Part shown: in pieces, positions 1 through 64,000 of the stretch | Numbering within the stretch: position 1 is the stretch's first letter | How the letters are laid out: every line of letters begins with the position of its first letter | Source of the DNA: Octopus sinensis | Lineage: Eukaryota | NCBI RefSeq assembly: GCF_006345805.1 | Contig: NC_043004.1 | Location: 45,012,001 to 45,076,000, forward strand | Direction: 5' to 3' | Length of the DNA stretch: 64,000 nt | The notes under the pieces: generated by a model | The model's database searches: none | Told to the model about the DNA's origin: nothing | Seen by the model: the letters and a program-made list of their open reading frames with translations, nothing else | Made by a program: the position numbers and the translations under genes

Positions 1-324
1 AGAAACCTATCGATCTACCTATCTAATTATCTCTGTATACACCTTCTCACCTTTTCCGCTTTCTTTCTGGCTGCATCATTCGTCACTTAACTCACGACTA
101 TCATATGCAGCACATCTCCATATCATCATTACTTTCTTACTTATGGACACATACATACGTGTGTGTGGGTATGTATGCATCTCTCTCTCTATATATGTAT
201 GTGTGTCTACATATCTATATTTATATATGTGTGTGTATGTGTGTATATGTTTATGCATGCATATGAGTATATTTGCATGTACATATGTGTGTGTGTGTGT
301 GTATATATACAGGATGTAAATTGA

Positions 325-505
325 CCAATACCAGTTGTCAAATGGTTGAGGGGGACAAGCACAAAGACACACACACATATATGATGGGCTTCTTTCAGTT
401 TCCATCTACCAAATCCTCTCACAAAGCTTTGGTTGGCCAGAGGTATAGAAGAAGAAACTTGTCCAAGGTGCCATGTAGTGGGACCATATCCAAAACCATA
501 TGGTT
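325..505 (-). mobile_element. Degenerate tRNA-derived SINE (family A, octopus OK/OR-like)
   Basis: Reverse-complement similarity to the copy at 50368-50758 (gggcttctttcagtttccatctaccaaatc...tatagaagaagaaacttgtccaaggtgcc). Confidence 0.75.
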
Positions 506-1652
506 AATAATTGGCTGGGTTATAGGTAGGAGAAGGTGGGGCTCAAGAGGATGTCTGTGTCTGCTTGTGACCCCATAGTCACATAAAAGTATAGCGCATG
601 TTGCCAAGCTGTATTGTACTATCAATGTATTTCATGAGAAAATGAAATAGAAAATTGTGTCATTGTTGGTCTTCCATTTTTAGATGTCAACATGTTGTGT
701 CTATCTATAGTAGAATCAAATTACATCTCAAATACTTCAGGTTACTTAGTTGAGAACATGTACTGCAGGATAGGAATAACTCCTTGTTCTGTACAGTGGT
801 TGCAGGACTATTAAGTTAATGAATGGTGTAATAATTTCAGTCCTTCCTGTGGGTCTGAATGTGTAACTCTGGCACTCAGCCTTTTACTGACCAAACTTCT
901 TAAGTTATCTTAGAGTCCCTTTGCCTTTGAAGCCAGATCTTATTTCTAACTATCACTTGTATGTGGCAGCTGCAGTATTATGTATGATGATTAGAGTGGA
1001 TCAGTTCCAAAGTAGTCCACAGTAAAGTCATCTCACACAAACATATATATACACATATACAGCTGGGTAAACCTTTTGGCCATAAACAATAGATCGTATT
1101 CTTTGCATCTGACACTTCCTTGGAGACAATAATTTTACAAGATTGTTGGTATCTGTCTTATTTCTCAATATACTTTTCTTAATAGCATCTTTGTCACTCT
1201 CTCTCTCTCTTTCTCTCTCACACATTGTTCTAATAGCTTTTGAACTTATCATGTGGTAGTTTCTTTTCTTCAAACTTTTAGCACCACTTCCATCTGCATT
1301 ACTAAAGACAACAACAACAGCAGCAACAATAATAGAGTCAACCAACCCATGAACAGAACCAGAGAAACAAAGAACTATACACCTACTCCTCAAAAAAAAA
1401 AAAAAAAAGAAAGAAAAAAAGAAAAGAGAAAATGACAATAACAACAACAGCAAAAAACTTGTCTATTTATTACTGATATTCCAACATCAAATAAAGGGAA
1501 CTGTATATTAACAAAGAGGTGGTGGAATTTTTTCATGCCCATCACCAACTGTTGCATCTGAAATTCAACCACAAACCCCATGTTTACCACATCAAACAAA
1601 AATCTTGCTCTTGTAGTTAATGTTGTTGTTCTCCTATTTCTTCTCATCATCA

Positions 1653-1687
<35 letters not shown>

Positions 1688-2103
1688 GTTATCATTATAT
1701 AAACCCCACTTGGTAAACTTTTGTAGTTGAGAAAGTATCAAAAGTTTCCAGGTACACAAGATGCATTATCGGGAACATTTAAAAGTGACCCCTTAGGGAT
1801 TTCTTGCTTGAGTGTTGTGCATGCATGTCTGTATGTAATTATGTCTTTGTTTGGTTAGTTAATAAATATAACTGATTAACAGAGTGTATGAATGTGTTGG
1901 GATCCATGTGAATCACTCCATGTATGTCCATGAATGTATGTCTGTGTTTATACATATTAGTATTTTCATGTGAACATTTTCTTTTAACCTATGTATGTGT
2001 TCGTTTACCCATATATGTGTTTGTGTATGTGTATGCATTAGTGTGTCTAAGGGTATTTCATCGAAGACGTGTCTGTTTCTTTATATACCAGCATGTATAT
2101 ATG

Positions 2104-2172
<69 letters not shown>

Positions 2173-4561
2173 GCGTTTCTTTCATCCTGTACTTAGTGCG
2201 TAGAGAGAGATAGACAGGAATAGATACATACATGGATGTATATGTATGTAAATCCGTATGACTTGGAAATGAATGTGATACACACACAATCTTATACACA
2301 CAATCTTATACACACACATATAAACACACAGAAAGAGAAAAAGAAGTTTAAAGTGGGTATTCATTCTAATATATATGCAAGTGCACACATCTTTGCCATT
2401 GTAGATATCCCTTTGGATATGACTGCTTGTGTAAGTGCATGTGTTTATATATGTGCACACATGTATTTAAGCGTGTGTGTGTGTATATATATATATACAG
2501 CAGTATGACTTAAAAATGAACGAGATACATTTTCTATGCGATTGTTTGAAAATGCAGAAATGGCATACAGTGTTTTACAAGCTCACCTTAAGCAAGTATT
2601 TATATGTGCAGTGTGTGTGTGTATGTGCGTGTGTGTGTGTGTGTGTGTGTGAGTGCATGTGTGTGTGCATGTTTTCTTTTCTTCCCAGTTCCCTTTGTTG
2701 CAATTTTCTTTGGCCTTCACCAGTTGGTCATTATCACAATCTATTATTTGTAAGACTTTCATCTCATCTCCTGCACAATTTTCCTTATTATTTCTAGCAC
2801 TAATGGGAAATCTTCATAACATCAAAGTAGCTGTTGTTGTTGTTACTACTACTACTACTACCACCACCACCACCACTGCCGCTGCTGCTGCTATTACTAT
2901 TACAGCTCTTATATATAGGTTTTGCTGTTTCTGTTCGTGTGCGTCAAAGATTTTAGCTTCATTATATGTGTGTGTGTGTCTTTCTTGCCATGATTTACAC
3001 CATCATACATAGCTGTATGTAGTTACAGAGTATACATACATACATACAAATATATGTAATATTTACATTACATCAAAATTTTTGATTTATGTAATGTACC
3101 CACCACCACTCTCTCTCTGTCTCTCTCTCTCACACCCTCACACACACACACGCACACAGCCTCTTTGTTAATTTGCTTTATGTTCATTTTTTTTTTCCTG
3201 CTAGCATGGGCTAAGTGAATACCTATTACTGAGACGTTATTTTTACTGCCAGATGCTTTTCCAGTCTCCACCACTTCCCTGTTATCCAAAGACAGGATTT
3301 TTATTCTTGAAGTCTTTGAAAGTGCACAATGACTGGTCATAATGTTAATAAGGAATGTCAAAATCATCTCTGTTTCACTCAAGTAGTGACAAGCTTAGGA
3401 TATCAAACTTTATGCATATTTCTGTGCACATGTCCACATGAAAATGTCTGTGTTGTTGTTAACACATTCTGTATTATTTGTGATTTTCGTACAAGTCTTA
3501 TATTCTCATTTTATGTGTTTTCAGTCGTACAACTTGATTTCCTTTTTCCTTGCTTTTACTCTGGCACTTTACAGATTAGTGATAACTTTTTCCAGCACTG
3601 AAATTATAATAATTTGGATAAGAAATTTGGGTGACGAAATGTGTTTATCCAAGTTCTTTTTTTCTGTAAATTGTCATATATGTCCCTTGCTAATGTATTG
3701 CTGCCTGCAATTTCTTTTGACTAAATGCACAAAAAATCCACTTAGCCCTGGCACCTAAAAGAAACACTTATCTAAGAGACTACGTTTGAAGGTACACAGG
3801 TAAGATGTAGACTTCCAGAATAGTCATGCTTTCTCTCATATATATATATATCTGCGTGTGTGTGTCTATATATTTGTATATGTGAGAAAGCAAGTATTAG
3901 GTGAACTGTGAGTTGTTGAACTGTGAGTTGTTGAATGGCGGGGTGAAGTGGAAAGCCAAAAATGCACCAGAAAGCCTTGTTGCTACTTATGTACTGTCCC
4001 ACCTGATACTGCATCACCTCATCCTGGCTGCTCTGTTGTATTTATAAGAAATCAGACAGAAGAATGAAGATATCAGTAGTGCTATAGTCACATGGGGTTG
4101 TTTGAACTCTGTATGCTAGCAAGGTTAGCGGTGAAGTGGATGACAATATATTTCACTTGACAAGGATCAGCTGGTTAATGTCTCTTACCATCTTCCATTG
4201 TCCCTTCGTGAGAACTAAGTTTCATTTCCCTGTCATGGGAAGTAAATGAGAATTGCTAGAGTGTTGATGATGGAAAGTTATCTGGAAAATGTGTGTAAAG
4301 CAGACCACAAGTGCTGTTAGATTCTGCCTAGTTGGACAGAAGTTATTGAATGGGAGTCAACCCGTACACCATACAGGGTAAATGTAATGAAGTGTGAACT
4401 TGCATTGTTCAGTGACAGAACGATGAAGTTATTGACTTGGAGTAAAATTTGTGAATCTGTTTCAAATCACAAACAGAATGAATATTACTGTATGTAAATG
4501 TGCAATGAAAGTGAAACATTGTTATGAACTGGAAGAATAAAAATGAAACATAGATGTTCTT

Positions 4562-4770
4562 TCACTTTTGACACGTAATAGTGAACCAGTGTAAAAAATT
4601 GCTTGGGGTCGCATTAGGTAAGAAGTTGAAAACCTTTTTTAGCCCACGAAACTCCATGGACTGTAAGTAGTACATGTGTAAAATTTCAATGAAAACAGTT
4701 GTGTAGTTTTCAAGTTTTTGGGATTCACACAGACAGACAGGCACACATTCTCATCTTCATATATATAGAT
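4562..4770 (-). mobile_element. Probable non-autonomous Helitron, 5' part
   Basis: Minus strand starts A|TCTATATATATGAAGATGAGAATGTGTGCCTGTCTGTCTG, the same TC-TATATAT start style as the Helitron at 21704-22096; 3' CTRR end not located. Confidence 0.5.
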
Positions 4771-7429
4771 AGTGTGTGGGCTGTTCTTATTTTATTGTCA
4801 AATAATGGAAGACATAGAGGAACATTGACAAGATTTGAAGTCAGAACTTGGAAAGGATGTAACCAATTTTAACATAAACTCCTCTTGACAATAATGAATT
4901 CTAACATAAGCAAAAGGCCTAAAATTTTAAGATTGATTCCAGGTCTTGACTGGTGCTTATTTTACCAACCTAGTTAGGATAAATGATGAAATTGCTTGAC
5001 TTGTTGACTTTTAAAATCAGAATGTAAATTACCTGAAATCTTGGGGTAAGAGGACTAGTTGAGTCCATCAATGCCAGTACTCAACTGCTATTTATTTTAT
5101 TGATGAAATGCAAAGATAACTTTGGAAGAGTTTGGACCTGGAATGTAAAACCAGAAGAATTACCACTTAACATTTTGCCTGGTTTGGTAGCAATTCTTCC
5201 AGCTCACCAGCTTCATACTACTGATGATAATAACATCTCTGCGTATAATTATAATGTCTACCCAGGGGCAGTTTTGTGGAGTTGAAGTATAGTTGATTTA
5301 TTTAATTCTACAATATTTGTCCTATTTTCAGCCACACTGACCTTCTTCACCTTTCTCTGATGAGTGGAACTGAACTTTGAAATAAAACTTACAAAACTAA
5401 ATATTGCAAAATTTTTTAGTCAAGTGCTTTACCACTTCTAACACATTATTATTATTATTATTATATTATTATTATTGGAGGATTTCAATGTATGAAATTA
5501 ATTGGGAAGGAGAAGGGAGATTATGTGACATTTATAGATTTCTCAAGTTTATTAGTAAAGTGAATCTGGTGAAGTGAGAATGTTACCGCAGAGAACTAAA
5601 AGCTGCAAATAGCCAGTGAATAAACCTCAGTGAGAGTGCATGAGGTGGTGGTGGGTGTACAAATTCAGTCTGTAGGATGTAGCAGCCAAATATCCCTTAA
5701 ATCTCACTTGGTTATCTATCTTAGAGGAAGAACACATTACACCTAAAACATGGAATACTCACAGCAGGGTACATTTGATCTTGGGTCTGGTTGATTGGAG
5801 GGGTGTTGACCTGGAACTAAACAACCACAAAAATAGCTCAACACTCATTTAATTGTAATAATGATTTCTTTCTATTTGCGTCAGTTTAGTTTGGAAGTGA
5901 ATACTGGGGATGTGATGTTTACGCCATTTTTCAATAGCATTTAAAAAATCCTGTAGAATGAAGTTTTTTTTTTTTTTACCAATGTAAAACATTCAAAAGA
6001 ATGTAGTGAAATCGCATTTTCCTTCTGTTTAATATTAATGGTTGTCTTTGTAAGAAACAGGATGTTCTCATTATCAATAATTGAAGAAAAAAAAATATCA
6101 GTTATGCTGATTTCCCATGAAATGTGTAGCTTTGTCCCTTTGTTAGACATCAGTGTGTTAGAAAGCTGTGGATGGACTGAAGGAAAAACAAGTCCTTCTC
6201 CTCCCATAATATTCCCCCATATCCTCCCTTCCAACTCCTTTATCTCTTCCTCCCCTCCTCCTTTCACCTTATCATCATTATGATTATCTTTACATTTTTT
6301 TATCCATAGTTGCATGTGTTGGACGTGGTCTTTTCTTGCACAACATCTTGCCATTTTTTGTTATCCTTTTGTCATTTTTCCAAAGTCCAATATCTTGAGA
6401 TTAACTTTGACCATTTCTTCTCCTATTTTTCTTTAGATTCCTTCCAGTGGGATTGTTTGACACACATGTTTACTCAACCGTCATTCTTCATATGCATCAC
6501 ATATCCATACCAAAAGCAGTCTTCTCTCTTGCACTCTGATTTCTATTATACCCAGCTTTTTTTTCTCTTTGCTCCTTTGTGCCCTAAACATTGCACATCC
6601 AGCAGAGTATTACTCACCCCATTTATTTTTGTCTAGCTTTTAAACATCCTTCATTTTCAGTTCTGATGTTGCTCTATGATACAAAATTGCACTTAGTATA
6701 CAAGCTTCTTAAAATCTACAATTTACTACTTGTTGGTAGAGGTAATGGTTTTCAAAACCTTTTCTATTTTGTTCTTACTCTGAGAACTGTACAATGTTCA
6801 ATTAAATACTTTTTGGTATTTAGTAATTTCTCTTTGCATTCTGAGTTCAAATCCTACTGGGTCATCTTGTCCTGTCATCCGTGAAAGTTCAGTTAAAAGA
6901 AGAGGAAATTGTGTGTAGTGTATTTATTAACTTATTGGGTTATAGCTGTATGCATTGCCAAGGATCCCTTGGGCAAATTAGCCCATATACTCAATCTCTA
7001 ATTAGTAGGGAGTTGATCTCAGCTATGTAATCAAAATCAATATTTGTCAATATTGCAGTGCTGCTGTTCAGAGCAATGAGAGGTTTAACCCTTAGAATAC
7101 CTATTTTCAGTTGTGGCCTTGGTCATTTGAGAGATGGGTCTTTTACTTTCGGTGATAACATAATAATGGTAATAAGTTGCAAACCACTGAACTCTCTCTT
7201 GTGCTCAGTCTACTCAGTCTTCTATGGCTTCTATCTATTCTGTTAGTCACGCATAGAGAAGGGTCAATATAATAAAACTATACTGTTTCCCTGAAGATTT
7301 GTGGCTCTATGCCAAGTTGTAAAAACCATTATTAATAGTGTAGCATAAATTGGGACAGACAGTAGAAAGTCAATTAGATGCTGTTCAGATGTCTACTTCC
7401 AGAGCTTGATGCTTATGAATGCGAATGTG

Positions 7430-8035
7430 TGCATGTGTGTGTGTGTGTGTGTGTGTGTACAAATGTGTGCGCATGTGACTTGTGTATGTGTATGTCGGTT
7501 TGTGTATAAATGTGTGTGTATGTGTGTACATTTATGTCTCCATATATGTGTGTATATATGTATACTTATGTATACATACACAGATTATACATATATATAT
7601 ATACATATACATATATATATACATATATATATATATGTATATATGTATACATACATATATATATATATGCATGTATGTATACATATATATTTATCTACAT
7701 GCACATATATATATATATTTATATATAAATACACACATGTATTAATATATATAAATATATACACTGATACATACATATTTATACATACACACATGCATGT
7801 GCTCGTGTGTGTATATTTATCTATATATATGTATATATGTGTATATATATATAGACATATAAGTGTCTATATGTATATGTGTATATATATGTATATGTAT
7901 CTTTGTATGTTTGTATATGTATATATATGTGTATGTGTATATATGTATATCATCATAACACCCATCTTCAATGATTGCTTGGGCATATATTTATATGTAC
8001 ACACACACACACACACACACATATGTATATATGTT
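7430..8035. repeat. Compound TG/TA/CA microsatellite
   Basis: Visible dinucleotide mosaic; explains the overlapping YI/CV-rich ORFs. Confidence 0.95.
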
Positions 8036-8689
8036 TATGAGTGTATATAAAATCGAAGAAAAACCAAAACCACTGCTTGCAATGTGATGTCTTTATTTGC
8101 ATAAACATGAAACCTCAAATGTACATTTATGAACAGTGTAGGTGGCAAATGAGAAGGGTTATGACATTTATGCATTCATCTATTTCCTATGGTACCATTA
8201 GTGTTAGTAGATTAGTGAAATAGTTCAACCTGAGAACTGAAATCTATGATTTTCTGCAGCATTCATCGTTCAGATTCCTAGATTTAACCTCACTTACGAT
8301 TTTGTGGTTTTTCTTTTTCATTTACGATCTATTTATTTATTCTATGATTTTGTTTTGCTTTAGTGATAGTTGTTTGTAGTGGTGATGGTTGTAGTGATGG
8401 GAATTTATTTATTTTTTCCTCAGACTATGAACTATCCAGGTATCAAAAAAATTAAAAAAAGGACTAAGGCAATAAATAATAAATAAAATCAATAATACAA
8501 TAATATCAACATAAATATATAAAATAAAAAAGCAGTCACAAAAATTATATAAAAGAAAAGGACATAAAAAGAAGTAATCAAACACTCCGGAAGGGGACCA
8601 AAATAAGATATATATGTATATTTCTGTTTGTGTATGTGTGTGCATATGTGTGTGTCATATGTATACATATATATATATCTATATCTATC

Positions 8690-8732
<43 letters not shown>

Positions 8733-9552
8733 CATAAAGGAAATAAAGATGTCTAGCTATTGATCTGGAGACAGCCGACTTAGTTTACAGGTTCAAGAGG
8801 ACAGTGCAAATAAATCACAAGATCAATGATTCTGATTGGCTAACTAGAACTTTCCTGAACACCATTGATTACAATTATCATTTATATACTTTAAAAAAAA
8901 AAAGAGAAAAAAAAGAAAACACCCTCCTTAAAGCCTGAGGGTTGTCTTCTCTAATTGCCATTCAGCTGCAACTCAGTTGTTCCCCCTCACCACCACCACC
9001 CCTACCATTACTACTATGGCTACTACTACTACTACTATTATCAAGTCAGTAATAATGCTAAACCTAACAAGTTCTTTTATCAGTTTGATCGCTCTCATAA
9101 AATTTCTAGTTTTTGTTATCTTTCTACTTATTTATTTATTTATTTATTTATTTATCATTCATCTATCCTGTCAGTCAGTTTCATGGTAATCACTGCTCCT
9201 GGACAATAGGAAAGAAAAGAGCGAAATGTGTTTTTAGAAAATATCTCAAAGATTTTTGGTCATCTAATTACACTCTGATCCTTCTGTCTGTGATTAGAAA
9301 GATATTATTTTTAATCTTTTGCTTGCTTCAGTCATTGGACTGCAGTCATGCTTTGGTACTGCCTTGAAAGTTTTAGTCAAACAAATCAGCCTCAATACTT
9401 GTTTCTTTCTTCTTTTTTTTTCTTTAAGTTTGGTAAATGTTCCATATAGTCTCTTTTGCCAAACTACAAAGTTATAGGGACATAAACATACCAATATCTC
9501 TGTCTATCTGTCTCTCTCTCTCTCTCTATTTCTCTCTCTCACACACACAACA

Positions 9553-9675
9553 AACTTCTTTCAGTTCCCATTTGGCTGGCCTAAGCTATAGTAGAAGACA
9601 ACTCGCCCAAGGTGTCATGCAATGTAACTGGACCATGTGGTGGGAAGTAAGCTTCTCACTGCACAGCCACACCTG
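9553..9675 (-). mobile_element. SINE family A head fragment
   Basis: ttctttcagtt...gctatagtagaagaca...gcccaaggtg...cacagccacacctg matches the reverse complement of the family A head. Confidence 0.7.
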
Positions 9676-10508
9676 TTGGTATCGTTACTCTGTTTCATTT
9701 TCATTTGCTTAGGTCTTAAAATATTTTATGACCCAGAGAAAAAAAAAAATGGCTGTGCCCATTTTTTTAGGGTCTCCAAGTATGGAAAGAAGTTATTTAT
9801 CTGATTGGAAACTTCGCCTGAATGCTTACTAGGGAGTGGACTCTGCTGAGGATAGCCAAGAGCCTCACCTAAAGGTGAATCCTGCCACCCAAATATCAGT
9901 TCTGCTGCCCAAGTGTTAGATCTGCCTCATAAGGATTAGGTCTGTTGTACAACGAATACCTCAGCCCTGTTACTTTTCTGAATACTCTTTAAGACCACAT
10001 GGCCTGTACTTTTTTGGCTGAATCCATAAAACATTGGACCAAATGCTTTGTGGTATTTATTCCTGCTGTTTACATTCTGGGTTCGAATCCTATTGAGGAC
10101 AACTCTGATGTTTATCCCTCTGAGGTGGCTATGAAATAAATTACCAGTTGATGCTATTAACCAAAAATTGCCGGCTTTGTGCCTGATTCAGAAACCATGT
10201 ATTCCACTGCATTATGATGAAGACATTTCATGTCAGATGTCATTACTCTCTCAATTAATAAATAGGAAAGCCTCTACACCATCATTTCACCATTTGAAAA
10301 TGGCTAGTAAATATTCCTCGTATTAAATTTAGAAAGTATAGGTAAGGGTAAACCAGATTATAAATTGTGGATACACTATTTTACAAAAGAAGGAAAAGGA
10401 TTAAATGTCTACAACTGGTATATCTATTATTATAGAACTGCTCAATTAAGAGTAATCTGCAGCCTAAAGGTTAACAATAACCAGCTGAGTTAAAGAAGGT
10501 GACAAAAT

Positions 10509-10510
<2 letters not shown>

Positions 10511-10547
<37 letters not shown>

Positions 10548-10955
10548 TGTTTAGCATCCGCTTTCCATGCTAGCATGAGTTGGACGGTTCAACTGGGGTC
10601 TGGGAAGCCAGAAGGCTGCACCAGGCCATGTATGATCTGGCAGTGTTTCTACAGCTAGATGCCCTTCCTAACGCCAACCACTCTGTGAGCATAGTAGGTG
10701 CTTTTTACGTGCCACCGGCACAGGTGTCAGACGAGGCTTGCAAACGGCCACGATCGGATGATGCTTTTTACGTGCCACCGGCACAGAGCCCAGACAAGGC
10801 TGGCAATGGCCACAATCGGATGGTGCTTTTTACATGCCACTGGCATGGAGGCCAGTTGGGGCGGCGCTGGCAACTGCCACGTTCGGATGGTCCTCTTACA
10901 TGCTACCGGCACTGGTATCACAGCTACAATCTCCATTGTTGTTGATCGATTTTGA
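10511..10955 (-). mobile_element. SINE family B with (GAT)n tail and internal ~62-bp repeats
   Basis: (CAT)n then ctttccatgctagcatg...ctggcagtgtttctacagct-gatgcccttcctaacgccaaccactc, shared with 12660, 17058 and 47301; four internal copies of tgctttttacgtgccaccggca. Confidence 0.8.
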
Positions 10956-11167
10956 TTTCGCAGAATTAATAAGTTCACACAGAATGCACCCTGTGTTACT
11001 CCAACTGTAGTCATGATATTAATCTAACACAGTAATCAATACCATCAACTGTATTGCTGTGAACTACTCCTGTAAACTATCCAACTGTTCGCTCAGTTTT
11101 TTTTATTTTATTGAAATGCGTTAGTCCCCTTTCAATCATGTGGGGGTGATCAGGATCCTTCCACAAC

Positions 11168-11453
11168 AGAATGATATTGTAGAGTAGGTGTTCAAGGCCA
11201 GATTTAACAAGTTTGAACATAAAACATGCAGAATACTTGGCCCGGATATAGCTAGATTAAATGCTAAAGGGTTAACAAAAAAAAAAAAAATGCTGGAGTA
11301 AGTAGGATATATTGGATAGTGTAATCCTAGAAGCATTATACTTTAGTGAAAGATAGGATATTGACAGCTAGAGAGTTTTTGATTATAAGTCTGTTTCATT
11401 CAAAACTGACCTGGGACTTAACAACAAAATTTCAAAATGCAGTGGAATGAAAT
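11168..11453. repeat. Left arm of a ~285-bp inverted duplication (partner 13700-13986)
   Basis: Aligns by eye to the reverse complement of 13700-13986 with few differences. Confidence 0.9.
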
Positions 11454-12659
11454 GTATCGTAATAAGTGTAATAACCAATTCTTAATAAGAATAGGTTCAT
11501 GCCCAATGCAGAGGTTGATTTCTGCTGCATATAATTTACTGGGAAGATTCATTTTTGGAAAGTGGTGGTGTCTCTATGTTTGAAGTTTTCCCCATTTTTA
11601 GGACAGTATATTCAATACTAAGATGGGGGAACAGTGGCTGTGATACCAAGTGAATGATTCTTTTGTCAGCTATCTTTGTTTGCTAGGTCAACTACTGTTT
11701 GAGTGGTAATACTCAACAACAATCACAACCGTAGCCACATAATTGTGTGAGGGTACGAGTTAGATGTGTTTGTATTTATTGGTACATACACATTCGTGTG
11801 TTTGTGCTTGTGTATATGAGCATGCGTGCACGCACACACACACACACACACATACACACACACATACATGCACACGCACAAGGATATAGTTATGTATTAA
11901 TATCAATTTATTTGGTCGGACAAATGGCACCACCAATAATACTCAAAATGAAACTGAAGTATAGCAATTTGCAGCTCATTTCCTAATTTAATTAACATCT
12001 TGGCATTAGCTAATTAGAATGTTGGAAGTGGTTGAAACCTGCCTCAACCTATAATCCCATCCCCCTCTCTCTCTCTTTCTGTCTCTCTTCCTCTCTACCT
12101 CTTTCTCTTTTTCTCTCTGCCTCTTTCTCTTCTCTTTCTTCTCTACCATTTCTTTTCAAAAGGGTGTGTCTGTGTATGTGCATATATGTGCAAGTATGTG
12201 TGTGTTTGTTTGTGTGTGTGTGTGCATGTATGGAGTGTCGAACAATGTCATTTTGGTTGATTACAAATTTAGAATAGTGAAACGTTTTCGACAGTTGCAT
12301 TACATTAACAATGGAATAGGTTTTGCTAATCATACTTGATTACCATTGAGAGACGATGTCATCACTAAATGGTTTCTAAGATGCTGCTATGCTGGTCATT
12401 TATGCATGGACAGGTTTATGAGCCAAGATTGGTTGCATTATTATACATTGATCTGAATATTAACCTCATCTCTTGTGTTTCTGTCTACACATCAATTTGA
12501 TCACAATATTCTCTGATCATCTTTAGACACCTTTTGCACATATCATTAATAGTCTTTTGAAATACATAGAAAGTGGGACTTTGTTTTGGCCACTATGCTC
12601 TGAGTTCATATCCATCCAAAGTAGGTAAGTAACCCCATAGCCACTGCTTGCAAGTGAAT

Positions 12660-12957
12660 ATCATCATCATCATCATCATCATCTAACGTCCGCTTTCCAT
12701 GCTAGCATGGTTTGGACGGTTTGATCGGGGTCTGGGAAGCCAGGAGGCTGCACCAGGCTCCAGTCAGATCTGGCAGTGTTTCTACAGCTGGATGCCCTTC
12801 CTAACGCCAACCACTCTGTGAGTGTAGTGGGTGCTTTTTACGTGCCACTGGCACGGCGCTGGCATTGGCCATGTATAGATGGTGCTTTTTACGTGCCACC
12901 GGCTCAGGTGCCAGGGGGGCTGGCAACAGCCATGATTGGTTGGTGCTTTTTACGTGC
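12660..12957 (-). mobile_element. SINE family B copy
   Basis: Same (CAT)n-aacgtccgctttccatgctagcatgg end and body as 10511; three internal repeats. Confidence 0.8.
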
Positions 12958-13699
12958 TAAGTTTAATGCATCATATTTTTGCTCTAAGTGTTTAAGGTGC
13001 CTATATAGTTGTGAGAGTGCAGACAAGCATATTCTTGACAGTCCTGCTCTTAAAACCCAAGGAAATGTTTTTAGATGTGATAGCGGAAAGGGAGAGACAT
13101 GCAGTGGCACTAAGCTGGTCCTCATTTATTAGCTAAGTGGACTGGAGCAACATGAAATAAAGGATCCAATATGTCTTTCAGGCAGGTAATCAAACCCACT
13201 GCCTTATGATCACAACACAGCACTCTAACTATTAAGCCACATAAATATAGTGGAGACAATAAGCCAACAAAATAAATATCACATAAGACATATTAATTAT
13301 TGTACTAACTCAGATGAAGTAGTTTATAGTGCGACATTTCAAGTCACTAAAGTCTGAGTTCAAATCCTTTTGAGGTAGATAAGTACCAGTGATAAAACGG
13401 AGAAAGAGACTTCCATATGGTTACTCAACCTGCCATTAATAACACCCAGGAATTTCCCTCTAATCAAAGTTGGAAGCGTGATGGATGGAATACTTTTGAT
13501 GATAGACCTACTCATTCAGAGCTCAGCTAAGTTTAAAATACAACGCTAGTGTTAGGTACCAATGAGATCTGCAAGAATAACCAATTAATTGGCTGTGTCT
13601 TAGCCCTTACGGAGATTGTTATTGGGTTTCAGTATGAAATTAAGGAGTAAAAATATAAAGGACCAACAAACTTTAGTCCCACTAGATCCCTCATTGTGT

Positions 13700-13986
13700 A
13701 TTTCATTCCACTGCATTTTGAAATTTTGTTGTTAAGTCCCAGGTCAGTCTTGATTGAAACAGACTTATAATCAAAAACTCTCTAGCGGTCAACATCCTGT
13801 CTTTCACTAAAGTATAATGCTTCTAGGATTACACTATCCAATATATCATCCCTACTCCTGAATTTTTTTTTTTTCTTGTTAACCCTTTAGCATTTAATCT
13901 AGCTATATCCAGGCCAAGTATTCTGCATGTTTTATGTTCAAACTTGTTAAATCTGGCCTTGAACACCTACTCTACAATATCATTCT
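13700..13986. repeat. Right arm of the inverted duplication
   Basis: Reverse complement of 11168-11453. Confidence 0.9.
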
Positions 13987-14098
13987 AAATATCAACAATC
14001 ACCTCATTTAAATCTTGAAGCTATGAGATAATGCATAATTAATTCATGAATATATAAGCATTACATTTGACAAAGAAATCTGAATGCTAAGGGGTTAA
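13879..14098. mobile_element. piggyBac-like MITE
   Basis: TTAA-CCCTTTAGCATT ... AATGCTAAGGGG-TTAA: terminal inverted repeats with CCC/GGG ends and TTAA target duplication. Confidence 0.75.
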
Positions 14099-14470
14099 AG
14101 ATGATAGAGCATGATTTTGTTAAGGTTTGGTTGCTATGTCTAACATATTGAGCTGCTACATGCAAGCTCTAACTTTAGTGTATATTTTTAATGAAATTAA
14201 CAAAGTCTCTCCTACATGGCTTTGTCATTCTGTTTATATATATTCATCAGCCAGTAAAGGAACTGCGTAACAATTACTTGATCTGCTAGTAATAACATAT
14301 AAGCCTCCTTCAAGTTATGCATGAATAAAGGAAGGACATTAAATAGAGATATTCTGGATAACATCTCGAAAAGGAGATAGGGCAGTCATGCCAGGAAATT
14401 GTTTTATCACAGGTCTGCACAGTCAGGACTAAGCAGGAGTTAAACAACAGTCACATAAACACACAGAGGG

Positions 14471-14511
<41 letters not shown>

Positions 14512-14594
14512 ATTTTAAAGAAAATTATTGTTGTATATTTCTTTATTCTCTCTGTCTTTCTCTTTCACCCTCCCTCATATCACATACATAGTTA

Positions 14595-15063
14595 TGCACG
14601 CACACACACACACACACACTCTCTCTCTCTCTCACACACGCACACACACACACCACACTCTCTCTCTCTCTCACGCACACACACTCTCTCTCTCACACAC
14701 ACACTCTCTCTATCTCTCTCTCTCACACACCCCCTCTCTCTCACACACACCCTCTCTCTCACTCTCTCTATCTCTCTCTCTCTCACACACACACCCTCTC
14801 TCTCACACACACCCTCTCTCTCACACACACCCTCTCTCACACACATCCTCTCTCTCATACTCTCTATCTCTCTCTCACCCCCTCTCTCTCACACTCTCTC
14901 TCTCACACTCTATCTATCTATCTCTCACACACACACCCTCTCTCTCACACACTCTCTCTCTGTCTCTCTCCTCACACCCCCTCTCTCTCACACTCTCTCT
15001 CACACACACCCTCTCTCTCACACTCTCTCTATCTATCTATCTCTCTCACACACACACTCTCTC

Positions 15064-15092
<29 letters not shown>
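14595..15092. repeat. CT/CA compound microsatellite
   Basis: Visible (CT)n(CA)n mosaic; explains the SL/HT ORF. Confidence 0.95.
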
Positions 15093-15094
<2 letters not shown>

Positions 15095-15549
15095 CATGTA
15101 TATGAATATACTCATAACAAATAGTTGTGCGAGACAAATTAGGTGCTGCAGTATATATTCAATGTTTAATGTATGGCCTCTTGCAGAAAGATGAAAGATT
15201 CTCCTGACCATAATTAGATTTTCTATAGTCTACTGTCTATATAATGTTTCTCTATACATAATGCTTCAACATATATCAGTCATTCTTTACTGTGTGTGTG
15301 TGCATATGTATGTGTGTGCCATAGTTGATAGATCTATATGCAGGTAGGACCTGTATGTACACATAAACCCGTATAGCTACAAATTATGTGTGTGTGAATA
15401 CATACACTCTCACATAACTGAGAATAAGAAACTCTGAGTTGCAACAAACTCACATATACTCAATTTTGAATAAATATTGATTATATTTATCTAATGGTAA
15501 TTGATATTTTCTTAAATACATTTAAAACCGGCAAAACATACTACCCATT

Positions 15550-15848
15550 GTACATACATATATACATACATACATATGTACGTACATACATATATACATA
15601 TGTACGTACATACATATATACATATGTACGTACGTACATACATACATGCATACATACACACACATACATACATACATACTTATATACATACATGCACATA
15701 CATACACACACATACATGCATACACACATACATACATACATATATACACACATACATACACACACTCATACATATGTACACACACATACACACATATATA
15801 TATATATATATATATGCATGCATATGTCTATATGTATGTGTATGTTCT

Positions 15849-15901
<53 letters not shown>

Positions 15902-15925
15902 TCATATATATGTGTGTGTGTATAT
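15550..15925. repeat. TACA/TA microsatellite
   Basis: Visible simple repeat. Confidence 0.9.
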
Positions 15926-16407
15926 CATCATCATCATCATTTTAACATTTGCTTTTCAATCCTTGAATGCGTCAGAGGAAAGTACATCGGGGCAGAGTTT
16001 TTTTACTGCTTGTTTCCAAGTGATATAATAATCTTTCAGTCTATTGAACAATACATAGCCTGGACATGTTTTATGCAGAGAACTGGAAACAAATGGCACT
16101 GTGTAGTTTATAAAGATGGCACAACACACACACACACACACACACGTATTCAGTATATAGGCACAAATGCTAAGTAATATTGAATTTAACACGAGGCACA
16201 CACAGATACCCACATACATAAATATATTGATGCAAGTTATGAAAGGTGTATGGGTATGTATGAACTGTGTGTGTATATTATATACACATATGCATGCGTG
16301 TGTCTGTGGATGTGTGTTTATGGTATTTGTATATAAACACACATTATATGTATGTGTGAATATAGATCTACACACAAACACACATGCATGTGTGTGTGTA
16401 CATACAT

Positions 16408-16450
<43 letters not shown>

Positions 16451-16454
16451 ATAT

Positions 16455-16782
16455 GCGTGGCATCTTGGGCAAGTGTCTTCTACTATAGCCCCGGGCCGAC
16501 CAATGCCTTGTAAGTGGATTTGGTAGACGGAAACTGAAAGAAGCCTGTTGTATATATGTATATATATATATATGTATGTGTGTGTGTCTGTGTTTGTCCC
16601 CCAAGCATTGCTTAACAACCGATGCTGGTGTGTTTACGTCCCCGTCACTTAGCGGTTCGGCAAAAGAGACCGATAGAATAAGTACTGGGCTTACAAAGAA
16701 TAAGTCCCGAGGTCGATTTGCTCGACTAAAGGCGGTGCTCCAGCATGGCCGCAGTCAAATGACTGAAACAAGTAAAAGAGTA
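16455..16782 (+). mobile_element. SINE family A, 5'-truncated
   Basis: cttgggcaagtgtcttctactatagcc...ggaaactgaaagaagcc...gcagtcaaatgactgaaacaagtaaaagag matches 50368-50758. Confidence 0.85.
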
Positions 16783-16816
16783 TATATATTTATATGTATA
16801 TATATTAATGTGTTCA

Positions 16817-16942
16817 ATAGGCTTCTTTCGGTTTCCCTCTACCAAATCTGCTCACAAGATATTGGTCAGCTTTGGGTTATAATAGAAGCGACTAAACCCA
16901 GAACCATGTAGTTTGGAAGCTAGCTGCTTGCTACACAGCCAC
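16817..16942 (-). mobile_element. SINE family A head fragment, inverted relative to 16455 copy
   Basis: ggcttctttcggtttccctctaccaaatc...gctacacagccaca. Confidence 0.65.
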
Positions 16943-17057
16943 ATTTACTCTGCATCACCCATGCATGCATAGAAAAGTGGACGTTAAAATGATGATTATA
17001 TCTACATATATACACACACTCACACACACATGTATACATACATTCATGCATATATAT

Positions 17058-17232
17058 CATCATCATCATTTAACGTCCGTTTTCTGTGCTAGCAAGGGTT
17101 TGACCGGGGTCTGGGAAGCCAGGAGGCCCCATCAGGCTCCAGTCTGATCTGGCAGTGTTTCTACAGCTGGATGCCCTTCCTAACGCCAACCACTCCGAGA
17201 GTGTAGTGGCTGCTTTTTACATGCCACCGGCA
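17058..17232 (-). mobile_element. SINE family B copy
   Basis: catcatcatttaacgtccg...ctggatgcccttcctaacgccaaccactccgagagtgtagtgg. Confidence 0.8.
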
Positions 17233-19451
17233 TAAGCATACTTGTGAATATACATCATCATCATCTAATGATTATTTTGTGTTCCAATGTGGGTTAGGCA
17301 GTTTAACACTATCCAGCAAGCTGTGAAGCTGCATTGAGCTCTGGTGTTGACTTTGACTTGTTTTCTATGGCGGGATGTCTTTCTTAATACCGACCATTAC
17401 ACAGTGTGTACTGGGTTCTTTTTGCCATGTCATTGGTACTTGTGAGATCACCAAGTAACTTGCAAGGTAGAAAAAGTACAGGGAAATGATCCCATGACTA
17501 AGCATGGGGAGTTTTTGAGAGGGGCAGGTGACTTTGTTTGGTGTTGAGAAGCTAAAGTACGACAGAGGGAAAAGAACATGTATTTTGCTATTGAGGAGAT
17601 ACATGTCTACCCCATATTATACAAGGGTGGGTAGGAGTAGCTGGGAAGAAGATAAAAATGGTCATGATGGGATGCCAAAACAAACTGTCAAGGTACAGGA
17701 AAGTGAATATAGAGAGAATGCTGACTGTGGATCAGTGAGGAAGTGGGTAGTTTCAAAGAGTTTGAGGGAAGAGTAACAGATGGTTAGAGATGAGGGTAGA
17801 GGTAAATATGAGTGCTGTTAAATAGAAATACCAGTGTGTAAGAGGGCGTAAGGTGGGAAACAGAAATGGGTTAGGAGGAAAGAGATATCAGAAGCTAGGA
17901 GGATGATATACAAAGGTGTAGGAGCAATGGGGAGGAATATGTTGAGGTACATAAGGGTGGCTGTAGTGAGTGGGGCCTGGTGGCAGATTTGAAAGAATGT
18001 TGGGAATGGTAGTAGATTTGTGAGATGTTAAATGGTGTGTGGTAGAGGAATGAGAATTGGATAACAGAAAGCCCAGAAAAGAGGTGGTTGGTGAATATAG
18101 TTTGATACTTGTGTATGTATGTGCATATACATATGTGTAAAATGTAAAAGTTTGTTTTTAAAAATTTCTTAAAATATTTCCATATCAAATTTTCCATATT
18201 TCCTTGTATTATTTTCTTTGTGATGTTGTTTATTAAAAAATATGAAAAATTGGCAAGAGATTTACTTGGAAACTATGAGGAAGTGAACTAGATAGATGTG
18301 CTATGCATATGTGGGTATATACATACATATATGTTTGTATAATTATGCAGGTGTGTTGTACTCAGACTCATGCTTGTTTATGTTTTAATATGCAAGTCTT
18401 CATCTTCTATACCTTGGTACTTGGGGAAAATATAAGTAAGCAGATCTTGATGAGTTGTTAAATAACTGAACAGATCAGGTCATTTTGATCCATATGCCAA
18501 GCTGTCAAACAGACCATTTTACAGTGAGACTAAATGTATGGAGATATGATGGTTTATATTCATTTATTTGTTCATGAAATAACATATGCTGTATTTGTAC
18601 TTCAGTATTTATTTGTGTATATATATCTAGTTTACTAGTTCAGTGCTACTGAGTTTCATACCACAGTGTTAGTTATTAGTACAGTTTATGGTTGGATGAC
18701 TGTGGAGTGTTAGTGTTAAATTGTTGCTTCTCATTCTCATCTGCATGTGCATTATGAACAAAAAATAAAAAGTGTAAAAACTTATGTTCACCTGGATTCA
18801 TTTACTACTCATCTTTATTATAACATTAACCTGGATCCTTGCCAAAAAGAAAAGAAAACTTTCTTCTGTTAGTAATATTACTGGAGCAATTGATAGGGAA
18901 AAATGGTAGAGGGTTGGATGAAATTTTGCCTTTTATCCTTTGGGGATCCATGAAATAAAATAGCAATTGGATTGTGGGATATATCTTTATTAACTGTATC
19001 TTTCCTACTCAAATAAAAAAGAAAAAAATTTGCAACCATACGGCAATATTAGAAATCAGTATCAAAGTAGAATGTAGAACTGCGGGTTAGTAGAAATAGT
19101 AAAAAATTGGAGAAAGTATCCTTTGGTATTCAGTTATGTCCCTTTACAATTTGATTTAGACTACTCCATGGTCTATGTTGCCCTTCATTCTCCCAGGGTT
19201 GATAAAATAGAGTATCAGTCAAATATTGAGGTTATCTCTAATTGTTTGTGACCTTGTACCTTTGTTAGAAATCAATATTATTACTAATACTCTACTACTT
19301 TACTACTGCTGCTGTTGCTGTGGCTAGTTAGTTGAAATGGTTGAGTATAGCATTAAAGGATTTGTAGTATTTACTGACTTTGTAGTCCTACTGCGGTCAG
19401 TCTTGTTTAGCTCTCTTTGTGATTTAATGAGTTAATTACCAGTTACATACA

Positions 19452-19890
19452 TAGGTGCAAGCATGGCTTTGCTGCAAAAAGTTTACTTCCCAACTACATG
19501 GTTTTAGGTTCAGTTCCACCTTCAGCAAGTGTCTTCTACTATAGCTCTAGGTTGATGAAAGCCTTATAAGTGGATTTTGTCGATGGAAACTGAAAGAAGC
19601 TTGTGTGTGTGTGTATGTGTGTGCGTGTGTGTGTGACTGTCTCCTTGCCTTGACGTGACATGATATTTGCAAATGAGCAATATCATCATGGAAGCAGTGT
19701 CCTTCATTTCCAGTATTCTGTGGAAAGATGTTTAGTAATGAAGTACTATTATCTTACATGGCAACATGAGAGTTGGCAACAGAAAGAGCATCCAGCTGCA
19801 AAAAAAAAAAAAATCACCTCAAACAATTTTGCTTGACCCATGCAAACATGGAAAAGTGGATTGGATGTTAAAATTGTGTTGATGATGATA
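19452..19890 (+). mobile_element. Chimeric SINE: family A head plus family B-like (GAT)n tail
   Basis: Head caagtgtcttctactatagc...ggaaactgaaagaagc; tail gttggcaacagaaagagcatccagctg...acccatgcaaacatggaaaagtgga...gatgatgat. Confidence 0.65.
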
Positions 19891-21642
19891 CTTGCATAAG
19901 GCTTTCAACTAAAGTATACTAAGTCTATGAACTTGATTTGAACCATTCAACCAGTTACCTCTGCACCACAGTTTAGCTTTTTATAATGCTGGCAACTAAC
20001 TACAGAAGTGAGTTAACACAGCAGCCAGTATTGGTCTTGGTGGTGGTGGCAAGTAAACACCAGAGAACTAGAGATAAGCTCTTCTCTACAAACTGAAATA
20101 TCATTATTTGTATTATGTTACTGCTCGGTAGTAGAGATGATTGAGTGAGGTGTTAAGGGTTCATAGCATTTAGTTTCATCACCACCACTGACTTTTTAGT
20201 CCTACTGATGTCAACTTTGCTTATCTCCCCTTGTGTCAAATTTCAGACCCCAGTTTTGTGAGTTGTAGTGCTGGTGCTAGCACCCACCCAGTAGTTTTGT
20301 AAAGTAGTTGGTCTTAGGAAGGGCACTGAGCTATAGAAACTATGCCTTCCTAAGCAAACCTTTAAGCTCAACACAGTCCTCCAGCTACCTGGACCTTGCT
20401 CAACTGTCTAATCCATTCCAGCATGGAAGACAGACATTTAGTGTCAGTGGAGACTATGATCTGAAGTCAGAAATAATGTGAATGTATTCAACACTGTACT
20501 CCCACTCCCTCGCCTTTTTTCTCATCCACTGTATTGTACCGAATTCTTGTATATTTTTTTAGCTTAAATAAGAAATCAGTATAGATATTCATATTTATAA
20601 ATCCTCCTCTGATTTTGCAATCCGTCTTTGTCATGTCCCTCTACTCGTTACTCTTGTAGCAAGTAACAAACTAGATATTTTTATTACAGTATATTTTTTA
20701 TGCAATAGATATTTTTTATATTACAATTCTGTGATGGAACTTACAATTTCTTTATTTATTTTATTGTTTTATAATTTTTCCTTCAAGTGATTTGTTTGTT
20801 TTGTTTTTCTCTCCCCTTTTCTTTATACATCGTCTGTGTCATGGTTGAATTGCCACTAATATGATTTCTGCTAGTGTTTTGGCTATGTCTGCACTAGCGT
20901 CAGTCAGTGGGTGCAAACATAATGCTTAATCGGATGATTATCTGAAGAAACTTTAAGAAATGCTGGTTTTCCAGCAGATCACTTCCTTTCTTTGTTAGTT
21001 TTAGCCATTGTAGACTTCCTTTCATTGTCTTTCTGGAGCTAGAATATAGTTCTTCTGTATTGAGTGTATGTATATCCTACACATATGTGTATAGGTGTCA
21101 TCATTAAGTGTGTATAAGTTGGCATATATTGCTACAGAATTATACACACATATATGCTTTCATACACACACACAATATATATGTGTATTTGTGTGATTAT
21201 AATTGCACAAATAATCGTATGTGTCTGTTTGTGTATAGACACATATATACATGTGTGTGTGAAACATGCGTACATACTTAGCTAAAAATATATGAATGTG
21301 TCTGCATGTGTTCCATATTTCTTTCCATTCATTCATCTCTTTCTATTTTTTTTTTTTATTATGCATATGTACATGTGTGTAAGTATGTTTACACATATAT
21401 GAGCATTTGTACAGACACTTTACACCACGCTACTAGAGGAAGTAACCGTAGTTGCTGCACGGAAACACGTATATCAGATCAACGAAACAGTGGTTTATGT
21501 AAGAATAGCTGAACATTTTTACAAAGCAACGTCACCCAGCACAGTATTGCAGCACAGATTAGCATACCAAGGTTATATACTTAGATGCATGCATGCATGC
21601 ATGAATTCATACATATATACTTACTTATCTATGTGTATATAT

Positions 21643-21684
<42 letters not shown>

Positions 21685-21703
21685 CTTTATGTCTATATAT
21701 ATA

Positions 21704-22096
21704 CTAGCAGTATTGCCTGGCGTTGCTTGGTTTTGTTTCGACCCTTTAGAATTGGAATTTTTGAAAAGTAAAAATTTTGCATTATGTAGCTTGTTATTCT
21801 CTTTATGTGAACATTTTTCTTGTTGAAATACACCGAAAAAGGGCGAAACAGCAGTCAAAATACAGTTAAAAATAGGGATTTTCATAGAAAAAAAAGCACC
21901 TTTTTGATGTAAATAATTTTTGGTGTTAACATGGTCCGATTTTAATTTTATCTTCTATGGAATGAAGAGCAAGCCTTCTTCTATCATACTCTCAATTTTG
22001 GTCAACTTGCACCTCAGGGTTTCGGAGGAGATAGTGTTAGTTGAAGGCTATCAAACCTGCCATAAACAGACAACTTCAGCTTTATATATAGAGAGA
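21704..22096 (-). mobile_element. Non-autonomous Helitron
   Basis: Minus strand A|TCTCTCTATATATAAAGC ... CCAAGCAACGCCAGGCAATACTGCTAG|T: 5' TC, 3' CTAG, subterminal GC-rich degenerate hairpin, inserted between A and T with no target duplication. Confidence 0.8.
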
Positions 22097-22342
22097 TATG
22101 TATATAGTTAATGAAAGTGGATAGTCCAAAACTTCACTACATATGCTTCTATTGTGCAGCTTATTCCAAATGAAAGTCCATTGCAAAACTTGATAAATAG
22201 CATTATGTAAATTTATTTTGTTACTTAGTCATTTCATTTTCTCTGGTGATATTCTGATATACAGCCAAATATAATTTTATGAAGAAAATGAATATTTATG
22301 AGAGAATATTTATAGCAGAATGAAAATGAAACACGAAAATTC

Positions 22343-22352
22343 AACATAAGAT

Positions 22353-22390
<38 letters not shown>

Positions 22391-23272
22391 GCCCAAGGTC
22401 TTAGCAAGACATGTATGTCATAAGCCTCTAGATTGTGAAGGTCCAAAATCCTACTTTGAACTGCCGAAAGTAGTTGGGCATGTGGAAGTGCACACTTAAT
22501 ATATCTGAGCTGATAGTGTATGTAAAGTGTTTCTATGTCTCTGTTTGCCTGAATTCTGTTCTCCCTTCCTCTAACTCCATTTATTCAGCCCATCTTTTTA
22601 TTATTTATTTTTGCTCGCATAGTGTGCTACAGACTAATTTTCTACCCCGTGCCATGTTTTCTACCCTGTGCATGGAGCCGAGTTGAGTGAAATGGGTGGA
22701 AAAGAAGGCGAGTGGGCGAGAGCATAATTAGAGAGAGTACCAGACCAGCCAGCTCCTAGAACAGCCTAAGAAAACCACCTTGTGAGGCAACTACAACATG
22801 CTAAGTTGATGTTCTAGAATTAACGACCAAAACACCCTTAATTCACTCTTTACTACCTTTAATATTGACTTCTTTCAATATTTTCATTGAAACTTTGGGA
22901 GGAGTTTACCCATTTGTATTTGATCTAGTGTTAGGTTAGAAACATTGTCATGTATCCATTGACATGGTTGTGCAGCTGTTGGTTGGACAGTGTGCCTTTC
23001 ACATATTTCTAAGCTTAGTAATATATATATATATACATACATACACATGCACACATATACAGTTGAATCTGTGTGCAGAGAGAAAGAAATATTGCAAATA
23101 TAAGATTGGAAAATGTGAACAGTTCCTGTCAAGGAGTCAGGTAGATTTCTTCATATTTTTGTGTCTCAGGTTTTCTTTATACATCTTTCATTTAACATAA
23201 GATGGATATATATATATAGATTTTCAAGCCCAAGGTCTTAGCAAGACATGTATGTCATAAGCCTCTAGATTG
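22343..23272. repeat. Direct repeats (22343-22435, 23194-23272) flanking ~760 bp
   Basis: aacataagatgga(ta)n followed by an identical 50-mer ttcaagcccaaggtcttagcaagacatgtatgtcataagcctctagattg at 22386-22435 and 23223-23272. Confidence 0.9.
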
Positions 23273-24685
23273 GGACTAAAATTAGGTCAACAGAAACTGT
23301 GCAGAAGTCCATTGCATGTTTTACCTGTAATTCAAACAAGTAATCTTAACATTCTGTGTCACTTCATATGTTGCTGCATTTCCATGGAGTACTCACCCAT
23401 GTATATGCTAATTCATTGAATTTAGCGCAGTTGGTCAATTAACTGTAAATCCATGGTTGGGAATTTTGACCAAGATCATTTTATATACACCCACAACCTT
23501 GCCTGTGACATCTGAGGAAAAAATTTTTTAAAAAGAACTGAATATAAACCAAATCATACATATATTATGAAACTGGCTCCAGCGCTTCACAACAGTTCTA
23601 TTATCTCTCTGCTTACTTTGAACACTCACATTGTTGATTCTATGTTGTGTCTCATTCTAAATATCAATTCATTCTGATTGCACAAAAATGAAGTAGTACT
23701 GTACCTTTAATCATCCTATCAAAATTTATACCATATTTATTTCTCTCCTCTCTCATTATAGCTGTTTCTCTTTCTCTGTCTATTTCTCTCATTCTCTTTC
23801 ATATTTATTCACTGCATGCATAACAAAAATATTTAATCATATTAATGGTAATTTCTCATTTGGACACAGTGTTTCAGTTGTTTTCTTTTTTCTCTCACCC
23901 TCAGTCACCATCACATACTCATCATAATCTCTCATCCCCACATACATGTATGCAACTCTTGCACTGCAAAATACGTTCACACATAAAATGCACATAAACA
24001 CGCAGATGGAATAACAGATGAAGTTTTGAAAAAAGCCAGCTGTCACCAATTAAAAGTTTTTCTAGAAATCCAAGTTATCACCTCTCCACCTGTATGTCAA
24101 CGAACTAGTGTTGTTGCTCCACCCATAATTACATTGGTTAGACACAGACATAGCTGTGTGGAATCACTAATACTGGTCATTACAAGGTCTGAATTCCTAT
24201 ATTTTATTTCATTTTACTTCATTTCTTCCTCCTTGTTCTTTTTACTTTTTTTTTTTTCCTCCCAATTAGTTACTTCTTTCACGTGCATAATTGAGAGATC
24301 ATTGTCATTATTATTTTTGTTCTCCTTATTAATTAGTATTGTTATCATTGGTGAGAACTGTGATGTGACAGAAAGACCTTTCGTTAAATTCATCCTTTCC
24401 TTGGTTTCAATTATCGGTTTTAAGCCTCTTCTTAATTCGCTACTCTAATGTTGCTAATAAATTTTGGAAAGGCATGAGCATTACAATTTCTCAGATTTAT
24501 TAGATTATTATCATATCTCCAACAGGTTTATGCTAGTTATTACTGCATCACCAGGTTTCCTTTCACAATTCTGATATATGCGCAGCGTTGTCTTTGTAAG
24601 AGTGTAGACCTGTGTTAGTATAATATAATACTACGTCATTCATCTCTGCTTGTGGTATTTAGTTTGTTGTTTCTGGTATTGTTGT

Positions 24686-24900
24686 TTAACCCTTTTGTTA
24701 CCATATTTCTGTTGAGATGCTCTGTGTTTCTTTCAATTAATTTTAAATATAACAAAGAATTTAGTAAAATAACTTAGTTATCATTAAGCTAGTGTTAGTA
24801 ATATAAATTGTGACTGAGGTTTAACAGAAGATTTTAATTCAGAACTTTTGAAAACAAGACATTTGTATTACAGTGCCTTATTACAGCCGGGTTAGTATCT
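24686..24900. mobile_element. TTAA-CCC MITE, second family, right end decayed
   Basis: ttaacccttttgttaccatatttctgttg...; related diverged copies at ~49066-49210 and ~55968-56214 (the latter ends ggtatcaaaatggttaa). Confidence 0.55.
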
Positions 24901-25292
24901 TCTGTGGTGTATATTATGTGGCACAAGAGTTAGGTAAAATAACATAACTCATTATTTTATTAGGTGATGTATGTGTTTCATATAGGCAGTGTTGGAATGT
25001 CTTATAGCAATTTTGTAGAATATGAGTCGTACAAGTTGTTTAGTTTCACTATTGTGCTTTTCCTATTTTCTTTTCTTCAGTTGCAGTTTGTATAAAATCT
25101 GTGTTGTGCGAATTGTGTTATTTTATTAATCAATGATTGTATATGCTATGTGTGTTGTATGCAGAGTGTGTATTATTTGAGTTGTGCTATTGAATTGGAA
25201 GTGTCTTGCACAGGCTTCAGCTAGCTGGGATATTTTTTTAGACTGCATAAAATGGTGTAAACCCAAGTATGGTTTACAAGTTTTTGCATACT

Positions 25293-25324
<32 letters not shown>

Positions 25325-27605
25325 TATTATTATTAATATTATCATTATCATGGAAGTGAATTGGTAGAAGTGAGATAAAAAAAAAAAACAACTTGTATTT
25401 GTTCCAGCTCTTTACATTCTAAGTTTAAATTTTGCCAAAGTCAGCTTTGACTTCCATCCCTGTAGGGTTGATAAAGTAAAGTTCCAGTCAAGTACTAGGG
25501 TTAATGCTATCAACTAACTTCTTCCCCTAGAATCTGATGGACTTGTGTCTAAATCAGAAATGATTATTATCTTTACGACAATGGATTGACAGAATTGAGT
25601 ATAAGAAAAAGAAAAAAAATCAAAAAACAATGCTTTGCAGTATTTGTTCCAGTTTCTTTGTGTTTTGAATGCAAATCCTCCCACGTGTGACTTTGTTCTT
25701 CATCCTTTCAGGATCAATAAAATAAAGTACCAATGTAATTGCTGGCCTTGTGCTTAAATTAGAAACTGTTGTCAATGGTTGATGGGCTGCTAAATTCGTT
25801 TAGTGTTAAAAAAGTAAAAAAAAAAGAAAAAAACATCATCACCATCATCTTTGTAATTCTTGTAACATTCTCTCATCTGTCACCCATCACCCTTGTGGTA
25901 AATATAGAAACAATTGTTGTTATGTTGTTGTTTTCACTGTTTTATTGTTTTAAACTGAAATCTTGCCAGTGAAAATGTTGCTTGTCATCCTTTCAGAATC
26001 AATAAAATAAGCACCACCTCTATAACAGAGGAGTGTGAGGGAAAATAAAAATAAAAATAAAATTAATTGGCTCTAAGATGTTGTCTAGTTTGAGACACAC
26101 ATCGCTACATGAAAATGAAGCTTTCAGTGATAACCATTTACATTTGTGTAGTATAGGTCTTAGACTAGACAGCATCTTAGTGCCTATCCTTCTCCAGGCT
26201 ATTTACTATAATTAAATTTAAGTGACTAAAAATTGTATGTATAAAATAAAATTCACCCTCAAAATATATTTTAAAAATCCACTCCACTCCTACCCCAACT
26301 CATAGTGAAAACTTTGCTTTCTTGAGACTTGAAACTTTCCTTCGCTATAAAATGCACGCGACTGAAGAAAGTAATATTTTAGATCTGAAGCACTCTTTAA
26401 TTGCTTCTCTATCATTCTAAGCCTGAAGTGTTAGTTCCTCTGGAAACATCAAGTTTGTTACTCTCGCTTCTTGCATTCAGTTCTACTCTTCATCACAATA
26501 TTCCTATGATCTCTTTAGTAGTTCGTGTATTTGTTAATATTAGCTAAACCAGTGGAGCATTGGCTATAATGCCTTGTGATATTTGGTTATGACTCTTTAT
26601 GAACAGAGTTCAAATTTCATGAAATTCATCCTGGTAAGGTAAAAGTCATCTTCTAGCTTTGATATAGTGGACTATAATTCTGTCTCATATTTGTGGCCCT
26701 TTGCTTGTGTTAGAAAGCAATATTTAATTTGAGTAGGGTGGAATAGAGGCAGTGAATATTACTAGGCTTGAGACTAATATGATAGCAATGTTCCCTCTTC
26801 AGCTCAAATATTAGTGGGTTGTTTGTTTGGGGAAAAACTGAATAGGGAAGCAATTCTAGGGTAGAAAAGGACTAGAAAAATTATTTGGTAGTGGTTGATA
26901 TGTGATAAACAGTATGGGTAATGAGAAAAAAAAAAACAGGATAGATGAGATGAAAGGACCTACTGTAGCTGTGTATACAGGGGACCAAGGGAAGATACAG
27001 TGTATTGGTGATCTAGTGATTAGACTTCCCCTTATATATGAACAAGAATTATAGCTATGCCCAGTAGATATTCACAGCTTTTATATACTCTGTTTCTGAA
27101 GAGAAAATCTAGCGTTTCAAACACATTTTGAGCCAAATTGCAGTTATTTGAGCTCCCTGAAGGATCATTGACATTTATGGGAAATAGCATTTGTGAAGAC
27201 TGTTATGGCTTTAGTTGTCCATTAGCAAGGGTACAGTGTGGTGTATCATTGATGTAATGCATGTGTGCGTGTGTGTAAAGCCTAGTGGTTGGGGTATTGG
27301 TTTTGTGATTACAAGGTGGTGGGTTTAATTCCTGAAAGGAGACTTATTGTGTCCTTGAGCAAGGCATTTCATTTCTTATTGCTCTAGTCTACTCAGATGA
27401 AGATAAAAACTAGCTGACTGTTGATGTGGCATCTCATCCTCAATGTTGCACTGGGTCAATTTTCGGAGGGCCCAGAGTGTGTCTCTGTTTGCTTGCAGCT
27501 ACATAGGTACCTGAAACAAGAAAATGGTACAAGCTGCCAGGCTGCACTTGCTTTTGAGTGATAGCTCTCACTCACTTTCTTTCTCTTACACACTCTCTCT
27601 CTCAC

Positions 27606-27637
<32 letters not shown>

Positions 27638-28573
27638 CACACACACACACGTGTATGTACATATATAATAAAGTGTCATGTGTTGTTACCTTGCAATCCT
27701 GTACATAGAAGCTTGCCCAATTTCTCTCCTAGCAACTTTATCTCTCTGGGACTCCACCTCTTTGCTAACAATTTCTTGTAATTCAAACTGAATATCAACA
27801 GTGTTAACCTCACTTGGTAACCTCTGTTTTTCCTGTTTGGGAAGTCCTAAATATAAATATATAGGTTATCAGCAATGCTCTTTGATTATAAGAGAACGAA
27901 TAAACTGTAACAAAAAATATGAACTAAACAAACACCTCGTTCTGAAAGAAAAAAAAAATATTGTGAATATTGTTGAAGTACATGATAAAGACCTCAGAGG
28001 TAAAGGCCAAAAACCTGCTTTTGTTTGTGTGTTTGTTTGTATGAGTGAGATGAATGTGTAGGCACTCCCTATGGTAGTAGGAAAAACATTAAGAATTACT
28101 AAAAAAAAAACCAGAAAACAAAAAAAAAACAAAAATACAAACAAAAAGTACATTGGTGAAGCAAAACATTGAATAGAAACAACATGAATCCAAGCAAAAT
28201 ACTTTATCATTTCCAGGTCTCATACATTTGCAATAAGCATTGCAAAGGAAAATGATAAAAAAACAAAAAAAACGAAAGAAGCTGTGTACACCTCATGTGT
28301 ATTCTACTATCATAGGACACTCTCTAAACAATAAATTACACACACTTGCAAATACACACACATACACACACACATGTGCGAACATGCATGCAGATAATCT
28401 CAGTTGTGTGCATGCATGCATATGCAGGCACACAAACACAAATGCATAAAACACAATGGCAACAAAACATTGTATGCACCTGAAGCACAAGGGAGCGTGC
28501 TTCAGGTGCTGGAGGTGGTGAAAAACTGTTCTAAAAGAAATATATTGATGATGATTATGCTGCTGTTGCTAAC

Positions 28574-28605
<32 letters not shown>

Positions 28606-31317
28606 GGATGATGATAATTATAATAACTGTGATGATGATGATGATAATTGTTGTTGTTATTATCATAGAAGAAAATAGTGGAAAACAGAGCGAGATAGTG
28701 TGAAAGGATTGGCTGAATCGAAGAACAATTAATAAATTTGGTTTAAAGAGAACAAACATTGCTAACTGTAAATAACTCTGTTGAAAATGGTGAGCAGTTC
28801 GTTTGAAGGAGGAGATGGCGACATAGCAGTAGTTGTGGTACCGTTGAGTTGAAACTGTATAGTGCTTGTACTGGTGGGTGTATGGTGTGGTGTGGTGGTA
28901 GCGCTTGTCTATGGCGGGGTTTCACTAACTTCGATGGTGCTGGTTGAGGTAGAGAGTATTGCTGGTTTCCGTGATGGAGGAGTTGTAAAGATTATTGATT
29001 AGTGTGATACTACTGACTAACAAAGTCACTGGTTTCAATTCTGCATCAGTGAAGCTCTCGCTTACGTTTGATCGATTTTTGTTTTTTATATTGTTTTCTT
29101 TTTCGTTCCTTTTTTTTTTTTTCTAAATTTTTATTTTTGTTAAAGTATTTCTGTATTAATAGTAATGTAACTGTTGGTACATTAAGCAAGTTCGTATTGG
29201 TGTTGTGCAGTCTTGAGAAAAATTATCTTTTGTGGTTTCCAAGTTGTTGCCTGTTTTAAGTTTACTTATTATTCCTTTGAAAAAGACACTAATGTGACAA
29301 ACTTCTATTTGTTTCTTTTTTTTTTCTCTCCTTCCTTTGTAATTCTGAATATATATGTCTATTGAAGAAAGAGATTGTTTTTCTCCTTTGTTTACCACAG
29401 CTATTATTATTGTTATTATTATCATCATCATTATTATTATTAATATGTAAACTCATAAAACTTCATAGTGGAGTGCAGTGGTCTTCATTCTGTTATTCAC
29501 TTGTTTTGATTGTTGGTTTGTGGCCATGCCGATGTATCATCTTCAAAGCTAAGAGCAACTCCCTGCATTAAGGAAACATTGCATTCTTGGACACCATTCT
29601 TTTAAAGTGGAATTCTGTAACATGAAATTTATGTTTCCATTGACTTTTATGTTATAATAACAAGGGAAGTAATGAGAAAATGGGTCCTCCCTATGTTATG
29701 AAAGAGTAGCTTTCCTGAAAATTTTCATATTGTGTAAAACTCCATAACACAAAAACCTATTCTCCCATTGTCCTTTTTTTTTTTTAATTGTTAACTATAA
29801 AAGAAGGGGCAGTATCCATGCCTGTTATGGAAGAGGCAGTGTCCATGCCTCTTTGAATGGTAAGATTGATGCCATTAATATTCTTCTTGAACGTATGTAA
29901 GTCAACACGTTGTTAACAATGTACTTCACTAGTCTCTGCTATTTTCAGAGCCTTTGAAGGAGCCGCACTGTTGTTGCTTGACCTGCTTGAATTAGCATAT
30001 ATGTCTCTCAAATACGCATTCCCTCCACACACATACATACACACTCTATTGTCTTAAGGGTGGACACACACCCTAATGTCTTAAGGAAAGAAGACACGTT
30101 AGGGTTAGGGTTAATCTCAGACTTTGAAAAATGAGATGGAATAATCAGGGCTTGACTATCTTTCATCGCGGATCTAATTTGATCAGGGCTGACATGGGCC
30201 TAAACAATAGCAATTTTATCATTAGTCTTCTTCAAAAGCTTCAAAATTGAGTACTCTTTTACAGAAGGTTTTGTCTAAAATTTTACAGTTCTTTACATAA
30301 ATAGGCTAAAATGTTCTCTGCTGGCATAATTGAGGTCTACCATTTAGAATTGAATCAGTGTTTATTCCTGGTTCCTTTATATTGATGAAATTGACAGAAG
30401 GCAAAATATTTTCTTACTATTTGGAAAATTACATAATACCTCTATCGTTTGTTTAATCATCTTGGAATAAGCTATGGCTTGTTATTTTGTTAGAAACATA
30501 TTGTAAATTTTTATTTGCCAGAAGTTTTCAAATCTAACATAGTCCTTCTCACTCACCTTTTCTTATTTTTCTCTATAAACAAGGACTAAAAGGCTATAAT
30601 GTAGAAATAATGTTTCTGCAAGGGAATGTAAACACTCAGAATACAGATTTAATATTTGTAAATATTAATCATTACCTCTAGTTCAGTTATATATTATGTT
30701 GTCATTGCAATGACATTCCTTAATTCTTCACATTCAATTTTGATGTCAGATAATATTTTGGCTGTGATTTTGTGTCCATATGCACACAGCTGTACCCATA
30801 TACTCTTTCTCCCCCCCACACACACACTTTTAAATATTAGAGGCATTTTAGGTTTAGGGCTTAACTCTAGTTTTGTGACATCAAGGAGATTATACATGAA
30901 TATCTCATTAGATAGGACACCTGTTCATTACAGGTATCTTATATATACTACATGTAGATCTTGATTACTGTGGCATATATATATATATTGTATTTTGGAA
31001 GTCTTCTCTTACTATCAGAACTTGTTAGAGCATTGACTGATAAAATAACAAGATTGATATGATTGATAAAATAACTGATAGGTACAGGGGCTGAGTTAAC
31101 TCTAGTTTCCAACCCCCAAAATGTATAGCCTTGTGTTAATGCTTCATAATTAAAACATATACATTCTGATTATCACTAAGGCACTGGCATGTAGATAAGA
31201 AGTTAATTTCCACAAACAAGTGGGTTCATGTCCAGCCACACTTCCCAAAAACTAATCAGCCCTGGGCCAACTAATGTCTTATTAATGAATTTGGTGGATA
31301 GAATCTGTGGAAATCTA

Positions 31318-31371
<54 letters not shown>

Positions 31372-31781
31372 CTTGAGATATGCTGAAGATTTTCTATTTT
31401 GGATATATTTGGGGTACTTAGGTCTGCTCATGACTTAGTGCTTGCTTTTTCCATGGGTATGAGTAAGTATTTCATTTATGTCTTACGTATTTATTGCTGA
31501 CGAGGAGAAAATTCTTATGAATTAACTCTGAAATTGGGACCAATACGGTAATAACGGAATTTTTTAGAAATATCTGTCGGCTAGTTTCGAGACACATATT
31601 AATAGCGATAAATTATAATGGTTATTGACAATTTGTCTATTTTTGGCATATTTGGCATTAGAATTTTTTTTCTTTTGCCCTTGTTTTATAAGTTATTTAT
31701 AAATTTAACCATTAAAGGTATTTTTTAATATGCTGGCCATTGATAAAAGTTTTTTCGAAAAATTTTATCCTATATCAGATG

Positions 31782-31782
<1 letters not shown>
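31372..31782 (+). mobile_element. Solo hammerhead-containing element (retrozyme/Penelope pLTR-like) between TA/TG microsatellites
   Basis: ~410-bp AT-rich segment bounded by (TA)n(TG)n on both sides, interrupting a degenerate SINE; contains the hammerhead at 31491-31551. Boundaries approximate. Confidence 0.6.
31491..31551 (+). ncRNA. Type I hammerhead ribozyme
   Basis: Stem I UUAUUG/CGGUAA; CUGACGA 31497-31503; stem II GGAG-AA-AAUUC(UUAU)GAAUU-AA-CUCU; GAAA 31530-31533; stem III AUUGG(GA)CCAAU; predicted cleavage after A31545 (AUA). Confidence 0.8.
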
Positions 31783-31816
<34 letters not shown>

Positions 31817-33110
31817 TTGCATGTTGATGTCCTGTAGTCTTAATTGAACAAAATATGTTTACATTCTTTAACATTATGAACAGTCACTCTGAACTTTCAA
31901 AGATTTGTGGCTTAGGAAATAAGTATCCCTTACTTGAAAAACAGATTAGTGTTGGCAACAAGCAGAACATCTGGCTGTAAAACATTGCATCAGATACATC
32001 CCCATTCAACACATGCCAGCATGGAAATACAGACATTAAACAAATTATAAATGGAATTAATTATTGTTTATGTTTCTATTGTTCCATTTCGGAGTTATGT
32101 GATCAGTTTTTGTGTTTTCTATGCATTATACTCTGCTGTATCTACTCAAGTGTTTTCAAACAGTTCATATATGTAGGCTTTTGTTGTTTATTCATTTCTT
32201 CAGTTGTTTTAATTTTATTGTTGTTTTTGCTGTTTTGGTGATGTTAGCATTATTCAAATGACATTATATTCGCAAATTCTATGACAACGAATTTGGATGT
32301 GTTGTGCAGGTAGAATTTAACATTCTACATTTATACTTTGCTCAAATGTATAACCTGAGACCTGGGGGTAAATTTGATCTCTGGTCTTGAGTGTTACTAG
32401 CTTAATACTATTATACTACACTACGTTGCTTCAAGTTTTGACATACAAAGCAAGTAGATTTAAGTGGGTCTAATATAACTTAGGAACCGATTTGGTAACT
32501 ACAGTTAAAGTGGCAGCAGAAGAAACATAAAGCTCAATATAACTTGCCTACGTCCCTTGTGTGTCAAGATTTGTCATATGATTCTAACCTCAATAGTGTG
32601 ATGTGACAAAACGTGAGAGTATTACAGTGATGGCCATTCAGCAGTGGCGCCACCATTACTGCCACCACTGTCACAGCCACTACCACCACCGTCACTGTCT
32701 TCTTTTACCTTTCCTGAAACTTGTTGGATGCATTCATGTAAAGCACTGTTTAAGATGCAGTATCATTCAAGCATGGAAATTGGTGAGGAACTGCATGTGT
32801 GCATGCATGCATGCATGCCTATATGCAAGCATGCATGCATGCATAGACCTGTATGCATTTAAGCATTTATGTGCATGTGTGTGTTTGTAGGAAGATAAAA
32901 CAAAATTGGTAACTGCGAAAATAATAATAAAAAGCAATAAAATGAACATAGAAATGGAAGAATTTCAAAAGAAATTCCATAATTCACAACTGACTAATCT
33001 CTTTCTTAGCAGGGAATATCCTCATGTGGCATTCCATAATTTCCTGTAAATTTCTATTTTCAATTTTTCCTTCTTATTCTTTGCTGTAAGATAGCTTGTG
33101 TGTGTGTGTG

Positions 33111-33176
<66 letters not shown>

Positions 33177-33276
33177 AAGTTGTGTGTGTATGTGTTTGAA
33201 AGGGAAAAATTTTAGTTTACTTCAAATTATCTTATATATATTTGTTTTTTTCTACATTCCAAAGATATTTTATATA

Positions 33277-33315
<39 letters not shown>

Positions 33316-33753
33316 ATGTAGTGACTTTTTTTTATCTTTGTTATTTCATGCTTTATTTTTTCCCCATGATTCTTTGTACTTGGCTGCATCCCATGGTTCC
33401 TAATATTTGGCATTAAATTCTTAAAGAAAATCTCCATCTCTGCAATAGCAGCCGAAGGTGGTATTTCAAATAAAAATAAAATTTATTTGAAAATATAATA
33501 ATAATAATAATAATAATAATAGTAATAAATATATAATAATAATACTGACAATATTGAGAGTTGGTAGGTGTTATTTTTATTATTAAATTTTGAATTTTTC
33601 ATGCTTTAAACAAAAAACAAAAAAATTATGTTAAATTGTTTTCTGTAGTGATGTTGTTGTTGTTGTTTTCCAAACTGCAACTGATAGCCTTCAATCCTAC
33701 ACATTCTATGTAGAAATAGAATCTTTCAGTGTCTGCATTTGAGAGTATTGTTG

Positions 33754-33790
<37 letters not shown>

Positions 33791-35435
33791 TACACACGCA
33801 TTCTCTCTCACTCTCTCTAAATCACTCTCTCTCACTGACTCACTCACTCAACACAAACACACCATATGTGCATATGTACCCTTTCACATATATTCTCTCA
33901 TTTTGTCTTGTGTATTTTGCTCATCCCTTACTCTCCTTTCTGCCTCTGTCTCTTTCTTTCTCTCTCTGTTTCTCTCTCTCTCTCCCCATTTGTTCCTCTG
34001 CCTCTCATGCATTACTCTTGTAAATTCAATAGACACATCCAATAAATTTACAGCTCAGTTCACATTTTTGACACCTTCACATCTTTATTTCTCATCTCTC
34101 TCTCACTCTCTCAATCACACACACACACACACATTTTTACATATTGTCGCACAAACCCTTAAAGAATCCTAACTTTCCCCTCAGTTCCCCACTCTCTCTC
34201 TCTCCGTCTCACGAATTGATGCACTATATTACTCTACACACATGCACTAAATACGCACTCAGCACGCACTCATGTATGTTCCCCCTCCCATCTTTCCGTG
34301 TATCCCCACTGATGTATCCACTTAACCCACACTGGTTGATTCTATTTCCAAAGCAGAAGGATAACAGAGTATGGCCTACAAAATAGCTTCCTTTAAAAAT
34401 AAATTATCCATTCATATCTAGCTAATGTAGGATTTGTGTGTGTGAGAGAGAGAGAAAAAGAGAGAGGGCTACTTATTTATTTATGTGTATTTTGGAAATA
34501 TTCTTGTTGCTTTTTCTTTTATTGTGTATTTTTTCTTTATATTTGTTACTCCTAACATGTTTGTCAATACTAAAATATTTCTTTACATTATTCTCAGTTA
34601 TTATCTCTATGATGAAAATCACCATAATTTCATTGCTATCATCATCATCATCATCTTTGTCAGTAGCAGTAACATTGTTGTTATCATTGTCATTATACTT
34701 ACATCATCATTGTCATCCTCATCAAAACCACCACCAGTCATCATTGTTATCTTCATCATCACTTTGACCAAATAAATCTAAACTCAAGCCAGGACATATA
34801 TTTTTAATTTAACCGGAGATTACTACCATCTGCTCAAGAGTAATATAGTAACATCTTGCTATAGCAGGGTTCTATCAACTACCCAGATCTCTTGGTCATT
34901 TCACCTACATCCAAACTATTAGCCAACCTGAGGCAGTGACAAAAATCATTTGCACTAGGAACCAAGCTGTAATATTGAACCCAGAGCCATTTCTACTGTG
35001 CCCATAAAATATGAACTTTGACTATATATCATACCTCCTCAAACTCTTACATGACCTAAAATAGAACTGGGAATGTTTTAAACATAGGGTTTCTTAGGCA
35101 GTAAGTCTTCATGTGGATGCGTGCCTTGTTAGAAATGTCAGGTAAATCTCCTTCAGAATGCTCACAAAGAAACCCCCAAACCACATGCATTATGTAATGT
35201 AGTTTTAGAATTGTTTTGTCAGGAAAAAAGTGGACTGGTTTTGGCCAGAGCACCCTTGATCACAGTCATGTTCTATGGCTGCTGTCAAGTCCTAGCCTGA
35301 ATGCCTGCAACAGAGTGAGTGCTGCTAAAAATACCCAAGGACCAAGTGGGGGTAGCAAACTGGGTGATGGATTAAGTCTACCATCCAACAACTCAGATTA
35401 CAAAAAGCCAGGTGTGATTCACCATAAGGTATTCT

Positions 35436-35850
35436 GGATCTTTTCGGTTTGAACGGCAGTTTTTAACATAATTTCTACGTAACTAAAAAATTTTAAACTT
35501 CGTATACTGATAGAATGTGTTTATAAAACATCTTTTTCTCTTGGCTTTATTGAGAAAATTCTATAGTTTGTAAGATATTTGTTGTTTTTTTCTTCAATTT
35601 CTGCAATTTCAACCAATCAGTGACATCTTTTAGTTAAAAACCATTCTGTGCCGTATGAATATGTCCCTCGTTTAAGAAACAGATTGGGTTTATTTACTTT
35701 ACATTTGTGAAGAAAAAAAGATACCCTTCCCCCCTAACCCTAAACCTAAAACAGATAGAAATTCAATAGATCGATACTAGGGTCATAATTATGGGTGACA
35801 ATTTCATATGACACAGCTAGAAAAAACTGCCGTTCAAACTGAACAGATCC
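35436..35850. mobile_element. MITE with ~29-bp terminal inverted repeats
   Basis: GGATCTTTTCGGTTTGAACGGCAGTTTTT ... AAAAACTGCCGTTCAAACTGAACAGATCC; flanks GGTATTCT / GGTATTCC (6-8 bp target duplication); second copy at 63672. Confidence 0.88.
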
Positions 35851-36808
35851 GGTATTCCTGTTTGGTTCTTCAGCAATACTATAATCCACTGTCCTATACT
35901 ATTGTCCCTGAAATTATGAAAGGCAAAGATGACCACAGCAGAAGTTGAACTCAAGGTGCATAGAACCAGAATTCGTTTATTTTATACTCTGCCACATGAA
36001 ATGCAGACTTGTAATGATGATGATGATGATGATGGTATTGCAGTGCATTTGTTTTAGCTGTTGATTAATGTTACTAATCTTATTTTGTTGATTTTCTGTT
36101 CATTCACACCATATTATTGTTGTTTGGCTGTCTGTTTATTTGTGATTTTATTTCTTTACCTTCTATGTTGTTTGTCGTTTTGTTTATTTACTTTTCATGT
36201 TGTTGATCAGTACATTTACTTTTACATTAGTTTTGTTTAATGTTCGAGTTTACAAAAGAAAGAAAGAAAAATGTTGTGTTACCATTCTAACAAGTGTATG
36301 GTTTTTCCCTTATTGTATGTATATATATGTACGTAGCTGTTTCGATTAGTAGAGAAAAAGACTGTGTTGTGGAGAATGTGAGTGTGTATAAAAGTTTTGT
36401 ATTTCAACTTTTCCTTTAATGCTAGTTCTTTAACTTTACTAGCTTTCCTAATGGAAATATTTAGAGTTGGTAAAACTGGAAGCAAAAAGTGCAGCAAAAA
36501 TAGTAAGGTAATAAACAAACAAATGAAATGGAAATAAAATGAAATAAATAAATATTGGAATGTGGTGATGTTGTTGGTGTTTTAAAGCATCAATCTTTAC
36601 AAACAGCATCAACTGAAGCAGCAACTACAACAACAATGAAATTGCATAAGATAGCAAAAAGTAGCAAAGGCAAGAACAATAACAACTACAAGACGACACC
36701 AACAGTTTAGACTAGAAGACAACCAAGTTCACCTAAGTGCAAGAGAATTATGTATATATAAATGTGCGTGTGCGTGTGTGTGTGTGTATCTATCTATCTA
36801 TCTATCTT

Positions 36809-36921
<113 letters not shown>

Positions 36922-36997
36922 TGTGTGTCTGTGTGTATAAATAAATATATATATACATATAAAGCTAGTATATATATATATGTATGTGTGTGTGTGG

Positions 36998-37038
<41 letters not shown>

Positions 37039-37864
37039 TTACACACTTCTCTAATATACGTACGTAAAATTTTATAATACTTATGTATGTCATCAAACAG
37101 TGATTTATAAAAATGTGGGTAAGATACGAAGTTGCACACTTATGCATGTAAACAAACAGAGCATTTCAAGAAAGTAGGTATCTATAGGTGTGTGTGAGTG
37201 TGTGTATACATAGCTATATAGATAAATGTAAGTAAATTGTTTGTGTATTGCCAAAGAAAATAAGTATATTTGTTTACATAAATAAGTAGGTGTACATACA
37301 ATTCAAACTTATATGAAATGCATGTAGCTGTTTATGTATATATATATATATACATGCACTCTAATATATTTATACTTGGGGTAAGAAGTTTTATATGCTA
37401 GTGTATTTTTATATGTGGAGTTGTGAAATTTTGTGTTAATTTAATGCTAGGTAGCTACAAATTAAAATATTTCTTTTAATATCAACATCTATTCTTTATA
37501 TGAGAAAGAGAGGACTACGTAATATAAGTATGTACATATAAATATGTCTAGAATTGTATGTGTGTGTATATTTATATATATATATATATATGTATACAAA
37601 TGTGTGTGTGTGCCTATATATGTATGTGTGTATGTATGTATACAAATGTGTGTGTGTGTATATAGAAATGTATATATATATATGCATGTATATAGATATA
37701 GATAGATTGATAGATGTTCTGCACGGTATCCCTATCATATTTGTATATATTTACTTAATCAAAAATGTCCACATATGCACAAACATTTTAACTATGTCTA
37801 GAAATATGCTTTTTCTTTCACTTAGAAACACATAAACATGTGAATACATTACATATGTGTGCAT

Positions 37865-37896
<32 letters not shown>

Positions 37897-38086
37897 ATAT
37901 ATAATGTATACCTCTGTTTTGCACGTAACTACACACCCACACACAAGGCACCACACATTTTCTTAGACTTGCATGTGTGTAAGAAAGGTGTGTGTGTGGT
38001 TACTATATTCTTTCATTAACACAGTTATCGCAACCATACACAACACACATTTGTACTCCTCAATCTCAAAGGTAGACTAAATACTT

Positions 38087-38162
<76 letters not shown>

Positions 38163-38939
38163 TATATATAATAAAACCTCCTCCCATTAGATTTTCTCTT
38201 TCTTGTTCCACCAATGTTTTTTTTAACCCCTGGCAAATAAATAAATGCTTGCACTGACTCACACCGTAAGTTCCCTTGTTGGATCCAACTAATGTGGTTT
38301 CGGCCACCCTACAGCAACACTACAACTTATTTGAAGTATCTTGCTGATTATTTTTTCTCCTATATGTTTCAATTAGAAGTTTTACTATATTGTTTTAGCC
38401 TATTTTCATGCACACATGCACACACTACACATGCGTGCACACACACACACTCACACACACACACACACACCCGTGATTCTTCTGATCTTGCAGCATACTT
38501 ATTTTATTATAGGTTTTCCATTAGAGCCTTATGCCTAGACAACAGATCAGTATATATTCCTATACTGCTTTTTAGTTATTGAGTAAACTTGGATGTATGT
38601 ATATATATATATATATATAACCCAAATAAGTAAACAAACAAACAGCTATTGATAAGTTACAATTGTTTCTGTACTACTCTCTTTTTAATGCCATTATATG
38701 AAAAAGTTCCTTGTGGAAAGTTACATAATATTTGCAATATTACACATTAGTGTGACACTTCATCAGATTTGCATCAAAAGGTGCATTCTTACATTGTTCA
38801 CAGAGTAAAAATGTACCTTGTTGCAATTGTCTAGTTTCTGTCTTCTGTTTATCACTATTCTCTAACCAGAACTAGATTTTGATTCTGATCCTTGTTCATA
38901 AGAAATCTTTTATGGGTTTTGAAGATATCTGATACACAT

Positions 38940-39284
38940 AGGCATTGCTTTGTTTGGAATCGTCTTCTATTTTTGCCTTGGGCCAACCAAAGCCTTTTAA
39001 CTGGGTTTATTAGGTGGAAACTGAAAGAAGCTTGTTGTACATATTTATGTGTGTAATGTGTGTGTCTCTTATCCTGGTGTTGTTTGATAGTTGTAAATGA
39101 TTGTCATTGTTATTAAGCAGTGTCATTCATTTCTAATATTTTGTGAGAATACATCTGGCCTTGCTTGGAAGTAGGTGAAGGTTGGCTACTGGAAGAGCAT
39201 TCAGTTGCAGAACATATGCCTCAATAAACTCTGTCCAACCCATGGAAGTGTAAAAGTAGATGTTAAAATGATGGTGATGATGAC
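38940..39284 (+). mobile_element. Chimeric SINE like 19452-19890, degenerate
   Basis: ggaaactgaaagaagcttg...gttggctactggaagagcattcagttgcag...gatgttaaaatgatggtgatgatg. Confidence 0.6.
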
Positions 39285-39433
39285 ATAGGTATATTTTTAA
39301 TGCAAACACTCTTATTTACTCACATATGTGTATTTGCACAATAGATCTTAAATAAAACATGTATTGGGGTCAGTGAAATGAGCTATTGATCCATATGTAT
39401 ATATGTATGTGTATATGTATATATTATATATAT

Positions 39434-39470
<37 letters not shown>

Positions 39471-40074
39471 GCTGAAAGGAAAAACAACAAAGAAAAAGAA
39501 ACAAAAGCAACCAGTGGAGATTGTATGATTGAATATGGAATGAACATTGAAATAGAGACTTCTTTCTGAATAGAACGAATTATGATTAATAATATTGAAG
39601 AAAGAAAACTAATTAGTATGATGTTTTAGTTGTTAAATGGTAGAAGTCTACTTTCACTAATTATTAAACATATCTATTTTCCTCTTGATATTGATGGCAG
39701 CAAATTGACAGGACTGTTTCTGCAATCGACATTTTGTTTTCGCTCTTTATATTCTGGAAATTGAAAGTCCTCCACGGGCACGTTGGCCTTTCAATTTGCT
39801 ATGGCTGAGGAATGGAAGTAAAGTATCATTCTGGAGCAGTGAACTAGTGGTGTTAGAGCATTGGATAATAATTGTTCTGTATATTTGTGTTCAGAGCATC
39901 CAAGACAATAGGACAAGCTTGTCTGTGTTGAAAACAAGGAAGGTAATGGGGAAACCACTTTTACATTCTACAATAAAGATTCCTTGATAGTTACATAGCA
40001 CTTGTTGAGGAAACCACCACTATCTTTCTTGGATTGTTGCTTAAATGTGGACAGAACTGGCTCTCTATGTTACA

Positions 40075-40685
40075 TATAGTATTTGTACTGTTTGGTATAG
40101 CATAATAGTCTACAGAAGAATATAGTATTGTATGGTGTCGTATAGTATTGTCCAGCCATAGTATTGTATGGTATAGCTTAGAATTCTATGGCATAACATT
40201 GTACTGTATGATGTAATATAGTACTATATAGTATACCCCAGTACTGCATAGCATAGTCGGAACAATACTGTATAATACAATATAGTATACTACAGCACAA
40301 TATAAGCGCCGTATTGTTCTGGGCAGTATGATATAGTACAATACTGTACCACATAATATAGTAAACAGTGATGTAGTGTGCAGTATAAGGCAGTATTGCT
40401 GTAGAGTAGTGTATGGTATAGAGCAGTATCGTATACCACAGTACTGAGCTGTATTTTACAGTAACTGTAGTACAACACAACAATTCTATGGTATAATATG
40501 GTACTGTATAGTATTTAGTATTATGTTATACAGTATAGTATAGTACAGTGCTGTACAGAGTGTAGTATAATGTAGTAGAATATAGCATGGTAATGGTACC
40601 ATACTGTATTATACTATAGCACTATGTTGTATAGTATTACAATTTAAGTATAGTATGGCGCACACTACTCTATATTACAGTACTA
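40075..40685. repeat. Diverged 5-bp-period satellite (TAGTA/TAGCA/TGGTA)
   Basis: Persistent 5-nt periodicity over ~600 bp. Confidence 0.75.
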
Positions 40686-42131
40686 AAGAATTTAGTTCAT
40701 TCCTCCGAAGTGACAGAGAGATTGAAATTGAAGTATATACCTTCTCTTGATTGGTCATTTATTTTGCCATTTTTCAGACTCAGTATATATATATAAAAAA
40801 AATAAACTGGCAGGGAGAAAAAAAATCAGCTTTGAAAACTCTACACTAATAATAATAAAAAGAAGAAGAAGAACAATAACAACAACAATTATAACAACAT
40901 TGGTCATGATATCATCAGCCTTCCCGAAACTATTGTAAGATAAAGAGATATGTATATTCAACATCTGTCATCTTTCTTAAACATCTTGTCTGTCTGCTGT
41001 TAATATTATTTCAAGTGAAACATAAAGAGGAAAGCTAAGGAGACAGGCAGAAAAAAAAGAAAAAAAGAAAAAAGGAAAGCAGACATGGGAAAGAAAATAT
41101 CTTTGCTAAAAGAAAAGAAAAAAAATTGGTAGAGAAACAGCAACAATGATGATACAAAGTAGACCTCTAGGGGAGAACATAACACCCCATCCACAAAACA
41201 AAACAACCCCACCATGCATGAAACTATCAGACAGACATAAATATGTATCATCCTCATCTGCAACCCTGCTAACAACTCTTGGAGGGTGGGTGGTACATCC
41301 TTGGCTCATAGGAGACTTGTAATTATGTAAGACGGGGTCTACTGTTTTTTTTCCCCCCACCCCGATTTCATAGATATTGTGAGTGGTTTCCTACAATCCT
41401 GGGGCTCTAGCTTTAGCACAGCTACTATTGAGAAAGTGAGAGGGAGACAGAAGGGAGATGAATGGACTTCAGTATTTTAATAGTTGTTTATCTTTATCAC
41501 ACTTCCAATTTTCCCTTCTCCACCTGGAACGAGATGTAGAGTTAGTTGATCTTTGTGACATTCAAATACAGAACGCAGTGACCCAGAATATAGAAATGTT
41601 TTGTAGCTCTACTCTCACACACATACACATGCAAGCATATATTCCTACATTATGTGTGTGTGTGTTTCTGTGTACTCAACGTTTATTCATAAGCGTGTGT
41701 ATACACACACATATACGCACATATATATTGTGAAGGTCAAGTTGACTGGGACTTCACAATAACTTTGACGCTACTCTCAGCATGCAGTCGGCCTATCAGT
41801 AAATATTCTGATGTTACTTTTGAAATTACTTTTTAACAATAACCTTACTATAGCATGTAATCATACACCCATACTTAAAAATATTAATACGTATATCTAT
41901 ACATACATACACAGTGACACATTCAAGCACACACATAAAACATACATAACAAATAAACATATCTGTTTATGTGTACATACACACACGTACGCACATAAGC
42001 ATACGGTACAAAGTAGAAAGAAATTAATGCATACATAAAAATATATGCACATATGTATTTGTATACATACACGCATACATTTGTATACATACAGCCATAT
42101 GTATGCAAACATACTTATGCATGCATATACA

Positions 42132-42388
42132 CCCTCCTCCTCCCCTCATCTTCCCATCTCTTCTCTCCGCCTCCTCTCCCTCTCCTCTCCTCTTCCCTCT
42201 CCCCTCCTCTCCTTCCTCTCCCTTCATCCCCTCCCCTCCCTCCTCTCCCCTCATCCCCTCCTCTCCCCTCCATTCTCCCCTTCTCCCTCACCTCTCCCTC
42301 TCCTCTCCCTCCTCCCTCTCTTCTCCCTCCTTCTCTCTCTCTCTCTCTCTTCTCTCCCTCCCCTTCTATCCCCTCCCCATCCTCCTTA
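42132..42388. repeat. Polypyrimidine/polypurine (CCT/CT) tract
   Basis: Almost only C and T on the + strand. Confidence 0.9.
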
Positions 42389-42777
42389 TCATCATCATGT
42401 CTACCTCTTCCATATAGCTTAGGGTTAGATAAAAGCATTTTGAGACTGTATTGTACACAGCCACTGTTCATGAAGCGGGTAGTTTATTTCACTGGTCTTC
42501 ATATGTTGAACTGAGCTGTTATGCCATAATATTTATGTGACACATAAACATCACCATGCAGTATCAATGTGAAGCAACACAAAGACACATACTTCCATTT
42601 AATGCAATTCCATACGGTTTCTGCCTATTATATTTGACTCACAAAATATTGACCTGAGCAAGGCTATAGTAGTAGACACTTGCCCATAATGCAGTATATA
42701 GGGATAGAAGCTGAAACAATGTTGTTGCAAAATATATTTTTATACCATATAGCCATTTCTACTTCTATATACACTTG

Positions 42778-42832
<55 letters not shown>

Positions 42833-43480
42833 GTGTATGTGTGTGTATATATTTATATGTGTGTGTGTTTGTGTGTACATATATATGTATCTATATATAT
42901 GTGCATGTATATGTGTATATATTTATATGTGTGTTTGTGTGTACATATATATGTATCTATATATATGTGCATGTATATATGCATATATTTATATATTGTG
43001 TATACATGTATATATTGTGTGTATATATGTGTATATATATATATGTATATATATGTATATATGTATATATCTATATATGTGTGTGTATGTATATATGTAT
43101 GTGTGTGTATGTATATATGTATGTGTGTGTATGTATATATGTATATGTGTGTATATATATATGTATATGTGTGTATATATATATGTATATGTGTGTATAT
43201 ATATATGTATATATATATGTATATGTATATATATATATAGTGTGTGTGTGTATATATATGTATATATATGTGTATGTGTGTATATATGTATGTATATATA
43301 TATGTGTGTGTGTGTATATATATGTATATATGTGTATATATATATGTGTGTGTGTGTGTGTATATATATGTATATATGTGTATATATATATATATGTGTA
43401 TATATATGTGTGTGTGTGTGTATATATATGTGTATGTATATATCTGTATATATATATGTATATATATCTATATATATGTA

Positions 43481-43565
<85 letters not shown>
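42778..43565. repeat. Long TA/TG compound microsatellite
   Basis: Visible simple repeat. Confidence 0.95.
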
Positions 43566-43566
<1 letters not shown>

Positions 43567-43796
43567 GATATGGCAAAGTCATCTTGTGTCCAAGTATGAT
43601 CACTTCTCAGATTCAGGCAGCATTTATTAAAGCACAGTGGCAATGGAGGAATGGGCTGTGCAAGAAACTGGAAATTTATGTCTGCAGTCGCCTATGCTCT
43701 ACCTATTGCGTGTCCGAATAAGTGAGGAAAATACGAAAGTGGTACTATATATGTAAATACATATATGAATATGCATGTACATACATACATACATAC

Positions 43797-43870
<74 letters not shown>

Positions 43871-44244
43871 CACACACACACACATGTGTAGGGATATCAT
43901 CATCATTTAACAGTCATGTTTCATGGGGTAAATAATGTATATATATATATATATATACATATATGCATTTGTGTATGCTTGCCTGTCTATATTTAGATGC
44001 ATACATGTATATGCAAGTTTATGTGTGTATATACACATACACACACATGTGTTCCTGAGAGAAATGTTATTGCTTTTGTTTAGCTTTGTATTTTTATTTT
44101 ATTTTTACTTCATTTTCCTTTTTTTTTTTTTTGTCTTGTCATTCACATTACTTATTTTTGTGCATGTTTGCATTTCTTTGTTACCAACTGTGGTGTGTTT
44201 CATCTTTGATGATCTATGAAGATACATTACATAAATACAAAGAG

Positions 44245-45075
44245 GCCATCGTCATCATCACCACCACCACCACTGCCGCCATGATGATGATAATGATGAT
44301 GATGATGATCATCATCATCGTAACCATTAGCATTGTTTTATCTGGCCTCTTTCTACTTCTACTCATCATAGCGGTGCTGCTGGTTCTGTTTTTATGATCA
44401 ACCATCACCGCTACCATATTCTTTCAACACGGTTATCATTGTTATCAACAGTTGTCATAATTTCCACCATTTCTATTATGGTTGCCGCCGCCACCTATCA
44501 CTTCTGGTATCTTCATTATTATGATTTCATCACCAACCATTGTCCTTTTCCTACCAACATCATCATCATCATCACCATCATCTCAGCTAACATTGCTGTC
44601 ACCACCAACATTATCACTACACCCATGGTTATCATCACCATCACTGTTACAGCAATCACTGTTACCACCGATATTATCAGCATCCTCTCATCCCATCTTC
44701 ACTCCAGCCATCAACATCACCATCAGCATGATGATCAACATCTCTGCCACCACCACCACCACTCCATCATCATTGGCAGCTTCATTACATCATTATCTCC
44801 ACCATCATCGCTATCACTGTCTCCACTACATCACGTCAACTGACTCTACCATCAGCACCGTAGCTATTACCACTACCATCAACGCAGTCACTACGGTTAC
44901 CACCACTATCAAGAGCACAATCGCCACTTGCACCACCTGTACCTCTACAACTACCGCCAACACCACTTCTGCCACCATCACTACCACCATTGACACTATA
45001 ACTGCTCCATCATTTAACCACCGCTACCTCCACCTTCTTCATCACCACTACCACCACCACTCTTATCGTCATCAT
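44245..45075. repeat. Decayed CAT/CAC trinucleotide low-complexity region
   Basis: catcat/caccac runs throughout; gives His/Thr/Ser-rich ORFs in several frames. Confidence 0.75.
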
Positions 45076-45394
45076 TAGGAGTTGTGCTTATGAGTATACG
45101 TCTAAGTGTAGAGAATCGGATTGCATGTAAAATAATGGAAGTATGTTTCATGTTGTATTAGAAGTATTTTCATTGGCACTGGTAAATGGTTGATGTTGGT
45201 GGTATTGGTGGTGAGGTGAGGAGGTCGACATAGTGTTAATAGTAACAGTTTGTTGTAGCACTGGTAGTGGTAGCAGTGGTAGAGTGATATTAAGAAATAC
45301 CTTGTAAACAACAGCATGTGATAATAACTGATTAGCATGTCAAATGCAGTCCGTATTTTAGTATTTTAATGGATCATGCATGCACATGCACACA

Positions 45395-45446
<52 letters not shown>

Positions 45447-46041
45447 TTTATATGTACTTCGAAAACATTCATTACCACCTTCATATCACTGCTAGTAATT
45501 ATAAATCCACCCACATACATACATACACACATTCACAATATATGCACGTACAGCTGTGTATTTATATATTTGTATGTATAGATTTGTGTGTGTGTGTCTG
45601 TATGTCATCAACATCATTTAATGCCTGTTTTCTATGCTGGTATGTGTTGGACAGTTTAATCATAACTGCTAAGGCCAAGAGCAGCACCAGACTCCATTGA
45701 TCTGGCATGGCTTCTACAGCTGACTACCCTTACTAGTACCAACTACTCCATAGTGTGTACTGGCTGCTTTTTATGTGACACCAGCATGAAACATGGGACT
45801 AGCACAAAATAACATTGCACCAGCACATATATAGTTGTGTGCCTTTACTACAACCTGGCCATCTTCATTTTATTATATTTTTACTTTATTTTATTATATA
45901 TTGCTCAACTGGTATGTTACCAATAGTCAACTCCTATTTCTCCTGACACTGCATGCCATCATTTGATGTTGGATTTTAGGTATTTGGTCTGGTCTGAGCT
46001 CTTAATGCCTGTATCTATTATTAGCCATTTTTGCTATCTTC

Positions 46042-46042
<1 letters not shown>

Positions 46043-46074
<32 letters not shown>

Positions 46075-46360
46075 CGCTCAGTCGAAGTCGACTCTCAGTT
46101 ACTCGTTGGATCAGTGTCCTCCAGTCAGTTCTATCCTGGGCCACTTCGTTCAGATTGGCTATGTCCATTCTGGTATCACTCTTGATGTTGTCAAGCCAGC
46201 AGGTTCTTGGTCGGCCTCTTCCTCTCTTGCCACTGACCATTCCGAGCATGATGTCCTTCTCCAGGGATTTTCTCCGCATAATATGACCAAAATATGCCAA
46301 TCTATGCATGGTGATCCTAGCTTCTAGCTACATTTTCGGTTGATCTGGTTACGAATTGGT
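46043..46360 (-). mobile_element. 5'-truncated RTE-BovB-like LINE, ORF C-terminus plus (TAGA)n tail
   Basis: ORF 46070-46309: RLAYFGHIMRRKSLEKDIMLGMVSGKRGRGRPRTCWLDNIK...DRTDWR...SRLRLSG*, the RTE-clade C-terminal motif set; stop runs straight into (TAGA)n; in-frame stop just upstream. Confidence 0.85.
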
Positions 46361-46539
46361 GAGCCTCGCTGTCCATATATGCATAATTGTGTGTGTGTTT
46401 GCATGTATTTATTTATCTCACAAGTCTTGGAAGATTTGCATAGGCCAAAAGCACTACTACTTCCTGAACCAATAGACATGTATACATTTGTCTCTCTGTA
46501 CACTCTTACAAAAACATGTTAGTGTGCATGAGTGATCTG

Positions 46540-46820
46540 GTACAGATGAGCTGATAAGAATCCTGTAATGTGCAAGAGAGATGGTAACATTGATATAGGC
46601 ATTTAACATAAGTGGATGATGTCAGATGGGTAAGGAAGTACCAAGAAATCCATGTGGAAGGAAATTATACTAGAAAGAAGACAGAAAAAGGCTTGAGTAA
46701 AGATAGTGAAAGCTGATCCCAGGTTGTTGAACCTCCCAGAGATGGCAAAGAAACACAACAAAGTGTAATATGGTGTATTGGACTGAACCATGCTAACATG
46801 GAAATGTGGATGTAATAAAG
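46540..46820 (+). mobile_element. Highly decayed RTE LINE 3' end
   Basis: Frameshifted remnants (DDVRWVRK...HVEG...VKADPRLLNL) ending in aaccatgctaacatggaaatgtggatgt, the same tail as family B SINEs. Confidence 0.45.
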
Positions 46821-47300
46821 AAATATATATGTGTGTGTGTGTCTTAAGCAAAGTCATGAATTGGCAGTTGTTAGTGTTGATTTAAAAGCTGTGCAGTTTT
46901 TTTTTTTCTCATTCTATATGCTCTTGGATCTAATCAACTATGTCTTTCATACTTTCATGGTTGATAAAAACATGTCAATCTAGGGTGGTGGACTTGCAGA
47001 ACTGTAAGAATCTTAGACCATATGCCTAGCAGTAATCTCTCTTGCTCTCTGTACTCTAAGCCAAATTCTATCTCAGTACCTAAAAACACTTGTGCCAAAC
47101 TGCAGGCCTAGCATACATAGCAAGCTAGACAAATCCTCAAAATGAAGGCCAGTACCAAATAAAATGCTGCTGAGTAGGGTTGAGAGAGGGATCCTCCTGC
47201 TGGAAAGGATATGCGTTTTGGAGAATGGATGAATAAAAATATAAAATAGCTTTGATTTCAAACATGTATTGAAAATATAACTACGCTTGAATTTAATGTT

Positions 47301-47488
47301 TCCTGTGCCGGTGGCACGTAAAAAGCACCCACTACACTCACAGAGTGGTTGGCATTCGGAAGGGCATCCACCCATAGAAACATTGCCAGATCAGACTGGG
47401 CCTGGTGCAGCCTTCAGACCTCCCAGACCCCAGTTGAACCGCCCAACCCATGCTAGCATGGAAATCAGACACTAAATGATGATGATGT
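47301..47488 (+). mobile_element. SINE family B copy
   Basis: gtgccggtggcacgtaaaaagcacc...aacccatgctagcatggaaa...gatgatgatg; reverse complement of 12660/17058. Confidence 0.8.
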
Positions 47489-47987
47489 TAAATAATTGTA
47501 TATGATCACAATTACAAATATGCATGTATTAAACACTTTCAAGGTGTTGTCTCAGAATGGCCTCAATCCAGTGACTGAAGCAAATAAATATTGTTATATT
47601 ATTTTTCTTGTTTCCATCACTGGATGGTGTACGTACACACATGCATTCATATGTCTGTACACTGTCTTTTTGATTAGATAAATGTTGAAGTACTTGAAAC
47701 TTCAGTCAGTGAACTCCTCAAACAGATGTTTTGATTCACAGATGGATCTTACTGCAATCAAATAATGCTGCTGAAACTCGTGGGAAGAGCTTGAATGTCA
47801 GTCAATGTAACCCACGAACCCCACTTCCTCCGCCACCATTCTTCACTTCCTACATAATCATGTTTCTCTAAGGAATCATTATCATTTATAAACATGTTTC
47901 TGTCCCACCCCAATTCCATGTTTACTCTTCATTTGTATTGTATTGCATCGTAGTTTTCTGTTTTTCTTGATTCTCTGCCAAATAAAG

Positions 47988-48029
<42 letters not shown>

Positions 48030-48676
48030 TTTCAATAGTATTATTTCTATTACATACTTCCATTGCATAACTGAGCATAGCTCTGTGCAGTATTTTTTTT
48101 ATATTTGGTTTATATTTTATTATATTGACAATATTCTATGCAATATATATGCTTTACCTTGTAGTAATAGTTACTGTTGTGTATATGTGCAATACAGGGT
48201 TTGTTGGTTATGTAAATAATTTGCATCTTTTAAATAATTCTCTAAAAGCATGGTGTGTCTCAAAAGTTAGTGGAGTGGTTAAATCTGGATGGGAATCTTT
48301 TACATTCATCTTTAGAAGATAACCTTCCTCAGATTTGAACCTGAATATTTAAGCTTGACTGTGGAAACTGCTGGCAGATAATATTTCTGTATTTGGTTAT
48401 GTTGACCAGAGTTAATTTCAGCCATATCCCTGAACTTCCATTACAATATTATTTAATGACATTATATCCTCGTCAGTTGTTTTTGATGCAATTTTTTTTT
48501 ATAGACATCGACAAACAGAAGCAGAAGTTCAGTTTTAGAGGTTGGAAATATTCCAGAACTTCTTAGTTACATTATAATATCCCTGAAGTTCAGCTCCTTA
48601 TAAAGATTTTATTTATTGTGATTGAAGGCTATATGCCTCAGGACCTATGTTTAATTCTTTTTTATTTCTTTTTATT

Positions 48677-49065
48677 TCTTTTATTCTTTTACTTGTTTCA
48701 GTCATTTGACTGCAGCCCTGCTGGAGCACCGCCTTTTAGTTGAGCAAATAGACCCCAGGACTTATTCTATTGGTCTCTAGTACTTATTCTATCAGTCTCT
48801 TTTTGCTGAACTGCAAGTTCGGTTGTCAAGTGATGTGGCGGGGGGGGGGGGGCAAACAGACATGCAAACATATACACACATATACATACATATACACATA
48901 TACAACGGGCTTCTTTCAGTTTCCGTCTACCAAATCCACTCACAAGGCTATGGTCAGCCCGAGGCTATAGTAGAAGACACTTGCCCAAGGTGCCACGCAG
49001 TGGGACTGAACCCGGAACTATGTGGTTGGTAAGCAAGCTACTTACCACACAGCCACTCCTTGGCC
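48677..49065 (-). mobile_element. SINE family A, near full length
   Basis: Reverse complement of 50368-50758 including tRNA-like head and (TAAAAGAA) tail. Confidence 0.88.
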
Positions 49066-50367
49066 TATGTTGAAATACATTGCTTTGTTGCAATTAATTT
49101 TGAAAATAATGAAGAGTTTATTAAAATAATTTTGTTAGTATTAAGCTGCTGTTTGAAACATAAGGTGGAACGTTTTAATTTTGATCACTTGATCACTTTA
49201 AAATAGGGATCAACTGGAGGAGGTCACACTTCTAGCTCACAAGAAGTGCCTATGTCTCCCCTCCCCCCACACACCCATATGTATATATATGACAGGTTTT
49301 TTTTTTCAGTTCCCTCACACCTTCATAAGGTGCTGCCAGAGGACTGATATTGAGAGTACCTTGGATAACAACTGGGCTGTTTCTATTGGAGCTTTTAGCA
49401 GTGGCACCCAAGGAAATACACACACACACACACACACACAAACACATGCACACACATAAACACATGTGCACATACACACACACACACACCACTCTTATGC
49501 TTGTTGTCAAATGATGAAGACACCTGACTATGTATGTGTATACATGCATGTTCACATATCTGTGTATATGTGTAATTGGTTTCTTCTTGTTTTGTATTGC
49601 ATTTATCTTTTCTGTTTTCGTTTACACCTTCCTTCCTTCACTGATTATTACAGTTCCAGTTTATAACCCCCCTACTGCTCCCACCAACTCTTAATATTGT
49701 TAAAAGTACTTGTACTTTTTTTTTTACTAGGATCATTTATAATTAGTGTGTATGTACTAAATATCACCAATTAGCTTGAACAACTGTGTACACCTGTGTA
49801 CGAAGGACCTTCTTTTGCAAATACACATACGTCATTTCTACTCTCTCCCTGTATAACCCTGTTCCTTAAACACGCAAAAAATTATCTATGTAAACATCGT
49901 TATGTATAGAGTAGCAGTTGTGGGAGGGGTTAGTAATTGTTGTATCATCTTTGTATAAATGTCTGCAAGCACACACAAGCCTAAATAATTGCACACCTGT
50001 GGGTGGTACGCAAATATTGATAGACGACAGTGACCTTATTGTTTATGTAATTGGACAAATTGATTAGCGATGCTGTTGGTTTGCCAATGTTGTGGTAATT
50101 CAGCAGTGGTGGGGTTGATGGTGGTAGAAGCAAAGTGCCAGTTATGCTAATGCTTAGTCTTTGCAGCAGTATTGGTAGTGGAAAGTTGATGGCATGTTTG
50201 GTGAAGATGGTAATAGTGTCAGATATTGTGAAGATTTTCGGGTGCTGATGTCATATATGGGGTTTAGTAGTATTCACCACTGTGGTGGTGATGCCATTGT
50301 TGATGTAATGTCTAGATAGTAGTTACTCTTGGTGTATTGTACTAATTATATATTCAGTATTGATATA

Positions 50368-50758
50368 GGCGCAGGAGTGGCTGTGTGGTAAGTAGCTTGC
50401 TTACTAACCACAGCGTTCCGGGTTCAGTCCCACTGCGTAGCACCTTGGGCAAGTGTCTTCTACTATAGCCTTGAGCCGACCAAAGCCTTATGAGTGCATT
50501 TGGTAGACGGAAACTGAAAGAAGCCCGTCGTATATATGTATATATATATATGTATATATGTGTGTGTGTGTGTGTTGTGTTTGTCCCTCCAACATCGCTT
50601 GACAACCGATGCTGGTGTGTTTGCATCCCCGTAACTTAGCGATAGAATAAGTACTAGGCTTACAAAGTATAAGTCCTGGGGTCGATTTGCTCAACTAAAG
50701 GCAGTGCTCTAGCATGGCTGCAGTCAAATGACTGAAACAAGTAAAAGAATAAAAGAAT
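50368..50758 (+). mobile_element. SINE family A, full length, tRNA-derived
   Basis: Pol III A-box-like TGGCTGTGTGGT and B-box-like GGGTTCAGTCCC, CORE-like ccttgggcaagt, central TA/TG microsatellite, tail gtaaaagaataaaagaat. Confidence 0.88.
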
Positions 50759-52719
50759 ATATATATAACGTTTGGGAATTAGTAGCTAGTGGTGTATATT
50801 ATAGTACACCAGTAGAAGAAATATGGGGCATTATTATGTTGGTAATGGTATTGTATTTGTTTATGTAGTTGAACTTTTATTGAACAGACCTATAAACAAA
50901 GACATTCCAGCCATGACCATCCCACCTTTTCTTGCATAAGAGCAGCTTATGTTAAACCTTGTACACTCTGTGAAATAGCTGACATTAAGGGTATCTAGCC
51001 GTAGAAAACATACCGAAACAGACATTGAACAACCTCAGTGGTTGTTGTTGAATTGTCCAACCCATGCCAACATTGAAAATGGACATTAAACAATAATGAT
51101 GATAATGATGAAACAACCCAAGACTACATTTTCCAACATCTTTAAAAATTTTTTCTGGATAATGTGTTATTTAAGAGAGATTTTTGTTGCTAATTCTATC
51201 AGGTTGAGCAGCTATGTAGAGGTTCTCCTGTTAGCTCATAGCTGTTGTAATGGTGTTGATAGCATCTTGTTTGGCAATAAAGATGATGTTGGCAGTATAA
51301 GCAGCAATGGTAGTGGTGATAGTGCCAGTGAACTGTGGTGGGGAAGGGGGACTGTCAGAAGTAGCATAATCTTTAAAAATGTTCCACCTCTTTTCCCTTG
51401 ACATTTAACTCACCTTTCTTTGTTAATTACATTTATTTTATGTTTTCTTTCAAGTAGCTATCAAGATTGTTGCCGTTGCTGTTATTATGATGATGTTCAA
51501 GGGAAGAATTGGTGAAGTGTTGGAAGAGAATGCTTTATGGATATTTAGTTACATCCCTTTAGTGTTCTGAGTTCAAATCCCCTTTGGGGGATGAACTTTG
51601 CCTTTCATCTTTCCCTGGGTCAATGAAATAAATATTATTCAAAGACTTGTGTCAATATAATCAAGGATCTCTCTCTCTCCCAAAACTTATAGTCTTGCCC
51701 CAATGGCAGAATTGGCAGAGCACATTAACAAGTGATCTTCAGTTACCACCTGTTAATATTCTAAGTTCAATTCCTGTTGGAGTTCATTTTCATATCATTC
51801 TTCTGTGGAGGATACAATTAATAGGATGAAAGGCATAGTTGACCTCTGTGGGGACTTAGAACGTAAAGAGCCAGAACAAATACTACAAGGCATTATTTTT
51901 ATCACTCTTATTATTCTGCCAGTTCACTGTCGTTAATTGTTTGTTGATTTAGATAGAAAGCCTTTAATTTTTTAAAGGAAGAGGGTTCATTGATGTCATC
52001 AACCCCAGTACTTGACTGATGGATATTTAGAAAATTGTTAGATCACCAAATGAGATGAGGCATTTATTCCAGTTCCTTGTGTTTTGAGTTCAAATTCCAC
52101 CTTCTTTCAACAGTCTCTTTGTAGCTGGAAAACAATTCTTAGAGATTTGGTTAATAGCTCCTTATGCTAAACAGAGCAATGTGATTGGAGCAAAATCTTA
52201 ATTGCATCAAATTGCATAATTTCAAAATGTAGATTTTGTGCTAAACAAATTAAATGTTAAGACATCATCACCATTGAATTCACCATGGGTTTGATAAGTT
52301 ATCATTGTATGAGTCGACTCTTATTTGGAGTTACTGCCCTCTTAGACAAGTTGGGGATCACATTTCTCTTGTACCTTTCATTATTTGGTATGTTTCATTA
52401 TCTCTGTGACTGTTACACTTCTTAATGCCACTGACTTTACAAAGTATAGTGAGTACATTTTGTTGTGGCTCCAACCCCAAGTACAAAACAACTAATGACA
52501 TCAAGCCATTGAGAGAGTTTGTGCTTGGTCATGAAAACTTGCTAAAAAAAACAACTGAGTTTCCTTCAAATTATGATCTACTGTCTTGAAAACAGGAAGG
52601 CTATGATGAACAATATATTCCTAGAAACTCCCAGACAAGATGGTTCCAACTGGAATGCCTGCCTTTGATCGTAGCTCTAGTTAATCAGGGCTGATTTGGG
52701 GCTATATAACATGAGGACC

Positions 52720-52745
52720 ACTACTACTTCTACTGCTGCTGCTGT

Positions 52746-52786
<41 letters not shown>

Positions 52787-52830
52787 TACTACTACTACTA
52801 CTACTACTACTACATCATCATCATCATCAA
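52720..52830. repeat. (ACT)n/(CAT)n microsatellite
   Basis: Visible simple repeat. Confidence 0.9.
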
Positions 52831-52951
52831 CAAAAACATGTTTGATTTATCAACATAATCCTTTTAGAAAAGCTTATAAATATAATCAATATTATCCTTG
52901 TTTCCCCTCCCTTGCAGAAAAACTTAACTTCCTCCATACCAATACTCTTGT

Positions 52952-52984
<33 letters not shown>

Positions 52985-53344
52985 CTATATAACAATGTGT
53001 CAGATAAAATTACTATTAAGATATTTATTTTATATATTTTTTTTTATTCATTTACTTAGCTTTGTCTTAATTTTCTTGTATATTTTTGAAGTGATTATTT
53101 GTTTTGGCTTTTTGTTTGCACTAATTTTTCTTTTTATTCTTTTAATATTTTTCTATTTTCTATTCCCCCAACCCCCACTATTCAAATTCCCTTTCCCACG
53201 CCCTAGCATATGGAACTAAATTTTGATTTTTGTTTTGGATTTTTTGTTGTTATTTTTGGAGGGGTAGGTAGTGGAGAGAGAGAGAGAGTTGCTACATTGA
53301 TGAAAAATATATGTATATATATATTTAATCATTATTATTATTAC

Positions 53345-53393
<49 letters not shown>

Positions 53394-56300
53394 TCCATTT
53401 TTATTATCATTTCCATTATATTATATTTATTATTCCCATCATCATCATTACCATCGTCATCATCATCATCATTATTATTATTGATAGTTGTTGTTATTGG
53501 TGGTAGTTGTTCTTGTTTGTTTTGAGTATTTATTTTGCAGAAAAAGGAATTGTCACTTAATGGAATTTCATTGGTATTAGCAGGAAATTAAGAGTTAAGT
53601 GTTGTATTCTGACAGATGGAACTATAAGGAATGATGACGGTTACAGCAGCAGCAACAGTAGTGGTAGTAGTAATAGTGTAGGTGGAGCAGAAGGAGAGGG
53701 TGTTGAGTTGGTGGTATTGGTAGAGTCAGGCTCAGAAAATGTGTTACTGGTTAGTGTTGAATGAAGACTAGAGAGAGAGAGAGAGAGAGAGAGAGTGGGG
53801 AGGAGGAGGTGGTGAGTGAATGGAATGGAAGAACAGAGGTATGGGGGAGAAAAGGAATTAGTGTTGTGTTGTGTAGTGTAGTGTACTATACAGTTAATTC
53901 TTGTGTAGTTATGTATTAATAGTTGTGATTGTAGTGAAAAAGTAAATAGTCATGGTTCTTCATTAAAAAATAATAAAAACAAACAGGTTGTTTTTATTTC
54001 TATTGTTTGCATGTTCTTTTTTATTCAGGAAATAGTAAAATATAAAAGTTTAAAAAATATTCAAAATTAATGATTATCCATTATTGGGCAGTGGAGTTAG
54101 TACAATTGTTAAGGCGGTGGCTAGAATAATACCTTGTGTTATTCATTCTGACTCTCTGTGCTCTAAAATCAAATCCTGCTGGGGGTCAACTTTACCCTTC
54201 TTCCTCTTTGGGCTTGATATAATAAAGTGCCAATCCTGCAATAGGGCTGGGCAGCATTTAATTGACTAATCCCTACTCCAAATTTCTGGCTTTGTGCTTT
54301 TGTTAGAAATAGTTATGGCTATTATTATTCATTTCATTTAAAGGACATGAGCTGGCAGAATCATTAGGATATTGTACAAAATGCTTTGTGGCATTTCCTC
54401 TTGATCATTATGTTCCAAATTCGAATCTCACTGAGGTCAACGTTTTCTTTCATCCACCTGGAATTGATAAAATAAAGTACCTGTCAAGTACTTTATTTCA
54501 TCATGAAGTAAAAAATGAATGTGAACTTCACAATGCATTTTAAAGAATTAACAAGCTAAACATACAGCACCATCATTACTGTTTTAATGTTCCCTTTTCC
54601 ATGTCACACAGGTCAGACAGAAGCAGTTGAGGCAGTTTTTCTATTGCTAGATACTCTTCCAGTCACCACTTAAGCAAACTTCTTAATCACACAGCCATGC
54701 CTCACTGAAGAATTATATAAAACAAGGGTTGAAAGCAAATTCCTATGTAACATTAGATTTAAATACATTTCAGTTGGATGACTATGAAAGACAGATAAAG
54801 CAGAGTAAGGAAAATATTAAGAAAATCCTGTGTCAGACTTTAGCAAGCTAATGTGAATTGATATGATAGAGTAGTAAGATTAATGTGGCTGCAAGGAAAA
54901 CCTGGGGATGGGAAACTAACATGGACTCTGGTATGAATATAGTTCAGCCCTGAATTCTGGTAAATTAACCTGTGGTCAAAGTGGGTGGTGTTAAATTGGG
55001 CAACATGTTAAACTTAAACCATTTGGCTGTAAACCCCACCCTCCTGCAAAAAAAAACAAGACAAAACAAAAAACAAAAGGATGAAATTAATAGGGATCAT
55101 GCTGTATGTTTTTTTTGGCAGGAGACACTAGTTGTGAAGGAAGTTGCTCAAGCTTGTAATGTAAACAAGTAACCTTATGAGCCTTTTGTAAGAGCTTTTT
55201 CTGTTCTCGCCAGACCTGCTAGAAATAACAAGTAAATCTTCCTCAAATCATGACATGCTATATTAAAGTAGGAATGACACATTACATAATGTAGCCCGAG
55301 ATAGATTATGTCTAATAAAAGATGGCACAGTTTTAGGAATGCTTCTGATCATAGATTTGCTCATTCAGGACTGACCTTGAGCAATATAGCTATCAGAAAG
55401 CCTCTGTAAGGTCACTTCACCTGCATGCAATAGAAACCATATCTCCCTCAAATTACATAATACGATCACCATAATGTTAAAACCACTTTGGATAAGTCAT
55501 CATGGTCTGTGTGGGTTACTAGACTCTTAGAGAGGTCAAGGACCATTTTTTGTGTTTGTACATGCCATTCTTGGCAAGGTTCCTATGGCGAGTTACCTCT
55601 CTTATCACCAAACATTGTTTGCTGTGCGTTCAATGTGATTTATCATAGCACCAGTACTTGAGTGGTAGTCTTGACTGAAAAAAAGAATCAAGTGTATTCT
55701 CTACCCTTTATTTGTCTCCATTGGTTTATAGAGAGGTATTGTCTTGTACATGGCGAAGTTAAATATTCTTCTTCGTGCTGTTTCATTCACTTTTTTCTTT
55801 CCACAACTATCTAAATAAATAAATAAACAAATAAATAAAAATAAGACACAATGACTATTGTAAATATACAAAAATAATTGTATAGCAATGACTGAAACGG
55901 ATTTGATCTGAGGCCATCTGGATCAAAGCTGACCTAGGGCTAAACACCAGCAGCTATCACAAATGGTCTTAAACATTTCTTTAACATATCTCTGTTGAAC
56001 TACACTGCCTTTGTATCCATTAATTTTGAAACTAGTGAAGATTTTAGTAAAGTAACATCATTATCATTAAGCAGATGTTTGGAAAATAAATTAGCATGAA
56101 AATAAATTAGCATGCAAACTTGATGGAACATTATAATTTAGATCCCTTTAAAGTAAGAAGTTTACATCATAGAACTTGGGGCAGTCTTGAGCAGGATGGT
56201 ATCAAAATGGTTAAAAGGATAAGCAAAAGGAACTGATATTGCCAATTTGTTTACCAAACCCTCAGATTAACTTCCATTGCCAAGGAAGCAATTTATTCTT

Positions 56301-56659
56301 CAGAAGAGATAAAATATGGCTGTATGGAAATGCTTGCATTCTCGGTATCATTCTGATGTTCGCCATTCCTCAGTCTTGCAAAATAATTATCTATCAGTTT
56401 GTATGTGTGTGTGTGTGCGTGTGTATAATACACAACATGCATACACACATTCTAAACTTGTGTGTGTATAGCGTGTGTTTGTAGGAGCTTGATAAGCTGG
56501 GTGGTGATCGAAATAAGTGGGTGTGTGTTATAAAGCTTCTTTGTTAATTAAATTTGCTGGATTATAGCACAAATATGCACTCATACACACAAATAAAATT
56601 GTACATCTTATACACCTAGTACAGCACAAACACTTTACTTGTGATATGCCAAAGCACTA

Positions 56660-57288
56660 TGTATATATATATATATATATAATATTATATTATATATACA
56701 CATATATATATATATATGTATGTATTTGTATTATATATAGTATGTATGTATATATATGCATGTATGTATATGTATGTATATATATGCATGTATGTATATG
56801 TATGTATATATATGCATGTATGTATATGTATGTATGTATATATGCATGTATGTATATATATATATATGCATATATATATGTATATATATGTATATATATG
56901 CATATATATATGTATATATATATATATGCATATATATGTGTATATTTATGTATATATGTATATATGTGTGTGTGTGTATATAGGTGTATATATATGTATG
57001 TATATATATATATATGTATGTATATATATATATGTATGTATATATATATGTATGTATATATATATATATATATGTATGTATATATATATGTATGTATATA
57101 TATATGTATGTGTATATATATATGTATGTATATATATATATGTATATATATATATGTATGTATATGTATATATATATATATCTATTTATATATGTGTGTA
57201 TATATATGTATATATATGTATGTATATACGTGTATATATATGAATGTATATATATATGTGTATATATATGTATGTATATATATATGTG

Positions 57289-57323
<35 letters not shown>

Positions 57324-57588
57324 GTATATATATATATGTATGTATATATATATGTGTATATATATGTATGTATATATATATGTGTATATATATGTATGTA
57401 TATATGTATGTATATATATATGTATGTGTATATTTATGTATCTGTATATCTCTCTATATATATGTATAAATATGTATATATATTATGTATATAATATGTA
57501 TATATACATATATATATGTGTATATATATGTATATATATATGTGTGTATATATATATATATAGATATATATATATGTATATATATGTA

Positions 57589-57619
<31 letters not shown>

Positions 57620-57847
57620 GTATATATATGTATAATATATATATATACATATATATATATATATGTATATATATGTATATATATATGTATGTATATTATA
57701 TATATATATGTATATATATATGTATGTATATAATGTATATATATATGTATATATGTATATATATGTATATATATATGTATATATATGTATATATATGTAT
57801 ATATGTATATATATATGTATATATGTATATATATGTATATATATATG
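56660..57847. repeat. ~1.2-kb TA/TATG microsatellite (left flank of ribozyme array)
   Basis: Visible simple repeat running up to the inverted unit. Confidence 0.95.
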
Positions 57848-58116
57848 TATATTGTATAAAGGGCATTATTACACATAAATGCCTCACACTAGGAGGGACA
57901 AAGTCATTACTACCAAAAATTATACTAATCATACCCAAATGCAGTTTTTCAAAGCAAGACATTTAAAAATGAATTATGTTCTGTATCACCGTGATTTCAC
58001 ATACAACTTGCGTCTAATGATCGTCAGCAGAACTGATTCTGAATACATCATAAATAAACCAACCTTATGTAGCGAAGACGAACAGACAACTGTTCACTCC
58101 GGCCAAGCACATGGAA
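57848..58116 (-). mobile_element. Inverted partial copy of the ~472-bp unit
   Basis: Reverse complement of the unit segment ttccatgtgcttggccgg...ccctttatacaatata; joined to the direct array through a 2-nt AA overlap. Confidence 0.92.
57978..58033 (-). ncRNA. Type I hammerhead ribozyme (inverted copy)
   Basis: Reverse complement of the 58503-58558 motif. Confidence 0.75.

Positions 58117-64000: not shown

What the first reader, a model, noticed from the sequence alone, without database searches (positions are those of the whole stretch)
31372..31782. Second, sequence-divergent hammerhead element with the same design
Seen: an independent type I hammerhead at 31491-31551 with different stem sequences but the same CUGACGA core, AUA site, interrupted long stem II, near-loopless stem III (UUGG-GA-CCAA) and interrupted stem I (extension CGU/ACG), in a ~410-bp segment again flanked by TA tracts. 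Different sequence with the same fold argues against chance. Inference: at least two TA-microsatellite-targeting ribozyme families in this genome; this one is a solo unit.
Basis: partly seen in the sequence, partly recalled or inferred. Interest (0 to 1): 0.75.

Follow-up and report, generated by a model that had tools for sequence, protein, structure and literature searches.

The report
Truncated hammerhead retrozyme with Penelope footprint
This is one shortened copy of a scattered, protein-free repeat that carries a predicted self-cutting RNA, and its copies end at two fixed points beside TA repeats, a signature of Penelope-type jumping genes, whose enzymes likely paste it in.

Summary
The hammerhead is real. 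Its core starts at 31497 and the predicted cut follows A31545. It was the only strict-descriptor hit in the window, with none in 60 shuffles. The segment is not a complete solo unit. It is a 5'-truncated copy (31368-31783) of a dispersed, ORF-less element with a ~462-nt circularly permuted monomer and hundreds to thousands of copies. A ~77% identical subfamily carries five compensatory pair changes. Copies end at two fixed sites 88 nt apart, usually followed by (TA)n (127 of 156). Two-armed insertions with both ends fixed have one of each in 29 of 32 cases. This is the 'tail' signature of Penelope-like elements (PMC11167929). A Hydra-clade element in this genome shows the same footprint but no sequence link. 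Folding predicts the ribozyme forms better as a dimer, so this lone copy is probably inactive. Verdict: a new family of animal non-LTR retrozyme. Cleavage, expression, circularity and the partner enzyme are untested. The scan noted this footprint before for other families in this genome.

The parts
31368..31783 (+). 5'-truncated copy of the retrozyme monomer (positions 61-469 of reference monomer L022:1441-1909); 3.7% from the family majority
31486..31556 (+). Type I hammerhead motif with interrupted stem I; this copy has C>T at 31495, turning a C-G pair into U.G
31497..31503 (+). Catalytic core CUGA-N-GA; N7 varies freely across copies (G 83, C 30, A 11, T 6 of 130)
31504..31529 (+). Interrupted stem II (G.U at its base; A-U in subfamily B)
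31533..31544 (+). Near-palindromic stem III, predicted intermolecular duplex -12.3 kcal/mol
31545..31546 (+). Predicted self-cleavage site (AUA|C)
   Evidence: prediction only
31694..31696 (+). E1, the first fixed 3' end of family copies (this copy reads through it)
31695..31781 (+). Optional 'tail' between E1 and E2 (88 nt on the majority monomer)
31781..31783 (+). E2, the second fixed 3' end; this copy ends here
31322..31371 (.). Left flank (AT)20 then (GT)n; GTGT overlaps the element's 5' junction; possible target-site duplicate of the right flank
   Evidence: duplication is inference
31782..31815 (.). Right flank (TA)7(TG)10, the inferred priming target

Best explanation
This is a 5'-truncated copy of a dispersed, non-coding repeat with a hammerhead motif (a non-LTR retrozyme), likely inserted by the borrowed enzyme of a Penelope-like retrotransposon. 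Shown: a ~462-nt head-to-tail monomer without ORF, a conserved hammerhead fold, two fixed 3' ends followed by (TA)n, variable 5' ends, and head-to-head arms. Inferred: multimeric transcripts are cut by the ribozyme, probably acting as a dimer, and may circularise. A Penelope-like protein nicks (TA)n DNA and starts reverse transcription inside the RNA at E1 or E2, reading through the intact cleavage site on a circular or uncut multimeric template. Priming from both nicked strands gives two arms, one ending at each site. The window copy started at E2 and stopped after about 415 nt. As a lone hammerhead it is probably inactive. The partner is unidentified; a Hydra-clade family is the best candidate.
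For: Family: 40 of 3671 first-look candidates scored, 88-96% identical apart from self; 84 exact 30-mer hits, reversed control 0. Monomer: longest stop-free frame 51 codons; circular fold z -5.8 against 40 shuffles. Fold: five subfamily-wide double changes keep pairing in stems I, II and III, with 97.4% of cells paired; core intact in 52 of 64 arms. Ends: 97 of 116 and 59 of 79 (sampled only by the ribozyme 30-mer) outward 3' ends are E1 or E2. TA run >=8 nt follows 127 of 156 fixed ends against 227 of 3240 background windows. One E1 plus one E2 in 29 of 32 two-armed insertions with both ends fixed (P 1e-6), and 8 of 9 in the selection-free set (P 0.018). PMC11167929 maps the optional tail to two internal RT start sites and calls it unique to Penelope-like elements. 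Nine of 59 loci exceed one monomer in one direction. No pile-up of 5' ends at the cut site: 3 of 95. A young Hydra-clade family here (717-aa ORF) ends in TA at two sites 73 nt apart, one of each in 7 of 7 two-armed insertions among 20 loci (read by eye).
Against: Within subfamily A alone covariation does not beat shuffles (29-307 of 500). The A/B signal is about five events on one branch, and one stem I extension pair broken in B was left out of the structure. The tail (88 nt) is longer than the published 30-40 nt and aligns to the Hydra tail no better than shuffles (675 of 1000). No nucleotide match was found to 20 Hydra-family, 20 Neptune-like or 32 other loci beyond co-inserted copies (output of 42 was cut). 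Units within one insertion are only slightly closer than between insertions (median 6.7% vs 8.5%). The dimer hammerhead is the predicted optimum only for the A majority, not for the window copy or for B. 12 of 35 and 11 of 20 two-armed insertions have at least one end elsewhere.
Confidence: 0.82

Rival explanations
1. The segment is a solo pseudo-LTR, the 5'-truncated end of an autonomous Penelope-like element whose coding part was not sampled.
For: Penelope-like elements carry hammerheads in their pseudo-LTRs and give the same ends. The 2026 preprint derives retrozymes from pseudo-LTRs. Penelope-like ORF fragments lie near some copies.
Against: Copies reaching monomer position 1 are preceded by the monomer's own end in 62 of 66 and 14 of 21 (three more are visible variants, four are TA tract or inversion), never by an ORF. 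Where orientation was checked, the nearby ORF fragments lie beyond the element's outer end and belong to different families. Shared 5'-adjacent sequence among 39 one-armed ends was mostly a common SINE-like repeat; three other pairwise matches were not identified.
Confidence: 0.08
2. It is mobilised by a TA-targeting LINE or spreads as DNA (satellite or Helitron-like), and the hammerhead is a passenger.
For: 5' truncation and inversion also occur in LINE-driven elements (own knowledge). In the one Penelope-like element tested in vitro, ribozyme mutants did not affect insertion.
Against: Two internal fixed ends with one-of-each polarity and head-to-tail read-through match the Penelope-like signature. 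No poly(A) or terminal repeats are seen at the ends. Compensatory changes show the fold was kept between subfamilies.
Confidence: 0.07
3. The motif is a host-domesticated regulatory ribozyme at this locus.
For: The core is intact in this copy.
Against: The core is intact in 52 of 64 arms. The copy's 3.7% divergence is typical (median 4.3%). It carries a stem-weakening C>T, and the monomer hammerhead lies 3.5 kcal/mol above the minimum-energy fold.
Confidence: 0.02

Closest known systems
Metazoan non-LTR retrozymes (coral, mussel, axolotl: PMC7229834, parts 2-3 of 6 and passages read; vertebrates: bioRxiv 10.64898/2026.07.22.740005, parts 1-3 of 5 read)
   Same: Type I hammerhead in a non-coding, low-GC (31%) monomer; monomers and tandems; strongly self-paired predicted circle; short palindromic stem III, as in the dimer-acting axolotl ribozymes.
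   Different: Monomer 462 nt (170-400 nt in PMC7229834, within 51-972 in the preprint). The copies sampled are short or partial (up to about 2 units per arm) rather than long arrays. Fixed double ends, head-to-head arms and (TA)n targeting were not described in the parts read. RNA and cleavage are not shown here.
Penelope-like elements, Hydra clade (PMC8557442, section 11 and passages) and Poseidon PAc (PMC11167929, parts 1-2 of 4)
   Same: (TA)n insertion, 5' truncation, partial tandems, inverted 5' arm, optional tail between two internal starts, hammerhead upstream of the ends.
   Different: No ORF; tail 88 nt instead of 30-40; no sequence link to any autonomous family sampled.
472-bp hammerhead array in the same window (57853-61172)
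   Same: Interrupted stems I and II, AUA site, palindromic stem III, two TA-followed ends with one of each in head-to-head arrays.
   Different: No sequence similarity; much younger (97-99% identity); long arrays; tail about 131 nt; U.U at the base of stem II.

Membership tests
Type I hammerhead ribozyme | CUGANGA and GAAA core, NUH site, three stems with stem I open | tested here: met
Type I hammerhead ribozyme | Stems supported by compensatory change | tested here: met
   (five subfamily-wide double changes); not significant within subfamily A alone
Type I hammerhead ribozyme | Match to an Rfam hammerhead model | tested here: not met
   a library match is not a defining feature of the fold
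Type I hammerhead ribozyme | Self-cleavage | not testable with these tools
   needs in vitro transcription
Metazoan non-LTR retrozyme | Short non-coding monomer, GC under 50%, one type I hammerhead per unit | tested here: met
Metazoan non-LTR retrozyme | Head-to-tail tandem organisation, multiple dispersed copies | tested here: met
   (family level; the window copy is under one monomer)
Metazoan non-LTR retrozyme | No LTR, PBS or PPT | tested here: inconclusive
   ends show no LTR arrangement; PBS and PPT were not searched
Metazoan non-LTR retrozyme | Expressed as linear and circular monomer RNA | not testable with these tools
   only contigs from runs of unrecorded kind were available
Autonomous Penelope-like element or its solo pseudo-LTR | RT plus GIY-YIG ORF contiguous with the repeat | tested here: not met
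   (140 insertions sampled, not the whole genome)
Penelope-mobilised element | Optional tail between two fixed 3' ends; partial tandem and inverted 5' arm; microsatellite target | tested here: met
Penelope-mobilised element | Sequence shared with an autonomous partner | tested here: inconclusive
   none found in 72 loci of Penelope-like families; many families unsampled

The most novel reading that the evidence does not exclude
A dimeric Hydra-clade Penelope protein binds one retrozyme RNA circle, nicks both strands of a (TA)n tract and copies the circle from both nicks at once, one subunit from E1 and the other from E2. The ribozyme cuts only as a dimer, so only multimeric transcripts yield circles while solo copies like this one stay silent. 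Retrozyme recognition would then rest on RNA shape rather than on sequence shared with the partner.
Probability: 0.3. Interest if true: 0.7.

Novelty: new member of a known kind. Interest (0 to 1): 0.42.

Why it matters
Which enzyme moves animal retrozymes is open: PMC7229834 names Penelope-like elements as a strong candidate, and the 2026 preprint argues from co-occurrence and phylogeny. This family carries the Penelope-specific tail footprint itself, with nucleotide-precise predicted start sites, so an existing in vitro assay (PMC11167929) can test it directly. The window copy on its own is an ordinary dead insertion, and the scan has noted the same footprint for several other families in this genome.

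Tried and rejected
Rfam found no hammerhead. Expression: no RNA holder listed; contigs from three runs only guessed to be RNA cover the unit, which shows neither transcription nor circularity. Empty-site test: no contig bridged the locus because the microsatellites were skipped; the joint 31280-32004 has a 23-nt side and was not used; summed depths are no copy number. A genome-wide covariance-model census was not available for this genome, so the copy number is only bounded. A ~390-bp sequence shared by many flanks was a separate abundant SINE-like repeat, also present in the window. An apparent pile-up of 5' ends at monomer 202-203 spread out over 193-203 against the majority reference, with four still at 203; not pursued. 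The E1 value of about 392 is BLAST over-extension into TA; the true end is 88 nt before E2. Cleavage-site 5' ends: 3 of 95, P 0.24 under a hazard of 0.003 per nt that is my rough estimate. Pfam did not recognise the Penelope-like fragments; clade labels rest on motifs from PMC8557442 (Hydra) or recall (Neptune-like). Partner search by nucleotide similarity and tail alignment was negative. The Hydra tail fold failed and was not repeated. Literature searches listed no paper on cephalopod retrozymes or on tails in retrozymes; supplements were not read and may hold such families.

Full report
Observation. The motif is as described: CUGACGA at 31497, stem II 31504-31529, GAA, stem III 31533-31544, AUA with the predicted cut after A31545, and stem I with a 2x2 internal loop. 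A strict descriptor found it as the single hit in the window, with 0 hits in 60 shuffled windows. Rfam has no matching model. It shares design but not sequence with the 472-bp array at 57853-61172.

The unit. The window lies in a 2.72-Gb genome. Earlier scan notes call the host an octopus; I did not test this. The segment has many dispersed relatives: 40 of 3671 candidates were scored, at 88-96% identity, and one 30-mer occurs 84 times exactly, against 0 for the reversed control. Many copies carry a further ~60 nt upstream, preceded by the element's own 3' end. The true unit is therefore a head-to-tail monomer: 469 nt in L022 and 462 nt as majority, 31% GC. The window copy covers positions 61-469. 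No frame exceeds 51 codons. Median divergence from the majority is 4.3% over 116 long arms, and 3.7% for this copy. The predicted circle folds far better than shuffles (z -5.8, 40 shuffles). Related sequence, including the E1-plus-TA end, is present in contigs under three organism labels.

The ribozyme fold. In 35 subfamily-A arms 95.7% of cells pair, but this does not beat shuffles. A second subfamily, 76-79% identical, supplies real covariation: in 56 distinct rows, five pairs in stems I, II and III change on both sides across the subfamily and keep pairing, while slid controls pair 24-43%. These are about five events, not 125, and one extension pair broken in B was left out. N7 is the one freely varying core position; part of that sample was selected on neighbouring sequence. 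The monomer hammerhead is 3.5 kcal/mol above the minimum-energy fold. For the A majority, the two-molecule optimum is exactly the dimeric hammerhead (-38.7 against -32.4 for two monomers). This does not hold for the window copy or for B. Stem III is a near-palindrome in A, B and the 472 family (duplex -11.9 to -13.9), as for the dimer-acting axolotl ribozymes.

Insertion footprint. In 81 distinct insertions (9 duplicate loci dropped of 90), 97 of 116 outward 3' ends fall at E1 or E2; the first 30 loci were selected for E2 by the query. In 59 further loci, taken from the 84 pattern hits by leaving out those already held, 59 of 79 do. E1 is nucleotide-precise, and E1 and E2 lie 88 nt apart. (TA)n follows 127 of 156 fixed ends against 7% background. 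5' ends are scattered; TA adjoins 15 of 46 and 20 of 39 outer 5' ends. Among two-armed insertions with both ends fixed, 29 of 32 have one E1 and one E2, 3 have E1 twice, and none has E2 twice; 23 further two-armed insertions have an end elsewhere. PMC8557442 describes partial tandems, inverted arms and a one-sided tail for Penelope-like elements, and (TA)n targeting for the Hydra clade. PMC11167929 shows that the tail lies between two internal RT start sites, that both strands are cut and extended, and that ribozyme cleavage is dispensable for insertion in vitro.

Template. Arms run through the intact cut site, nine of 59 loci exceed one monomer, and only 3 of 95 arms begin at the cut site. 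The template was therefore circular or an uncut multimer; these data cannot tell which. Units within an insertion are modestly closer than between insertions (6.7% vs 8.5%), which is weak support for a single template.

Partner. A young Hydra-clade family with a 717-aa ORF carrying RWK, DKT, CxCx5C, CxxC and CxH motifs ends in TA at two sites 73 nt apart, one of each in 7 of 7 two-armed cases. It has a hammerhead-like motif of similar design with C at position 4. Its tail is not detectably similar to ours. A Neptune-like family shows a roughly 35-nt tail (three loci, by eye). No autonomous locus sampled shares sequence with the monomer. The partner is therefore unproven.

Verdict. A real hammerhead motif in a truncated, probably inactive copy of a new non-LTR retrozyme family with a Penelope-type footprint. 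The family gave no look-alike by sequence in earlier scan notes, but the same reading was reached for other families in this genome. I had seen the two ends, before opening those notes; they prompted the one-of-each count and are not independent support.

Noticed in passing
window 57853-61172: 472-bp hammerhead array, head-to-head with a short inverted arm; young family (304 matches, listed ones 96-99%), two TA-followed ends about 131 nt apart, one of each per array.
   Followed up: partly
L107:187-2700 (G000:C3): Young Hydra-clade Penelope-like family with intact 717-aa ORFs; its 3' UTR holds a hammerhead-like motif with core CCGAAGA (U4 to C) in 25 of 25 motif hits and an extra U before GAAA.
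   Followed up: partly
L220, L222, L223, L227: A probable third subfamily with stem III AUCGG-A-CCGAU and AUU/AUC cleavage triplets.
   Followed up: no
L140, L167: Two 5' junctions begin inside stem II, preceded by a short fold-back of the stem II hairpin, suggesting a polymerase stall or template switch there.
   Followed up: no
L004:161-260, L020:2534, L057:1992, L106, L128, L266: Other hammerhead-like motifs of unrelated sequence in flanks, including an inverted pair with short stems in L004.
   Followed up: no
L005, L015, L056, L074, L136, L139, L142, L173: Penelope-like ORF fragments of several families lie within about 1 kb of retrozyme copies, probably nested in shared TA tracts.
   Followed up: partly
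window 16454-16782, 48677-49052, 50381-50765: Copies of an abundant ~390-bp SINE-like repeat with an internal TA run, also common in the flanks of fetched loci.
   Followed up: partly
L078 (G000:C1:50228925-50229677): Two apparently identical 450-bp subfamily-B copies, each with its TA tract, in direct repeat: a local DNA duplication or assembly artefact rather than a retrozyme tandem.
   Followed up: no
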